Shown here piece by piece: positions 1 through 64,000 of a DNA stretch of 64,000 nucleotides (position 1 is its first letter; the number at the start of each line of letters is the position of its first letter). The stretch is taken from assembly GCA_022841325.1 (NCBI GenBank), contig JALHRS010000008.1, positions 6,890 through 70,889 on the forward strand. The letters run 5' to 3'. The position numbers and the translations under genes were made by a program. This stretch comes from Lysobacterales bacterium (lineage in GTDB: Bacteria > Pseudomonadota > Gammaproteobacteria > Xanthomonadales > SZUA-5). The notes beneath the pieces are model-generated. The model had not been told where the DNA came from, made no database searches, and saw only the letters and a program-made list of their open reading frames with translations.

Positions 1-750
1 CCAGTGCACCTGATGGCGATTGCAGATCTCGCGCAGGCGGCGCAGATAGTGTGGATGGTGCATGCGCATGCCGGCCGCACATTGCACCAGCGGCTCGACC
101 AGCACCGCGCAGACCGTGCCCTGATGCTGCCTCAGCAGCAGCTCCAGGGCATCGGCGGCAGCGTCAGCAGCGGCGATGGCAGACGCTTCATCGCTGGCGG
201 CGGCCGGCGCCGGTGTGACCAGCGGCTGCAGCAGCAAGGGGCCATAGGTTTCCCGGTACAGCGGCACCTGGGTCATCGACAGCGCGCCCAGGGTTTCGCC
301 GTGATAGGCGCCTTCCAGCACCACGAAGCGCTGGCGTGCGGTCTGGCCGCTGTTGCGCCAGTAGTGAAAACTGAGCTTCAGCGCGACCTCGATCGCCGAC
401 GAGCCGGAATCGGCATAGATCACTTTAGCCAGAGGCGCGCCGGCCAGCACCAGCAGGCGTTCGGCCAGGGTGATCGCCGGTGGGTGGGTGAATCCGGCCA
501 GGATCACATGTTCCAGTCGCTGCGCCTGCTCGGCCACGGCCTCGCTGATGTGCGGCTGGGCGTGACCGAACAGATTCACCCACCACGAGGAGATCGCGTC
601 GAAATAACGCTTGCCGCTGGCATCGGTCAGCCAGCAGCCGGAGCCGCTGACGATGGGAACCAGTGGCAGCCATTCATGGTCTGACATCTGGGTGCACGGA
701 TGCCACAGAACCTTGAGATCGCGGGTCACCCAATCGACATTGCCACTCAT
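1..750 (-). CDS. bioA: Adenosylmethionine-8-amino-7-oxononanoate aminotransferase (3' end outside the window)
   Basis: Not in the ORF track. Manual minus-strand translation from ATG at 750 gives MSGNVDWVTRDLKVLWHPCTQM...YFDAISSWWVNLFGH...DSGSSAIEVALKLSFHYW...AYHGETLGALS...VEPLVQCAAGMRMH, the class III aminotransferase motifs typical of BioA. The frame is open to the window edge. Confidence 0.93.
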   Translation of the reverse strand, partial: MSGNVDWVTRDLKVLWHPCTQMSDHEWLPLVPIVSGSGCWLTDASGKRYFDAISSWWVNLFGHAQPHISEAVAEQAQRLEHVILAGFTHPPAITLAERLLVLAGAPLAKVIYADSGSSAIEVALKLSFHYWRNSGQTARQRFVVLEGAYHGETLGALSMTQVPLYRETYGPLLLQPLVTPAPAAASDEASAIAAADAAADALELLLRQHQGTVCAVLVEPLVQCAAGMRMHHPHYLRRLREICNRHQVHW

Positions 751-852
751 GCGCCGGTCATCCTGGTTGCGTAGCCGTCAGCATAGCCACACACGTACCG
801 GTGGCGCCTTGGATATGATCGGCGCGGCGTTCAATTTCAGCAGGCAGAACTC

Positions 853-1296
853 ATGACCCACAGAATTCATCGTTACGCCCGCAGATCCGGACCGCAAGGC
901 GGCTTCACCCTGCTTGAAATCATGGTGGTGGTCGCGATCATTGCCATTCTCTCGACGGTGGTGGTGCTCAATCTGGTCGGCAAGGTCGACGAGGCCGGCG
1001 CCGCACGAGCCAAGAGCGACATCCAGGCGCTCAGTTCGGCGCTGGAAATGTACAAGCTCGACAATTTCACCTACCCGACCACCCAGCAGGGCCTGGAGGC
1101 CTTGCAGACCAGGCCTGGCGGCAATCCGCCGGCGCCGAACTGGAAGCCCTACATCAAGCAGCTGCCGGCCGATCCCTGGGGCAATCCCTACCAGTATCTC
1201 AGCCCCGGTCAGCATGGCGATTTCGATGTCTATTCGCTGGGGCAGGATCGCAAGCCCGGTGGCGAGGGCAATGCGGCCGACATCGGTAACTGGTGA
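853..1296 (+). CDS. gspG: Type II secretion major pseudopilin GspG
   Basis: GFTLLEIMVV prepilin cleavage motif; ALEMYKLDN..YP..QQGLEAL and DPWGNPYQY...DIGNW signatures. Confidence 0.96.
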   Translation: MTHRIHRYARRSGPQGGFTLLEIMVVVAIIAILSTVVVLNLVGKVDEAGAARAKSDIQALSSALEMYKLDNFTYPTTQQGLEALQTRPGGNPPAPNWKPYIKQLPADPWGNPYQYLSPGQHGDFDVYSLGQDRKPGGEGNAADIGNW

Positions 1297-1788
1297 ATGC
1301 GCCAGCGCGGCTTCACGCTGCTGGAAATCCTCGTGGTGGTGGCGATCATTGCCATCCTCTCGGCGGCGCTGATGCTGTCGGCCGGAGGCGCCGGCGCTGA
1401 CCGCCAGATCGAGGACGAGGCCCAGCGCATGCAGCAGGTTCTGCGACTGCTCTGCGATGAAGCCGTGATCGAGGGGCGCTACGCCGGCTTCGGCTACGCC
1501 GCGCAGACCTATGCCGGCTACGAATTCGGGCCGCAGGGCTGGCAACCAGTGAAGCATCAGGGCCCTCTGCGCGCCCACACTCTGGCCAATGGACTGGGTT
1601 TGCGTGAATTCGGCGCCGACGAGGCGCTGCCCCGGGCGCTGCCGGAAGATCCCCAGGTGCTGTGCACGCCGGCCGGAGAACTGGGCGACCACGATCTGCT
1701 GCTCAGCGTCGAGGGGGCGCGCTCGGGCTGGCGTCTGGCCCTGGACCAGAGCGGCGCCAGTCAGCTCAAGCCATGGCAGCCGCAATGA
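1297..1788 (+). CDS. gspH: Type II secretion minor pseudopilin GspH
   Basis: GFTLLEILVV N-methylation motif; directly follows gspG. Confidence 0.88.
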   Translation: MRQRGFTLLEILVVVAIIAILSAALMLSAGGAGADRQIEDEAQRMQQVLRLLCDEAVIEGRYAGFGYAAQTYAGYEFGPQGWQPVKHQGPLRAHTLANGLGLREFGADEALPRALPEDPQVLCTPAGELGDHDLLLSVEGARSGWRLALDQSGASQLKPWQPQ

Positions 1789-2168
1789 AATCGCGTGGAT
1801 TCACGCTGCTGGAAGTGATGGTGGCGCTGGCGATCCTGGCCATTGCGCTGGCGGCCTCGGTGCGCTCGGTCGGCGAGCAGGCGCGCGCCCGCGATCTGCT
1901 CCGGGACGACAGTTACGCCCGCTGGGTGGCGGCCAATCTGATTGCCGAGACCCGCATCAGCGAAGGCTTCCCGCTGCCGGGAACCCGCGAAGGTCAGAGT
2001 CGCATGGCCGATCGGATCTGGCGCTGGCGCCTGATCGTCAGCGACACCCCCGATGGCGACATGCGCCGGCTGGATGCCGAGGTCTACGATGGCGACGAAT
2101 CGATAGACGCGCGCAATCCACGGGTGCGCCTGAGTGGATTCGCCAGCGGCCGCGACCGTCGCGAATGA
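1785..2168 (+). CDS. gspI: Type II secretion minor pseudopilin GspI
   Basis: Start at ATG 1785 (ATGA overlap with gspH stop); MKSRGFTLLEVMVALAI, ARWVAAN; size and position fit. Confidence 0.9.
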   Translation: MKSRGFTLLEVMVALAILAIALAASVRSVGEQARARDLLRDDSYARWVAANLIAETRISEGFPLPGTREGQSRMADRIWRWRLIVSDTPDGDMRRLDAEVYDGDESIDARNPRVRLSGFASGRDRRE

Positions 2169-2773
2169 TGAGTGCACGTGCGCAATCGGGCTTTACGCTG
2201 CTGGAGCTGATCGTGGCGGTGGCGGTGTTCGCGGTGGTCGCAGCCATGGCCTATTCGGGTCTGGATCTGCTGCTGCGCAGTCGTTCCGGACTGGAGCAGG
2301 CCTCCGAGCGCCAGCGCGCCATCGATCTGGCCGTGCTCAATCTGGAGCGCGATCTGCGCCAGGCCCTGCCGCGCCCGATCCGCGGCGCCTATGGCGAGGT
2401 GCAGTCGGCGATGGTGGGCAACGCCGTGGCCGCCGAATGGACGGTGCTGGATCTGGGCAGTGCCCGCGACGGCGTGCGCATGGAAGCCACCCGCGTGCGC
2501 TATGCGCTGGTCGACGGCGCGCTGTGGCGCGCCCGCGATGCCGTGCTCGATCGCAGTCCGCGTGAAAGTGCGCGCTCGCGGCGGCTGCTCGAAGGCGTGC
2601 AGCGGCTGTCCTGGCGCTATGTGCAGAGCGCCCGCCAGCGCCTGGATCAATGGCCGCCGCGCACCGGCATCAGCGCGCCCGAGCGCCTGCCGCGGGCGGT
2701 GGAAGTGACCCTGGTACTGGAAGACCGCGGCGAGATTTCGCGGCTGATCGAACTCCCGGAGCAGCCGCGATGA
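2165..2773 (+). CDS. gspJ: Type II secretion minor pseudopilin GspJ
   Basis: Start ATG 2165 overlapping gspI stop; GFTLLELIVA, LERDLRQA, VRYAL, WP...LPRAVEVTL. Confidence 0.9.
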   Translation: MMSARAQSGFTLLELIVAVAVFAVVAAMAYSGLDLLLRSRSGLEQASERQRAIDLAVLNLERDLRQALPRPIRGAYGEVQSAMVGNAVAAEWTVLDLGSARDGVRMEATRVRYALVDGALWRARDAVLDRSPRESARSRRLLEGVQRLSWRYVQSARQRLDQWPPRTGISAPERLPRAVEVTLVLEDRGEISRLIELPEQPR

Positions 2774-3702
2774 TGCCCCGGAAACAGCGTGGTGTAGCCC
2801 TGATCGTGGCGCTGCTGGTGGTGGCGCTGGCGGCGATGATCGCGACCCGATTGTTCACCACCACCGGCGCCGATATCGCCCGCAGCGAATCGCAGGCGCG
2901 CCTGCTCGATGCCCAGCTGCTGTCGCAGGGCATGGAGGACTTCGCCCTGGTGCTGCTCAAGCGGGATCTGGATCTGGGCGATGGCATCGACACCAACAAT
3001 GATCAATGGGCCAGCACGCTGCCGCCGCTGCCGGTGCCGGGCGGGCGCGTCGGCGGTGCGCTGGTGGATCTGGACGGGCGCTTCAATCTGAACACGCTGG
3101 TGCGGGTCAACGGCCCCGATCCGGTCGCGAGAGCCCGCTTCGAACGGTTGCTGGCAGCGCTGAAGCTGGATGTCGGTCTGGTCGATGCGGTGATCGACTG
3201 GATCGATGCCGACAGTCAGGTTTCGCCGCAGGGCGCCGAGGATCTGGACTACCTGCGCGCCGATCCGCCCTACCGCGCCGCCAATCGGCCGATCGTGCAT
3301 GTGTCGGAACTGCTGCGCATCAAGGGGGTGGACCGCGAGGCCTACCAGCTGCTGGCGCCGGAAGTCTGTGCGCTGCCGCCGGAGACCGGCATGAACATCA
3401 ACACCCTGAGCGTGGCCGGCATCATGAGTCTGGCCGATGGCATCAGCCAGGATCTGGCCAAGCGGCTGTGGCGTGGTGGCCGGGCCCAGTACCGCTCGGT
3501 CACCGAGGTCGTGGACGAGTTGACCGGTGCCGGTATCGTCCTCGATCCGGCGGCGATCCAGGACTTCAAGGTCTCCAGCCTGTATTTCCTGGCGCGCTCG
3601 GATGTCGAACTGGTCGGTCGCCAGTACCGTTTCTACAGCCTGTTGCAGCGCAATGCCGGTGGCGGTCGGGTATTGCAGCGTGCGCAAACGGCTTTCGAGT
3701 AG
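2770..3702 (+). CDS. gspK: Type II secretion minor pseudopilin GspK
   Basis: Start ATG 2770; QRGVALIVALL (no Glu5, typical of GspK), DLDGRFNLN, DWIDAD, SELLRIKG, NINT. Confidence 0.93.
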   Translation: MMPRKQRGVALIVALLVVALAAMIATRLFTTTGADIARSESQARLLDAQLLSQGMEDFALVLLKRDLDLGDGIDTNNDQWASTLPPLPVPGGRVGGALVDLDGRFNLNTLVRVNGPDPVARARFERLLAALKLDVGLVDAVIDWIDADSQVSPQGAEDLDYLRADPPYRAANRPIVHVSELLRIKGVDREAYQLLAPEVCALPPETGMNINTLSVAGIMSLADGISQDLAKRLWRGGRAQYRSVTEVVDELTGAGIVLDPAAIQDFKVSSLYFLARSDVELVGRQYRFYSLLQRNAGGGRVLQRAQTAFE

Positions 3703-3717
3703 ACTGCGGGCCATGAT

Positions 3718-3954
3718 CCTGGAAACCCCAGTTGATCGCTTTTCGTCACACTTGGGTGTCTGATGTCCATACCGTATTCGACGCCGCTGGGCGGCCGCTA
3801 TTGGGTGAGTCTCGCTACGCGGCAGATTGCACGATTCCGGCAGCACAGGGCTGCGTTCCAACTCGTTGGAATAGCAGGGCTATTCCGCCTCGTTGCGCCT
3901 TGCCCTGCGCCCCCGGAAGCGCACACTCTGCCGCGTCCAACTGAGGTTTCCAGG
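3718..3954. mobile_element. Non-autonomous MITE, 237 bp, 17-bp terminal inverted repeats, 5-bp target-site duplication
   Basis: Left end CCTGGAAACCCCAGTTG (3718-3734) and right end CAACTGAGGTTTCCAGG (3938-3954) are inverted with 1 mismatch. ATGAT flanks both sides (3713-3717 and 3955-3959). There is a long internal hairpin and no transposase ORF. Confidence 0.8.
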
Positions 3955-3977
3955 ATGATCGATCCTGGTTTGACGCT

Positions 3978-5141
3978 GTGAGTTTGACCCGATTGTGGTT
4001 GCGCGTGGCGCCTTCGGGCGCCATCGAATGGTTGTGCCGCGATGGCCAGGGCCGTCTGCTGCTGGGGCCGGGCGTGTGCGCCAGCGGCAGCGCGCAGGCG
4101 TGGCCGAAAGTGGACGAAACCGTGGTGGTCTGGGCCGATCAGAGCCTGGTGCTGCGGCGTGTCACTCTGCCGAGCTCCGGGCGTAGCAAATGGCGCACCG
4201 GCTTGCCCTATCTGGCCGAAGACTGGGTGGCTGGCGATGTGGCCGAGCTCCAGGTCGTGGCGCCGGCGAATCTGAGCGGTCACGCCACCTGGGTGGCGGT
4301 GGTCGAGAACAAGCGCCTCGAGAGTCTGCTGGAGCAGCTGCGCGGCCTCGGTCTGAGGCCCGACCGGGTCATCCCTGAAGCCTCCTTTCTTGGACCCGGA
4401 CGCAGCGCCGATGCGCTGCTGGATGGCGGCAATGCCAGCTTTGCCAGCCCCTCGGGACTGGCCGGCGGCTGTGAAACCGATCTGCTGGAGATGATGGTCG
4501 GCGAGCCGCTGGAGGGTCTGCGCCTGCTGTCCACCAGCGGCAGTGCCGAGGGCGTTCATGCCGACCATATCGATTCGGTGCTGCGCTGGCTGTCGCTGCA
4601 GCCGGTCGATGACGGTCTGATCGATCTGTTGCAGGGTCGATTTGCGCCGGCCGGCCGACAGCAGGCCGCCGGTGGCTGGTGGCGTATCGCCGCGGTCGTG
4701 GCGCTGGTGGCGCTGGGCGTGCACACGCTGGTGCTGGGGCTTGAGGTCTACAGCCTGAAGAGTCGCGAGAACGCGCTCTCGGCCGAACTCGAAGCCAAGT
4801 TCCGCGAGGTTTTCGGACCGGAGGAACGCATGGTCGATCCGGCCTTCCAGATCCGCGTCGCCCACGATCGACTGGGCAATACCGGCGTCGCCCATGCCGA
4901 GGCCCTGACTTTGCTCAAGGGCATCGCCCCCTTGCTGGTGGCCGACAGCCGCCTGGTCCTCGAAGGCTTTGTCTACGACGAGGGCACGCTCGAAGTGGCC
5001 GTGCGCGCGCCGGATGCCACGCGCTTCGAGGGCCTGCGCGAACAGTTCCGGCTGAACCCGCAGCTGCAGGTCGAAATCGGCAGCACCTCCTACGAAGGCA
5101 ATGAAGTGATCGGCCGTCTGCGTATCCGGAGGCAGTCATGA
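3978..5141 (+). CDS. gspL: Type II secretion assembly platform protein GspL
   Basis: Cytoplasmic actin-like domain (VTLP..LPYLAED), DLLQGRFAP before a single TM helix, then a periplasmic domain; lies between gspK and gspM. Confidence 0.9.
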   Translation: MSLTRLWLRVAPSGAIEWLCRDGQGRLLLGPGVCASGSAQAWPKVDETVVVWADQSLVLRRVTLPSSGRSKWRTGLPYLAEDWVAGDVAELQVVAPANLSGHATWVAVVENKRLESLLEQLRGLGLRPDRVIPEASFLGPGRSADALLDGGNASFASPSGLAGGCETDLLEMMVGEPLEGLRLLSTSGSAEGVHADHIDSVLRWLSLQPVDDGLIDLLQGRFAPAGRQQAAGGWWRIAAVVALVALGVHTLVLGLEVYSLKSRENALSAELEAKFREVFGPEERMVDPAFQIRVAHDRLGNTGVAHAEALTLLKGIAPLLVADSRLVLEGFVYDEGTLEVAVRAPDATRFEGLREQFRLNPQLQVEIGSTSYEGNEVIGRLRIRRQS

Positions 5142-5614
5142 AGGCCTGGTGGGCGGGTTTGCAGCTGCGCGAACGGCGCCTGCTGCTGCTGGCGGCGGCG
5201 ATGATGCTGGCGCTGGGCTACTGGATGCTGCTGCTGCGACCCCTGGCGGTGGCGCGCGCGGACTCGCGGGTTGCCGTGGAGTCGCTGGAAAAGGCCCGCG
5301 CCGAAGCCTTCGCCCAGGCCGAAGCCATACTCGCGGCGCGCGTGGTGGCGGCACCCAGGCCGGTGCGCTCGCTGTTTGCACTGGTGGACAGTTCGGCCCG
5401 CCAGGCCGGATTGATGACCGCGCAGACCCGGGTGGAACCACTGGCCGAGGATCGGGTCCGGGTGACCATGGATGGGGTCAATTTCGACCAGATGGCGGCC
5501 TGGATCGAGGGTCTGGATCGCGATGAGGGCGTGGACATCAGCGAATGGTCGGTGGACCGCGCGCTGGTGCCGGGTGTGGTCAATACGGCAGTCACGCTGC
5601 AGGCCTCGCGCTGA
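5138..5614 (+). CDS. gspM: Type II secretion protein GspM
   Basis: MKAWWAGLQLRERRLL + TM + coiled coil + VRVTMDGVNFDQMAAWI. Confidence 0.9.
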   Translation: MKAWWAGLQLRERRLLLLAAAMMLALGYWMLLLRPLAVARADSRVAVESLEKARAEAFAQAEAILAARVVAAPRPVRSLFALVDSSARQAGLMTAQTRVEPLAEDRVRVTMDGVNFDQMAAWIEGLDRDEGVDISEWSVDRALVPGVVNTAVTLQASR

Positions 5615-5647
5615 GCTGGCTGCCCGGTAACTGTGGATTGGAGATCA

Positions 5648-6424
5648 ATGAAGCGTATCTGGATCTTGTTGGCGATCGTCGCCGTGTTGCTGAGTGCGGC
5701 CGTCGCCGTGGCCTTGACCTTTCCGGCCGCGGTGGCCTGGGGCTGGGTTTCCGAGCGCGCCCCGGACGTGCGCCTGCAGGGTGTGGGAGGCACTGTCTGG
5801 AACGGCCATGCCACCCGCATCAGCGTGCGTGGACAGGTGCTGGGAAGGCTGGAGTGGCGGCTGTCGCCGTGGCAGCTGCTGAGCGGTAGTCCGCGCTTGC
5901 ATCTGGACGTCGATGGCCCGGGCCTGAAGCTGGCCGGCGAATTGCTGCGCCACGACGCCGAGCACATCGCCATCGAACATCTGAATGTCGAAACCGAAGC
6001 CGGATGGCTGGCGCCGGCGCTGGCGATCCCCGAGCTTGAGCCCACCGGCATGCTGGTCAGTCAGGATGCCAGTCTGATTCTGGCGCGCACCGGTCTGCCG
6101 CGAGCGCTGGATGCGCGCATCGAATGGCGCGAAGCCGGCGTGCGCGGCCAGGTCGTCGCCCGTCTGGGCACCTTGCTGATCGAGGCCCGGGGCAAGGATG
6201 GTCGTATCGACGCCGAGGTCCGCGACAACGGCGATGGCGAGGTCCAGATCGAGGGCAAGGCCAGCATTGACCAGAGCAGTTATCGCAGCGAGGTGGTGCT
6301 GGTGCCGCGGGTCAGCGAAGGACCGGTGGTCGAAGCGCTGCAATGGGTGGGCCAGCCGCGTCCCGAGGGCGGGCGACTGCTGATCGTCGAGGGCAGCATC
6401 ATTCTGCCGGGAGCGCAGTTGTGA
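5648..6424 (+). CDS. gspN: Type II secretion protein GspN
   Basis: N-terminal TM, FPA, GTVWNG, LEWRLSPWQLL motifs; start taken at ATG 5648. Confidence 0.85.
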   Translation: MKRIWILLAIVAVLLSAAVAVALTFPAAVAWGWVSERAPDVRLQGVGGTVWNGHATRISVRGQVLGRLEWRLSPWQLLSGSPRLHLDVDGPGLKLAGELLRHDAEHIAIEHLNVETEAGWLAPALAIPELEPTGMLVSQDASLILARTGLPRALDARIEWREAGVRGQVVARLGTLLIEARGKDGRIDAEVRDNGDGEVQIEGKASIDQSSYRSEVVLVPRVSEGPVVEALQWVGQPRPEGGRLLIVEGSIILPGAQL

Positions 6425-7194
6425 ATCTGGATCTGGACCAGGCGCTGGCCGTGGCTCGCAATGCGGCACTGGCAGCCGGTGCGCTCATCAACCGCCACTA
6501 TGCCGAGGGCGTGGCGGTGCGGATCAAGGCCGATGCCACCCCGGTGACCCAGGCCGATGAGGACAGCGAGGCGGTCATCCGCGAGATTCTGCTGCAGGCC
6601 TACCCGGACCATGCCATCTACGGAGAGGAGGGCGGGCATCAGGGCAGCAGCGACTATCTCTGGCTGGTCGACCCGATCGACGGCACCAAGAGTTTCGTGC
6701 GCGGCTATCCGATGTTTTCGACCCAGATCGGGCTGATGTACCGCGGCGAACTGCTGCTGGGCGTGTCCCATGCCAGCGCCTATGGCGAAACCGCCTGGGC
6801 CCGCCGCGGCGGTGGCGCCTTCCTCAATGGCAAACCGATCAAGGTGGCGTCTACCGATCAATGGTCGCAGGCCAGCCTGTCCACCGGCAATCTGAAGACG
6901 CTGGCCAGCGGAGCGTGTTGGTCGGTGCTGGCTGATCTGGTGCGGGGCGCCCATCGCACGCGCGGATACGGCGATTTCCTGCATTACCACCTGCTGGCGG
7001 CCGGCTGCATCGATGTGGTGCTCGAATCGGACGTCAACATCCTCGATATTGCTGCACTGGTAGCGATCATCCGCGAAGCGGGCGGCATCTTCACCGATCT
7101 GGAGGGGCGCGATATCGGCTTGGGCACGACCTCGGTGCTGGCCGCAACGCCGGCGCTGCACGCGCAGGTGCTGGCGCGGCTGCAGTCGGTCTGA
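6421..7194 (+). CDS. Inositol monophosphatase family protein, HisN-like histidinol-phosphatase
   Basis: GTG start overlapping gspN stop; KADATPVTQAD, GEEG, WLVDPIDGTKSF, RGYGDF, DIAAL. Confidence 0.85.
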   Translation: MNLDLDQALAVARNAALAAGALINRHYAEGVAVRIKADATPVTQADEDSEAVIREILLQAYPDHAIYGEEGGHQGSSDYLWLVDPIDGTKSFVRGYPMFSTQIGLMYRGELLLGVSHASAYGETAWARRGGGAFLNGKPIKVASTDQWSQASLSTGNLKTLASGACWSVLADLVRGAHRTRGYGDFLHYHLLAAGCIDVVLESDVNILDIAALVAIIREAGGIFTDLEGRDIGLGTTSVLAATPALHAQVLARLQSV

Positions 7195-7271
7195 GTGGAT
7201 ACGGCGAAAATTCACGGGCAGCCACGTCAGTTTCACCGTCTGCGCCGCATCCAACCGTTAGACTCACGCGC

Positions 7272-7823
7272 ATGAAAGCTCTGCCTTTGGTACACGAAAC
7301 CCGGCTGGTCGAACCGCGCTACAAGATCGAGCAGATGGACCTGGAATTCGCCAACGGCGAAAAGCGCACCTATGAGCGCATCCACGGCTCCGGACGCCCG
7401 GTGGTGGTGATGGTGCCGATGCTGGATGCTGAAACCGTGCTGCTGACGCGCGAATACGCCGCCGGTCTGCACCGCTACGAACTCGGTTTGCCGCGTGGTC
7501 GGGTGGATCCCGGCGAATCGCTGCTGGAAGGCGCCCAGCGCGAGCTCAAGGAAGAAACCGGCTATGGCGCGCATGAGCTGCTGATCCTGCGCACCCTGTC
7601 ACTGGCGCCCACCTACATGAGCCATGTGGCCCACGTGGTGCTGGCCCGGGATCTGTTCGAGGAGCGCCTGGAGGGCGACGAGCCCGAGCAGATCGAAGTC
7701 GTGCCCTGGAACATCAATCATCTGCACGAGCTGCTGGGCATGGATGAATTCAGCGAAGGCCGGGCGATGGCGGCCCTGTTCCTGGCGCGGGAGTGGCTGC
7801 AGCAGGATCGCGCGCAGCGATGA
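7272..7823 (+). CDS. nudE: ADP compounds hydrolase NudE (Nudix)
   Basis: LEFANGEKRTYER, REYAAG, Nudix box GRVDPGE...AQRELKEETG, LEGDEPE. Confidence 0.93.
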   Translation: MKALPLVHETRLVEPRYKIEQMDLEFANGEKRTYERIHGSGRPVVVMVPMLDAETVLLTREYAAGLHRYELGLPRGRVDPGESLLEGAQRELKEETGYGAHELLILRTLSLAPTYMSHVAHVVLARDLFEERLEGDEPEQIEVVPWNINHLHELLGMDEFSEGRAMAALFLAREWLQQDRAQR

Positions 7824-8653
7824 ATTCGCGCTATTCGGCGGCCGATCTCGAAAATCTGCTGGAGGGCGTGGTGGCTGCCGCCCGCGGTGCCGCCAGCGAC
7901 ATCATGGCGGTGTATTCGGGCGGCTTCGATGTGGAGCACAAGTCCGACACCTCGCCCCTGACCGAGGCCGATCTGGCCTCGCATCGACGCCTGACCGGCG
8001 AGATAGCACCGCTGGATACCGCTGTGTTGGCCCTCAGCGAGGAATCCGGGCCGGAGCAGTTCGCCGCGCGGCATCACACTCGTCATCTGTGGTTGATCGA
8101 TCCGCTCGATGGCACCCGCGAGTTCGTCAAGCGCAATGGCGAGTTCTGCATCAATGTCGCCCTGGTCGAGGACGGCGTGGTGCGCCTGGGGCTGCTGCTG
8201 CATCCGCCCACCGGTGTCTACTGGTGGGGCGCCCAGGGGCTGGGCGCCTGGCGTGTGGATGAGCAGGGCCGGCATCCGCTGAAGGTCACGGTGCCGTGCC
8301 CCACGCCTGTCCGTGTTGCTGCCAGCCGTTCGCATGGCCATCCGGCGGTCGAGGCCTATTACGCCAGGCTCGGTGAGACCGAGCGCTGTCCGCAGGGCAG
8401 TGCGCTCAAATTCGCCCGTGTGGCCCAGGGCGAGATTGACGTCTACGCCCGCCTGGCCTCGCGCTGCAGCGAATGGGATGTGGCGGCGGGACAGTGCATC
8501 GTCGAGCAGGCTGGCGGCCAGGTTGTCGATGAAACCGGCCAGCCGCTGCGCTACAACCAGCGCGACAGCCTGATCGTGCACAACTTCCTGGCCTACGGCG
8601 ATACTTCCCGCCCCTGGCTGGAGGCCATCGATGGCATCGCCGTCCACGATTGA
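7820..8653 (+). CDS. cysQ: 3'(2'),5'-bisphosphate nucleotidase CysQ
   Basis: KSDTSPLTEADLASH, LSEES, WLIDPLDGTREF, GSALKF, EWDVAAG; ATG 7820 overlaps nudE stop. Confidence 0.93.
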   Translation: MNSRYSAADLENLLEGVVAAARGAASDIMAVYSGGFDVEHKSDTSPLTEADLASHRRLTGEIAPLDTAVLALSEESGPEQFAARHHTRHLWLIDPLDGTREFVKRNGEFCINVALVEDGVVRLGLLLHPPTGVYWWGAQGLGAWRVDEQGRHPLKVTVPCPTPVRVAASRSHGHPAVEAYYARLGETERCPQGSALKFARVAQGEIDVYARLASRCSEWDVAAGQCIVEQAGGQVVDETGQPLRYNQRDSLIVHNFLAYGDTSRPWLEAIDGIAVHD

Positions 8654-9431
8654 GCAGCTGCTGGCGATCATGGCCAGGCTGCGCGATCCCGAGCGCGGCT
8701 GTCCCTGGGATATCGAGCAGGACTTCGCCAGCATTGCCCCGTACACCATCGAAGAGGCCTATGAGGTCGCCGATGCCATCCAGCGCGGTGCGCTCGACGA
8801 TCTGCGCGATGAGCTCGGCGATCTGCTGTTGCAGGTGGTGTTCCATGCGCAGATGGCCAGCGAGCAGCAGGCCTTCGATTTCAGCGATGTGGTGGCGTCG
8901 ATCTGCGACAAGATGGTGCGCCGGCATCCGCATGTGTTCGGCGACGCCGTGGTCAAGGATGCCGCCGCCCAGACCGTGGCCTGGGAAGCGCTCAAGCGCG
9001 CCGAGCGCGACCACACCGACCCCAGCGTACTGGCCGATATTCCTGGCGGGCTGCCCGAATGGATCCGCGCTCGCAAACTGCAGAAGCGCGCCGCCAGTGT
9101 CGGTTTCGACTGGCCCGATGCGGAACAGGTGCTGGCCAAGCTCGACGAGGAACTGGGCGAGTTGCGACATGAAATAGCGACCGAGGCTCCGCGCGAACGC
9201 CTGCAGGACGAATTCGGCGATGTGCTGTTCGTGATGTGCAACCTCGCCCGCAAACTCGACATCGACCCCGGCAGCGCCCTGCGGGGCGCCAACGCCAAGT
9301 TCGAGCGCCGTTTCCGGCACATGGAGTCGCTGGTGGCGAGCAAGGGCGAATCGCTGCAGGCGCTGAGCCTGGAACAGCAGGACCTGCTGTGGTCCGCTGC
9401 GCGGCAGGCCGATCATCAGGGTGAGTTGTAG
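8631..9431 (+). CDS. mazG: Nucleoside triphosphate pyrophosphohydrolase MazG
   Basis: LRDPERGCPWD, EEAYEVADAI, DELGDLL, RRHPHVF, second MazG domain DEFGDVLF. Confidence 0.96.
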   Translation: MASPSTIEQLLAIMARLRDPERGCPWDIEQDFASIAPYTIEEAYEVADAIQRGALDDLRDELGDLLLQVVFHAQMASEQQAFDFSDVVASICDKMVRRHPHVFGDAVVKDAAAQTVAWEALKRAERDHTDPSVLADIPGGLPEWIRARKLQKRAASVGFDWPDAEQVLAKLDEELGELRHEIATEAPRERLQDEFGDVLFVMCNLARKLDIDPGSALRGANAKFERRFRHMESLVASKGESLQALSLEQQDLLWSAARQADHQGEL

Positions 9432-9493
9432 GCTCCCGGGGGCGGATTCCGCCACTGGTGGGCGTAAGTCCAGTTCAACGCGGCTCGGCTCTG

Positions 9494-9641
9494 GTAGAGC
9501 GGAGCTTGCTCCGCTGCTTTTGCTGGGCTTGTGCTTTTGGCTCTTCTCGCCACCGTGAAAAGCTGCACGCCCTGCCGAGCAAGCTCGGCACTACCAAAGC
9601 CTCGCACACCCATGCTTTGGTAGAGCGGAGCTTGCTCCGCT
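9494..9641. repeat. Cluster of three GTAG-type REP palindromes (forward, reverse, forward)
   Basis: GTAGAGCGGAGCTTGCTCCGCT at 9494-9515 and 9620-9641; inverted variant TGCCGAGCAAGCTCGGCACTAC at 9573-9594. Confidence 0.85.
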
Positions 9642-9742
9642 GCTTCTGCCGGGCTTTTGTTCTGACCTTTCGCAGCGCCCCAACAGTTGCCTTCCCCCGC
9701 ATCCCATCGCAACATGTGGGCAGTCGAACAGCGGTCAGACCC

Positions 9743-10063
9743 ATGAGCAGCGAAACCCGATCCGCACGCATCGCCAGCTTTGCCGAGTTCTATCCCTACT
9801 ACCTGGGCGAGCACAGCAATCTCATCTGCAGACGCCTGCATTTCATCGGCAGCACCGGGGTGCTGGCGCTGCTCGGCTGGGCCATCTACAGCGGCAATCC
9901 CTGGTGGTTGCTGGGCATGCCGCTGATGGGCTACGGCTTTGCCTGGGTCGGTCATTTCTTCTTCGAAAAGAACAGGCCGGCAACCTTCACCTATCCGCTG
10001 TGGAGCCTGATCGGCGACTGGGTGATGTACAAGGACATCCTGACCGGCAAGATCCGGTTCTAG
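9743..10063 (+). CDS. DUF962 / Mpo1-like membrane protein
   Basis: SFAEFYPYYLGEHSN..CRRLHFIG, GYGFAWVGHFFFEKNRPATF.YP.WSL.GD; start at ATG 9743 (the upstream ORF extension is REP DNA). Confidence 0.9.
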   Translation: MSSETRSARIASFAEFYPYYLGEHSNLICRRLHFIGSTGVLALLGWAIYSGNPWWLLGMPLMGYGFAWVGHFFFEKNRPATFTYPLWSLIGDWVMYKDILTGKIRF

Positions 10064-10068
10064 CGGGC

Positions 10069-10103
10069 GTAGGTCACGTTGGCCGCGCAGCGGGCTACGT
10101 GAC
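10069..10103. repeat. Single REP of the GTAGGTCACGTTG family
   Basis: GTAGGTCACGTTG-GCCGCGCAGCGGG-CTACGTGAC between convergent genes; same family at 31349 and 55482. Confidence 0.8.
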
Positions 10104-10117
10104 TTACACAGAAGCGT

Positions 10118-10867
10118 CTACCGGCGCCAGCGGATCAGCAGCCAGGCGCAGAGTGCGGCAAAGGCGATGGGGATCAGGATGCGCACGCCGCCGGCCATGA
10201 CCCGTGGCAGCAACAGCAGCATCAATGCCACGGCGGCGATGCCGCCGGCCATCAGGAAGCCGCGGCCGATGGAGCCGGTATAGGCCGGATCGGGCGGGGC
10301 AACGATATGGTGGGCGTGGCTGACGATACGGCGCCAGTCCATATCGCGTACCTGCTCGTCCTGCAGCGGCTCGCTGTCGGGTGTCCAGTCGAAGGCGCGG
10401 GCCAGACGCACGATCTGGATGGGGCTCAGTTGCCCGCCATCCACCAGCCAGTCACGCAGGTAGCCATCGGCGCCGCGGCGGGTCTGGTCGTCGCGCCAGG
10501 CATGTACCCGCGACAGCGCGGCGGCGAAGGCGTCGAAGTCCGGCGCCTGACGCACCAGTCCCAGCACCGTGGTGGCCAGCATGTCGGCCGAGGGCAGGGG
10601 CGGATGCTCCGGTCGCAGTGCGGGCAACTGATCCTGGGCCGGTGCGTCGCTGTCCTTCCACGGATCGGGAAATTCGGAGTGATGCAAGTGCGAGGGATCG
10701 CGCTGTTCGGCAATCTCCAGCGCCAGATCGAAGGCACGTTCGATGTGCTTGCGTTGGTCCGGGTCGCTGTCCGGCCCCTGCTGCTCCAGCCAGGATTGTC
10801 GCGCCGCGCGGATCTCCGCGGGCGTGGACTGTTCGGGCAAGCCGATGGTGCTCCAGGGCCAGGACAT
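10118..10867 (-). CDS. Hypothetical membrane protein with a degenerate N-terminal J-domain-like region
   Basis: N-terminus PWSTIGL...EIRAAR...GPDSDP...IERAFDLAL resembles a J-domain with HPD replaced by GPD; two C-terminal TM helices. Confidence 0.6.
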   Translation of the reverse strand: MSWPWSTIGLPEQSTPAEIRAARQSWLEQQGPDSDPDQRKHIERAFDLALEIAEQRDPSHLHHSEFPDPWKDSDAPAQDQLPALRPEHPPLPSADMLATTVLGLVRQAPDFDAFAAALSRVHAWRDDQTRRGADGYLRDWLVDGGQLSPIQIVRLARAFDWTPDSEPLQDEQVRDMDWRRIVSHAHHIVAPPDPAYTGSIGRGFLMAGGIAAVALMLLLLPRVMAGGVRILIPIAFAALCAWLLIRWRR

Positions 10868-10890
10868 GGGTTGTTCGGTCTCCAGGCGGA

Positions 10891-12498
10891 TTACATGCGG
10901 AACACGCCGAAGCGCTCGGCTTCGATGGGCGCGTTCAATGCGGCGGAAATCGCCAGTCCCAGCACCCGGCGGGTGTCGGCCGGATCGATGATGCCATCGT
11001 CCCAGAGACGTGCGCTGGCGTAGTAGGGGTGCCCCTGACGCTCATATTGCTCGCGGATCGGCTGCTTGAAGGTCTCTTCCTCCTCGGCCGACCAGGTCTT
11101 GCCGGCGGCTTCGAAGCCGTCGCGGCGCACCGTCGCCAGCACGCTGGCGGCCTGCTCGCCGCCCATCACGCTGATCCGCGAATTGGGCCACATCCACAGG
11201 AAGCGCGGCTGATAGCCACGACCACACATGGCGTAATTGCCGGCGCCGAAACTGCCGCCGATGATCACCGTGAACTTGGGAACGTGCGAGCAGGCCACGG
11301 CCGTGACCATCTTGGCGCCGTCCTTGGCAATCCCGGCATTCTCGTACTTGCGCCCGACCATGAAGCCGGTGATGTTCTGCAGGAACACCAGCGGAATATT
11401 GCGCTGGTTGCAGAGTTCGATGAAATGCGCGCCCTTGAGCGCACTCTCGGCAAAGAGGATGCCGTTGTTGGCGACAATACCGACCGGATAGCCGTGGATG
11501 TGGGCAAAACCGGTGACCAGGGTCTTGCCGTAGCGGGCCTTGAACTCCTGGAACTCGCTGCCATCGACAATGCGGGCGATGATCTCGCGGATGTCGAAAG
11601 GAATGCGGCTGTCGCGCGGGACGATGCCGTAGAGCTCCTCGGCGGCGTAGCGCGGCGGCTGCGGCTGGCGCAGCGCCAGTGGCATGTCCTTGCGTCGATT
11701 CAGGTGGGCGACGACCTCACGGGCAATGGCCAGGGCGTGGGCGTCGTTCTCGGCAAAATGGTCGGCGACACCGGAGCGGCTGGTATGCACCTCGGCGCCG
11801 CCCAGCGATTCGGCATCGACCACTTCGCCGGTCGCGGCCTTGACCAGCGGCGGACCACCCAGAAAGATGGTGCCCTGCTCGCGCACGATGATGGTCTCGT
11901 CGCTCATCGCCGGCACATAGGCGCCGCCGGCCGTGCACGAGCCCATGACCACGGCGATCTGCGGGATGTTCTTCGCCGACAGTCGCGCCTGGTTGTAGAA
12001 GATGCGGCCGAAGTGCTCGCGGTCGGGGAAGACCTCATCCTGCAGCGGCAGGAAGGCACCGCCGGAATCGACCAGATAGATGCAGGGCAGGGCGTTTTCC
12101 AGCGCCACTTCCTGCGCCCGCAGATGTTTCTTCACGGTCATCGGGAAATAGGTGCCGCCCTTGACCGTGGCGTCGTTGGCGACGATCACCACCTCGGTGC
12201 CGGAGACCCGGCCGATGCCGGTGATGACCCCGGCGCAGGGCGCCTGGCCTTCGTACATGCCGTGGGCCGCCAGCGGCGACAGTTCCAGAAAGGCCGAGCC
12301 CGGATCCAGCAGCGCGCGTATGCGTTCGCGGGGCAGCAACTTGCCGCGTTCGGTGTGCTTGTTGCGGGCCTTCTCGCCCCCGCCCAGCGCCACCTGATGC
12401 AACTGGCTGTGCAGATCCTCGACCAGCGAGCGCATCAGTTCGGCATTCGCGGCGTAGTCGGCAGCGCGGGTGTCGACCTGCGATTCGATGGCTGGCAT
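10891..12498 (-). CDS. 3-methylcrotonyl-CoA carboxylase beta (carboxyltransferase) subunit
   Basis: [60 protein letters not shown]; start ATG 12498. Confidence 0.92.
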
Positions 12499-12598
12499 GT
12501 AGGGAGTCCTTGCGTTGCGGTCGCTTTGTCGCTGGATTCTAGCCCGCATATTTCATGAGGGAACGCGGATCATCGCGAGGGAGTCCGGGTTCGCCGGG

Positions 12599-12988
12599 CT
12601 AGCCGCGCATGATGCCGACATCGCGCCTGGCCACGGCCATGCCGACGGCGAAACCGGCGATCACATCCACCAGTGCCATCAGAGTCAGCAGCGCAAAGGT
12701 GGCGTTGCCGGCAGCTGGCCACAGCAGGAATTCGAGCAGCAACACAATGAACAGCATCAGCGACAGCATGTGATCGATCAGCGAACCCTGGCCGGTGAAA
12801 GTGGCCTTGAAGACTTCGATGAACAGAGTCGCCAGCGCCATGGCGAGCACCGCCGTACCAGCGCTCAGCTCAAACACGCTGCCGGATGGCAGCGTCAGTG
12901 TCGCCCACGGGTCTGCAACGCCGCTGCCGCCCATGAGCAACACATGCAGCAGGATGGCGGGAATCAACAACAGCGGAATGCTTTTCAT
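12599..12988 (-). CDS. Small multi-TM hypothetical membrane protein
   Basis: Four hydrophobic segments; LFIEVFKAT...SLIDHMLS...LLEFLL pattern. Confidence 0.75.
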   Translation of the reverse strand: MKSIPLLLIPAILLHVLLMGGSGVADPWATLTLPSGSVFELSAGTAVLAMALATLFIEVFKATFTGQGSLIDHMLSLMLFIVLLLEFLLWPAAGNATFALLTLMALVDVIAGFAVGMAVARRDVGIMRG

Positions 12989-13028
12989 GCCAACTCGATG
13001 CCGAGCCCGGGCTGTCCAGCATAGATGA

Positions 13029-13063
13029 GAAAGGTCATGCCCGGCGTTGCGCCGGGCAGACCC
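13029..13063 (-). terminator. Probable intrinsic terminator of the lipoprotein gene
   Basis: TGCCCGGCG-ttg-CGCCGGGCA stem (13038-13058), with a short T-rich tail a few bases downstream on the minus strand. Confidence 0.55.
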
Positions 13064-13079
13064 GAGTAAAGCGAAGGGG

Positions 13080-13457
13080 TTACTGGCCCGAGGGCTTGTC
13101 GCCTTCCTTCATCTCTTCCTTCACTTCGTCGACCTTTGCGCCAGCGGCGTCGGCAGCAGCAGCGGCGGCCGCAGTGGCCTCGTCGGCGGCGGCCGTGGCG
13201 GCGTCGGTTGCAGCAGTGGCAGCATCGGTTGCGGCAGTGGCAGCATCGCTGGCGGCGGCCGCCATGTCGTCGGCAGCAGCGTCTGCGGCCTTGGCGGCAT
13301 CAGTCATCGCGGCGGCGGCGTCCTGCGCCGGCGTCGCCGGTGCTGCCTGCTGGGTGGCAGGCTGCGCTGGCGGTTCGTTGGTGTTGCTGCCCTGGTCACC
13401 GCAGGCGGCCAGCAGTGCGAGCGACGCGGAAACGGCCGCGAGCTTGAAGAACTTCAT
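13080..13457 (-). CDS. Ala/Asp/Thr-rich low-complexity lipoprotein
   Basis: MKFFKLAAVSASLALLAAC lipobox; repeated AATDAATA units; AAGGA SD upstream of ATG 13457. Confidence 0.8.
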   Translation of the reverse strand: MKFFKLAAVSASLALLAACGDQGSNTNEPPAQPATQQAAPATPAQDAAAAMTDAAKAADAAADDMAAAASDAATAATDAATAATDAATAAADEATAAAAAAADAAGAKVDEVKEEMKEGDKPSGQ

Positions 13458-13610
13458 AAAGTCCATCCTTGAATCAGATTGAGGGAACCCGTCGAAGACG
13501 AGTGACCGAAGTGGCTTCGGCGGTGGCCATTCTAGCTTGACTGCATGCTTTTGACACACGGTGGCCAGTGCCGTTGGTCACGACGGCCGGGGCTGCAACG
13601 TCGGATCAGA

Positions 13611-13638
13611 CCGCAAACCCCCGGGCGGGGGTCTGCGG
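13611..13638 (-). terminator. GC-rich hairpin downstream of the thiolase
   Basis: CCGCAAACCCCC-gggc-GGGGGTCTGCGG; weak U-tail. Confidence 0.4.
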
Positions 13639-13647
13639 ACCTCGGCA

Positions 13648-14829
13648 TCAGATGATCTCGATGGCAACCGCGGTTGCTTCGCCGCCGCCGATACAGAGCG
13701 TAGCCACGCCGCGCTTGCCGCCGCGGCGTTGCAGGGCGTGCAGCAGGGTCACCAGCAGGCGCGCGCCACTGGCACCGATGGGATGGCCGAGCGCGCAGGC
13801 ACCGCCGTTGACATTGACCTTGGCCGGATCCAGTCCCAGTTCACGGATGGGCGCCATCGCGACCACGGCAAAGGCCTCGTTGATCTCGAACAGATCGACC
13901 TGATCGTGGCTCCAGCCGGCCTTGGCCAGCACCTTGGTGATGGCCTGCACCGGGGCGGTGGTGAACCACTCGGGTTCCTGCGAGTGGGTGGCATGGGCCA
14001 CAACCCGCGCCAGCGGCTTCAATCCGCGGGCAGCGGCCGCCTCGGCGCTGGTCAGCACCAGGGCTGCGGCGCCGTCTGAAATCTTGGAGGAACTGGCGGC
14101 CGTGACGGTGCCGTCTTTCCTGAAGGCCGGGCGCAGGCTCGGAATCTTGTCGATATTGCAGGCGGGCGGCTCTTCGTCGGCCGTGACCACGACATCGCCC
14201 TTGCGACCGGCGACCGTCACCGGCGTGATCTCATCGGCGAAATCGCCGTTGGCCTGGGCGGCCAGTGCGCGTCGCACCGATTCCGCTGAATAGGCGTCCT
14301 GCTCCTCGCGGGTGAAGCTGTACTTGCCGGCACAGAGCTCGGCGAATTCGCCCATCGCCTTGCGGTCGGCGGCATTCTGCAGGCCGTCCAGTGCCATGTG
14401 GTCCAGCACTTCCGAGTGGCCGAAGCGATAGCCGAATCGAGCCTTCTGCAGCAGGTACGGGGCGTTGGTCATCGATTCCATGCCGCCGGCGACGACGATC
14501 TCGGCCGAACCGGCCTTGATGGCGTCGTGGCCGATCATCAGCGCCTTCATCCCGGAACCGCAGACCTTGTTCAGGGTGGTGCAGCCAGTGCTGGCGGGTA
14601 TGCCCGCCTGCAACGCGGCCTGGCGCGCCGGTGCCTGACCGAGCCCGGCGGGCAGCACGCAACCCATCAGCACTTCGGACACATCGGCGGGATTGACAGC
14701 GGCGGCTTCCAGCGCTGCCTTGATGGCGGCTGCAGCCAGTGTGGGCGAAGGCACGCCGGCAAAGACACCGTTGAAGGAGCCGATGGCAGTGCGCCTGGCA
14801 CTGACGATGACTACATTGGACGAACTCAT
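13648..14829 (-). CDS. Acetyl-CoA C-acyltransferase (thiolase)
   Basis: NKVCGSG (catalytic Cys), [26 protein letters not shown]. Confidence 0.95.
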
Positions 14830-14966
14830 GCTTGACCTCTGACTTCGGCCCGCGCGCAGGCGGAGGGGGCAGCATTATGGCAGTGCAGCATGGTTTTGAC
14901 TCTCGGCCCTTCTGCGACAGTTTGCGAATCACTCTCGCCGCGGACGTCGCTCTGCGCTAGGCTGCA

Positions 14967-17900
14967 GTGATGGGGGAGTCGCGGCCATTCAGGCGACAAA
15001 GCTCACGCTGGGTGCGCAGCCCGGCGCAGTGTTTCCACGCGTTCGCTTTCGCGCTGCTGCTGGTGTCTGCTGCGCTGCAGACGGCGAGTGCCGCCAGCGG
15101 TGCCTCGGTACGCTTCCGCCACCTGGGCGTGGAGCAGGGCCTGTCGCAGGTCTCGGCGACCGACATCCTCGAAGACCGCAACGGCTTTCTGTGGGTGGGT
15201 ACCCAGGATGGGTTGAACCGCTATGACGGCTACCGATTTCAGATCTTTCGCCATCAAAGTGCCAATCCCGATTCGCTGATCGACAACTATGTGCTGTCGC
15301 TGGCGGAGGGCAAGGACGGCAGTCTCTGGGTGGGAACCCTGAACGGGCTCGATCGGCTCGATCCGTTGACCGGGCGGTTCCACCATTACCTGGCCGGTGA
15401 TGCGCCAGGCGATCTGCGCGATTCGCTGGTGACCGATGTGTCGGTGGGCACCGATGGCAGCGTGCTGGTCTCTACCCGGCGCGGCGGCATCCAGCGTCTG
15501 GATGTCGCCACCGGGCACTTTCTGGCGGTGCCGGAGCTGCCGGCCTTCGAACTGCGCCAGCGTGTGCTGCTGGTGCGCCAGGATGGGGTGGTGCTGCTCA
15601 GCAACGACCGCTCGGTGCTGGAGTGGAACCCGGTCAGCGCCAGCATCAGGGAACTGGCGCTGGAAGGGGCCGGTGTGATCGGCGGTGTGCTCGCTGCCAG
15701 CGTGTCGCCGGACGGCGGCTATGCGCTGGGCACCGTGGGCGAGGGCGTGTTGCTGACCGATGGCGATGGTCGGGTGCTGCGACGCCTGAGGGCCGACGAT
15801 GACCCCGCCCAGCTTCCGGACAACGCTATCCGGGTATTGCATTACGATCCTCGCAAGCGTCTGTGGATAGGGACGGCGCAGGGCCTCGCCCGGGTCGATC
15901 CGGAAGCTTCGACCGCAATCTGGCGTTACCGGGGGGCGGACCCCACGGCCCTGCCGGGGGATCGCGTGGTGGCCTTGCATGAGGGGCACGATGGCTTGCT
16001 CTGGGTGGGTACCTGGACCGGCGGTCTGGCACGCTTCGATCCGGTCACCGAGGAATTCCGGCTGTTGGCGCAAACCACCGCCGACGGCGAAGGCTTGCCG
16101 GCCAATGCGGTATCGGCGGTAGCGGCCGATCCGGGCGGTTCCCTGTGGTTGGGGATGGTGGATCGCGGCGGTGTGGTCGAACTCAGTGCTGAAGGCCAGA
16201 TCCTGCGCCGGCTCAACAGCCATTCGGAAGAAGTCTGGCGCCTGAGTTCCGACGACGTCTCCGGACTGCTGGCGGTGCCCGAGGGGCTCTGGGTCGGCTA
16301 CATCCGCGGCGGCCTCGATTTCTTCGGCCGCCAGGGGCTGCAGCGTCGTTTCCTGCCGGGCGACGCGCCCGAAGCCCTCAATGGCACCTCCGTGCAAGGG
16401 CTGGCGGTGGATCAGGCGGGCACGCTGTGGATAGGCTCGCTGGGCGGCGGCGTTTATTCGCTCTGTGGTGGATGCACGGAGCCGAAGCAATGGCAGGTTG
16501 ACGCCAGCGGCCAGACCGGACCGGTGGGCAGTTCGGTCAACCAGATCATGGTTGCACGAAACGGTTTTGTCTGGTTTGCCATCCGCCGCGGCGGCCTGTC
16601 CTGGTATGAACCGGACAGCGGTCGCTGGGGCGGGTTGACCACCGCCAGGGATGGCAAGCTCGGATTGCCCGGGGAAAACGTCACCAGCGTGTTCGAAGAC
16701 GCGACAGGCGTGCTCTGGGTGGGCACCCAGGGTGCCGGCATCAGCCGCATCGAGCTCGATGCCGGGGGCCGCCCGCAGTCGCTGCAGAATTATTCCGAGA
16801 CCGAAGGTCTGGCATCGGCCATGGTCGGGGCCTTTCTCGGCGCTGCGGATGGCAGTGTGTGGGTCAGTACCACCCGCGGTCTGTGCCGGATCACCACCAT
16901 CGAGGTCGTGTTCGAGTGCTTCGGCGATCGCGATCCGATCCTCGGCACCGATTTCTTCGTGGCATCGGCGGCCACCGACACTCGTGGCGGCCTGCACTTC
17001 GGCAGTTCGCGCGGACTGGTCAGCATCGCCAATCCGACCACGGTGCAGTTTCCGGCCGGCGACGCGCCGGTGGTGCTGACCGAATTGCGCGTCGGCAATC
17101 GGCCGATGTTCGCGGGTGAGCCCAACTCGCCGCTGGATCGCCCGATAGAAAATGCCGAGAGTCTGCGTTTGCGCCACGACCAGGACCTGCTGGCTATCGA
17201 ATTTGCCGCACTGGACTTCCGGCGCTCGGCCTCGCTGCAGTATCGCTACCGGTTGCAGGGTCGCGGCAAGGACTGGATCGGTACCGATGCCACCCGGCGC
17301 ATTGCCACCTTCACGGGCTTGCCCTTCGGCAACTATCGGTTCGAAGTCGAGGCTCTGGATGGGACAGCCGTCGTCGGTCGTCGCGAATTGGCCATCGAGG
17401 TGCTGCCCCCGCCCTGGCTGACCCCGGCGGCACGGCTGGGCTATGCACTGTTGCTGGGTGCACTGATTGCACTGGCGGGCTGGCGTTTCCGCGTGCGCAT
17501 GCGCGAGCGCGAACAGGTCCAGGACACGCTGGCCCAGAGCGAGGCGATGCTCAAGTACTCGCTGTGGGGCAGTCGCGGCGAACTCTGGGATGCCGATCTG
17601 GTCTCCGGCCGGATGATCCGGCGCAATCGGCTTGAGCATCTGGCCGTGACCCGCGAGGCCAGCAGCGACAGCCTGGAAGCCTATGCGCCCTTTGTCCATG
17701 AGGACGACCGGCCCAGATTCAATGCGGCCATGGTCGCCAGCATGAAGGGCTCGGCCGATCTGTTCGAGTGCAGCTACCGCAGCCGCGACATCGATGGTCA
17801 GTGGCGCTGGCTGCTGTCACGTGGCCGGGTGTTCTCCCGGGACGCCATGGGCCGGGCCACACGCATGGTCGGCACCACCTTCGACATCACCGAATTGCGC

Positions 17901-19205
17901 GCCAATGAAGATGCCCTGCGCAAGTCGGAAGACCGGCTGAATCTGGCGCTGTGGAGCAGCGGCGACGAGATGTGGGATATCGATCTGGTCGGTGGTGTGG
18001 TCCGTCGGGAAAATCCGCTGGCGGTGGTTGCGCTGTCACCGGAGACCCAGTTCGCGTCCCTGCAGGACTACATGAAGCACGTCCATCCCTCGGATCAGGA
18101 GCGACTGCGCAACGCCCTGATCACGCACCTGAAGGGAGATGTCGACCATTTCGAGTGCGGCTACCGGGTGATGGCTGCGAACGGTGGCTGGCTGTGGGTG
18201 CTGGGCAAGGGTCGCGTGCGCGCCCGGGATGAACAGGGTCGGGCCACGCGTCTGGTCGGCACCAACCGTGACATCACCCAGCTCAAGCAGGTCGAGGAAG
18301 ATCTGCGCCGGCTCAACGAGGAACTCGAAGAGCGCGTCTGCAAGCGCACCGAGGCGCTGGAGCAGAGTAACACCGATCTCAAGCGCACCCTGGATCAACT
18401 GACCCGGGCGCAGCGCCAGCTGGTGGAGTCGGAAAAGCTGGCGGCGCTGGGTGGTCTGGTGGCGGGCGTGGCCCACGAGATCAACACGCCACTGGGTGTG
18501 GGTGTCACCGCGGCCTCGCATCTGCAACAGGAGACCGAGAGTCTGGCGCGTCTGATGGCGGACTCGCGCATGACCCGCGCCGATCTGGACCACTTCATCG
18601 AGCAGGCTCGGTTGAGCAGCGATCTGGTGTTGCGTAACCTGGATCGCGCCAGTCATCTGGTCAAGAGCTTCAAGCAGGTGGCGGTCGATCAATCCAGCGA
18701 ACAGCGTCGGGTCATCAATGCCCGCGACTATCTGGGTGAAATCCTGTTGTCCCTGCACCCGCGGATCAAGAAGACCCGGGCCAAGGTCGAGATCCAGTGT
18801 CCGGATGATCTGACCATGGATACCTATCCCGGTGCGCTCTACCAGATCGTCGTCAATCTGGTGATGAATTCCCTGGTGCATGCCTTCGATGAAGACGCCG
18901 ACGGGCAGATCCGGATCGAAGTCCAGAAGCAGGACGACATGGTGTCGCTCGAATACCGGGACAATGGCAAGGGCATGCCCGAGGACATCCGTCGGCGCAT
19001 CTTCGAGCCCTTCTTCACCACGCGCCGGGGCAGCGGCGGCAGTGGCCTCGGCTTGCACATCGTCTACAACCTGGCCACCCAGATCCTGCGCGGCACAGTC
19101 AGCTGTGACAGCGAGCTGGGGCAGGGCACCGGTTTCCGCTTCCTGATACCCAGAATCGCCCCAGCCGTGGCAGATGGCGGCGACGGCAAGAGGGTCGGCG
19201 GATGA
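14967..19205 (+). CDS. Membrane sensor histidine kinase: periplasmic Reg_prop beta-propellers + Y_Y_Y, TM, two PAS domains, HisKA, HATPase
   Basis: Repeated LWVGT..GL blades, YRYRL..Y.FEV, two PAS (VHEDD/VHPSD...WRW), H-box GVAHEINTPLG, RDNGKG, FFTT, GSGLGL. Confidence 0.92.
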   Translation: MMGESRPFRRQSSRWVRSPAQCFHAFAFALLLVSAALQTASAASGASVRFRHLGVEQGLSQVSATDILEDRNGFLWVGTQDGLNRYDGYRFQIFRHQSANPDSLIDNYVLSLAEGKDGSLWVGTLNGLDRLDPLTGRFHHYLAGDAPGDLRDSLVTDVSVGTDGSVLVSTRRGGIQRLDVATGHFLAVPELPAFELRQRVLLVRQDGVVLLSNDRSVLEWNPVSASIRELALEGAGVIGGVLAASVSPDGGYALGTVGEGVLLTDGDGRVLRRLRADDDPAQLPDNAIRVLHYDPRKRLWIGTAQGLARVDPEASTAIWRYRGADPTALPGDRVVALHEGHDGLLWVGTWTGGLARFDPVTEEFRLLAQTTADGEGLPANAVSAVAADPGGSLWLGMVDRGGVVELSAEGQILRRLNSHSEEVWRLSSDDVSGLLAVPEGLWVGYIRGGLDFFGRQGLQRRFLPGDAPEALNGTSVQGLAVDQAGTLWIGSLGGGVYSLCGGCTEPKQWQVDASGQTGPVGSSVNQIMVARNGFVWFAIRRGGLSWYEPDSGRWGGLTTARDGKLGLPGENVTSVFEDATGVLWVGTQGAGISRIELDAGGRPQSLQNYSETEGLASAMVGAFLGAADGSVWVSTTRGLCRITTIEVVFECFGDRDPILGTDFFVASAATDTRGGLHFGSSRGLVSIANPTTVQFPAGDAPVVLTELRVGNRPMFAGEPNSPLDRPIENAESLRLRHDQDLLAIEFAALDFRRSASLQYRYRLQGRGKDWIGTDATRRIATFTGLPFGNYRFEVEALDGTAVVGRRELAIEVLPPPWLTPAARLGYALLLGALIALAGWRFRVRMREREQVQDTLAQSEAMLKYSLWGSRGELWDADLVSGRMIRRNRLEHLAVTREASSDSLEAYAPFVHEDDRPRFNAAMVASMKGSADLFECSYRSRDIDGQWRWLLSRGRVFSRDAMGRATRMVGTTFDITELRANEDALRKSEDRLNLALWSSGDEMWDIDLVGGVVRRENPLAVVALSPETQFASLQDYMKHVHPSDQERLRNALITHLKGDVDHFECGYRVMAANGGWLWVLGKGRVRARDEQGRATRLVGTNRDITQLKQVEEDLRRLNEELEERVCKRTEALEQSNTDLKRTLDQLTRAQRQLVESEKLAALGGLVAGVAHEINTPLGVGVTAASHLQQETESLARLMADSRMTRADLDHFIEQARLSSDLVLRNLDRASHLVKSFKQVAVDQSSEQRRVINARDYLGEILLSLHPRIKKTRAKVEIQCPDDLTMDTYPGALYQIVVNLVMNSLVHAFDEDADGQIRIEVQKQDDMVSLEYRDNGKGMPEDIRRRIFEPFFTTRRGSGGSGLGLHIVYNLATQILRGTVSCDSELGQGTGFRFLIPRIAPAVADGGDGKRVGG

Positions 19206-22200
19206 TGCGGGCAGTCACCGTGGCTTGCCTGGCATGCGCCTGGCTGCTGGCATTCCCGGCGCCTGCCAGCGTCGGCGGCGCCACCATCGATTCGGTGCGT
19301 TTCCGCAACTTCGGCATCTCCAGTGGTCTGTCCCAGGTGACTGCCCGTGCCCTGCTTCAGGATGAGCGTGGCTTTCTCTGGATCGGTACCCAGGATGGGC
19401 TGAACCGCTTTGATGGCTACAACTTCAGGGTCTATTCCCGCGATCGACGCGATCCCTCGAGTCTGGGTGACAACCACATCACCACTCTGATTCGCGGCGA
19501 TCAGGGTCTGATCTGGATCGGAACCGTGTCCGGTGGGCTCAATCGGCTGGATCCGTCGAACGATCAGATCAGCGTCTACCGCAACCGGCCCGACGCCGCT
19601 GACAGTCTGGCTGCCGATGGCGTGGTTTCGCTGTTGCGCCTCGCCAGCGGTGAACTCTGGGTAGCCAGCACCGCTGGCGGTCTGCAGCGCTTCGACCCGG
19701 CGTCTGCGGTGTTCAAGGAGATTGGGCCCGCCGCCTCCCGATTGGGGGTCATCCGTCGAATGATTGCGCTGCCCGACGGCGACGTCTGGTTGGGAGGTAA
19801 CCGCGGCCTGTGGCGCTACCGGCCCGACCAGGATCAATGGACGGCGATCGCTGCCGAGGAAGTCGGGCTCGGCGATATCCAGGCACTGGCGGCCGACCGC
19901 CATGGCAGCCTGTGGGTGGGGACCACGCGCAGCGGGCTCTGGCATCTGGATGCCGAGGGTCGGAATCTGAAGCAGTACCGCAGTGACCCCGGTCGCAGTG
20001 ATGGCGTGCCTGATGATCAGGTGCGGGCCTTGCTCTACACCCGCAGTGGCCAGCTCTGGGTGGGTACCATGAACGGCCTGGCCATACACCAGCCGGAATC
20101 TGATCGCTTTCTGACCTGGCGCTACGATGCCGGCGATGCCGGCAGTCCGGCCGGCAATCGCATCGCTTCGCTGTACGAGGATCGCGACGGCCTGATCTGG
20201 ATTGGTACCTGGACTGGCGGATTCAGCATCCACAATCCTGCCACCCAGGTGGTTCGGCTGATCCGCAATCACGGCCGGGACCAGACCAGTCTGCCGGCCA
20301 GCCCGGTGCGTGCGCTGTGGATGGACCATGACGGCACGCTGTGGATGGGCATCCTCGAAGGCGGCGGGCTGATCCATTACGATCTCGAGCGCGGCGTGCT
20401 GCAGCGCTGGGTCCACGATCCCAATGACCCAGACTCACTGGCGGGTGACGTCGTGCAGTCGATCGCGCGTACCCCGGATGGTCGTTTGTGGGTCGGCACC
20501 CAGGGTGCCGGCATCTCGCGCATGCGTGCCGATGGCAGCGGTTTCGACCACTTCAAGCGCGACGATCAGCCCGGAAGCCTGCGCGACAACGTCATCCAGG
20601 TGCTCTACATCGATCGCAAGGGTGAGCTGTGGGTGGGCTCCGAGAATGGTGGGCTGGCACACTGGCGTGGCGACGAACGGGGCTTCGAGGTCCACCAGAA
20701 CGACCCGGCCGATCCGTACAGCTTGCAGACCAACAGTATCTACAGCATCGCCGAGACCCGCGACGGCAGTTTCTGGGTGGGCACTTTTGGTGCCGGTCTG
20801 GCCCGGTTCGATCGCGACAGCGGCCGTTTCGAACACTTTCGCGAGGAGCCCGGCAATCTGGATTCCATCAGCCACAATTCGGTCACCATCATCACCGAGA
20901 CCCAGGACGGTGTGATGTGGGTGGGCACCCAGGGTGGCGGCATCAATCAGGTCGATCGCTCGGCGGATGGCGCGCTGAAATTCACTGCCATCGGCAAGCG
21001 CGAGGGTCTGGGCGCAGAGGCCATCGGCACGCTGGTCGAGGATCGCAATGGAATCCTCTGGATAGGCACCACCGTCGGCGTCAATTCCTACGATCCCGGT
21101 ACCCGCGAGGTGCGCAGCTTCAGTGCCAGCGATGGCATGGACAAGTCCGGCTATTTCATCGGCAGCGTGGCCCGCGGCGCCGATGGCGCCATCTACTTCG
21201 GTGGCTTGCGCGGTGTGCTGGCCTTTCACCCCGAACATCTGCCGCAGCGGGGTCGGCCGCCGCGCGTGGTGCTCACCGAATTGCGCCTGAACAACGCGCC
21301 GGTGCGCCTGCGGCATGTGGACCCGGATTCACCGTTGCCGCAGGCCATCCACGCGCTGGACGGATTGAATCTGCCGCCCGGTCTGTCGAACATCGCCCTC
21401 GATTATTCCGCAATGGACTTCGCCAATCCGGACGGTCTGCGATATGGCTATCGCCTGGATGGCCTGGACAGGGACTGGATTCAGAGTGCCGGGCTGTCGA
21501 GGACCGCGGCCTACACCAATCTCAGCTCTGGCGAATATCTGCTGCGGGTGCGCGCCAAGGATGGCGAGGGCGGCGACTATGGTCCCGAGACCCAACTGCG
21601 CCTGAGCGTGTCGCCGCCGGCCTGGCGCAGCACCTCAGCCATCGCCGCCTACCTGGTCATGGCCAGCCTGCTCATCGTGGCCCTGGCCTCGATCACCCGT
21701 CGGCGCTGGGAGCGCGACCGCCGTGCCGCGGAAGCCATCCGCCGCAGCGAAGAGCGGCTGAAACTGGCGTTGTGGGGCAGTCGCGACGAGCTCTGGGATC
21801 TGGATCTGCGCAGCGGCAGGATGGAACGGGAGAACATCCTGCCGATCATCAGTCATTCCGCGCAGGTCCAGTTCACCGGCCGCGAGCAGTTCCTGCAACT
21901 GGTGCATCCGGACGACCAGCCCGATGTGCTGAACGCCTTGAACCAGCATGTGCTCGGCGAGTCCGAATTCTACGAAAACACCTTCCGTATGCGCACGCTC
22001 GACGGCACCTGGTGCTGGGTGCTCTCGCGCGGTTTCGCGGTGGAACGGGATGCCCAGGGGCGGGCCCTGCGCATGGTCGGCACCAGTCGCGATGTCAGCG
22101 CCAGCGCCGAATCGGCCGAAGCGCTGCGGCGCCTGAATGACGAACTCGAGCAGCGCGTGGAGGAACGCACGCGAGCGCTGCGCCTGTCCAACCGCGAGTT

Positions 22201-22987
22201 GCAGTTCACGCTGGGTGAACTCAAGAACATGCAGAAGCAGCTGGTCGAATCCGAGAAGATGGCGGCGCTGGGTGGACTGGTCGCCGGCATCGCCCACGAA
22301 ATCAACACGCCGCTGGGCATCGGTGTGACCGCCGCCTCGCATCTGGAAGACGCCACCCGTGAACTGATGCGGGTCATCGCCAGCGGCCGGATCACGCATT
22401 CAACGCTGGCGGCCTATCAGAATGATGCGCTCAGCAGTGCCCAGCTGATCCTCTCCAATCTGCGACGGGCCGGACAGCTGATCAAGAGCTTCAAACAGGT
22501 GGCGGTCGATCAGTCCAGCGAGCAGGCGCGTGAGATCGACCTCAGGAGCTATCTGGAGGAGGTGCTGGTCTCACTGGGGCCGGCGTTGAAGAAGACCGCC
22601 CACAAGATCACCATCAGCTGTCCTGAAGATCTGCATGTGCGCACCTTTCCGGGCGCCATCTCGCAGATCGTGGTCAATCTGGTGATGAACTCGGTCATCC
22701 ACGGTTTCGAGGGCATCGCCGAGGGCGAAATCCGCATCGAGTGCCAGAGCTATGACGAGGAGTGGCTGCTGCTCTATCGGGACAATGGCGTCGGCATGTC
22801 CGAGGAGGTCAGGCAGCGGGTGTTCGATCCCTTCTTCACCACCAAACGTGGCCAGGGTGGCAGTGGCCTGGGCCTGCACGTGGTCTACAACCTGGTGACC
22901 CAGTTGCTGCATGGCTCACTGGACTGCATCAGTGCGCCAGGGCAGGGCGTGGAATTCCAGATTCAGATGCCCAAGCGTGTGGCCTGA
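19202..22987 (+). CDS. Paralogous beta-propeller sensor histidine kinase with one PAS domain
   Basis: Same architecture; GIAHEINTPLG, RDNGVG, FFTTKRG.GGSGLGL; ATGA overlap with the upstream kinase. Confidence 0.92.
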   Translation: MMRAVTVACLACAWLLAFPAPASVGGATIDSVRFRNFGISSGLSQVTARALLQDERGFLWIGTQDGLNRFDGYNFRVYSRDRRDPSSLGDNHITTLIRGDQGLIWIGTVSGGLNRLDPSNDQISVYRNRPDAADSLAADGVVSLLRLASGELWVASTAGGLQRFDPASAVFKEIGPAASRLGVIRRMIALPDGDVWLGGNRGLWRYRPDQDQWTAIAAEEVGLGDIQALAADRHGSLWVGTTRSGLWHLDAEGRNLKQYRSDPGRSDGVPDDQVRALLYTRSGQLWVGTMNGLAIHQPESDRFLTWRYDAGDAGSPAGNRIASLYEDRDGLIWIGTWTGGFSIHNPATQVVRLIRNHGRDQTSLPASPVRALWMDHDGTLWMGILEGGGLIHYDLERGVLQRWVHDPNDPDSLAGDVVQSIARTPDGRLWVGTQGAGISRMRADGSGFDHFKRDDQPGSLRDNVIQVLYIDRKGELWVGSENGGLAHWRGDERGFEVHQNDPADPYSLQTNSIYSIAETRDGSFWVGTFGAGLARFDRDSGRFEHFREEPGNLDSISHNSVTIITETQDGVMWVGTQGGGINQVDRSADGALKFTAIGKREGLGAEAIGTLVEDRNGILWIGTTVGVNSYDPGTREVRSFSASDGMDKSGYFIGSVARGADGAIYFGGLRGVLAFHPEHLPQRGRPPRVVLTELRLNNAPVRLRHVDPDSPLPQAIHALDGLNLPPGLSNIALDYSAMDFANPDGLRYGYRLDGLDRDWIQSAGLSRTAAYTNLSSGEYLLRVRAKDGEGGDYGPETQLRLSVSPPAWRSTSAIAAYLVMASLLIVALASITRRRWERDRRAAEAIRRSEERLKLALWGSRDELWDLDLRSGRMERENILPIISHSAQVQFTGREQFLQLVHPDDQPDVLNALNQHVLGESEFYENTFRMRTLDGTWCWVLSRGFAVERDAQGRALRMVGTSRDVSASAESAEALRRLNDELEQRVEERTRALRLSNRELQFTLGELKNMQKQLVESEKMAALGGLVAGIAHEINTPLGIGVTAASHLEDATRELMRVIASGRITHSTLAAYQNDALSSAQLILSNLRRAGQLIKSFKQVAVDQSSEQAREIDLRSYLEEVLVSLGPALKKTAHKITISCPEDLHVRTFPGAISQIVVNLVMNSVIHGFEGIAEGEIRIECQSYDEEWLLLYRDNGVGMSEEVRQRVFDPFFTTKRGQGGSGLGLHVVYNLVTQLLHGSLDCISAPGQGVEFQIQMPKRVA

Positions 22988-23856
22988 GCAGGCGGCTTGC
23001 GCAGGGCGCCGCGGATGGCCACCAGCAGCACCCCCGACAGCACCAGGGCGCCACCGATCAGCAGCCTCGGACCCGGGCGGTCACCCCAGATCAGTACGCC
23101 CAGGCCCACCGCAAACACCGGCGTCATCAGCAGCATCGGCGTCACCTGCGCCACCGGATGCCGCTGCAGCAGCACGAACAGCAAACCATGCCCGACCAGT
23201 GAAGCCGCCACGGCCGAGTACAGCACGCCGGACCAATCCAGCCAGCTGGCGTCGGCAAACAGGGACCAGCTCATCGGCGCGCTGAACCAGGCGGCCACCA
23301 GTAGCGGCGGAATGCTGATCGCGGCCGTCCAGGCCTGCAGCTGGAATGTGTGCATGCCCTTCAGCGTGCGCAGCAGGGTGGTGCCAAGCGCCAGCCAGGC
23401 AGCGGCAATCAGCGACAGTCCCAGCGCCTTGGGCGCATCCAGCACCAGCGGGTCAAAGCCGAGCAGAACCACGCCCGAGAAGGCGATGGCAATCCCCAGC
23501 GCGGCGCTGCGCGTGGGGCGCTCGCCCAGCAGCCACCAGGCCAGCAGCGCCGTCATCGGGATATAGCTTTGCAGGCTGATGGCCACCGAGCTGATGTCTC
23601 CGGCAGCGGCGATCGCCCAGAAATTGAAGCCGAAATGCAGTGCGCCGTTGCACAGCGCCACCACGATCAGCCGGGTGCGCATCTCCACCGGCACCGGCTT
23701 CAGCCAGCGCAGCAGAAACACCAGAACCACGATCAGGCGCAGCGCCGTGAACACCACTGGCGGAAAATGCTTCAAGGCCGCCGCCGAGGCCAGGAAATTC
23801 CCAGCCCAGGCCAGGCAGATCAGCGTTACCAGCAGCAGGTCGCGGGGAGGCAGCAT
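22963..23856 (-). CDS. DMT/EamA family transporter
   Basis: Start at ATG 23856 (MLPPRDLLLVTLICLAWAGNF); about 10 TMs in two EamA repeats; LLGERP, PVFAVGLGVLIWGDRP. Confidence 0.88.
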   Translation of the reverse strand: MLPPRDLLLVTLICLAWAGNFLASAAALKHFPPVVFTALRLIVVLVFLLRWLKPVPVEMRTRLIVVALCNGALHFGFNFWAIAAAGDISSVAISLQSYIPMTALLAWWLLGERPTRSAALGIAIAFSGVVLLGFDPLVLDAPKALGLSLIAAAWLALGTTLLRTLKGMHTFQLQAWTAAISIPPLLVAAWFSAPMSWSLFADASWLDWSGVLYSAVAASLVGHGLLFVLLQRHPVAQVTPMLLMTPVFAVGLGVLIWGDRPGPRLLIGGALVLSGVLLVAIRGALRKPPAQATRLGI

Positions 23857-24033
23857 GAACGATGCGCGATAGGGGAGTGGCGCAGCATCGCGCAGTTGGC
23901 GCGAGTGCACCATCAACACCCGCTGCCCGCGGCCGAACCCAGCGACCTGGACGGGTTCGCAAGCCGTGATCGGGTTCCGGCGGGCGGGCAAAGTTGGGGC
24001 TAAGCTATGTCCCAGCGCGCGCGGAGGTGAGCG

Positions 24034-26214
24034 GTGAAGCCGATGCTCAGGGTGTTGTGCTGGATCTGCCTGGGACTGCCGGCAACGGTCAGTGCCCAGA
24101 ATGCCGTGGTCTATGACGATGCCCTGGGTCCGGGGTTCCAGAACTGGAGCTGGGCCGCCGTGAATCTGAGTGCGAACAACCCGGTGCATGCCGGGCAGTT
24201 TGCGATTTCGATGGAGCCGGACAATTTCGAGGGCCTGTATTTCGCATCGCCGGGCGTGGTGCGCAGCTTTGCCGACTACGAGGGCCTGCGTCTGTGGGTG
24301 CATGGCGGCAGCACCGGTGGGCAGAACCTGCGCCTGGTCTTTCAGCTGGGACAGGCCATCGTCTTCGAGCGACCGTTGGCGCAGGTCGTTGCCGGCGGCA
24401 CCCTGGCGGCGGGGCAGTGGCGCGAAGCCTTCCAGTCCTTCTCCGGCGCAGGCGCGCCGGTCGGCAGCTTCGACGGCATCATTCTTCAGGACGGCAGCGG
24501 TGCCAACCAGTCGCCGATCTACGTCGACGACGTGATTATCGAGCGCAGCGGGCCGCCGCCGGGGCCGGTGATGGTCAGCATCGATCTGCAGGGCGCGCGT
24601 CGGACCATCGATCCGATGATCTACGGCGTCAACTTCGGCAGTGACGCCCAGCATGCCGATCTGCGCTATCCGACACGACGCTGGGGCGGCAACAGTACCA
24701 GTCGCTACAACTGGCAGTTCGACGTCCACAATACCGCCAACGATTATTTCTACCAGAACATCGCCGATGGCACCGGCGTCAATCTGCCGGACAACTCCAG
24801 TGCCAACCAGTTTGTCGTGGCCACCCGCGCCCGCGGCGGCGAAGCGCTGCTGACGGTGCCGACGCTGGGCTGGGTGCCCAAGGACTCGCGAGTGAAGCTC
24901 TGGGGTTTCTCGCAGGCGCTCTATGGTGCCCAGACCCTGGATGAATGCCGCTTCTATCTGCCGAATCCGCCGCCCTGGTGCAGTGCTGATGCCGGCAACG
25001 GTTTGTGCGTGAATGGCCCCTTCTGCCAGGGTGGCAAGATCGTCGGCAACAATCCGCTGGATACCTCCAAGGCGGCGCCGGCCAGCTATGCGGGCGACTG
25101 GGTCACGCATCTGCGCGCCCGCCACGGCGTGGCCGGACAGGGCGGCGTAAGCCTGTTTGCGCTCGACAACGAGGCCATGCTCTGGGATTCCACCCATCGC
25201 GATGTGCATCCGCAGCCGGCCACCTATGACGAAGTCTGGAGCCGCGGCCGCGATCGCGCCTTTGCGATCAAGGCGATAGAGCCCAACGCCCGCATCTTCG
25301 GGCCGGTCACCTGGGGCTGGTGCGATTTCTGGACCAGCGCCGCCGACGCCGCGCTCGGTAATTGTTTCGAGGGCCCGGACCGCACGGCGCACGCCGGGAC
25401 GCCCTTCGTGGAATGGTATCTGCAGCGCGTCTGCGCCGAGACCGGGCCGGGCGGGATACGCGCCGTGGACTACCTGGATCTGCATTACTACCCGCAGGGC
25501 ACCGGTATTGCCGGTCTGGACAATGACGTCGTTGCTGGCGAGCAGCCAGAGGTGCAGGCGCGGCGCATGCGCTCGCTGCGCGAGCTCTACGATCCCACCT
25601 ATGTCAGTGAATCCTGGATCGGGCAGACCGACTATCCGGTGCCCAATCTGCTGCCGCGCGCCCGCGCCGCCATCGCCGCGCGTTGTCCCGGCACGAAGCT
25701 GGCGCTCACCGAGTACAAATGGGGCCCGGACAACGGCATCAGCAGCGCGGTTGCGCAGGCCGAGTTGCTGGCCATCTTCGGTCGCGAAGGCGTGTCCTAC
25801 GCCACCCGCTGGGTGGCGCCGGACGACGGCACGCTGGCCGAGCAGGCCTTTCGCCTGTACCTGAACTACGACGGCAGCCACACCCGCGTGAGCGGTGACT
25901 CGATACCGGCCAGCTCGACCCAGCCCGACAGCGTCGGCGCCTATGCGGTGGAGCGCGCCGACGGCAGCCTGCAGTTGCTGCTGTTCAATCGCGGTTTCAC
26001 GGCCCGCGATATCAGCGTGGATCTGAGCGGCGCCGCGGCCCAGAGCTACAGTGCCTGGCGCCTGCAGTCCTCGGGCTATGCCGGCATCGCTGCGGCGCTG
26101 CCGATTGCCGGCAGCAGCATCCAGCTGAGCCAGGTTCCGGCACTCAGCGCCACCCTGCTGGTCATCCAGCGCGGCGCTCCAGGAGACGCGGTCTTCGCCA
26201 ACGGCTTCGAGTGA
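24034..26214 (+). CDS. Secreted glycoside hydrolase family 44 with an N-terminal CBM-like domain and a C-terminal DAVFANGFE tail
   Basis: Signal peptide; VYDDAL..GFQNWSWA module; IYGVN, RRWGGNSTSRYNW, LDNE (acid/base), HRDVHP, YLDLHYYPQ, LALTEYKWG (nucleophile). Confidence 0.88.
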   Translation: MKPMLRVLCWICLGLPATVSAQNAVVYDDALGPGFQNWSWAAVNLSANNPVHAGQFAISMEPDNFEGLYFASPGVVRSFADYEGLRLWVHGGSTGGQNLRLVFQLGQAIVFERPLAQVVAGGTLAAGQWREAFQSFSGAGAPVGSFDGIILQDGSGANQSPIYVDDVIIERSGPPPGPVMVSIDLQGARRTIDPMIYGVNFGSDAQHADLRYPTRRWGGNSTSRYNWQFDVHNTANDYFYQNIADGTGVNLPDNSSANQFVVATRARGGEALLTVPTLGWVPKDSRVKLWGFSQALYGAQTLDECRFYLPNPPPWCSADAGNGLCVNGPFCQGGKIVGNNPLDTSKAAPASYAGDWVTHLRARHGVAGQGGVSLFALDNEAMLWDSTHRDVHPQPATYDEVWSRGRDRAFAIKAIEPNARIFGPVTWGWCDFWTSAADAALGNCFEGPDRTAHAGTPFVEWYLQRVCAETGPGGIRAVDYLDLHYYPQGTGIAGLDNDVVAGEQPEVQARRMRSLRELYDPTYVSESWIGQTDYPVPNLLPRARAAIAARCPGTKLALTEYKWGPDNGISSAVAQAELLAIFGREGVSYATRWVAPDDGTLAEQAFRLYLNYDGSHTRVSGDSIPASSTQPDSVGAYAVERADGSLQLLLFNRGFTARDISVDLSGAAAQSYSAWRLQSSGYAGIAAALPIAGSSIQLSQVPALSATLLVIQRGAPGDAVFANGFE

Positions 26215-26234
26215 GTGTGCCGGCGAAAGCTCAC

Positions 26235-26262
26235 CAGCGGCCGCGCAGGCGCGCGGCCCTCC
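26235..26262. repeat. GGAG-type REP copy (reverse orientation)
   Basis: CAGCGGCCGCGCAGGCGCGCGGCCCTCC is the reverse complement (1 mismatch) of 43617-43644. Confidence 0.7.
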
Positions 26263-26523
26263 TCAAAAGCCGGCGGGCGGCCTTGATCAAGCTCATGGTG
26301 CAGCATGGGCCCGATGTCGCATGCTGCCCGCCGGGGGCTGTCCGCTGGTCACGGTCATGCGCTGGCGATGACCTCGCGCCCCAGCTATGGTTCGCGTCTG
26401 GGAAGTCTGACCCTCAGCGCCGGTGCTCGATCACGTGGTTTTCCGCGGTCGGCGCCTCGCGTACCTGCGCCCTGTTGTCCGGCCGCAATCCAGCACCTTC
26501 GCCCTTTCGGAACCGACCAACCC

Positions 26524-28095
26524 ATGGAACTCAAGACTGCGCCGGTACCCGAACTGGCCGCCAAGACCGGTGGCAGCGGAATCATCCATTTCGGAATCGC
26601 GCTGCTGTTCCTGCTGGCGACTGCGCTGTTCATCCATTTGCGATTGACCGAGGCCAGCCACTACCTGATGGTGGCGGCCGTCGTCGGCGGCTACATGGCG
26701 CTCAACATCGGTGCCAACGACGTGGCCAACAACGTCGGACCCGCGGTGGGCTCCAAGGCTCTGACACTGGGCGGGGCCATTCTGATCGCCGCCATTTTCG
26801 AAGCTGCCGGTGCCCTGATCGCCGGTGGTGATGTCGTTGGAACCATCAAGGGCGGGATCATCGATACCGCGGCCGTGCCCGACAAGGAAGTCTTCATCTG
26901 GCTAATGATCGCCGCGCTGCTGGCGGGCGCACTCTGGCTCAACATCGCCACTGCCGCCGGAGCGCCGGTCTCCACCACCCATTCCATCGTTGGCGGCGTG
27001 CTGGGTGCCGGTATCGCCGCCGGAGGCTGGCACGCTGCCAACTGGGGTCAGATGGGCCAGATTGCCGCAAGCTGGGTGATTTCGCCGGTACTCGGTGGGG
27101 TCATTTCGGCCGGCTTCCTCTATCTGATCAAGCGCACCATCACTTACCAGCCCGACATGCAACTGGCTGCCAGGAAAATGGTGCCACTGCTGTTGGCGCT
27201 GATGGCCTGGGCCTTCAGCGCCTATCTGGTGATGAAGGGGCTGCAGCAGATCTGGAAAGTGAGCTTCGGCATGGCCACCTTGATCGGACTGGGCTTTGCG
27301 ATCGGCACCTATTTCATTACCCGGCCCCGGGTCGCGGCGGCCGCCGCGCGCGGTGAGAACGACAAACACACCGTCAACGGCATGTTCACCATGCCGCTGG
27401 TCTTTTCGGCGGCGCTGCTGAGCTTTGCCCATGGAGCCAATGATGTGGCCAATGCGGTCGGGCCGCTGGCAGCGATCAATGAGGCGGTGGTGCACGGAGC
27501 CGTGGCGGCCAAAGCCGCCATACCGATCTGGGTGATGTTGGTCGGTGCCATCGGCATCGCCCTGGGGTTGGCGCTGTACGGACCCAAGCTGATCAAGACC
27601 GTGGGCACGGGAATCACTGATCTGGATCAGATGCGTGCCTTCTGTGTCGCCATGGCAGCCTCGATCACCGTCATCGTTGCCTCCCAGCTTGGTCTGCCGG
27701 TCAGCTCCACCCATATCGCCGTGGGTGCGATCTTCGGTGTCGGCTTTCTGCGCGAGTATCTCAAGGCCAGTTACGACCGCATGATCGACGTCATCGTGCA
27801 GCATCATGCCGGCCGTGACCAGTCGATCGTGGATGCCTATCTGGAGAAATTCCGCGCCGCCAGCATCGAGCAGAAGGGCGCCATGGTGGCGGAGCTGAAG
27901 TCCAGCAAGCAGGCCTTTGCCGACAGCCATCTGTCGAAGAAGGAAAGAAAGAACCTGAAGAGCATCTATCGCCAGGAACTGGTCAAGCGCTCGGCGCTGA
28001 TGCGAATTGTGGCTGCCTGGTTGATCACGGTACCGGTCTCGGCCTTTATCGGCTCGCTGCTGTTCTTCGTCATCCGCGGCATGATGTTGCCCTGA
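26524..28095 (+). CDS. Inorganic phosphate transporter, PiT family
   Basis: Two PHO4 signatures GANDVANN / HGANDVAN, PVSTTHS and PVSSTH; start taken at ATG 26524. Confidence 0.93.
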   Translation: MELKTAPVPELAAKTGGSGIIHFGIALLFLLATALFIHLRLTEASHYLMVAAVVGGYMALNIGANDVANNVGPAVGSKALTLGGAILIAAIFEAAGALIAGGDVVGTIKGGIIDTAAVPDKEVFIWLMIAALLAGALWLNIATAAGAPVSTTHSIVGGVLGAGIAAGGWHAANWGQMGQIAASWVISPVLGGVISAGFLYLIKRTITYQPDMQLAARKMVPLLLALMAWAFSAYLVMKGLQQIWKVSFGMATLIGLGFAIGTYFITRPRVAAAAARGENDKHTVNGMFTMPLVFSAALLSFAHGANDVANAVGPLAAINEAVVHGAVAAKAAIPIWVMLVGAIGIALGLALYGPKLIKTVGTGITDLDQMRAFCVAMAASITVIVASQLGLPVSSTHIAVGAIFGVGFLREYLKASYDRMIDVIVQHHAGRDQSIVDAYLEKFRAASIEQKGAMVAELKSSKQAFADSHLSKKERKNLKSIYRQELVKRSALMRIVAAWLITVPVSAFIGSLLFFVIRGMMLP

Positions 28096-28278
28096 GGTAT
28101 TGAAGCACGATCGGCAGTGATCGATCCGGGCTGGCCTCAACCCGGCACGCGCAGGCAATTCCTGCGGCGTGGACATGAGGCAGAAGCGAAATGTTCCAAA
28201 GCATGGTCGACTTGGCATCGCCCTCCGGCGAGCGCAGCGATAGCATCAGCGGTCAAATCCCAGCAACGGTCGCTGCCC

Positions 28279-29379
28279 ATGCTCCTCGCCCGATTCTCCC
28301 TGCGCATGGCGGCCATCGCCTGCGGCATCTTGCTGCTGTCGGCCTGTGCCAGCACTCAGCCGAAGGTCCAGTCCCCATCGGCTGAGGCGCCGGTCAAGGC
28401 CATTGCGCTGCTGAGCGAGCGCTACACGACCACACCCTCGCCGGTGGACAACATCGACTCGGTGGTGGTCTGGCGCGGCCCGGCCGGTCAGAACTGGCTG
28501 ATCGCCTCGGCCAAGGACGTCCACAACCTGGCGGTCTTCGATGCCGACAGCGGTGCCAACTTGCAGCGCGTAGGTGCGCCGGGCACCGGGCTCGGCGAAT
28601 TCGGCCGTCCCAACGGCCTGGCTGCCATAGACGATCTGCTGTTCGTGGTCGAGCGCAACAATCATCGGGTTCAGGTACTGGCGCTGCCGGATTTCCAGCC
28701 TCTGGCCGTATTTGGCAGCGATGAGCTCAAGGTGCCTTACGGCCTGTGGATCGAGCGCACCGGCGCCGGCCAGTACGATGTCTACGTGACCGACAGCTAT
28801 CAGTTGGCCGACGGTCTGCCGCCGCCGCTGGAGCAGCTGTCGGAGCGGGTCAAGCGTTTCCGCCTGCTGCGCGACGCAGCTGGCGCCCGCAGCATCTTTC
28901 TCGGCAGCTTCGGCGATACCAGTGCCAGCGGCGCCCTGCGCTGGGTGGAGTCGATCTACGGCGATCCCAGTCATGGCCGATTGCTGATTGCCGAGGAGTT
29001 CGAGGAGATCGGTAGCACTCTGCGGGTGTACGACATGGCCGGTCGCTACCTCGGCATTGATCTGGACCGCAGCCAGTTCGACGGTCAGGCCGAGGGCATT
29101 GCTCTGTGGGCCTGTGCCGATGGCTCTGGCTACTGGCTGGCCACCGACCAGCGCCAGGACGGCAACCGCTTCCAGGTCTTCGATCGGGTGACGCTGGAGC
29201 ACCTGGGGGGATTTGCCGGTGCACACACCAGCAATACCGATGGCATCCACCTGCAGTCAGCTGCCACGGCAGCTTTCCCCGGCGGCGTGTTCTTTGCGGT
29301 GCATGATGACCAGGCGGTCTCGGCTATTGACTGGCGCGACATAGCCCGGGCCCTGGGACTGCGCGAGAGCTGCGACTGA
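28279..29379 (+). CDS. Beta-propeller phytase-like lipoprotein
   Basis: Lipobox LLSAC; PNG, VERNNHRVQV, QAEGIAL, YWLATDQ, NTDGI, FPGGVFFAVHDD; adjacent to PiT. Confidence 0.8.
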   Translation: MLLARFSLRMAAIACGILLLSACASTQPKVQSPSAEAPVKAIALLSERYTTTPSPVDNIDSVVVWRGPAGQNWLIASAKDVHNLAVFDADSGANLQRVGAPGTGLGEFGRPNGLAAIDDLLFVVERNNHRVQVLALPDFQPLAVFGSDELKVPYGLWIERTGAGQYDVYVTDSYQLADGLPPPLEQLSERVKRFRLLRDAAGARSIFLGSFGDTSASGALRWVESIYGDPSHGRLLIAEEFEEIGSTLRVYDMAGRYLGIDLDRSQFDGQAEGIALWACADGSGYWLATDQRQDGNRFQVFDRVTLEHLGGFAGAHTSNTDGIHLQSAATAAFPGGVFFAVHDDQAVSAIDWRDIARALGLRESCD

Positions 29380-29393
29380 GCGGCAGCTGGTCC

Positions 29394-29436
29394 TGCGCTT
29401 GAACGTAACCCTTTCAGACATATCCGTTCAAGCGCA
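29394..29436. terminator. Perfect 12-bp inverted repeat after the phytase gene
   Basis: TGCGCTTGAACG-19 nt-CGTTCAAGCGCA. Confidence 0.45.
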
Positions 29437-29556
29437 ATCTGGCACCGTATGATCCTGTTGGTGCGTCCATCCCGTCACCGGTCGTTACGAAGTCAGGGCC
29501 AGTGCCGGTATTCCATGGCTATCAAATCAACATAGTTCAGCACAGGAATCGCAACC

Positions 29557-30063
29557 ATGAATGCTCTGTGGACTGCCCTTGTGGTCTTTGCTGTCTCGGC
29601 GGGTGCCGCCGAAGCTGCCCAGAACTGCGCCCTCGGCGCACCTTATGTCGCGCCCAACAGTCGTTACACCAACAACGGCAATGGCACGGTGACCGACAGT
29701 CAGACCGGCCTGATGTGGAAGCAGTGCAGCGAGGGTCAGTCCGAACCCACCTGTAGTGGGATGCCCAGCCTCTTGCGTTGGGCCGAAAGCCAGACCGTCG
29801 CTGCGGACAGCGAGTTCGCGGATTTTGACGACTGGCGCCTGCCCACGGTGGAGGAACTCGAGAGTCTGGTCGAGACGGCCTGCCAGAAACCGGCGATCAA
29901 CGAATCGCAGTTCGCAAACACCTATTCCGGCGGCTACTGGACGTCATCCAGCCATCCGATGGACAAGGATTACTACTGGTATGTCGATTTCCGTCTGGGC
30001 AAGCGCGATTTCAATGGCAAATCGACCAATTACGGCATACGACTGGTGCGCCGGGCGCAATAG
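29557..30063 (+). CDS. Secreted DUF1566 (Lcl C-terminal, CLec-fold) protein
   Basis: Signal peptide; YTNNGNGTVTD..TGLMW, DWRLPTVEEL, YWTSS, VDF..G, IRLVR. Confidence 0.88.
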   Translation: MNALWTALVVFAVSAGAAEAAQNCALGAPYVAPNSRYTNNGNGTVTDSQTGLMWKQCSEGQSEPTCSGMPSLLRWAESQTVAADSEFADFDDWRLPTVEELESLVETACQKPAINESQFANTYSGGYWTSSSHPMDKDYYWYVDFRLGKRDFNGKSTNYGIRLVRRAQ

Positions 30064-30129
30064 TCATTGCGGCATTTCGGTCGCTGCTCCTTGGTGACGC
30101 CGGGCAATCCGCAAGGAGCATGGAGGTCG

Positions 30130-31248
30130 ATGGACGAGGCGATCAGGGCACTGCTGGAGGCCCATGTTCAGCACGAATTGTCGCGCTTTCGCGCCCGCAG
30201 GCTGCGGCAGACCCTCCGTGAAGAAGTGTCGATGTTGTTTGCCTGGCTGCAGCGCAGCCCGTTGCGCGAGTTGCTCACGCCGGCACAGGTGACTGCCTTG
30301 ATTGCGCGCCAGGTGGTGGAAAGCCCGCTGCCACGCGCCATCGCCGAGACCGCCGCCGCCATGAGCCGGCGGGTGCTCGAATCGAAGAGCAACAGCAGCA
30401 CCGCGCTGGCCGATATCTGCCCACGAGCGAGTTTCGATGCGGCAGTGGCCAGGCTGGGGGGGCTGGAAGACGCCCGGCGCGAGTTCATCCACCAGCTGGT
30501 CACCAGCACCGTCTACACCCAGCAGATTTCCGACGCGCTGTTCACCGGTATCAAGGACTATCTGCTGACCGAGAACATCCTGGCGCAGAAGATCCCCGGG
30601 CTGGCCTCGCTGATCAAGCTTGGCAAATTCGCGGTCAACAAGACCATGCATCCACTGGAGGCTGCGGTCGAGAAGACGGTCAAGGCCTATATCGAAAGCA
30701 ATCTGGGCAGCACCATCCGCCGCAGCGAACAGTCGATCAACGCCTATTTTGATCAGGATCGCATCAGTGATCTCGGCCACAAGGTCTGGAGCGGAGTGGC
30801 CAACCGGCCCATCGCCGACTACAGCGGTCTGCTCGGTGCCGAGGACCTGGACGATCTGGTTGCCATCGGTCTGGGTTTCTGGCTGCATTTCCGGAAGACC
30901 GCTTATTTCAAGGCCATCTACACCGATCTGGTGCAGGCCTTCTTCGAGCAGCATGGGGACAGGCCAGTGGCGGCGCTGCTGGCCGACTACGGCGTGACCG
31001 AGAAGATCGCAGTTTCCGAACTGATGCAGCTGCTGGGGCCCGGTATCGCCCAGGCGCTGGCCGATGGCTATCTGGAGCAGCGCATACGCCAGCAGCTCGA
31101 GAGCTTCTACGCCGCGCCGGGGACGGCGACACTGATCGCCGGGCTGGCCCTGTCCGGATCAGGCGCAAAGACGGTTCCGCCAAGCAGGCCAGCTTCCAGG
31201 AAGGCGGCGCCCAGCGCCAGGCCCAAGGCGAAGCGCAAGCCGGCCTGA
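30130..31248 (+). CDS. Hypothetical helical protein with a Lys/Ala/Pro-rich C-terminal tail
   Basis: GGAGG SD before ATG 30130; long ORF with typical codon usage; ends PASRKAAPSARPKAKRKPA. Confidence 0.75.
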   Translation: MDEAIRALLEAHVQHELSRFRARRLRQTLREEVSMLFAWLQRSPLRELLTPAQVTALIARQVVESPLPRAIAETAAAMSRRVLESKSNSSTALADICPRASFDAAVARLGGLEDARREFIHQLVTSTVYTQQISDALFTGIKDYLLTENILAQKIPGLASLIKLGKFAVNKTMHPLEAAVEKTVKAYIESNLGSTIRRSEQSINAYFDQDRISDLGHKVWSGVANRPIADYSGLLGAEDLDDLVAIGLGFWLHFRKTAYFKAIYTDLVQAFFEQHGDRPVAALLADYGVTEKIAVSELMQLLGPGIAQALADGYLEQRIRQQLESFYAAPGTATLIAGLALSGSGAKTVPPSRPASRKAAPSARPKAKRKPA

Positions 31249-31348
31249 GCCTGATTGTCGAGGGGGTAAGTCAATCGCTTGCCGCAGGTTCGGTCGGGGC
31301 ACCGGTCGCCCCGGGCGGCACCCTTGTTCGCGCAACAAACCCGTTGAA

Positions 31349-31426
31349 GTAGGTCACGTTGACCCGAAGGGTCTACGTGACAGCTGCGTCAGTCACGTAG
31401 GTCGCTACGCGCCCAACATGACCTAC
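31349..31426. repeat. REPIN (inverted REP doublet), GTAGGTCACGTTG family
   Basis: GTAGGTCACGTTG..CTACGTGAC-spacer-GTCACGTAG..CAACATGACCTAC. Confidence 0.85.
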
Positions 31427-31480
31427 ATCAAAAATAATGACATACGATCTTATTGGTGAGCGCGTAGCCAGCCTTCGCGG

Positions 31481-34400
31481 CTACGCTGATTCTTCCGCCA
31501 TCGCTGGTGTTGCCGCGGGATCTGCCAGTCCCAGACGCGCCCGCACATCCTCCACGATCATGTACAGGCAGGGCACCAGCAGCAGGGTGATGGCGGTGGC
31601 GAACAGGATGCCGTAGCCCACCGAGATCGCCATCGGAATCATGAAGCGGGCCTGCCGCGAGGTTTCGAAGATCATCGGCGCCAGTCCGCCGAAGGTGGAC
31701 AGCGTGGTCAGCATGATCGGGCGGAAACGCCGTGCCCCGGAGTGGACGATGGCTTCGAAGGCGCTGTCGCCGCGGGTGCGGCATTCGTTGGCGTAATGCA
31801 CCATCACCAGCGAGTCATTGACCACCACACCGGACAGTGCCACCACACCCATCATCGAGACGATACTCATGGAATAGCCCATCAACAGATGGCCGATGAT
31901 GGCGCCGAACACGCCAAAGGGAATGGCGAACATGACGATGGCCGGCTGCACATAGCTGGCGAAGGGTATGGCCAGCAGCAGGTAGACCATGCCCATGGCG
32001 ATCAGGAAGCCCAGCGCCAGCGCGCTGATGGCATCGCGCATATCGGCCTGTCGGCCTTCCAGGCTGTAGCTCAGTCCGGCGAAATCCTGTTGCAGTCGCG
32101 GCAGGAAGTCGGCCTGCAGCGTGGCCACCACCTGATTGGCATCGGTGCGCGGCGTGACATTGCCGCTGACCTGCACCGTGCGCCTGCCGTCGCGACGGCT
32201 GATGGCATCGTAGGCGTGGCCGGCGTCGATCCGGGCTACGGTATTCAGCGGCACATAGGTACCGGCCGGCGTGCGGATCAGCAGATCCTGGACATCACCC
32301 ACCTGCGCGCGCTCGTGTTCGGGTAAACGCACGAGGATGCGAACTTCATTGCGGCCGCGCTGCTGGCGCAGCACTTCGGCACCGAAGAAGGCCGCACGCA
32401 CCTGGGTGGCGACGTCGCGCGCACTCAGGCCCAGGCTGCGGCCGGCGTCCAGCAGCGTCAGGTTGAACTGGGTCTTGCCCTGCTGGAAACCGTCGTCGAC
32501 ATCGGAGACATTCGGGAACTCTTCCAGCACCGCGGCCAGCGCGGCGCTGGCGCGATCAAGCACGGCCACGTTCCGGTGGCTGAGCTCGATGGTCAGTGCC
32601 GGACCGCCGCCGGGCCCACCGGAATCGGCAGCAAAGCGGATCGACTGGGCGTCGGCAATCGCTGGCGTATGCTGGCGCCAGAGGTCGGTGAACTGCGAGG
32701 TGCTGATCGGGCGCACCGTGGCATCGGTCAGGAAGACCTGCAGGCGCACCTGGTTTTCGGTGATGCGCGTGTAGATGCCGGTCGACAGCGACTCGCCGCC
32801 CTGTGCGCTGACCACACGCTCCGCCGAACGGCGCAGTTCATCGGCGACAGCCTGTACCCGGTTGGCGGGTGTACCGACCGGCAGCGTCGCCGTCGCCTCG
32901 GCCAGATCGGCCTCGACACTGGGCATCAGTTCGAAACCCATGCGACCGCTGCCGGCGTAGGCCAGCACGATCACCAGCGCGGCGATGCCGATGCTGACGC
33001 TCAGATAGCGATGGGCCACCGCATGCTCCACCAGCGGCTGGTAGCGGCGCACCACCCACTCGGAAAAGCCGGTGGAGAAGCGCTGCTGCCATCGGCGCAG
33101 TCCGGACAGGCTGCGCAGGGGGCTGGCATGGGCCAGATGCGCCGGCAGGATGATCAGTGATTCCACCAGACTGATCAGAAACACCGTGCACACCACCAGC
33201 GGGATCACGCCCCAGATCTTGCCCAGAAAGCCGGGGACGAACAGCAGTGGCAGGAAGGCCACGACATTGGTCAGCACGCTGAAGGTGACCGGTACGGCGA
33301 CGTCGCGCGCGCCCTCGATCGCTGCATCCATGAAGCTCATGCCGTTCTGGCGGTACTCGTAGATGTTCTCGCCGACCACCACCGCATCGTCGACGACGAT
33401 GCCCAGGCTGATGATGAAGGCGAACATCGACACCATGTTGATGCTGGCGCCCATACCTGGCAGAAACAGCATGGCGCCGAGGAAGGAGATCGGGATGCCC
33501 ATGGTGACCCAGAAGGCCAGCTTGAATTCGAGGAACAGCGCCATCAGCGCGAACACCAGGATCAGGCCGATGAAGGCGTTCTTCATCAACAGCTGCAGTC
33601 GTTGCTGGTAGACCTCGGACTGGTCATTGAGCACGACCGCCTCGATGCCATCGGGCAGGCTGCCGCGAATGGCTTCCAGGGCACCGCGCGCGGCTTCGGA
33701 AACACCGGTCGGGGTCTGCTCGCCGATGCGGAACACCTCCAGGCCGATCGCCGGCAGACCGTTGTAGCTGGCGCTCACATTCTGGGTTTCGTCGAAGCCT
33801 TCGCGCACGCTGGCGATCTCGCCCAGGCGCACGACGCTGCCGTCGGTGCCGCTGATGACGGGCAGCGCCGCAAATTCGCGGGCCCAGTCGCGGCGCTCGG
33901 CAACCCGCACCAGAATCTCTCCGGCGCGGGTTTCCAGGCTGCCGCCGCTGGCATCGACGGCGGCGCTGCCGAGGCGGTCGGCGACCTGGCGTAGCGTCAG
34001 TCCATGCGCCTGCAGGCGAGCCGTGGATACGTCGACGTGGATGCGGTAGTCGCGAGCGCCCTGCAATTCCACCTGGGTCACGCCGGGCGCGTTGAGCAAC
34101 TGATCACGCACGGTCTCGGCCAGTTGATGGAGCACGGTTTCGGAGACATCGCCGTAGAGCAGCAGGGTGAGCACGCTGCGTACGCGCTTGGCCAGGGCGA
34201 TGTTGGGCTGCTCGGCTTCCTCCGGAAAGGTGTTGATCCGCGACACCGCCTGCTGGATGTCCTGGAAGACGGTGTTCGGGTCTGCTGCCGCCGTCAGTTC
34301 GGCCGTGATCCTGGCGTTGCCTTCGTCGGCGGTCGAGGTGATTTCCTCGATGCCATCGATGCCCTGCAGCGCTTCCTCGACCACCAGCACGATGCCTTGC

Positions 34401-34594
34401 TCGACGTCCTCCGGGCTGGCGCCGGGATAGGCTACCGTCACTGTGACCTGATCCAGCGAGAACTCCGGGAACACTTCCTTCTTGATCTGCAGACTGGCGA
34501 AGAAGCCGCCGATCAGCAGCACCAGCATCAGCAGATTGGCGGTGACACCGTTGCGCGTCATCCAGGCAATGACACCACGTCGTGGTGTGATCAT
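31481..34594 (-). CDS. RND efflux transporter permease subunit
   Basis: 1037 aa; YPGASPEDVE, IVVDDAVVVGEN proton-relay motif, RFRPIMLTTL. Confidence 0.95.
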   Translation of the reverse strand: MITPRRGVIAWMTRNGVTANLLMLVLLIGGFFASLQIKKEVFPEFSLDQVTVTVAYPGASPEDVEQGIVLVVEEALQGIDGIEEITSTADEGNARITAELTAAADPNTVFQDIQQAVSRINTFPEEAEQPNIALAKRVRSVLTLLLYGDVSETVLHQLAETVRDQLLNAPGVTQVELQGARDYRIHVDVSTARLQAHGLTLRQVADRLGSAAVDASGGSLETRAGEILVRVAERRDWAREFAALPVISGTDGSVVRLGEIASVREGFDETQNVSASYNGLPAIGLEVFRIGEQTPTGVSEAARGALEAIRGSLPDGIEAVVLNDQSEVYQQRLQLLMKNAFIGLILVFALMALFLEFKLAFWVTMGIPISFLGAMLFLPGMGASINMVSMFAFIISLGIVVDDAVVVGENIYEYRQNGMSFMDAAIEGARDVAVPVTFSVLTNVVAFLPLLFVPGFLGKIWGVIPLVVCTVFLISLVESLIILPAHLAHASPLRSLSGLRRWQQRFSTGFSEWVVRRYQPLVEHAVAHRYLSVSIGIAALVIVLAYAGSGRMGFELMPSVEADLAEATATLPVGTPANRVQAVADELRRSAERVVSAQGGESLSTGIYTRITENQVRLQVFLTDATVRPISTSQFTDLWRQHTPAIADAQSIRFAADSGGPGGGPALTIELSHRNVAVLDRASAALAAVLEEFPNVSDVDDGFQQGKTQFNLTLLDAGRSLGLSARDVATQVRAAFFGAEVLRQQRGRNEVRILVRLPEHERAQVGDVQDLLIRTPAGTYVPLNTVARIDAGHAYDAISRRDGRRTVQVSGNVTPRTDANQVVATLQADFLPRLQQDFAGLSYSLEGRQADMRDAISALALGFLIAMGMVYLLLAIPFASYVQPAIVMFAIPFGVFGAIIGHLLMGYSMSIVSMMGVVALSGVVVNDSLVMVHYANECRTRGDSAFEAIVHSGARRFRPIMLTTLSTFGGLAPMIFETSRQARFMIPMAISVGYGILFATAITLLLVPCLYMIVEDVRARLGLADPAATPAMAEESA

Positions 34595-35805
34595 TGGCTC
34601 ACTCCGGGTGCTTCGGCCGCTGGGACGGTGGCGGGACTGGCGGCGGCAGTATCACTGGCGGTACGCACGCGCATGCCGTCGACCGCGCTCGACAGCCGGC
34701 TGCTGACGATCTTCTCCCCGGGGTTCAATTCCCCCCGCACCAGGGCGATGGATTCGTCCCGGTGCAACACTTCCACCGCTACCGATTGCAATCGGCCTTC
34801 GCGCACGGTCCACACGCTGGATCCATCCAGCCAGGCCGAATCGAGCTGGTACACCTGCTGCAATTCGCGGCCCGCGATGCGGGCCTGCACATAGCTGCCA
34901 AGCAGCAGCCTGGCACCGCTGTCGCTCGCTTCCGGGTCAACTTCCACCAGCAGCCGTGCCCGCCGGCCCTGACTTTCGACCGCGTCCAGCAACTGGATGA
35001 CCTTGCCTTTCCAGGGGGGCGATTGCGGCTGACTGACATCGCTGAGCAGCACCTCCGAGCCGACTTGGCCCTCGCGAGGCAGCTCGATCCAGCGCAGATC
35101 ATCGACGGCCAGCAACAGCGTGACCCAGAAGGGATCGGCCGCCGCCAGCTCGCCCAGCGTCATGCTGGCGCCACTGACCTGGGCACCCACGCCGATGCTG
35201 CGACTCAGCACCAGCGCGTCCAGCGGTGCCCTCAGGGTGCAGCGCTGCAGGTTCAGTCTAGCCTGTGCCAGCGCCGCCTCGGCCGAGCGCACCTGGGCTT
35301 GCGCTGCCCGAAGTTGCGGCTCGCGCAGCATCAGCGCGCGCTCGCTGGCGTCGACCTGCATGTCGAGGGCGGCAAAATCACCGCGGGCCACCGCCTGGCT
35401 GCCGCGTTCCTGTGCCAGGGCTGCCTGCGCCGCAGCCAGATTGGCCTCGGCAGTGTCGACCGCCACCTGATAGTCGGCTGGATCGATTTGCAGCAGAACC
35501 TGGCCGGCACGGACACGCTGACCGGGAACGAAGCCCGGTGACAGTTCGGTGACCCGACCGGCCACCTGTGCCGACAGGTTGATGCGTTGCGAGGCCTCGA
35601 CCTGACCGTAGGCCGAGATCCACACGCGTTGATCCGAGGGTTGTAGCACTTGCGCTTCCACCAGCCGCGCCTGACGCTCCGGCGGCTGGCGCTCGGCGCG
35701 TGGGGCAGTCGCCAGCAGCATCCAGGAGATGATCCCGGCCGACACCAGAACCACAAGGATGATGATGCCGAACAATCGACGATTGTTGGAGTCCAGCGCG
35801 TTCAT
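34591..35805 (-). CDS. RND periplasmic adaptor (membrane fusion protein)
   Basis: N-terminal TM, lipoyl halves (QVAGRV...GQVLLQID; LRAPLDA), alpha-hairpin. Confidence 0.92.
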   Translation of the reverse strand: MNALDSNNRRLFGIIILVVLVSAGIISWMLLATAPRAERQPPERQARLVEAQVLQPSDQRVWISAYGQVEASQRINLSAQVAGRVTELSPGFVPGQRVRAGQVLLQIDPADYQVAVDTAEANLAAAQAALAQERGSQAVARGDFAALDMQVDASERALMLREPQLRAAQAQVRSAEAALAQARLNLQRCTLRAPLDALVLSRSIGVGAQVSGASMTLGELAAADPFWVTLLLAVDDLRWIELPREGQVGSEVLLSDVSQPQSPPWKGKVIQLLDAVESQGRRARLLVEVDPEASDSGARLLLGSYVQARIAGRELQQVYQLDSAWLDGSSVWTVREGRLQSVAVEVLHRDESIALVRGELNPGEKIVSSRLSSAVDGMRVRTASDTAAASPATVPAAEAPGVSQ

Positions 35806-37259
35806 GGGAGCATTTCCGACGAGTGGGTGGTGGGGGCATCAAGGCGATTTCCCCCGTCCATAGAGGTGGACGCCGCAGGCGTTGGCGCCCGATCCGGCAC
35901 CGGGCCGGCAAGTGCGCGCAGCAGGCCGATGCGTTGTTCGGCCAGCAGCTGGCGGGTGGAAATCACCTCGCGGCGCAGGCCGCTGTTGGTGATCTGGGCA
36001 TCGAGCAGATCAAGGTAGACATCGCCGCCATTGCGCAACTGCCGTTCCAGCCGTTCGACCACCTGATCCGACAGCCGCAGCTGTGCGTCCAGACTGGTGA
36101 CTCGAATCTGCAACTGCTGGTCCTGCAGCAGGGCGTCGGCAATTTCTCGAAAGGCGGCCAGCACGGCGAGCCGATACTCGGCCAGACGCTGCTCGAGCAC
36201 GGCTCGGGTGCGATCGACCTCGGCGCGCCGCGCGCCGCCGTCGATCAGCGGAGCGGTGAATGTGCCGATCAGGTTGCCCAGCCATTGGTCAAACAGCTTA
36301 CCGGGACCGGCGTCATTGCGGCCGTAACTGCCGCTGAGGCTGAGCTGGGGGAAGCGACTGGCAATGGCGGCGGCGACCGTGCGATCGGCCGCAAGTACCT
36401 GCAGCCAGGCCTGCTGCACGTCGGGCCGCCGCTGGACCACGACCGCGGGTACCCCAGTGGCCGGCAGGGCAGACGGCAGCCGGGGCTGTGCGCCCGCAAG
36501 CGCCAATGTCCCCGCGGGCTGACCCAGCAGTTCCTGCAGAGCGTGCTTTCTGAGTCCCAGATCAGCGGTCGTGGCCGCCTGCAGCGAGCGCGTGGATTCG
36601 ACCAGTTGGCGCTGCCGCAGCACATCGCTGGCCGGAGCCTGGCCGTTGCGGAATCGGGTTTCAACCAGTTCCAGCACGCGTTCATAGACCCGGCGTTCCT
36701 CGTCGATCCGGTGCAGGCGCTGCTGCGTGCTGCCGATCTGGAACCAGAGCACGGCCACGTTGGCACTCAGGCTGATGCGCGCGGCCTGCAGTTCCTGTGC
36801 CGTGGCCTCTGCCTGCAGCCGAGCGGCGTCGCGACCGGCGCGAATCCGGCCCCACAGATCCACTTCGTAAGCGGCCGCCAGACCGGCACTGCGCGTTTGC
36901 GTCCCCGGAGAATCGCCGTAGCTCCGGTTCTGGGTCACCGACGCGGACAGGTCCGGCGACAAGCCTGCCGCAGTGCTGCGCGCCAGCGCTTCGGCTGCCT
37001 GCAGACGCGCCGAAATCACCTGCAATCCGGGGTTGTCCGCCAAGGCGGTGTCGACCAGCGTATCCAGCTGCGGATCGGCAAAGGACTGCCACCAACGGGC
37101 CGGGGACGTCACCGAGCCGCTCAGCGCAAAGCGTTCTGGCAGCGCCGCGTCGACCTCGGCGCGCTGCGGCGCAAGGACCGTGCAGCCGCCGGCAAGTAGA
37201 GTCAGGCCCAGCAGTGGCGGGAGCAACTTCATCGATGGAGAGCTCTGGTGTCGGGTCAT
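35802..37259 (-). CDS. Outer membrane efflux lipoprotein (NodT/OprM family)
   Basis: Lipobox LAGGC, WWQSFADPQL, YEVDLWGR, RRPDV; the start could be 37232. Confidence 0.92.
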   Translation of the reverse strand: MTRHQSSPSMKLLPPLLGLTLLAGGCTVLAPQRAEVDAALPERFALSGSVTSPARWWQSFADPQLDTLVDTALADNPGLQVISARLQAAEALARSTAAGLSPDLSASVTQNRSYGDSPGTQTRSAGLAAAYEVDLWGRIRAGRDAARLQAEATAQELQAARISLSANVAVLWFQIGSTQQRLHRIDEERRVYERVLELVETRFRNGQAPASDVLRQRQLVESTRSLQAATTADLGLRKHALQELLGQPAGTLALAGAQPRLPSALPATGVPAVVVQRRPDVQQAWLQVLAADRTVAAAIASRFPQLSLSGSYGRNDAGPGKLFDQWLGNLIGTFTAPLIDGGARRAEVDRTRAVLEQRLAEYRLAVLAAFREIADALLQDQQLQIRVTSLDAQLRLSDQVVERLERQLRNGGDVYLDLLDAQITNSGLRREVISTRQLLAEQRIGLLRALAGPVPDRAPTPAASTSMDGGNRLDAPTTHSSEMLP

Positions 37260-37455
37260 CGAAGCCTAGCCTTCGAGGCCGCGACTGAAATGCGGCGGCC
37301 CTGAGGTCGTTGACGGTCCGTTCAGGTGAATCCGCTGAGGCCGGAACTGTCACGGCGCAACGCGCGACTGCTGGCGGCGAGACGATTCGGCTGAGCCACC
37401 GAGCATCGCACATCGTGCTAGGTTTCCGGATGTTCTGGCTACGCGATCGGTGTCC

Positions 37456-38853
37456 ATGCCCAGCGATCTGTCTCCCACCCGCCGGCTTGCGCTGATCGCA
37501 GGACCGGCTCTGGCGCTCGCGCTCGGACTGTTGTTGCTCTCGGTCGGCAAGACCCCGGCGATGGCCTTCGTGGCCGGCTTGACGGTCTGGGTGGCCAGCT
37601 GGTGGATCTTCGAGCCGATCCCGATTCCGCTGACCTCGCTGCTGCCGCTGGCCTTGCTGCCCATGGCCGGCGTGCTCACTCCGGCCGAGGTCGGGCAATC
37701 CTACGGTGATCCGCTGATCCTGCTGCTGATGGGTGGCTTCATGTTGAGCCAGGCGCTGGAAAAATCAGGCGTGCACCGGCGCCTGGCGCTGGGCATGCTG
37801 GGTCTGACCGGCGGTCGTGGCGGGCGCCCACTGGTGTTCGGATTCCTGATCGCGGCAGCCAGCCTGAGCATGTGGATCTCGAACACGGCAACCTGCCTGA
37901 TGCTGCTGCCGATTGCCCTGGCGGTGCTGCGCGACAGCGAGGATCAGCGACTGGTGCTGGCGGTGTTGCTGGCGATTGCCTACGGCGCCAGCGTCGGCGG
38001 TCTGGCGACTCCGATCGGCACGCCACCGAACCTGATCTTCATGAAGGTCTACGAGCAAAGCACCGGGCTGGATGTCAGTTTTACCGACTACATGCGCTGG
38101 GGTCTGCCGGTGGTGCTGTGCTTCATTCCGTTGATCGGTCTCTATCTGACTCGCGGCATGGCCCGTGGGCAGCGGCTGCAGTTGCCGCATTCCGGCGACT
38201 GGCGTCCGGCCGAGCGCCGGGTGCTGACGGTGTTTGCGTTGACGGCTCTGGCCTGGATCACGCGCTCGGAGCCTTTCGGTGGCTGGAGTGGCTGGCTCGA
38301 TCTGCCGGGGGCCAACGATGCCTCGGTGGCGATGCTGGCCTGCGTGGTGCTGGCGCTGATTCCGGATGGCGACCGCGAGCGGCCCGGACGACTGCTGGAC
38401 TGGGAACATGCACAGCGCACGCCCTGGGGCATCCTGTTGTTGTTCGGCAGCGGCGTGGCGCTGGCGGCTGGCTTTGGCGCTTCTGGATTGAGCGGCTATC
38501 TGGGCGACCTGATCGGCAGCGGCCTCGGTGCCTTGCCGGTGATCGCGGTCATCGTGCTGATTGCCTTCAGTGTGACTTTCCTGACCGAAGTCACCTCCAA
38601 CACGGCCACCGCAACGCTGCTGATGCCGATCCTGGCGGCGGCAGCGATCGGCGCCGACATCGATCCCAAGCTGTTGATGGTGCCGGCGGCGATGAGCGCC
38701 AGCTGTGCCTTCATGCTGCCGGTAGCCACCGGTCCCAACGCCGTGGTCTTCGGTTCCGGTCGCATCAGCATTGCCGAGATGGCGCGTGAAGGACTGGCGG
38801 TCAATCTGATCGGCGTGGTCGTGATCTCAAGCCTGTGCTGGCTGATGCTGTGA
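37456..38853 (+). CDS. SLC13/DASS family di-/tricarboxylate or sulfate permease
   Basis: SMWISNTAT, TPIGTPPN, TEVTSNTAT, AFMLPVATGPNA. Confidence 0.93.
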   Translation: MPSDLSPTRRLALIAGPALALALGLLLLSVGKTPAMAFVAGLTVWVASWWIFEPIPIPLTSLLPLALLPMAGVLTPAEVGQSYGDPLILLLMGGFMLSQALEKSGVHRRLALGMLGLTGGRGGRPLVFGFLIAAASLSMWISNTATCLMLLPIALAVLRDSEDQRLVLAVLLAIAYGASVGGLATPIGTPPNLIFMKVYEQSTGLDVSFTDYMRWGLPVVLCFIPLIGLYLTRGMARGQRLQLPHSGDWRPAERRVLTVFALTALAWITRSEPFGGWSGWLDLPGANDASVAMLACVVLALIPDGDRERPGRLLDWEHAQRTPWGILLLFGSGVALAAGFGASGLSGYLGDLIGSGLGALPVIAVIVLIAFSVTFLTEVTSNTATATLLMPILAAAAIGADIDPKLLMVPAAMSASCAFMLPVATGPNAVVFGSGRISIAEMAREGLAVNLIGVVVISSLCWLML

Positions 38854-38965
38854 GCGATCCCGGCGTGCGCAATGGAGTCGCCAAAGCGACTGCCGCACGG
38901 TAGGCTGAGCGATGGGCCGCGCCCCGAAGGCCGGTTGTCACTCCGCGTACTGCAGGAGAACGCAG

Positions 38966-40816
38966 ATCAGCTTCCCGTCCTTGCCAGATGCACACGCCAT
39001 CGCGGTCATGCTGTTGACCGTGTTTGCGCTGGTGCTGTTCGCGCAGGAGCGGTTCCGCATCGAAACCTCAAGCCTGTTCGTGTTCGTGTTGCTGGTGGTG
39101 GGCGTCCAGGTGTTCCCCTATGAGGGCGCACGCGGTGCGCTGGTCGTTCGTGATCTGTTCAACGGCTTTGGTCACGAGGCGCTGATCGCGGTCTGCGCCT
39201 TGATGATTCTGGGCAAGGGTCTGGAATCGACCGGCGCCCTGAAGCCGGTGGCACGGCTGCTGGCGCGCTTGTGGCGCTTGTCGCCCGCGTTCTCGCTCCT
39301 GTTCACGATGGTGACGGCCGCGATCCTGAGTGCCTTCGTCAACAACACGCCCATCGTGGTGATGCTGCTGCCTCTGCTCGTGGGTGTCACGCTGAGCGCC
39401 AATCAGGCGCCCTCCAAGGTGCTGATGCCCTTCGGTCTTGCCACGGTCATCGGTGGCGCCGTGACCACCATCGGCACCTCGACCAATCTGCTGGTGGTGT
39501 CGGGGGCGAACGACCCGGGCGTGCGCCACTTCGGCATGTTCGATTTCGCGATGCCAATGGCGCTGGTCGGCATGGGCGGTGTGCTCTTCCTCTGGCTGGT
39601 TGGGCCGCGTCTGTTGCCCGTGCGGCAGGCGCCGATGGGCGATCAATCGGCATTGCTGTTCAATGCGATCCTGCATGTCAACGACAAGAGCAAGATCTCC
39701 GGCAAGACCCTGGCCCAGGCCCGCAAGATGACCGAGGGCGAGCTCAAGCTGGTCGATGTGCAGCGTGGTTCGGTCATGCTGGTCAGACTGCCGTCGCTGA
39801 CCTTCCTCCCGGGCGATCGCCTGCACGTGATCGACACGCCGGCCCGGATCAAGGAGCTGGAGCGGGCCTTTGGCGCCTCGCTGCATCGGCTCGATGATCC
39901 GCCGGTTGCGGAACAGATTCCTGACGATATGACCGATGGCAGTGCCAGTGACCAGCAGCGTCTGGTCGAGGTGGTCGTGACCGAACAGTCCGCGCTGGCG
40001 AACTCCTCGCTGAAGCAAGCCCGATTCGCCGATGAATTCGGATTGTTCGTGCTGGCGGTTCATCGCGGCGGCGTGCGCCAGGACGTCTGGCGCAAGGATC
40101 TGGCCAAGTTCGAGCTCAAGGCCGGGGACGTCATGCTGGTGCAGGGTAACGCCGGCAATATCGCGCGCCTCAAGTCCTCATCCAGAGGCTTGCTGGTGCT
40201 CGATTCGATTGTCGACCTGCCCAATACCAGCAAGGCGCCGCTGGCGCTGGCCATCATGATTGCCGTCATCGCGCTGGCTGCCGGCAATGTGCTGCCGATC
40301 GCGGTGTCGGCGCTGATCGGAGTCGGCGCGATGCTGGCCTCGCGCTGCATGAACTGGACTGAAGCCATGCGCGGGCTCAGCGTACCGGTGGTGCTGATCG
40401 TCGTGACCAGTCTGGCGCTGGGCACGGCGCTGATCGCGACCGGCGGTACTGACTACCTGGCAAGGGCTTTCGTCGCCCTGACCGACGGCATGTCGCCGCA
40501 CCTGATCCTGGCCGGACTGATGTTGCTGATGGCGCTGCTGACGAACATCCTGTCCAACAATGCCGCCGGCATCATCGGTACCCCGATCGCGGTCAGCATT
40601 GCCGCGCAGCTGGGGCTGGATCCGGTGCCCTTCGTCGTGGCCATCATCGCCGGCGTCAACCTGAGCTTTGCCACGCCGATGGCCTATCAGACCAATCTGC
40701 TGGTGATGAATGCCGGCGGCTACCGCTTCCTGGACTTCGCCCGCGTCGGCGTGCCGTTGACGGTGTTGATGCTGGCTGGATACACGCTGATCATTCCGCG
40801 ATTCTTTCCGTTGTGA
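38966..40816 (+). CDS. SLC13 family permease with two TrkA-C (RCK_C) domains
   Basis: SAFVNNTP, TTIGTSTNLLV, two cytoplasmic RCK_C repeats, SNNAA, TPMAYQTN, GGYRFLDF. The start is uncertain: ATC 38966 follows an AGGAG SD; alternatives are ATG 38912, TTG 38981 and ATG 39008. Confidence 0.88.
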   Translation: MSFPSLPDAHAIAVMLLTVFALVLFAQERFRIETSSLFVFVLLVVGVQVFPYEGARGALVVRDLFNGFGHEALIAVCALMILGKGLESTGALKPVARLLARLWRLSPAFSLLFTMVTAAILSAFVNNTPIVVMLLPLLVGVTLSANQAPSKVLMPFGLATVIGGAVTTIGTSTNLLVVSGANDPGVRHFGMFDFAMPMALVGMGGVLFLWLVGPRLLPVRQAPMGDQSALLFNAILHVNDKSKISGKTLAQARKMTEGELKLVDVQRGSVMLVRLPSLTFLPGDRLHVIDTPARIKELERAFGASLHRLDDPPVAEQIPDDMTDGSASDQQRLVEVVVTEQSALANSSLKQARFADEFGLFVLAVHRGGVRQDVWRKDLAKFELKAGDVMLVQGNAGNIARLKSSSRGLLVLDSIVDLPNTSKAPLALAIMIAVIALAAGNVLPIAVSALIGVGAMLASRCMNWTEAMRGLSVPVVLIVVTSLALGTALIATGGTDYLARAFVALTDGMSPHLILAGLMLLMALLTNILSNNAAGIIGTPIAVSIAAQLGLDPVPFVVAIIAGVNLSFATPMAYQTNLLVMNAGGYRFLDFARVGVPLTVLMLAGYTLIIPRFFPL

Positions 40817-40897
40817 CCGGAGCGGCAAGCGCGTCTGCGACCGTGACCGCAGAGGTCGGCCATCCCATTGATTGCTGCAGGAGCCCACCATCCAGCC

Positions 40898-43483
40898 ATG
40901 AATGCCCGTGAACTCGCTTCCCGCTGGTCCCGCCTTGACGCCGCCAGCCGGGAGCGTCAACTGGATGAACTGCGCAGCCGCGACCAGGGGCTGGCGCACG
41001 AAGTGGCAGCGCTGCTGGCGGCGGTGACCATGGAAACCGCCGCGCCGGAGGTCGGGTCGGATGCAGGTACGGCAACCGATCTCGAGCGCATCGGGCCCTA
41101 TCGCATCCTCGAACGCATCGGCAGCGGCGGCATGGGCAGTGTCTATCTGGCACTGCAGGCCAATCCCGAACGCCGGGTCGCGCTGAAGACCATCCGCCAG
41201 GAGCTGGCCAGCCCACGCCTGCGCGAGCGCTTCGCTCACGAGGCCCGCTTCCTGGCGGCGCTGGAGCATCCGGGCATCGCCCGCGTCTACGAAAGTGGCA
41301 GTGCCATGACCGCCGACGGTGAGTTGCCGTATCTGGCGATGGAATACGTGGCCGGGCAGCCACTGCTGGAAGCCGCGCGCCGCGGCGCCTGGTCACTGGA
41401 AAAACGCCTCGCTGTGCTGATCGCCCTGGCCGAGGCGGTGCAGCATGCGCACGTGCGCGGCATCGTCCATCGCGATCTCAAGCCCGCCAACATCCTGGTC
41501 GATGAACACGGGCAACCGAAGATTCTGGATTTCGGCGTCGCCCGGGCCCTGGATGCCGAGTCCTCGGCGAGTGCACGGCTGACCTTTGTCGGCGAAGTCG
41601 TCGGTACGCTGTACTACATGAGTCCGGAGCAGCTGAGCGGCGATCCGACCCGGGTGGACGCGCGTTCGGATGTCTACGCGCTGGGTGTGGTTGCCTATGA
41701 GCTGCTGAGCGGCGAGTTGCCCTATGCCGAGACCGAGAACTCGCTGATCGAGGTGATCCGCAGCCGTGAATCGACGTCACCGCGGCCATTGGCGGAGCGC
41801 AAACCTGAATACCGCGGCGAACTCGACATCATCGTCATGAAGGCACTGGCCAGCGATATCCAGGCGCGTTACCAGAGCGCCCAGGCGCTGGCCGATGATC
41901 TCACCCGTTTTCGGGAACACCGGCCGATCCTGGCGCGGGCGCCCAGTGCCTGGTATCTGCTGGCGAAGTTCGCGCGGCGCAACCGGATCGCGGTCAGTGC
42001 CGCGGCCGTGGTGCTGGTGGCGCTGCTCGCGGCCACCGTTTTCAGTCTGCGCGCCGCAGACCTGGCCACCCGGGCGCTGGCGGAGGCCACTGCACGCGGG
42101 GCCGAGCTCAGTGCCGTCAACGGTTTTGTCGAGCAGATGCTGGTCAGTGCCGACCCCGAAGCGGGTGGCAGCCAGGACCGTCCGCTCAGCGAAGTGCTCG
42201 ATGGCGCCGAGCGCGCGCTCGATACCCAGCGAGAGCCGCGTACCGCCGGCCAGGTGGCGATGTTGCTGGCGCGCACCTGGAGTGGTCTGGGCGACAGCGA
42301 ACGGGTCGATCGCCTGCTGGCCCGGGCCCAGCCCTGGGTGGAGCAGGGCTTCGGCGCGCAGAGTCGCGAACGCTTCCAGCTCGACATGATGCGCGCCGAC
42401 GAACTGGGGAAGCGCGGCGATCTGGATGCGGCGCTGGCGGCCTTCGATGGCTTGCTGCGGGACATGCAGTTGGCCGGACTGGATCCGGGTCTGGAGGCCG
42501 ATCGGGTGCGTCTGGCTCAGGCCCAGGTGATGCAGGCCAAGGGGGAAGCCAAAGCGGCCGTCGCCCTGATCAACGAGGTGTTGGCGCGCAGCGGCGCTGC
42601 GCTGGAGCGCGAGGCCCCGGAGGAACATGACGGGGCCCGTTACAACCTGGCCTTCGCGCAGCTTTTCCTGGGCGACTTTCCGGCCGCCGAGGCGCTGTTG
42701 CGCGAGGTGATGGCGCGAGAGACCGAGCGTCTGGGCGCCGATCACCCGCAGACCCTGTACACGGTCAAGGCGCTGGGGCAGGCGCTGCATCGTCAGGGCC
42801 GGCTGGCCGAGGCCGAGCCGCTGTATCGCATGGTGTACGACAAGCGCAAGGCCGCCTACGGCGCGGAGCACCGAAGCACGCTGAATGCGGCCACGCAGCT
42901 GGCCGCTGGACTGGTATCGCTGCAGCGAGCGGCCGAAGCAGAACCGATATTGCGCGAGGTCATCAGCGCCATGGAAGCCCGTGGCGAGCAGCGTGGCCCG
43001 CAGTTCGTGGCCAATCTGAACATCCTTGCCGGGGCACTGGCGCAGCTGGACCGGCTTGACGAGGCGCTGGATCTGACTGCCCGTGGCATTGCCATCGAGA
43101 AAGACATCGGGGCCCCCAATCAGGACACGCTGGCCGCCCGCAACCAGCACGCGACCCTGCTGCTGCGCATGGGCCAGATCAGCGCCGCCAGCGCCGAGTA
43201 CGCCGAGTTGCTGCCGCTGGTGGAAAGCATCCTGGGCCGCGAGCACATCCATTACGCCAGCTTCAGCAGCCAGGCTGCGGCCTGCGATCTGGCCGAACAG
43301 CAGTACGAGCGCGCCCGCCAGCGCCTGGAGGCGGTGCTGCCGGCCCTCGAGGCGCGTTTCGGCCCCGAGCACCCGCGCACGCGTGAGGCCTGGGGCCGAT
43401 TGGCGCAGGCCTACGCAGGTCTGGGTGATGGCGTTCGTGCAGCGGAATTCACGGCAAAGGCGCAGGCGGCTCCGGAGGGCTGA
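40898..43483 (+). CDS. Hanks-type Ser/Thr protein kinase with a TM helix and C-terminal TPR repeats
   Basis: GSGGMG, VALK, HRDLKPAN, DFG, GTLYYMSPEQ, DVYALG; TM; repeated LG.DHP.T TPR motifs. Confidence 0.93.
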   Translation: MNARELASRWSRLDAASRERQLDELRSRDQGLAHEVAALLAAVTMETAAPEVGSDAGTATDLERIGPYRILERIGSGGMGSVYLALQANPERRVALKTIRQELASPRLRERFAHEARFLAALEHPGIARVYESGSAMTADGELPYLAMEYVAGQPLLEAARRGAWSLEKRLAVLIALAEAVQHAHVRGIVHRDLKPANILVDEHGQPKILDFGVARALDAESSASARLTFVGEVVGTLYYMSPEQLSGDPTRVDARSDVYALGVVAYELLSGELPYAETENSLIEVIRSRESTSPRPLAERKPEYRGELDIIVMKALASDIQARYQSAQALADDLTRFREHRPILARAPSAWYLLAKFARRNRIAVSAAAVVLVALLAATVFSLRAADLATRALAEATARGAELSAVNGFVEQMLVSADPEAGGSQDRPLSEVLDGAERALDTQREPRTAGQVAMLLARTWSGLGDSERVDRLLARAQPWVEQGFGAQSRERFQLDMMRADELGKRGDLDAALAAFDGLLRDMQLAGLDPGLEADRVRLAQAQVMQAKGEAKAAVALINEVLARSGAALEREAPEEHDGARYNLAFAQLFLGDFPAAEALLREVMARETERLGADHPQTLYTVKALGQALHRQGRLAEAEPLYRMVYDKRKAAYGAEHRSTLNAATQLAAGLVSLQRAAEAEPILREVISAMEARGEQRGPQFVANLNILAGALAQLDRLDEALDLTARGIAIEKDIGAPNQDTLAARNQHATLLLRMGQISAASAEYAELLPLVESILGREHIHYASFSSQAAACDLAEQQYERARQRLEAVLPALEARFGPEHPRTREAWGRLAQAYAGLGDGVRAAEFTAKAQAAPEG

Positions 43484-43616
43484 GCTGAGGCGCGCGTCCG
43501 AAGCGCATCTGCCGTATTTGTGCTTTGTGAGTGATGTAGAGCCGATCCTCGCCTCGGCCCTGCGGGTCGCCTGAGTCGGCCCGACCATGAATCCTGGCAG
43601 GAACGGAGCAGCTCCT

Positions 43617-43712
43617 GGAGGGACGCGCGCCTGCGCGGCCGCTGTTGATCTGCAGACCAGGCAAAGCGGCGCCGCGGCGCGGCGCCCTCCACAGCGCGGC
43701 GCCCTCCACAGC
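43617..43712. repeat. GGAG-type REP doublet with a 17-bp tandem duplication
   Basis: GGAGGGACGCGCGCCTGCGCGGCCGCTG ... CGGCGCCGCGGCGCGGCGCCCTCCA; GCGCGGCGCCCTCCACA repeated at 43677 and 43694. Confidence 0.65.
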
Positions 43713-43795
43713 AATGGCACCAAGCGCCCTGAGGCTGACGCCGGAACCAGGCGCTGTTGCCCTCAAACGCCCCGACAGCAAGCTCCGCCCGCGGC

Positions 43796-45802
43796 CTATT
43801 CGGCCCTGCGGCAAGCGTCCAGATGGATGTTTGCCTCGCTGTACCCCGGCCACAATGCCAGCGTGCGTTCGAATTCGGGAATCGCCAGCGCGCACTGACC
43901 GGTGTCCTTCAGGGCGATGCCCAGGTTGAAATGTGCCTGGTAGTCATCTGGCTCCCGCGCCAGATGTTCGCGGTAGATCGGGATCGCTGCCAGCGGATTC
44001 CGCTCATTCAGCTGTAACGCCAGCGCTTGCGTGAACAGTGCCAGGTCGGCGGGTCGTGCCGGACGGACATTCCTGCTGTTGTAGAGAAAGATGCCGTAGC
44101 CGATCTTCCGATCCGGCTGGCGCCAGCGCATCCAGGTGTGGCAGCGGGCTTCTTCCAGGCTCATCGGCGACATCAGCCGGTTGACGTGCACGGCGACCAG
44201 TTCGCCGGTGTCCTCGCACGGCGGCGCACCAAAGCGGATTCCGGCGCGGGACAGCACCATGCCGCCCCAGCCATCGGGCAGATAGGCCAGCGAGGAATAT
44301 TCCCGGGCCTGCAGCCAGCGGACCAGATCGGCGTCGCCCTGACCCCAGTCGTCGCCATTCGCGGAGATCCGCCAGCCGCGCTCGGGGCCGCCACCCAGAA
44401 AGTTGAAATACATCAGATAGTGCGGGTGGATGGCGAGGCAGCTGCCGGCATTGATGAGCAGCAGCGCGCCGACCAGGATTCGCGCCCGCAGCCGCATTCC
44501 ATCCGCAAGCAGGTAGCCGGCCAGCAGAAACAGGAAGGGCAGGGCCGGCAGGATATGGCGTATGCCGATCTGCATCTTGCCCAGGGAAGCGACCAGGATG
44601 ATCAGTAGCGGCGGCAGTGCCAGGAACAGGAGGTTCCAGCGATCCTCAGGCAGGCGGCTCAGGGCCCGGCTGATGCCCCAGATGATCAGGATCAGCGTCG
44701 GGATCGGCAGCTTGACCAGCATCAGCATCAAGAAATAGTTCGGCCAGCCGCCGTAGCCGGCCTCGCCCAGAAAATTGGTCCAGTGCCCCTGTTGGCCGAC
44801 ATAGCCGAGCACATCCATCAGCCCCAGCACGTAGGTGTAGGGCAGGGGAATCGGTAGCCAGCCCGGCCAGACGGCGGCGAGTCGCTCGGCATTGGCCTGG
44901 AAACTGGGCGCCAGATCCTGGGCGCGCAGCAGATAGTCCGCCGGCAGCAGACCCACCCCGTCGAAGAAGTAGGCCAGATCAATGCCGATCACGGTCGCCA
45001 ACCCTATCCACAAGTACGAACTGGCGAGCAGACGCAGGCGCCGCCAGGCTCCCGGGCCGAGCAGCTGGGGCGTGGCGATGGCGGCGAGTCCGGTGATCAG
45101 GAACACTGGGCCCAGGAGCAAGGCACTGTGCTTGGCCGCAAAGGCTGCAGCGACGGCCAGGCACACCCAGAACAGACGCGCCGGACACGGTTCCCGCAGA
45201 TAGCGCCACCAACTGTAGATGGCAGCGAACATCAGCGTCGTGGCTGCCATATCGGTGGTGACCAGTGGCGCCAGCGCCAGCATCAGCGGACAGAAGGTGA
45301 ACAACGCCAGCGGCAGCCAGGTGCGCTCGGCCCCATACAGGTGCGAGGCCCAGGAGTACAACAGCCAGCCCAGCAGCACCGACTGCAACAGCATCAGCAG
45401 CCGCGAGGGCCACAGCAGACGATCTTCGATGGCGCCGAAGATGCCGATAGGCGCGCTGAACACGTCGGCGCGCGTCCAGGCCTCAGGGGCCTGCTGCGCC
45501 ACCTCCGGGATGTCCAGAAACCACGAGGGCAGCGCGGCATAGATCCTGGCCAGCGGCGGGTGGTCGGCATTCAGGCGCGGACTGCCGGTCTGCAGCTGGG
45601 CGAGGCCGGCCGTCAGATGGAAGGGCTCGTCCCAGCTGCTGGATGCTCCCCACACGCTGAGGGCAGCAGCGACCATGAACAGGGAAATCAGCAGTGCCGC
45701 CAGCATGGCTGGCCATCGCGCTGGCAGGCGCGGCAAACGTAGACTCGGCGCCAGGCCAGAATGGGTCGGCGCGGGCTGAGTGGACAATGGGTGAGTGCTC
45801 AT
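43796..45802 (-). CDS. GT-C fold glycosyltransferase (ArnT/PMT-like, GT39/GT83) with C-terminal TPRs
   Basis: WDEPFH first-loop motif, DHPPL, LVTTD, AKHS, IGIRHILP, DWGQG; many TMs; C-terminal AHFNLG TPR. Confidence 0.85.
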   Translation of the reverse strand: MSTHPLSTQPAPTHSGLAPSLRLPRLPARWPAMLAALLISLFMVAAALSVWGASSSWDEPFHLTAGLAQLQTGSPRLNADHPPLARIYAALPSWFLDIPEVAQQAPEAWTRADVFSAPIGIFGAIEDRLLWPSRLLMLLQSVLLGWLLYSWASHLYGAERTWLPLALFTFCPLMLALAPLVTTDMAATTLMFAAIYSWWRYLREPCPARLFWVCLAVAAAFAAKHSALLLGPVFLITGLAAIATPQLLGPGAWRRLRLLASSYLWIGLATVIGIDLAYFFDGVGLLPADYLLRAQDLAPSFQANAERLAAVWPGWLPIPLPYTYVLGLMDVLGYVGQQGHWTNFLGEAGYGGWPNYFLMLMLVKLPIPTLILIIWGISRALSRLPEDRWNLLFLALPPLLIILVASLGKMQIGIRHILPALPFLFLLAGYLLADGMRLRARILVGALLLINAGSCLAIHPHYLMYFNFLGGGPERGWRISANGDDWGQGDADLVRWLQAREYSSLAYLPDGWGGMVLSRAGIRFGAPPCEDTGELVAVHVNRLMSPMSLEEARCHTWMRWRQPDRKIGYGIFLYNSRNVRPARPADLALFTQALALQLNERNPLAAIPIYREHLAREPDDYQAHFNLGIALKDTGQCALAIPEFERTLALWPGYSEANIHLDACRRAE

Positions 45803-45847
45803 CTGGTTGTCCTGGGCTGTCGCTGAGACTCGCAGAGGAGGATCGTC

Positions 45848-47773
45848 ATCAGCATCTGTCTTTGCATGATCGTCAAGAACGAGGCGCCGGTCATCCGCCG
45901 CTGCCTGGATTCGGTGCGTCCGATCATCGATTACTGGGTGATCGTGGATACCGGATCAACGGACGGCACCCAGCAGATCATCCGCGATCATCTGCGAGAA
46001 TTGCCGGGCGAACTCCATGAGCGCCCCTGGCGCGATTTTGCCCATAACCGTTCCGAGGCGCTGGCATTGGCGCGCGCACACGGCGACTACTCGCTGATCA
46101 TCGATGCCGACGACGATCTGCAGATACCGCCGGGTTTCCGGCTTCCCGAGCTGAGCGCGGACGCCTACCTGCTGGACATCCATGACGCCGGTGCCCGCTA
46201 CCAGCGCCTGCAGCTGGTGCGCAACACGCTGCCCTGGCGCTATCGTGGGGTCTTGCACGAGTTCCTGGAATGCCCGGGCGCCCGGCCTGCGGGTCACCTG
46301 GGCATCGTGATGCGCCGCAATCACGACGGCGCGCGTCGCCGCGATGCGCAGACATATCACAAGGACGCGGCCATCCTCGAGGCGGCGCTGGCGACGGAAA
46401 CCGACCCCTTTCTGATCACGCGCTATACCTTCTACCTGGCGCAAAGCTATCGCGATGCCGGAGTGCTGCCGGCGGCGATCAGCGGGTATCTGCGCCGAGC
46501 GGAACTCGGTGGCTGGGACCAGGAGGTCTACTACAGCCTCTATCAGGCCGCGAAAGCCAAGGCCGCCCTGGGTCAGGAACCAGACGAGATCATCGACCTG
46601 TGCCTGCGTGCCACCGAGCTGGTGTCCAGCCGCGCCGAGGCCCTGCATTGCGCCAGTCAGCTTTGCCGCACGCTGGGACGCAGTCAGCAGGGCTACGAGA
46701 TTGCCAGTCGCGGACTGGGTCTGAAGCCACCCGGCGACGGGCTGTTCGTGGAAACCTGGATCTACGACCATGGCCTGCTCGACGAGTACGCCATCAATGC
46801 CTACTGGGCCGGGCACTATCGAGACAGTCTGGATGCCTGCCTCAAGCTGCTGACGGTGCCAGGTTTTCCGGCCGACCAGCGAACGCGGCTGGCGGCCAAT
46901 GCCCGCTTCGCCTTCGATCGCTTGCCGCGGGAACAGGCGCGAGCCAGATACACGCCCTTGCGGCATGAAGCCGGGCAGCACGCGTTGGCAACCGCGCGCG
47001 AACTGCGCCCGGTACAGCGGAAGCTGGCGTCGAGCAAGGTGCTGCTGGCCGTCCTGGTCGGCGAACACGAGTCGCTGTTGCCCTGCTATCTGCAATGCAT
47101 CGAAGCCCTGGATTATCCCAAGGCATCCGTGGTCGTCTACATCGCTGGTCACTGCAGCGCGCAGGCTCGCGAGTTACTGGAAGTCTGGACAGCCAGGGTT
47201 CGGGCGCAATACGCCGCCGTCGAATTCGACCATGCCGATTTGCCCGACGCGCAAGCTCCCGCGCGCGGCAGCGCGCCCGCGAGTCTGCGCGAGCGCAGCC
47301 TGCGCAAGACCCTGGAACACGGTTGCGATTACTACTTTGCCGCCGATACCGACCATTTCCTGCGCCCGTGCACGCTGGCAGAGCTGGTGGCCTTGTCCTT
47401 GCCGATCGTGGCGCCACTGCTGCGCTCGGTGGATCCGGCTTCGCGCTTCGCCAATTTTCATGCGGACATCGATGGCAATGGCTACTTCAAGGACTGCGTA
47501 CAGTACGACTGGATTCTGTCGCAGGCGATCACGGGCGTACTGGAAGTGCCGGTAGTCAACGGCGCCTGCCTGGTCCGGGCCGATGTCGTGGCGGAACTGA
47601 GTTATCAGGACGGCTCGCAGCGCCACGCCTACGTCATCTTTTCCGACAGCGCGCGACGCCATGGCATTGCGCAGTACCTGGACAATCGTCAGCTCTATGG
47701 CTATCTGGTGGTGGATGGGGGCGGCGACGCGGCAGCCGCGCTCGGGCGGCTGCTCGGTAGCCATCAGCCGTAG
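45848..47773 (+). CDS. Multidomain glycosyltransferase: GT2 + TPR region + COLGALT/PLOD-like GT-A domain
   Basis: (I)SICLCMIVKNE, DTGSTDGT, IDADD, YRGVLHE; TPR helices FYLAQSY; second GT-A domain LDYPK..CDYYFAADTD..PIVAPLL..ANF..NGYF..EVPVV..DNRQLYGYL. First ATG is at 45866; the conserved strand and the SD point to 45848. Confidence 0.85.
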   Translation: MSICLCMIVKNEAPVIRRCLDSVRPIIDYWVIVDTGSTDGTQQIIRDHLRELPGELHERPWRDFAHNRSEALALARAHGDYSLIIDADDDLQIPPGFRLPELSADAYLLDIHDAGARYQRLQLVRNTLPWRYRGVLHEFLECPGARPAGHLGIVMRRNHDGARRRDAQTYHKDAAILEAALATETDPFLITRYTFYLAQSYRDAGVLPAAISGYLRRAELGGWDQEVYYSLYQAAKAKAALGQEPDEIIDLCLRATELVSSRAEALHCASQLCRTLGRSQQGYEIASRGLGLKPPGDGLFVETWIYDHGLLDEYAINAYWAGHYRDSLDACLKLLTVPGFPADQRTRLAANARFAFDRLPREQARARYTPLRHEAGQHALATARELRPVQRKLASSKVLLAVLVGEHESLLPCYLQCIEALDYPKASVVVYIAGHCSAQARELLEVWTARVRAQYAAVEFDHADLPDAQAPARGSAPASLRERSLRKTLEHGCDYYFAADTDHFLRPCTLAELVALSLPIVAPLLRSVDPASRFANFHADIDGNGYFKDCVQYDWILSQAITGVLEVPVVNGACLVRADVVAELSYQDGSQRHAYVIFSDSARRHGIAQYLDNRQLYGYLVVDGGGDAAAALGRLLGSHQP

Positions 47774-47793
47774 GCGGCCCAGAACTATCGCGA

Positions 47794-47825
47794 CCGCTAG
47801 TCCGGGGGGCCGTGGCGACTAGCGG
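47794..47825. terminator. Hairpin between the convergent GT2 and hemE genes
   Basis: CCGCTAGTC-14 nt-GACTAGCGG. Confidence 0.45.
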
Positions 47826-47871
47826 GTGGCCTCAAAGGATGCTGGCTCCCTGACCAGTCCGATCGACATCG

Positions 47872-48945
47872 TCAGGCCAGCAGCTCGCGATTGCGGCCGA
47901 ACTCGTGCACGGCATTGACCAGCACGGCCATCTGCTCGGGATCGACGCCGGGGGTGATGCCGTGGCCGAGGTTGAAGATGTGGCCGGGGCCGAGGCCGTA
48001 GTCGCGGATGACCATGTCCACCTGCCGGCGCAGGCTGGCGGGTGAGGCGTACAGCGCGGTGGGGTCCAGATTGCCCTGCAGCGCGACGCGCCCGCCGGTG
48101 CGCACGCGGGCCTCGCCGAGGTCCACGGTCCAGTCCAGACCCAGCGCGTCAGCGCCGATCTGCGACAGGGCTTCCAGATGGCCGTTGGCACCACGGCTGA
48201 AGACGATGATCGGCACATTGTCCGGGCCGCGATCGATGCCCTGGGCCAGGCGCGTCAGATTGGCCAGCGAGAATTCGCGATAATCGCCCGGGGCCAGAAT
48301 GCCGCCCCAGGAGTCGAAGATCATCACCGCCTGGGCGCCGGCGCGAATCTGCGCCTCCAGATAGCTCTGCACCGAGCGCGTCAGCACATCCAGCAGCTGA
48401 TGCAGCGCATGCGGCTGATCCCACATCAGGCCCTTGATGTGCTCGAAGCGCTCGCTGGGACCGCCTTCGACCATGTAGCAGGCCAGCGTCCACGGGCTGC
48501 CGGCGAAGCCGATCAGTGGCACCCGGCCATTCAGTTCCTTGCGGATCACGCGCACGGCATCGGGCACATAGCGCAACTCGACTTCAGGATCAGGTACGCC
48601 CAGCTTCTGGATGTCGGCGAGCGAGCGCAGCGGTCGGGCGAACTGCGGGCCTTCGCCCTCGACGAATTCCAGGCCCAGACCCATGGCATCGGGAATGGTG
48701 AGGATGTCGGAGAACAGAATCGCGGCATCGAGTTCGAAGCGGTCGATGGGCTGCATCGTGACTTCGCAGGCCAGCTCCGGCGAGCGGCACAGATTCATGA
48801 AGCTGCCGGCGCGCTGGCGCGTCGCCCGATACTCGGGCAGGTAACGCCCGGCCTGACGCATCACCCAGATCGGGGTGGTGTCGACCGGCTGGCGCCGCAA
48901 GGCGCGCAGGAAACGGTTGTGACGTCCGCTGTCGATGGGACTCAT
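47872..48945 (-). CDS. hemE: Uroporphyrinogen decarboxylase
   Basis: [53 protein letters not shown]; start ATG 48945. Confidence 0.97.
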
Positions 48946-48973
48946 GCTGTGCTCCGGAGATCTCGAAAAGGGG

Positions 48974-49981
48974 TTAGCGCGCCGCGCGCACTTCCTGTTG
49001 CAGGGGTTCCAGTCGCCGCGGCCAGTAATTGCCGCCCAGGGTCGAGGCGGCGCTGCGGGCGCCTTGCAGATCGGAGAAATCGCGCCACAACAGCAGCGAC
49101 CAGTCTTCTCCATGCCTGCGCAAGGACACGATGTAGGTGTCAGCGGCGGACAATCCAAGCTGGACGCGCACCGCATCGAAACCGGCGCTGCTGCGCGCGG
49201 CGGCCAGCTGGATGGTGTAGTACGTACCCGGCAGCGCCAGCAATTGCGCGGCACCCATGGCCTCAGCCTCGCTCGTGGCGGGCGCTGGTGCCGGTCGTGG
49301 AGCAGGCGTGGGTGTCGCGGTAGCTGCAGCCGACGGGGCGGCGGCGGGTGTTGGTTCTGCATCCGGTGCCGGCATTGGTTTCGGAGCCGGTGTCGGCGCG
49401 GCTGCAGACACCGCAGCGGGTGCCGGTGTGGCAACAGCCGACGGGGCGGCAGGTGCTGGTTCTGGATCAGGGGCTGGCGCCGGTGTCGGAGCTGGTGTTG
49501 GCGCAGCAGCAGTCACGGCAGCGGGTGTCGCTGGTGCTGCCGGAGCCGGTGTCGGAGCTGCAGCCGAGGCCGGCGCTGAAACAGCTGCCGGAGCCGGTGA
49601 CGGTGCGCTGACGGCAGCGGTTGGCGCCGGAGCCGCAACCGGTGCCGAAGGGGATGCGATCGCCGGCTCGGCGGACATCGGCCTGACCGGCGCCGGCGCC
49701 GGCGCAGCCGTGCCATAGCCCGACGCACCGGACACGGAGGGAATCCGGGACGGATCCACCAGGAAGGGCGGCGGTTCTGGCGGCCTGGCGCGCTGATGGG
49801 TACTGGGCAGCGCTCGCGGCGCAGGCGCATCGGCGCCCTTGCCGCAATCCCAGCTGCGGCCGTCGGCGGCGGGTACACAGACGATCTTCTCGGAATCGGC
49901 AGCACAAAGGCCCAGCGGCAGCAGCCACAGGGCCAGCAGCCAGACGGTGCTGCGCGAATCCCTGGCGCGGCGCTCAGTCAT
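48974..49981 (-). CDS. Exported SPOR-domain protein (DamX-like) with a Pro/Ala-rich linker
   Basis: Signal/TM, small [12 protein letters not shown] module, long PA linker, C-terminal YYTIQLAA...A..AAS.L...WPR SPOR pattern; start ATG 49981. Confidence 0.75.
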
Positions 49982-50249
49982 ACATCGCGCGTCCGCTGCC
50001 GGGTTCTTCGGCACCCTGGCTGAACATGACTTTCAAACCCTTCTTCAGCTGCTGGTCGCGGGCCTTGATCATGGCTTCCTGGGCCGTTTCCAGGTCCAGG
50101 AATTGCTCCCGCCGCAGCGAGCCGCGAGCGCCCTGTTGCCCGGTTTCCTTGATCAGCGTCCATCCTCCCAGCAGATCCTGCTGCAGGACCAACTGGAAAT
50201 ATCGCTGTGGCTCGGCCGTGCCGGGCAGGGATTGCATGAAGATTCGCAT
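49974..50249 (-). CDS. WGR domain protein
   Basis: MRIFMQ...RYFQLVLQQDLLGGWTLIKETGQQG...KKG; follows aroB as in Xanthomonadales. Confidence 0.85.
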   Translation of the reverse strand: MRIFMQSLPGTAEPQRYFQLVLQQDLLGGWTLIKETGQQGARGSLRREQFLDLETAQEAMIKARDQQLKKGLKVMFSQGAEEPGSGRAMYD

Positions 50250-50318
50250 GCGACGGAGTCTAGCCGATGCCTGCAATGGCGCGCATGGATCGCGTCAAGG
50301 CTTTGCCGCGAACCCGTT

Positions 50319-51401
50319 TCAAGGCTGCTCCGCCAGGCTGGCTTTGATTTCGGCAGCATCCACGCCATCGGCGATCTCGGCACGGCCCACGCCGCGCCAC
50401 AGAATCAGCCGCAGACGATCACTCAGGGTCTTCTTGTCCAGACGCATCAGTTCCAGCATCCGCTCGGGTGAGGCTTCAGAGGGGCGTGCCGTCGGCAGGC
50501 CGAGCTGATCCAGAAGTCGCCGCAAGCGTTCGCTGTCAGCTGCATCGGCCCAGCCCAGGCGGGCGCTGAGCCGCGCCGCCATGACCATGCCGATGGCGAT
50601 GGCCTCGCCGTGCAACAGCGTCTGGTATTGACCGATGGTCTCCAGCGCATGGCCGTAGGTGTGCCCGAAATTCAGCAGGGCACGCTCGCCCGATTCGCGT
50701 TCATCCCGAGCGACAATCGCGGCCTTGTGACTGCAGCTGCGCAATACCGCCTCGGCCACCAGCGTTTCATCCCGCAGCCGCAGACCCTCGGCATGGTCCT
50801 CCAGCCAGGCCAGAAATTCGGCATCGCCGAGCGCGCCGTATTTCACGACTTCAGCCATGCCGGCCCGGAACTCGCGTTCGGGCAGGGTGCTCAGCGTGGA
50901 GATGTCGGCCAGCACCAGACGTGGTTGCCAGAAGGCGCCGACCAGATTCTTGCCCTGGGCCAGATTGACGCCGGTCTTGCCGCCGACCGAGGAATCGACC
51001 ATGGCCAGCAGCGTCGTCGGTATCTGCACGAAATCGATGCCGCGCATCCAGCAAGCTGCGGCAAAGCCGCCCATGTCACCGATGACGCCGCCACCCAGCG
51101 CAATCAGGGTGGCGTTGCGCTGGGCACCCATCTCCGCCAGCGCCTGCCAGATCAATGATGCCGATTCGATGGTCTTGTGGCGCTCACCGTCCGGCAGCAG
51201 CAGCGTCGAATAGCGCAATCCCTGCAGCGCCGCTTCCACCCGGGCGGCGTACAGCGGCGCCACCGTGGTGTTGCTGAGCAGCAGGACCTGGCGTCCGGCT
51301 ATGGCGCTGCGCAGCTGGCTCGGATCGGACAGCAGGTCCGTGCCGATGCGAATGGGGTAACTGCGTTCGCTCAGCGCTACCGTCAATTCCTGAACACTCA
51401 T
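50319..51401 (-). CDS. aroB: 3-dehydroquinate synthase
   Basis: LPDGE..K, ALGGGVIGD, PTTLLAMVDSSVGGKTG, LLNFGHTYGHA, LHGEA. Confidence 0.97.
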   Translation of the reverse strand: MSVQELTVALSERSYPIRIGTDLLSDPSQLRSAIAGRQVLLLSNTTVAPLYAARVEAALQGLRYSTLLLPDGERHKTIESASLIWQALAEMGAQRNATLIALGGGVIGDMGGFAAACWMRGIDFVQIPTTLLAMVDSSVGGKTGVNLAQGKNLVGAFWQPRLVLADISTLSTLPEREFRAGMAEVVKYGALGDAEFLAWLEDHAEGLRLRDETLVAEAVLRSCSHKAAIVARDERESGERALLNFGHTYGHALETIGQYQTLLHGEAIAIGMVMAARLSARLGWADAADSERLRRLLDQLGLPTARPSEASPERMLELMRLDKKTLSDRLRLILWRGVGRAEIADGVDAAEIKASLAEQP

Positions 51402-51952
51402 GCAGCGGGCTCCTGGCTGGCGTCGTGATTCTGCAGATGCCGATGCAGGGCGGCGAGCGTGCGCCGGGCGGTAGACCCGGGCCCGGAGCGATCGGCGGCG
51501 ATGGTGAGATCGGCCAGGCTGCGGTAGATCGGATTTCGCGTCTGCGCCAGATTCTGCAATCGCTGCGAGCGATCCGCCGCCTGCAGCAGCGGCCGGCTGC
51601 GATCGCGTGAAAGCCGCTCCAGTTGCAGCTCCACCGGTGCCTCCAGATAGATCACCAGGCCACGCTGGCGCAGCAGTTGCTGGCTGCTCGGGTCGAGCAC
51701 GCTGCCGCCGCCGGTCGCCAGCACAATGCCTTCGAGCTCGGTCGCCCGCGCCAGTGCCGCTGCTTCGCGCTGCCGGAAGGCCGCTTCTCCCTCGATCTCG
51801 AACAGCAGGGCAATGCTGCTGCCGGTTTCGGTTTCGATCATCTGGTCCAGATCGACAAAACGCAGGTCCAGATGACGCGCAAGACGGCGACCGACAGTGC
51901 TCTTGCCAGCTCCCATCGGACCGATCAGAAACAGGTTTCGGCGTGTGCTCAT
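51398..51952 (-). CDS. aroK: Shikimate kinase
   Basis: GPMGAGKS P-loop, DLD, EGEAAFR..E, ATGGG, RPLL. Confidence 0.96.
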   Translation of the reverse strand: MSTRRNLFLIGPMGAGKSTVGRRLARHLDLRFVDLDQMIETETGSSIALLFEIEGEAAFRQREAAALARATELEGIVLATGGGSVLDPSSQQLLRQRGLVIYLEAPVELQLERLSRDRSRPLLQAADRSQRLQNLAQTRNPIYRSLADLTIAADRSGPGSTARRTLAALHRHLQNHDASQEPAA

Positions 51953-52202
51953 GGCGTCGATGCTAACCCGACCCGCCCGGCCTTGATCAGCTTGCGAACC
52001 CCAAGATATTGAAAAAGGCGGATTTTGCCAGCCAGGCGTGAAGTGGGAGCGCCAGATGCATGGGTACGAAAACGGCGGCGCGCAGGCAACCGCAAGCGGG
52101 AGGCGCTTCAGACCACGCGGCTGCGGCGACTCTCGTCCTGCACTTCTTCACATTTGATCCGCTAGACTGCCGCGCTTTGTCCGCTTGTGGTCATCCCTGC
52201 GC

Positions 52203-52718
52203 ATGGTTCGCTTCTTTCTGGTATTCCTTGGAGTGCTCGCCGCACTCTTCGCCTTTGAAGTCTCGAAGTTTGGTGAAACCTACTTCGTAGTGCCCTTTAC
52301 CGATGTTCTGGCGCAGATCAGTGCCTGGTTGATCAAGCTCTTCGACAGCGAGGTTCACAGCTACGGCAAGATCATCCAGAGCACTGCCAACGGCTTTGCG
52401 GTGTCGATCGAACGTGGCTGCAACGGCATCGAGGCCATCATCATCCTGGTGGCGGCCCTGGCGGCATTTCCTTCGACCTGGAAGCAGAAGCTGGCCGGGT
52501 TTGTGGTTGGCTTCTTCGCCATCCAGCTGTTGAACCTGGTGCGCATCATCAGCCTGTTCTACATGGGCCAGTGGAGCATGACCTGGTTCGAGTGGTTCCA
52601 TCTGTACCTGTGGCAGGCGTTGATCATCATCGATGCGCTGGTGGTCTGGTTGCTGTGGCTGCGCTGGATCTCGCGCGATCGTCGAAAGCCGGCGACGACA
52701 GGTCCGGTCGCGGCCTGA
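52203..52718 (+). CDS. xrtH: Exosortase H (IPTL-CTERM associated family)
   Basis: GFAVSIERGCNGIEA (Cys), LNLVRIISLFY (Arg), WFHLYLWQALI (His); short multi-TM protein; start ATG 52203. Confidence 0.85.
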   Translation: MVRFFLVFLGVLAALFAFEVSKFGETYFVVPFTDVLAQISAWLIKLFDSEVHSYGKIIQSTANGFAVSIERGCNGIEAIIILVAALAAFPSTWKQKLAGFVVGFFAIQLLNLVRIISLFYMGQWSMTWFEWFHLYLWQALIIIDALVVWLLWLRWISRDRRKPATTGPVAA

Positions 52719-52725
52719 AGCGAGC

Positions 52726-53574
52726 ATGCGTGCCCGGCGGGTGCTGATTGCCGGCTGTGGCGATCTGGGGACGCGCTCCGGCTTGCTGCTGCAGGATGCC
52801 GAGGTTCATGGCCTGCGTCGCAGCCCAGGGCATCTGCCAGCCGGCATTCGGCCGCTGAATGCCGATCTGGTGACGGGTACCGGTCTTGATGGCTTGCCGG
52901 TCGCCGTGGACACCCTGATCTACGCACCCACACCGGGCAATCGCAACGAAGCCAGCTACCGGGCCGTCTTTGTCGACGGTCTGGGGCGCCTGCTCGCGGC
53001 ACTGCCTGATCCCGACCCGGCGCTGAGACTGGTCTACGTGTCCAGCACTGCGGTGTACGCACAGAACGGCGGCGAGTGGGTGGACGAGCAGTCACCGGCC
53101 GAGCCGGACGCCTTCAATGGCAAGGTGCTGCTGGAGGGCGAGCAACAGGCGGCGGCGCTGGTGAGCGACTGTGTCTGCCTGCGCTTGTCGGGTCTGTACG
53201 GGCCGGGCAGACGCTGGTTGCTCAACCGGGTCCTGTCCGGCGAGCCTGTCGCCGCCGGTCTGCATTACAGCAATCGCATTCACATTGACGATGCTGCTGC
53301 CATGGTGGCATTGCTGGCACGGTCCGACTGCGTGCCCGAGCGAATCATCGGTGTCGACGATGAGCCTGCGCCCTTGTCGGAGGTCTTTGACTGGTTGGCG
53401 GCTGCGCTCGATTTACCACCATCGGCGCGACATGGCGACGCTGCCGATGTCAGCGGAAAACGGCTGCGCAATGATCTGGCTCACACCATCGGCTGGCGAC
53501 CCCGTTATGCTTCCTACCGGGACGGCTATACAGACGTCCTTACGACCAAACTTCAGGGCGGTTTGCCATCATGA
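52726..53574 (+). CDS. NAD-dependent epimerase/dehydratase (atypical SDR, YeeZ-like)
   Basis: VLIAGCGDLG, YVSSTAVY, LRLSGLYGPGR, NRIHIDDAA. Confidence 0.88.
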   Translation: MRARRVLIAGCGDLGTRSGLLLQDAEVHGLRRSPGHLPAGIRPLNADLVTGTGLDGLPVAVDTLIYAPTPGNRNEASYRAVFVDGLGRLLAALPDPDPALRLVYVSSTAVYAQNGGEWVDEQSPAEPDAFNGKVLLEGEQQAAALVSDCVCLRLSGLYGPGRRWLLNRVLSGEPVAAGLHYSNRIHIDDAAAMVALLARSDCVPERIIGVDDEPAPLSEVFDWLAAALDLPPSARHGDAADVSGKRLRNDLAHTIGWRPRYASYRDGYTDVLTTKLQGGLPS

Positions 53575-54161
53575 GTCTGCTGTTCGAAGCCTTCACCCAT
53601 TTTCGCGATCTGCAGGAGCGCGCCCGCGCCGCAGGTGATCCCGAACCCACGGCGATGACGCTTTCGACCGCCAACGGTCAGGGCCGGGTGTCGTCGCGTA
53701 CCGTGCTGCTGAAAGAGCTGGACGGCCGCGGCTTCGTGTTCTACACCAACTATGAAAGCAACAAGGGCCAGCAGATCCTGGCCCATCCGCAGTGCGCGCT
53801 GCTGTTCCTGTGGAAGACCCTGGACAAGCAGGTGCAGGTCAAGATCGAGGGACTGGCCGAGTCGGTGTCCCATTGCGAGGCCGATGCCTACTTTGCCTCG
53901 CGGCCGCGGCTGTCCCAGATCGGTGCCTGGGCTTCCAGGCAGTCGCGTGAGCTGGGCAGTCGCGAGGAGCTGATGGCCCGCGTGCGCGAGTTCGAACAGC
54001 GCTTCGAGGGACAGGATGTGCCGAGGCCGCCGCATTGGTCCGGTTTCCGCGTGGTGCCCGATATGGTCGAGTTCTGGTACGGCCAGGACTTCCGGCTGCA
54101 TGACCGGCTGCGCTATGAGCTCAAGGACGGCGTCTGGAGCAAGCGCGCGCTGTATCCCTGA
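53571..54161 (+). CDS. pdxH: Pyridoxamine 5'-phosphate oxidase
   Basis: EPTAMTLST, RTVLLK, FYTNYESNKG, YFASRP, SQIGAWAS.QS, PPHWSG, RLHDR. Confidence 0.97.
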   Translation: MSLLFEAFTHFRDLQERARAAGDPEPTAMTLSTANGQGRVSSRTVLLKELDGRGFVFYTNYESNKGQQILAHPQCALLFLWKTLDKQVQVKIEGLAESVSHCEADAYFASRPRLSQIGAWASRQSRELGSREELMARVREFEQRFEGQDVPRPPHWSGFRVVPDMVEFWYGQDFRLHDRLRYELKDGVWSKRALYP

Positions 54162-54233
54162 GGCGCCGAGCGCACAGGGCTGATCAGGCCCTGGCGCGGC
54201 GTGATCGTGGAACCGTGAGCCATCGAAACGGAC

Positions 54234-54314
54234 GTAGGCCGAGGGTGCCGCGCTGCGGCTCCCCGGCGCTTGTCGCATCACCGCCCGGAGAGCGCTGCGC
54301 GCACTTCGGGCTAC
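54234..54314. repeat. Degenerate GTAG REP doublet
   Basis: GTAGGCCGAGGGTGC...CCCCGGC ... GCCCGGAGAGCG...CACTTCGGGCTAC, inward-facing GTAG/CTAC ends. Confidence 0.6.
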
Positions 54315-54347
54315 ACCATGCCTGCTGCCCACGGGCCATGAAGCCCT

Positions 54348-54448
54348 GGCGTCATTGCGACCCCGGACTTGATCCGGGGGAAGCAATCCAGATGCACGGC
54401 CGCAGAAACACTGGATTGCTTCGTCGCTGCGCTCCTCGCAATGACGCC
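54348..54448. repeat. CGTC-type palindromic repeat
   Basis: GGCGTCATTGCGA...GAAGCAATCCAG...CTGGATTGCTTC...TCGCAATGACGCC. Confidence 0.85.
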
Positions 54449-54467
54449 TTTGTGAGAGTCTGCGCCA

Positions 54468-54516
54468 AGTCCCGAGTCCCGAGTCCCGAGTCCCGCGACT
54501 CGAGTCCCAAATCCCA
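54468..54516. repeat. Heptamer tandem repeat (AGTCCCG)n
   Basis: Four perfect and three degenerate units ending 20 bp upstream of the GTG at 54537. Confidence 0.85.
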
Positions 54517-54536
54517 ACCGACACCTCCGAATCGCC

Positions 54537-55349
54537 GTGACCGATCGCTACCCGCAACGCATCGTCTGCCTGACCGAAGAACCCACCGAGGTGCTCTATC
54601 GCATCGGTGAGCAGGATCGGATCGTCGGCATCTCCGGATTCACGGTACGGCCGCCGCAGGCCCGCCGCGAGAAGCCCAAGGTCTCGGCTTTCACCAGTGC
54701 GAAGATCGACAGGATCCTGGCGCTCGAACCGGATCTGGTGATCGGTTTTTCCGATATCCAGGCCGATATCGCCCGTGATCTGATCCGCGCCGGCGTCGAG
54801 GTCTGGATCAGCAATCACCGCTCGGTCGAAGGCATCCTGAACTACACGCTGCGGCTGGGCGCGCTGGTGGGCGCGCTCGCTCGTGCGCAGGCGCTGGTCG
54901 ACGAGATGCAGGCGGCCATCGACGCTGCCCGCAGCCAGGCCGCGACGCTGGCCAGACGACCGCGGGTGTACTTCGAGGAATGGGACGAGCCGCCGATGAC
55001 CGCGATTCAGTGGGTCTGCGAACTGATCCGCATCGCCGGAGGCGACGACCTGTTCCCCGAGCGCGCCGAGTGCAGTCTGGGGCGCGACCGGATACTGGCC
55101 GACGCCGATGAGGTGATCCGCCGTGCGCCGGACCTGATCATCGGCTCCTGGTGCGGCAAGAAATTCCGCCCCGACAAGGTTGCTGAACGCCCCGGTTGGG
55201 ACGAGATCCCGGCCGTCCGCAACGGCCGGGTCGCCGAGATCAAGAGTGCAGTGATCCTGCAGCCGGGGCCCGCGGCGATACTCGAAGGTTTGCCGCAGCT
55301 GGCGCGTTTGATTGCGGGGAAGTCGAAAGAGGTGGACGGTGATCGGTGA
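54537..55349 (+). CDS. Cobalamin-binding/BtuF-like helical-backbone binding protein
   Basis: PQRIVCLTEE.TE.LY, ILALEPDLV, RPRVYFEEWDEP, ILQPGPAA; no signal peptide seen. Confidence 0.85.
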   Translation: MTDRYPQRIVCLTEEPTEVLYRIGEQDRIVGISGFTVRPPQARREKPKVSAFTSAKIDRILALEPDLVIGFSDIQADIARDLIRAGVEVWISNHRSVEGILNYTLRLGALVGALARAQALVDEMQAAIDAARSQAATLARRPRVYFEEWDEPPMTAIQWVCELIRIAGGDDLFPERAECSLGRDRILADADEVIRRAPDLIIGSWCGKKFRPDKVAERPGWDEIPAVRNGRVAEIKSAVILQPGPAAILEGLPQLARLIAGKSKEVDGDR

Positions 55350-55368
55350 AACGTGAAGGAAGCACCTT

Positions 55369-55623
55369 GGCGTCATTGCGAGGAACGCAGTGACGAAGCA
55401 ATCCAGGAACTTGCGACCAGCTCCAGAATCACATCGCAGCGCTCGCAATGAACCCATCTCGTAAGTTCTTGATTTGCTGTTGTAGGTCACGTTGCTCGCG
55501 TAGCGAGCTACGTGACGAAATTCGATGTCACGTAGTCCGCTGACGCGGACAACATGACCTACGACGGCGAGTTCATGTTCCGTCGGTAGTGTCGTGCCGA
55601 TACAGATGGCTCGCAATGACGCC
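55369..55623. repeat. Composite CGTC-type element enclosing a GTAG REPIN
   Basis: Perfect 14-bp inverted ends GGCGTCATTGCGAG / CTCGCAATGACGCC; extra arm at 55442; REPIN GTAGGTCACGTTG...CAACATGACCTAC at 55482-55562. Confidence 0.8.
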
Positions 55624-55713
55624 GGTCAGGCCCGATTTCGCCGCTTCGGTTGACGTTTTCCCTTTGACGTTTTACTCCTCTCCCCATTCCCGCCGACTGC
55701 CATCTGGAAGCCC

Positions 55714-56565
55714 ATGAACCTCTGGCTGCTGCCCTCGCCATCGCAGATCAAGGCGCTCGATCTGCCGGGCTTCGAGACCCTGTGCCAGCGGGCAGACGCG
55801 CTGGCGGCGATCGAGCCTGGACTGGACGCAGCCTTGCGGGACGCCTTTGGCTGGTCTTCCGATCCGCCGTGGGCGGCGCTGTTGGCCGCGGCCGCAGCGG
55901 ATCCAGACCGGGCCTGGTTGCTGGCCGATCTGATCCACCTGCAGCCGGAAGTCAGCAGCGTACGGGTAATGGCACTGGCGGTGGACAGCGATCCGGAACA
56001 TCCGGACCTGGCAGCGCTGATCGAGGCCCTGCGCCCCTGGTTGGCAGATGAATCCATCGAAATTGCTGCCGTGCAGGGCGGTCGATTGTTGCTGCGCTGT
56101 CCGCAAGCCCTGGGAGATCCCGCTGCCGCGGCACCGGATGCGCTGCTGGGCAGTGATCTGCGTGGGCTGCTGCCGGCAGATCTGCGCTGGCAGCGGCGCA
56201 TCAACGAGCTGCAGATCGTTCTCACCCAGCAGAGCTGCAACGAGGCCCGCGTCGCTCGGCAGTTGCCGCCCTGGAACTGCCTGTGGTTCTGGGGTCACGG
56301 TGTTGCCTCCGCCGCCCCGCCACTGGCCATCACCCGGTTGGCGTCGCGTGACCCGCTGCTGCTGGCGCTGGCGCGCGGTGCAGGGCTGCAGACCCTTGAT
56401 GTGGAAGAGTTGACCGCGGAGCCCACGCTACGCGACGTCCGTGATCCACGGCAGTTGCAGCGGCTGTGGCAGGCCGGCATCCGTCCGGGCCAGGCGCTGC
56501 TGCGCTGCGCGGATGGCAGCGGCTGGCGTGTGCGGCCGTCGCCGTGGTGGAAGTTCTGGCAGTAG
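55714..56565 (+). CDS. RpfE-like / cofactor-independent phosphoglycerate-mutase-like protein
   Basis: WLLADLIHL, PDALLG.DL..LLP..RWQRRINELQIVL, N.AR....PWNCLWFWGHG. Confidence 0.65.
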   Translation: MNLWLLPSPSQIKALDLPGFETLCQRADALAAIEPGLDAALRDAFGWSSDPPWAALLAAAAADPDRAWLLADLIHLQPEVSSVRVMALAVDSDPEHPDLAALIEALRPWLADESIEIAAVQGGRLLLRCPQALGDPAAAAPDALLGSDLRGLLPADLRWQRRINELQIVLTQQSCNEARVARQLPPWNCLWFWGHGVASAAPPLAITRLASRDPLLLALARGAGLQTLDVEELTAEPTLRDVRDPRQLQRLWQAGIRPGQALLRCADGSGWRVRPSPWWKFWQ

Positions 56566-56572
56566 CTTATCT

Positions 56573-56612
56573 GGTTGTCGGTTGTCGGTTGTCGGTTGTC
56601 GGTTGTCGGTTG
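56573..56612. repeat. Heptamer tandem repeat (GGTTGTC)5
   Basis: Five perfect copies plus a partial copy. Confidence 0.9.
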
Positions 56613-56634
56613 GGGGTGGCGTCACCCGGCTGTT

Positions 56635-56703
56635 GTAGGTCCAGACTTGTCTGGACGCTTCTCCAACACGGACCATAGAGCGTCCAGACAAGTCTGGACC
56701 TAC
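56635..56703. repeat. Perfect GTAG REPIN doublet
   Basis: GTAGGTCCAGACTTGTCTGGACG-spacer-CGTCCAGACAAGTCTGGACCTAC. Confidence 0.88.
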
Positions 56704-56725
56704 CAGAGCCGTGGCGTTCCGTTCC

Positions 56726-57535
56726 TCAGCGCCCCACGAACTTCGGCTCGCGTTTCTCCATGAAGGCGCGCATGGCTTCGGCGAAGTCTTCGGATTGCAG
56801 CAGCAGCGCATTGCGGGTGGCGGCGGCGCGGTTGCCGGCGGCGACCTCGGCCTCGATGCGCTCGTTCATCGTGCGCTTGACGCCGGCCACGACCAGGGGC
56901 GGGTTGGCGCCGATGCGGCTGGCCAGACTGTAGGCGGCTTCGAGCATGTGTTTGGCGTCAGGGTCTATGCGCGTGAGCAAACCGATGCGCTGCGCCTGTT
57001 CGGCGTCGAAATCCTCGCCGGTGAGCGCGATCTGGCGGGCCCAGCCCTCGCCGACCAGGTGCGGCAGGCGTTGAATGCCGCCGAGATCGGAGACGATGCC
57101 GACCTTGATTTCGCGCAGGGCAAAGCGGGCACGTGCGGTGGCCACACGGATGTCGCAGGCCGCGATCAGCTCGATGCCGGCGCCGATGCACCAGCCGTCG
57201 ATGGCGGCAATCATCGGCAGGTGGCTGGCGGCAATGGCAGCGAATCCCTGATGCATGCGCACCGCCTTGTCGATGATCTGGCAGCGGCCGGGCGCACCAT
57301 CGCCCAGCATGGCACCCATTTCCGCAGCCATCGCCGGAAGATCCAGCCCGTAGCTGAAGTGCTCGCCAGAGCCGCGGATGATGACCGCACGCAGTGCCGG
57401 ATCCGACTCCAGTTCAGCGATGGCCGCGGGCAGTTCCTTCCAGAAGTCCGGGCCCATGGCATTGCCGCGCCCGGGGCCGATCAGTTCCAGCTCGGCTACG
57501 GCATCGGCGTTCTTGTGTATTTGCAGGGATTTCAT
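56726..57535 (-). CDS. Crotonase/enoyl-CoA hydratase family (dienoyl-CoA isomerase-like)
   Basis: [48 protein letters not shown]. Confidence 0.92.
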
Positions 57536-57673
57536 CGGAGTCGGCCAAGCCTAATGGGAGCTTAACGATACTGCTGGATGAACGAGCTTGCCGCATTTGT
57601 AGTCGGTTTTGGTCAATGGAGTGCAGGCTAGACTGCGCCCCCCTGGAGACTTGGACCCCTGCACGGCGTGCCC

Positions 57674-59881
57674 ATGATTCGCCCGTTGATTGCGCTGATG
57701 CTGCTCGCCCTGAGCCTGGCAGCAGGTGCCGCCGATACCGCTCCCCGGTGCATAGGCCTGGTGCTCGGCGGTGGTGGCGCCCGTGGCGCCGCCCATATCG
57801 GCGTGCTCAAGGTGCTTGAGCGCGAGCGCATCCCGGTTTGCCGCATCGCCGGTACCAGCATGGGCTCCATCGTCGGTGGTTTGTATGCCTCGGGATACTC
57901 GCCGGGCGAAATCGAGGCGATTCTGAGCACGGTGAACTGGAAGGATGTGCTCAACGACGATCCGCCGCGCACCGATTTCCCGATGCGCCGCAAGAACGAC
58001 ACGCTGCGCTACCTGCTCGACTACCGTTTTGGCTTGCGCGACGGTGCCATCCAGCTGCCGCGCGGCGTGATCCAGGGACAGAAGCTGCTGCTGCTGCTGC
58101 GACGGCTGACCTTGCACACCTGGCGCACGCCGAACTTCGATGCGTTACCGATCCCGTTCCGCGCGGTGGCTACCGATATCGTCAGCGGCGAGCAGGTGCT
58201 GTTCAGGGAGGGTGATCTGGCGCTGGCGATACGCTCCAGCATGTCGGTGCCTGCGGCCTTTGCGCCGATTCGGGTGGACGGTCGGCTGTTGGTGGATGGC
58301 GGCATCGTCAACAACGTACCGGTCGATATCGCCCGTTCCATGGGCGCCGACCGCCTGATCGTGGTCGATGTGGGCGCGCCGCTGGCCAGCGACGACAGCC
58401 TCAATTCACCGTTCGCCATCACCATGCAGATGCTGGATGTGCTGATGAAACGGCGCACGGAGGAAGTGCTGGCGACCATGGCGCCCGAGGACATCAAGAT
58501 CCTGCCGCAGCTCGGCAACATGAGCAGTGCGGCCTTCGATGATGCGGCGATGGCGATTCCGCTGGGCGAGGCGGCGGCCGAAGCGCAACTGGCAAGGCTG
58601 CGCGAATGGTCGGTGTCCGAAGATCAATACCAGCAATACCAGTCAGCCCATCGCCGGGTCGAATTCGATCCGCCGCTGCTGAGTTTTCTCGACGTGGTCA
58701 AGGATCGCAGCAAGACCGCAGGCTATGTCGAACGCGCGCTCGACGGTTTTGTCGGTGAACCGCTGGACGTGGCAACCCTGGAACAGGCCATCGGCCGTGC
58801 CTACGGACTCAACAACTACGAGCGCATCACCTGGAATCCGGTTGTCCGTGGGGACGAGGTTGGCGTGGACGTGACCCCGGTAGACAAGGGCTGGGGACCG
58901 AATTTCATGACCTTCGGGCTGCAGATCAGCGACGATTTCCAGGGCGACAACGACTACCAGCTCGGCATCGAATACACGATGACTGGCCTCAATCGCTACG
59001 GTGGTGAATGGCGCTCGCGCGGCGAGATCGGGCGCATCACCGGGCTGCGCACCGAGTTCTTTCAGCCGGCCGGAAACAGCGGGCAGTACTTTGTCTTTCC
59101 CTACGTCGAATACCGCGCCTACGATCAGCCCCTGCGGGTGGGCAATGCGGTGCCGTCCGAGTTCCGGGTGCGGCGTGGCGCCATCGGTTTCGACGCCGGC
59201 TACGAGATCGACAACGCCACGCGGGTGTACGCCGGACTGGTTCGCGGCTACGACAACGCCACGGTCAGTGTCGGTGACGGCAGCATGATTCCGGGCTTGT
59301 CCACGGTCAGTAATCTGGGGCGGCTCGGCCTGGTCCGCGATACCCTCGATGATGCCAGTTTCCCCAGATCCGGCGGACGCGGCGAGTTGCTGTTGCTCGC
59401 GGATGTTCCGGGTCTGGGATCCGCTGGTGATGGCCAGATCATGGATGTCAGCTGGGATCACGCCATCAGTTCCGGTGCTAGCCGCTTCCTGCTCGGCGCA
59501 CGCCTGCACGCCAGCTGGGGACGCCCCAATGCCTTCAACGCCTTGTCGCCGCTGGGGGGGTTCACCAACCTGTCCGGATATGCCGAACGTGAGCTTCTGG
59601 GGGAGCAGAGCGCCCTGTTCCGCGGGATCTACTACCGTCGACTGGGTGACGAGGGCAGGTTGTTCTCGGTGCCGGCCTATGTCGGCGCCAGCCTGGAAGC
59701 CGGCAATGTCTATCGCGAACGCAGTCAGCTGGTCAGCCTGGACAACCTGATCCTTGCCGGCAGCGTGTTTGTCGGCATCGATTCGCCCTTCGGGCCGATC
59801 TTCCTCGGCTATGGCCGCGCCGACACCGGCGCCTCTTCGGTGTATCTCAACTTCGGCACCTTGTTGCGGCCGCGCTTGTAG
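57674..59881 (+). CDS. Patatin-like phospholipase with POTRA and beta-barrel (PlpD/type Vd-like)
   Basis: Signal peptide; GGGGARG, GTSMG, DGG motifs; C-terminal amphipathic beta-strands ending VYLNFG. Confidence 0.9.
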   Translation: MIRPLIALMLLALSLAAGAADTAPRCIGLVLGGGGARGAAHIGVLKVLERERIPVCRIAGTSMGSIVGGLYASGYSPGEIEAILSTVNWKDVLNDDPPRTDFPMRRKNDTLRYLLDYRFGLRDGAIQLPRGVIQGQKLLLLLRRLTLHTWRTPNFDALPIPFRAVATDIVSGEQVLFREGDLALAIRSSMSVPAAFAPIRVDGRLLVDGGIVNNVPVDIARSMGADRLIVVDVGAPLASDDSLNSPFAITMQMLDVLMKRRTEEVLATMAPEDIKILPQLGNMSSAAFDDAAMAIPLGEAAAEAQLARLREWSVSEDQYQQYQSAHRRVEFDPPLLSFLDVVKDRSKTAGYVERALDGFVGEPLDVATLEQAIGRAYGLNNYERITWNPVVRGDEVGVDVTPVDKGWGPNFMTFGLQISDDFQGDNDYQLGIEYTMTGLNRYGGEWRSRGEIGRITGLRTEFFQPAGNSGQYFVFPYVEYRAYDQPLRVGNAVPSEFRVRRGAIGFDAGYEIDNATRVYAGLVRGYDNATVSVGDGSMIPGLSTVSNLGRLGLVRDTLDDASFPRSGGRGELLLLADVPGLGSAGDGQIMDVSWDHAISSGASRFLLGARLHASWGRPNAFNALSPLGGFTNLSGYAERELLGEQSALFRGIYYRRLGDEGRLFSVPAYVGASLEAGNVYRERSQLVSLDNLILAGSVFVGIDSPFGPIFLGYGRADTGASSVYLNFGTLLRPRL

Positions 59882-59909
59882 CCGGTTGCGAGGGCAGGTT
59901 GGGCCACTT

Positions 59910-59933
59910 GTGGGAGCGGCCTGTGGCCGCGAT
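59910..59933. repeat. Single GTGG-type REP-like palindrome
   Basis: GTGGGAGCGGCC-TGT-GGCCGCGAT just after the patatin stop. Confidence 0.5.
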
Positions 59934-60146
59934 CGCTGCTGGCAGGGTGCGAAGGGACAGGCACTTGTCCGCAAACGACGCAGAGGAAAGCAAGTTTTCG
60001 ATCAGAGCATTGCGGCCGCTGACGCATTGCCAGGCCTCATCCTGGCGTCCTTGAGGGACCAGATGCTGATTGTTCGCGGGGCGGGCTACCTGACGCCTGC
60101 CGCCACCACGCAGGCCATGCCGCCGCGCCATCGGATTGTGTGAGAT

Positions 60147-60160
60147 TTGAGCCATGTCAA
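60147..60160 (+). promoter_or_regulatory. Possible FNR/DNR-family binding site upstream of the nqr-like operon
   Basis: TTGAG-CCAT-GTCAA, 8/10 match to TTGAT-N4-ATCAA. Confidence 0.4.
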
Positions 60161-60226
60161 CATCGTGATCAGCGATGGATGCTCATATGTCGAGGTGGAC
60201 ACTCGGGGATTCAGGGTGCGACCAAA

Positions 60227-61045
60227 TTGAAAAACCTGGCTGACACCCAGACAGCAGGAGTTGGCTGCGACTTGGCCGGCCGTGATGAGAAGATGACTGT
60301 GCTGGCGCTGCTGCCGCCGCTGATCGTGCGTCTTTACGGCGATGGCACGGAAGCCGCAATTCAGCGCACTTTGATGCTCTTGTTGGCGATAGCCATCGCA
60401 TATTTCTGGGCAGCTCTGTTTGCCCGCCCGCTAGCGCGTTCCACGGGCTGGGATCTGTTGGCCATTGCGATGATCTTCGTGGTCATGCTACCCGGGCCGG
60501 TGGCTTGGGGTGCCGCTGCCCTTGCCCTCAGTTTTGGTGCTGTTTTCGGGCGCGAGATTTTCGGTGGTCGGCCGATACTACCTCCGGCGCTGATAGGCCT
60601 TGCGTTCGCGATTTTCTCCTTTCCTGAGGGCGGGTTCGAGGCGCGCGGCATCCTCGCGCAATCACCCGATCTGCTGCTGGCGGCGTCGTGTCTGCCTGGC
60701 GCTGTGATCTTGATGGTCAGAGGCGCTCTGGTCTGGCAGGTCGCCGCCGGGGCCGTGGCAGGTCTGGCCGCAGTCGCGCTGACGATGGGCGTTCCCCAGT
60801 GGTGGTGGCAGCCGGGTCTGGGCGCTTTCGTTGCTGCGGTACTGTTTCTCGCTGCGGCGCCTGAAAGTGCAGCCGGTGGGGCAGGCGCCCGGTGGCTGCA
60901 CGGCTTGCTGGTGGGCGGACTGACCGCGCTTATCCGTGCCGCTGACCCCAACCAGCCAGACGGCGTGGTGTTTGCGGTCCTGCTGGGGGCGCTATTCGCC
61001 CCGCTGTTGGGCCGCGCCCTGCAATGGCGCATCCGCCATGACTAG
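60227..61045 (+). CDS. nqrB: Shortened NqrB/RnfD-family membrane subunit
   Basis: LALLPP, SFGAVFGREIFGG...PALIGLAF..FSFP, W.HG.LVG, IR..P..DGVVFAVLLG.LFAPL. About 250-270 aa; start uncertain (TTG 60227 or ATG 60293). Confidence 0.78.
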   Translation: MKNLADTQTAGVGCDLAGRDEKMTVLALLPPLIVRLYGDGTEAAIQRTLMLLLAIAIAYFWAALFARPLARSTGWDLLAIAMIFVVMLPGPVAWGAAALALSFGAVFGREIFGGRPILPPALIGLAFAIFSFPEGGFEARGILAQSPDLLLAASCLPGAVILMVRGALVWQVAAGAVAGLAAVALTMGVPQWWWQPGLGAFVAAVLFLAAAPESAAGGAGARWLHGLLVGGLTALIRAADPNQPDGVVFAVLLGALFAPLLGRALQWRIRHD

Positions 61046-61778
61046 GTCTAATCCACTCTGGTGGTGGAAGCGCTTCCTGGCCCTGCCAAACGAGCATCTG
61101 GGCAAGACGCTCGGCGTTGCTTTCCTGGTGGCTTTTTTTTGCTCTGTACTGGTTTCGGCGACAGCAGTCATGCTGAAGCCACTGCATGAAGCCAACCGAC
61201 TGGGGCACGGTGCGGCGCATATTCGAGCCATCGTGGAGGGTTTGGGCGAGAAGTCTCCATCCCTGCGCCTGGTTGATCTTGCAACGGGTGAATACGTCGA
61301 GTCCGACCCGAACACGAGCACTGAATTACCGCGCGACCGTGACATCGCCCGTTTGGGCAGCCGCGAGGACGTGGCGACAGTCTTCGAGTTGCGCGAAGGT
61401 GGCGAGCTCAGATTGGTGATCCTTCCGGTTCGCGGATCTGGCTACCAATCCACGCTCAAGGGCTATCTGGCACTCAAGGCCGACCTGAACACCGTTGCTG
61501 CGCTGACCTTCCATGAACATGACGAGACACCCGGCCTGGGCTCGCGTATCGACGAGGACGCCTGGAAAGCGCTTTGGCCGGGAAAACAGCTGAGCGATGC
61601 GTCTGGCACTATCCAGATAGCGGTGGTCAAGGGCGCCAGCGAGGGTGTCCATGAGGTGGATGGTATCTCGGGTGCGACCCGAACTGGCACCGGCATTACC
61701 CGACTGATGCGCTTCTGGCTCGGTCCCGACGGATACGGGCCTTATCTGGCGCGCTTGCGAGCAGAGGCCGGCCAATGA
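61038..61778 (+). CDS. nqrC: NqrC, FMN-binding periplasmic subunit
   Basis: [30 protein letters not shown], flavinylation motif [18 protein letters not shown]. Confidence 0.93.
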
Positions 61779-62425
61779 CCATCCGCAGCCGGACCCTGAT
61801 TGCCCCGATCCTGGTCAACAACCCGGTGACGCTCCAGGTGCTGGGAATCTGCTCGGCACTGGCCGTGACCACCAGCGTTGCCACCGCATTGGTCATGAGC
61901 GCCGCGCTGATCGTTGTACTTGCCATCTCCAGTTGCACGATCAGCTTGATTCGCAAGCACATCCCGCGTTCGATCCGGCTGATCGTGCAGATCACGATCA
62001 TTGCCTCGCTGGTCATTGTCGTGGATCAGTTGCTGCAGGCTTACCTGTTCTCGATCAGCAAGCGCTTGAGCGTGTTCGTCAGCCTGATCGTCACCAACTG
62101 CATCGTGCTCGGTCGTGCGGAGAGTTTCGCCATGCGCAACCCGCCGCTGCCCAGTCTCCTTGATGGCCTCGGAAACGGCCTTGGTTACGCGCTCATTCTG
62201 GTGGTCATCGCCACCGTGCGCGAGCTGCTCGGCGCGGGGACTCTGATGGGCGTGACCATCCTGCGGACCGAAGCGGACGGTGGCTGGTTCACCCCCCTGG
62301 GCCTGATGGCCTTGCCGGCGAGCGCCTTCTTCCTGCTCGGCCTGCTGGTCTGGGCGGTGCGAACGATCCGGCCGGAACAGGCGGAGCCGATCCAGCAACC
62401 GACGGACATTGAGGTTCGACAATGA
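61775..62425 (+). CDS. nqrD: NqrD
   Basis: [51 protein letters not shown]. Confidence 0.95.
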
Positions 62426-63024
62426 CCGAACTGCTGCTCCGTGCCATCTTCGCCGACAACCTGGCGCTCGCCTATTTCCTCGGCATGTGTACCTTCCTTG
62501 CCGTATCGCGCCGACTTGAAACCGCGTTCGGCCTGGGTCTGGCGATGATGGTGGTTCAGACCATCACCGTGCCCGTCAACAACCTCCTGTTTTCCGGACT
62601 GCTGAAACCCGGCGCGCTGGCATGGCTGGGCCTCGGTGACGTGGACTTGAGCTTCCTGATGCTGATCGCCTCGATTGGCGTCATTGCGGCCACGGTGCAG
62701 ATTCTCGAGATGGTGCTCGATCGCCACTTTGGGGCGTTGTACCGCGCGCTCGGTGTCTATCTGCCGTTGATCACGGTCAATTGCGCCATTCTTGGCGCCA
62801 GCCTGTTCATGGTCGAGCGGCTCTATGGGTTCACCGAGAGCGTTGTCTACGGCTTTGGTTCAGGCCTCGGCTGGGCGCTCGCCATTTGGGCACTCGCCGG
62901 CCTGCGTGAGCGCGTCGACGAGAGCCGCGTACCCAAGGGCCTGCGCGGGCTCGGCATCGCGTTCATCCTGACCGGCTTCATGTCGATGGGATTTTCCGTC
63001 TTTGGCGGGTTGAAATTCGGATGA
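62422..63024 (+). CDS. nqrE: NqrE
   Basis: [41 protein letters not shown]. Confidence 0.95.
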
Positions 63025-64000
63025 TGGAAATCGTCTTCGGCAGCGGCGTGTTCACCGGGCTGATCATGGTCCTGACGCTGGTCGTATTGGGCGCGCGGTT
63101 GCTGCTGATGCCCCGTGGCTTTGCGCGCGTCACCGTGAATCACGAAAAGGTCATTGACGCGAAGCTCGGCGATAAATTGCTGAGCGCACTGGATCATGGT
63201 GGCGTGCATTTGCCCACCAGTTGCGGTGGCGTTGGTACCTGTGGTTTGTGCCGCGTGACCGTTGCTGATAACGCCGATGTTTCGGCAGCGACGCGGGCGG
63301 TAGTGCACGCGACTGATCTCGACAACGGCATTCGCCTTGCCTGTCAGTTGCTGGTCCGCGGCGATATGGCGATTACCGTGGCGCCTGAATTGTTGGCGGT
63401 CGAAACCTGGGCCTGCACCGTCGTCCGGACCCAATCCGTCGCACCACTGATCAGGGAGATCGAACTCGCGTTGCCGGCAGGGCAGGCGCGGCATTTTCGG
63501 GCCGGTTCCTATGTGCAGATCACGGCGCCGCCGTTCCAACTGCCGTTCACCGAGATTTCCGTCGCCCCCGAGTTCGAGAAGTCCTGGATGCGTCTGGACC
63601 TGAGAAAGTTCGCGGCGCGTTCCGAGCTGGCTGTTGCACGAGCCTACTCCCTGGCCAACCGCCCCGAGCAAACCCATTCGCTGCTATTGAACATCCGCCT
63701 CGCGCTACCCCCTGCCAGCAAACCGGATGCCCCACCCGGTGTGGTGTCCTCCTACCTGTTCGGGCTCAAGGTGGGTGACGCGGTCACCGCGACTGGCCCC
63801 TTCGGCGATTTCTTCGTGATGGACAGCGACCGCGAAATCGTCTTCATCGGCGGTGGTGTCGGCATGGCGCCGCTGCGCGCTCATGTGTTCGATCAACTCG
63901 AGCACCGCAGGTCTACCCGCAAGATCAGCTTCTGGTATGGCGCGCGTGCGCGCATCGATCTCTATTACTTCGATGATATGCAGCGACTCGAACAGGATCA
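63021..64000 (+). CDS. nqrF: NqrF NADH-oxidising subunit (truncated by the window end)
   Basis: Not in the ORF track. Manual translation: N-terminal [12 protein letters not shown]...RLACQ 2Fe-2S motif, [46 protein letters not shown]. Confidence 0.95.

Follow-up and report, generated by a model that had tools for sequence, protein, structure and literature searches.

The operon at the end of the 64,000-nucleotide stretch of DNA analysed here (the window) codes for a respiratory complex of five subunits that derives from Na+-NQR. NQR is usually regarded as a pump that always has six subunits, one of which, NqrB, holds two flavins as well as the quinone site and the ion path. In the window operon, the return half of this machinery is gone: NqrA was not found, and NqrB is without the FMN loop, the riboflavin side chains, the quinone-pocket glycines and the N-terminal helices. 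Judged from conserved ligands, the input half is whole, with NADH, FAD and 2Fe-2S sites on NqrF, the intramembrane 2Fe-2S site of NqrD/E and the covalent FMN site of NqrC. The complex probably carries NADH electrons to the periplasmic side, without a known route back to quinone. We hold the anatomy and the evolutionary placement of the operon with high confidence; for its function, our best reading is that electrons are exported one way and stop at NqrC-FMN, and we give this an even chance.

The operon consists of eight genes in a conserved order, nqrB'-nqrC-nqrD-nqrE-nqrF-apbE-nqrM(short)-cbs, the first five of which lie in the window, and successive genes from nqrB' to nqrF overlap by 4-8 bp. 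The features are as follows:

57668-59881, patatin-like gene (ORF list)
59882..60271, no strand, gap between the patatin-like gene and nqrB' (ORF list), 390-411 bp depending on the nqrB' start
60272 (TTG) or 60293 (ATG) to 61045, + strand, nqrB', 257 or 250 aa, PF03116
61038-61778, + strand, nqrC, TIGR01938, membrane-anchored periplasmic FMN subunit
61775-62425, + strand, nqrD, NF006777 score 303.9 against a cut-off of 235
62422-63024, + strand, nqrE, TIGR01940 score 283.2 against a cut-off of 247.55
63021..64000, + strand, nqrF, first 326 of 405 codons, TIGR01941 score 329 against 295 on the partial protein, stop 238 bp past the window
L003 5082-6101, beyond the window, after nqrF, apbE, PF02424 at 211 bits
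L003 6098-6253, beyond the window, short nqrM, 51 codons, assigned by profile comparison
L003 6250-6669, beyond the window, CBS-pair gene at the operon end

As the preliminary description had stated, the operon opens with an NqrB-like gene shortly after the patatin gene and no nqrA lies between them: tblastn with two NqrA queries over the 2.3 kb upstream of nqrB' revealed neither nqrA nor a remnant of it in the gap. Rfam matches (up to E = 1) and sigma-70-like promoters were not found in 59700-60450. Reading on past nqrF, a check proposed in that description, yielded apbE, the short nqrM and the CBS-pair gene; genes for maturation of FMN (apbE) and of the D/E cluster (nqrM) are both in the operon.

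NqrF, NqrD/E and NqrC had been described as looking intact, and all cofactor ligands are indeed retained in the window copy and across type III, as we call this operon and its relatives. NqrD, NqrE and NqrF all score above their equivalog cut-offs, and NqrC reaches 147.8 with TIGR01938 (cut-off 144). The NqrC flavinylation site DGISGAT is present with the equivalent of T225, and the xGAT motif occurs in 27 of 27 aligned type III NqrC sequences. Equivalents of Cys29 and Cys112 are retained in NqrD (compared with 7xk3_D; 27/27 type III copies), as are those of Cys26 and Cys120 in NqrE (compared with 7xk3_E; 26/26 copies). The complete NqrF matches 8a1t_F with 411 bits and keeps the 2Fe-2S ligands Cys70/76/79/111, the FAD motif RxYS and the NADH motif GGGxGxAP, the ligands being present in all 23 type III sequences compared. 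Canonical NqrM has four Cys; the 51-codon nqrM encodes three conserved ones. Its identity was settled by profile comparison with PF04400-positive NqrM (hhalign probability 97.3%, E 1.8e-11), whereas simpler searches did not match: the 51-aa peptide of the window has no Pfam or NCBIfam match and its BLASTP similarity to true NqrM is not significant (E 0.21). A weak PF04400 match exists in 12 of 17 short NqrM members, the window copy not among them.

With 257 aa from TTG or 250 aa from ATG, NqrB' is as short as previously noted (about 250-270 aa). It matches PF03116 with 99 bits and the NCBIfam nqrB equivalog with 83 bits (cut-off 414). Its AF2 model (pLDDT 85.3) superimposes 255 residues onto chain residues 52-406 of Vibrio cholerae NqrB with a Z score of 29.4 and an rmsd of 2.3 Å (VIA-align). 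By alignment and model, NqrB' is predicted to retain the entire ten-helix, transporter-like membrane core of V. cholerae NqrB. The N-terminal tail, which touches NqrA in the solved complex, is absent, because the model aligns only from chain residue 52 onward, and the insertion between helices one and two is also lost. The SGAT FMN loop with T236, earlier reported missing, is deleted: in the HMMER alignment residues 218-280 of the V. cholerae chain, T236 included, oppose only ~20 NqrB' residues, and the landmarks P217 and SWR are separated by 37 residues compared to 74-84 in canonical copies. The loop is replaced by the short conserved FSFPEGGFEA, and a conserved flavinylation motif was not found among 120 NqrB' members, five of which contain [STA]GA[ST] by chance. 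The invariant polar residues of NqrB' are E95, E123, C140, R222 and D230, with E123 inside the replacement loop.

Residue mapping in NqrB' combines sequence alignment with the predicted, cofactor-free model. A by-eye alignment had suggested that E144, D346 and D397 are lost, and HMMER reproduced it exactly: FWEVLF of V. cholerae NqrB becomes FWAALF (E144A), FMATDP becomes FLAAAP (D346A) and FAPLFD becomes FAPLLG (D397G). Among the 120 members examined, Ala takes the place of E144 in 94 of 110 scorable sequences and no Asp occupies the D346 position, but the change of D397 to Gly is restricted to the window copy and its nearest relatives, this residue staying Asp in 91 of 113 scorable members. 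Other changes relative to V. cholerae are G140A/G141Y, T162I, N200P, N203P and a two-residue deletion that takes out G198. According to PMC10643135, riboflavin in NqrB is hydrogen-bonded by the side chains of T162, N200, N203 and D346 and by the backbone amide of G198, and an N203A/D346A double mutant is reported in PMC9293633 to be devoid of riboflavin. The four side chains are I, P, P and A in the window copy and are replaced family-wide. G141 also lines the quinone site, which the N-terminal helices complete, as described in PMC10643135; in NqrB' G140/G141 are gone, the G141 equivalent being Tyr in 85 of 110 scorable members (120 examined), and the N-terminal amphipathic helices are absent. 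NqrB' has lost more than the earlier claim of a canonical path that cannot be completed had listed: the ligands of riboflavin, the glycines of the quinone pocket and the N-terminal helices are missing as well.

Within a CBS-carrying NQR clade, type III is the last step of a reduction: the sites for riboflavin and quinone are lost, and no NqrA was found. In an NqrD+E+F tree of 66 taxa (FastTree, Rnf outgroup), type III has a support of 1.0, types II and III together 0.962 and types I, II and III together 0.991; a tree of NqrD+E only gives another deep order, placing canonical NQR between II+III and I with a support of 0.567. The sister groups, types I and II, are represented by metagenome loci L069-L148 and have the CBS gene at the operon end in common with type III (type II 21/21, type I 9/9 of the loci extending far enough), as well as the lost NqrB FMN threonine. 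In type I the loop, the GG pair and E144 are retained, whereas in type II the loop is deleted, T162 is kept in most copies and N203 in many, otherwise being His or Ser. Types I and II differ from type III in retaining the D346 equivalent and NqrA: among loci with at least 1300 bp upstream, NqrA was detected in 42/42 of type II and 16/16 of type I but in 0/26 of type III. In the literature searched, we found no published description of types I and II, nor of type III, that is, an NqrA-less nqrBCDEF with truncated NqrB and a CBS gene together with nqr.

In the reading that we prefer, electrons of cytoplasmic NADH would cross the membrane one way from NqrF via NqrD/E to NqrC-FMN and from there reach an acceptor on the periplasmic side that is encoded outside the cluster, with NqrB' kept as a selected structural partner of NqrC and NqrD/E. 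To look for conserved neighbours that could provide the acceptor, up to five flanking ORFs per side of 30 clusters and of the window's own were compared all against all by BLASTP; no family was common to more than three loci, the ORFs being crude longest-ORF picks. One-way export dissipates membrane potential and therefore needs a pay-off, none of which is visible in the locus. The genome of the window contains a second cluster with FMN_bind and ApbE genes on contig C48. This cluster was rejected as a general partner since NqrC is the sole FMN_bind protein in two of five other genomes carrying the operon.

It is extremely improbable that the canonical complex is rebuilt with an NqrA or a complete NqrB encoded at another locus. 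The 6.1 Mb assembly is split into 365 contigs and such a gene could sit in an unassembled part, but at a completeness of 100% (contamination 6%) a TIGR01936 search detected no NqrA, nor did it in the five other genomes with the operon, which include one complete chromosome. Noted earlier as missing from the operon, nqrA was thus not found in the rest of the genome either. Moreover, a single PF03116 locus is present in the genome and in four of the five others, and the N-terminal tail of NqrB is gone. Hardly more credible is a decaying nqr remnant in which nqrB' is a dying pseudogene. It would agree with the very low equivalog score (83 against 414), with the type III locus L040, where nqrB' is interrupted and the CBS gene missing, and with our failure to find an nqrB'-type cluster in eight genomes of the same genus. 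Against it, the open frames are nearly constant (median length 261 aa in 120 examined of 158 homologs), 36 columns are invariant among 30 sequences with identities down to 51%, and the gene order with its overlaps is conserved at 27 further loci in GTDB species genomes labelled as several phyla. The median dN/dS of NqrB' (0.23) is close to those of NqrC and NqrF (both 0.20). The possibility of a decaying pseudogene, raised at the outset, is thus set aside; NqrB' is a conserved protein under selection.

Selection on NqrB' like that on the catalytic subunits also bears on two readings that give it a task of its own. The complex could still be an NADH:quinone oxidoreductase with a new site, where NqrC-FMN reduces quinone on the periplasmic side of the membrane, perhaps in the FSFPEGGFEA loop or at NqrD/E, without FMN-B and riboflavin. 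The full membrane core and the invariant Glu E123 in the replacement loop speak for such a site, and the lack of a linked acceptor gene agrees with an acceptor that is universal, like the quinone pool. However, the canonical pocket is filled by the Tyr at the G141 position, NqrA and the N-terminal helices of NqrB are absent, and complex I (NuoH) is encoded in the genome, so the NQR-derived complex is not required as the main NADH:quinone reductase. We know of no NQR or RNF that reduces quinone at the periplasmic face and consider this alternative rather unlikely, though one to be taken seriously. Alternatively, NqrB' might still move ions, as a channel or translocator for which redox-driven swinging of NqrC and a switch in NqrD/E serve as the gate, with the electrons dumped on an unspecific acceptor, e.g. 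oxygen. NqrB has a fold resembling Amt and urea transporters, and its Na+-path residues are listed in PMC10643135. The entire Amt/urea-transporter-like core is present in NqrB' and the equivalents of F342 and, in most members, D397 are conserved together with E95, but Na+-path residues are lost (E157 equivalent variable, F338 replaced by A, D52 region absent) and the proposed trigger, reduced FMN-B, is impossible here, which makes a channel improbable. Still, constraint as on catalytic subunits, invariant polar residues and a channel-like core could mean that NqrB' has an active role, as ion path or new quinone site, and is not a scaffold.

Returning to one-way export, the last gene of the operon offers a possible means of control. 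The CBS-pair protein is predicted to dock onto NqrF, with its conserved linker loop reaching into the cleft for NADH. The ipSAE of this docking is 0.68 compared to 0.00 for the best of three controls; among solved complexes 58 of 80 attained that mark, among mismatched pairs 2 of 110, and the contact expresses model confidence from custom-built alignments. In the runs the pLDDT of the partner was at least 82 and contacts agreed to at least 97%. If the predicted docking is correct, NADH entry would be open to control by a nucleotide-sensing protein. Tentatively, and as possible rather than probable, we propose an undescribed, widespread clade that sheds the NqrB flavins stepwise and ends in a five-subunit, NqrA-less, one-way exporter of NADH electrons via NqrC-FMN, gated by a CBS nucleotide sensor plugging the NADH cleft of NqrF.

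As a conserved family retains the input half alone, the halves of NQR are separable by evolution, and two intermediate forms are living. The family is a natural dissection that bears on how NqrD/E and NqrC work without FMN-B, on the purpose of NqrA and on the contribution of a cofactor-free NqrB core. In uncultured environmental bacteria it is a further candidate for supplying the cell envelope with reducing power from the cytoplasm, and with the predicted CBS lid over the NADH site there is a testable idea of how the complex could be switched. Regulated export via NqrC-FMN with a CBS gate would, if true, represent a new kind of transmembrane electron conduit made from parts of a respiratory pump.

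The operon shares with canonical Na+-NQR clear orthologs of NqrC, D, E and F with all cofactor ligands, the same membrane fold of NqrB' and the position of apbE and nqrM after the structural genes. It differs in that NqrA was not found, in an NqrB' without FMN site, riboflavin side chains, quinone-pocket glycines and tail, in the shortened nqrM of 51 codons and in closing with a CBS-pair gene. With RNF (RnfABCDGE) the membrane core is common, RnfD/A/E/G corresponding to NqrB/E/D/C, but the cluster has neither RnfB nor RnfC, its input module is NqrF, and Rnf forms the outgroup of the tree. RnfC is related to NqrA, for which the TIGR01936 search of the genome was blank, and the only PF03116 locus is that of NqrB'. 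RnfD also has bulky residues at the positions of the NQR quinone-pocket glycines (Reyes-Prieto 2014, PMC4014512), but is described in PMC12174285 as retaining covalent FMN and riboflavin, whereas NqrB' has neither site. The preliminary description had pointed to partial Nqr/Rnf-like clusters in flavinylation surveys. Partial NQR/RNF systems are indeed reported there, in which electrons are proposed to flow one way from NAD(P)H in the cytosol to an FMN domain outside it (Meheust 2021, PMC8238504), but their architecture is another one: the NqrB/RnfD membrane domain carries a fused NAD-binding domain, and the systems occur mostly in Actinobacteria and CPR. That survey takes as 'NQR' any NqrF gene with an FMN-binding or ApbE gene next to it, and by this rule the window cluster would count as ordinary NQR. 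Unlike the fused systems, it has a path from NqrF via NqrD/E to NqrC, PF00175 resides in NqrF, and NqrB', a protein of its own with 257 aa, contains only PF03116 and is without cofactor sites.

The operon opens with a gene for a short NqrB-like protein, here termed NqrB' (257 amino acids from a TTG start at 60272 or 250 from an ATG at 60293). A gap of 390-411 bp separates this gene from a patatin-like gene upstream, and the operon extends past the end of the window into the rest of its contig (L003).

Genes of the operon and its upstream neighbour
57668-59881: patatin-like gene, upstream of nqrB' (ORF list)
60272/60293-61045, + strand: nqrB' (ORF list; PF03116, 99 bits)
61038-61778, + strand: nqrC (Pfam/NCBIfam, at or above the cut-off of at least one equivalog model)
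61775-62425, + strand: nqrD (Pfam/NCBIfam, at or above the cut-off of at least one equivalog model)
62422-63024, + strand: nqrE (Pfam/NCBIfam, at or above the cut-off of at least one equivalog model)
63021 to past the window end, + strand: nqrF (at or above the cut-off of at least one equivalog model; 405 codons in the contig)
L003, after nqrF, outside the window: apbE (PF02424, 211 bits)
L003, after apbE: putative shortened nqrM (51-codon ORF)
L003:6250-6669, about 2.3 kb past the window end: cbs, a CBS-pair gene (PF00571; 139 codons) that closes the operon

From nqrB' to nqrF the gene ends overlap by 4-8 bp, and the genes after nqrF in L003 overlap likewise, by 4 bp each. The preliminary description had pointed to the genes after nqrF for further reading; in the contig these are apbE, a 51-codon nqrM-like ORF and the CBS-pair gene. 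The patatin-like gene encodes 737 amino acids with an N-terminal patatin domain (residues 31-222), beyond which some 500 residues match no Pfam family; judged by eye, its first ~20 residues resemble a signal peptide. Between two convergent genes, at 56573-56612, the heptamer GGTTGTC is repeated perfectly 5.7 times.

The half of the complex that takes up electrons is intact, as the preliminary description had proposed for NqrF, NqrD/E and NqrC. Compared with the V. cholerae chains, the window's proteins keep T225 of NqrC within DGISGAT, C29 and C112 of NqrD, C26 and C120 of NqrE, and C70, C76, C79 and C111 of NqrF together with its FAD motif RxYS and NADH motif GGGxGxAP. These ligand motifs are also kept across the NqrA-less family to which the operon belongs (type III): in 27 of 27 NqrC proteins by alignment, 27 of 27 NqrD, 26 of 26 NqrE and 23 of 23 NqrF. 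Profile comparison identifies the 51-codon ORF as a shortened NqrM: a profile built from 17 short peptides of this kind matched a PF04400-positive NqrM of a related genome with 97.3% probability (E 1.8e-11); PF04400 itself weakly matched 12 of the 17 peptides and gave no match to the window copy.

NqrB' scores 83 bits with the NCBIfam nqrB equivalog model, whose cut-off is 414. By eye, it had been described as lacking the FMN loop and three acidic residues of NqrB. A HMMER search of solved structures, in which NqrB' and V. cholerae NqrB align over two separate blocks, yielded identical replacements (E144 by A, D346 by A, D397 by G) and set chain residues 218-280, including the FMN threonine T236, opposite about 20 residues of NqrB'. 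Beyond these, the alignment revealed substitution of G140 by A and of G141 by Y, the riboflavin positions T162, N200 and N203 replaced by I, P and P, and a two-residue deletion that removes G198. According to passages of PMC10643135, T162, N200, N203 and D346 of NQR bind riboflavin through their side chains and G198 through its backbone amide, and the quinone rests against G141 in a site completed by N-terminal amphipathic helices; passages of PMC9293633 report from mutagenesis that the N203A/D346A enzyme is without riboflavin. Given these ligand roles, all four riboflavin-binding side chains are replaced by non-polar residues in NqrB', and the quinone pocket is filled. Passages of PMC10643135 also name D52, E157 and the gate F338/F342 in the Na+ path; the HMMER alignment of NqrB' has no counterpart of the D52 region, shows variation at the E157 position and a replacement of F338 by A, and keeps F342. 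An AlphaFold2 model of NqrB', based on the alignment of 30 family members (pLDDT 85.3), could be superposed on the V. cholerae protein over 255 residues at an rmsd of 2.3 Å (Z 29.4; Foldseek TM 0.80-0.84), its residues 1-256 corresponding to chain residues 52-406. Since the superposition spans this range, NqrB' is the complete NqrB membrane core. In the alignment view, it is missing the N-terminal ~51 residues as well as two insertions that together amount to ~100 residues: the stretch separating helices one and two, and the FMN loop.

The reading of nqrB' as a decaying gene is countered by its conserved family, invariant columns, gene order and dN/dS. A large protein collection contains 158 homologs at E <= 0.001. 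Among the 120 listed, the median length is 261 amino acids and identity to the window's protein ranges over 52-88%; 36 columns are invariant across 30 aligned members. When one genome was scanned for each species, close relatives turned up at 27 loci (L014-L040), all in MAGs, labelled by their record titles as Alphaproteobacteria (Rhodospirillales, Kiloniellales, Thalassospiraceae, Hyphomicrobiales), Burkholderiales, Gammaproteobacteria, Acidobacteria, Gemmatimonadota and one 'Flavobacteriales'. In all 27, nqrB' is followed by nqrC and nqrD, and the order continues as E-F-(apbE)-nqrM-cbs as far as the contigs reach. Among the 21 type III loci with at least 1700 bp after nqrF, the window's own included, a CBS gene is present at 20, an nqrM-like ORF at 19 and apbE at 13. 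The sole CBS exception, L040, has no match to apbE, nqrM or CBS within 3 kb after nqrF, and its nqrB' (L040:5951-6655) is interrupted, which may reflect decay or an assembly error. Median dN/dS values are 0.23 for NqrB', 0.20 for NqrC and NqrF, 0.145 for NqrD, 0.105 for NqrE and 0.16 for CBS; these pairwise Nei-Gojobori values within the family are rough, as synonymous sites are partly saturated. At one locus, L030, the intact operon is preceded at a distance of ~2.4 kb by a partial second short nqrB (L030:7142-7592; query residues 4-156, 68-70% identity, two frames).

NqrA was found neither at the loci nor in the genomes searched. Upstream of nqrB', tblastn found it at none of the 26 type III loci with at least 1300 bp of upstream sequence. 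The genome search for nqrA that the preliminary description had suggested gave no TIGR01936 match in the window's own assembly (100% completeness, 6% contamination, 365 contigs) or in the genomes of five other carriers, which include a complete chromosome of 3.9 Mb. PF03116 occurs at a single locus in the window's own genome and in four of the five other carriers. No RNF or canonical NQR stands by in these genomes. The window's genome encodes complex I (NuoH). Its three NuoH matches, on contigs C53, C169 and C172, one of which runs off its contig, represent either two complex I operons or, given the estimated 6% contamination, foreign contigs. The same genome carries a second flavinylation-type cluster on contig C48 (L158:2802-7203), consisting of three ORFs that match no Pfam family (142, 135 and 501 amino acids), a 188-residue FMN_bind protein and ApbE, as well as a third ApbE on contig C15.

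The window cluster was probably acquired horizontally, since no NqrB' match was found in eight genomes of the same genus. The nearest relatives among named loci, in MAGs titled Proteobacteria, Alphaproteobacteria, Kiloniellales and Burkholderiales, point the same way. A family-level search of 24 other genomes gave two matches to NqrB' (33-34% identity, open frames of 189-424 amino acids), one of which (G019) is a canonical nqrABCDEF cluster. Given the 6% contamination, the cluster may instead stem from a mis-binned contig.

Searching 1.84 billion representatives with a profile returned 2355 matches and, besides the window's family, many other NqrB-like proteins of 260-285 amino acids with one matching stretch, compared with two in canonical NqrB (350-400 amino acids). 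These other short proteins have no FMN loop, keep the D346 and D397 equivalents and, in many cases, that of N203, and often carry E or Q at the E144 position. The neighbourhoods of short NqrB homologs, which the preliminary description had proposed to survey, revealed two groups that both keep NqrA: a metagenome scan with ten of these proteins as queries gave 80 loci (L069-L148), divided by tblastn with the window operon's proteins and two NqrA proteins from canonical loci. Type II (61 loci; NqrA in 42 of 42 with enough upstream sequence) has a short NqrB with a 30-residue remnant loop and no S-G-A-T; D346 and D397 are kept, E144 is replaced by Q and T162 kept in most, and N203 is kept in many and His or Ser in others. 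Type I (19 loci; NqrA in 16 of 16) has a full-length loop in which S-G-A-T has become G-G-S-E/D/N, the threonine being replaced; GG, E144 and D346 are kept, N200 is replaced by T and N203 by S in most, and the N-terminal tail is absent. In both types, NqrA contains all three of its Pfam domains and lacks Fe-S domains. A CBS gene stands at the cluster end in 21 of 21 type II and 9 of 9 type I loci with enough downstream sequence; one canonical nqrABCDEF locus (L041) also has one. In a FastTree phylogeny of NqrD+E+F (66 taxa, Rnf outgroup), type III formed a clade (1.0) on a long stem (0.30), with support of 0.962 for II+III and 0.991 for I+II+III. Type II alone was weakly supported (0.42), so that type III may be nested inside it. 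A tree of D+E only agreed on III and on II+III (0.873) and differed in the deep order. The simplest history would begin with loss of the NqrB flavinylation site, followed by deletion of the loop and, as a third step, the joint disappearance of NqrA and the riboflavin and quinone sites.

Because a CBS gene closes the operon throughout the clade, the CBS protein was chosen for complex prediction with NqrF residues 36-405 (45-row alignment per chain). The median ipSAE was 0.68 (0.70, 0.64, 0.68) and the best of three controls gave 0.00, partner pLDDT was at least 82, and contacts agreed by at least 97% between runs; of solved complexes, 58 of 80 attained that ipSAE mark, as did 2 of 110 mismatched pairs, counts that apply only roughly here as self-made alignments were used. 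The model supports a predicted binding of the CBS protein to NqrF. We know of no solved complex of a CBS pair with an FNR domain, and a pass from model memory therefore seems unlikely. The predicted interface comprises the conserved linker loop 59-71 of the CBS protein, including the invariant Y64 and near-invariant G69 and G70, and NqrF residues 278-280 (GGG of the NADH motif), 307-309, 337-338 and 376-380 (GPPLM), which make up the NAD(H) cleft. As CBS pairs are nucleotide-binding modules and docking is predicted at this cleft, we propose that the CBS protein acts as a nucleotide-responsive lid on NADH entry.

The sequences establish which parts are present, that the input half has its ligands and the return half has lost its sites, and that all genes are under selection. 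NADH would reduce FAD, and electrons would pass via two 2Fe-2S centres to the NqrC-FMN at the periplasmic face, where they would halt because the next canonical carriers are missing. From there, an electron would leave to something at the periplasmic face. Flanking genes were not found to be shared between type III loci; as no acceptor gene is linked, the acceptor would be either general, such as quinone bound at some new site, cytochrome c, chelated metals or oxygen, or a protein encoded elsewhere. Since NqrB' is constrained like NqrC, it should have some role, the most economical being that of a docking and structural partner of NqrC and NqrD/E; it may also serve as a residual channel or harbour a new site for quinone.

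In the literature searched, we found no description of an NQR that lacks NqrA, of a short NqrB or of nqr operons with a CBS gene, nor of types I and II. What comes closest in print is the 'NQR/RNF-like' class of Meheust 2021, which is defined by a different architecture.
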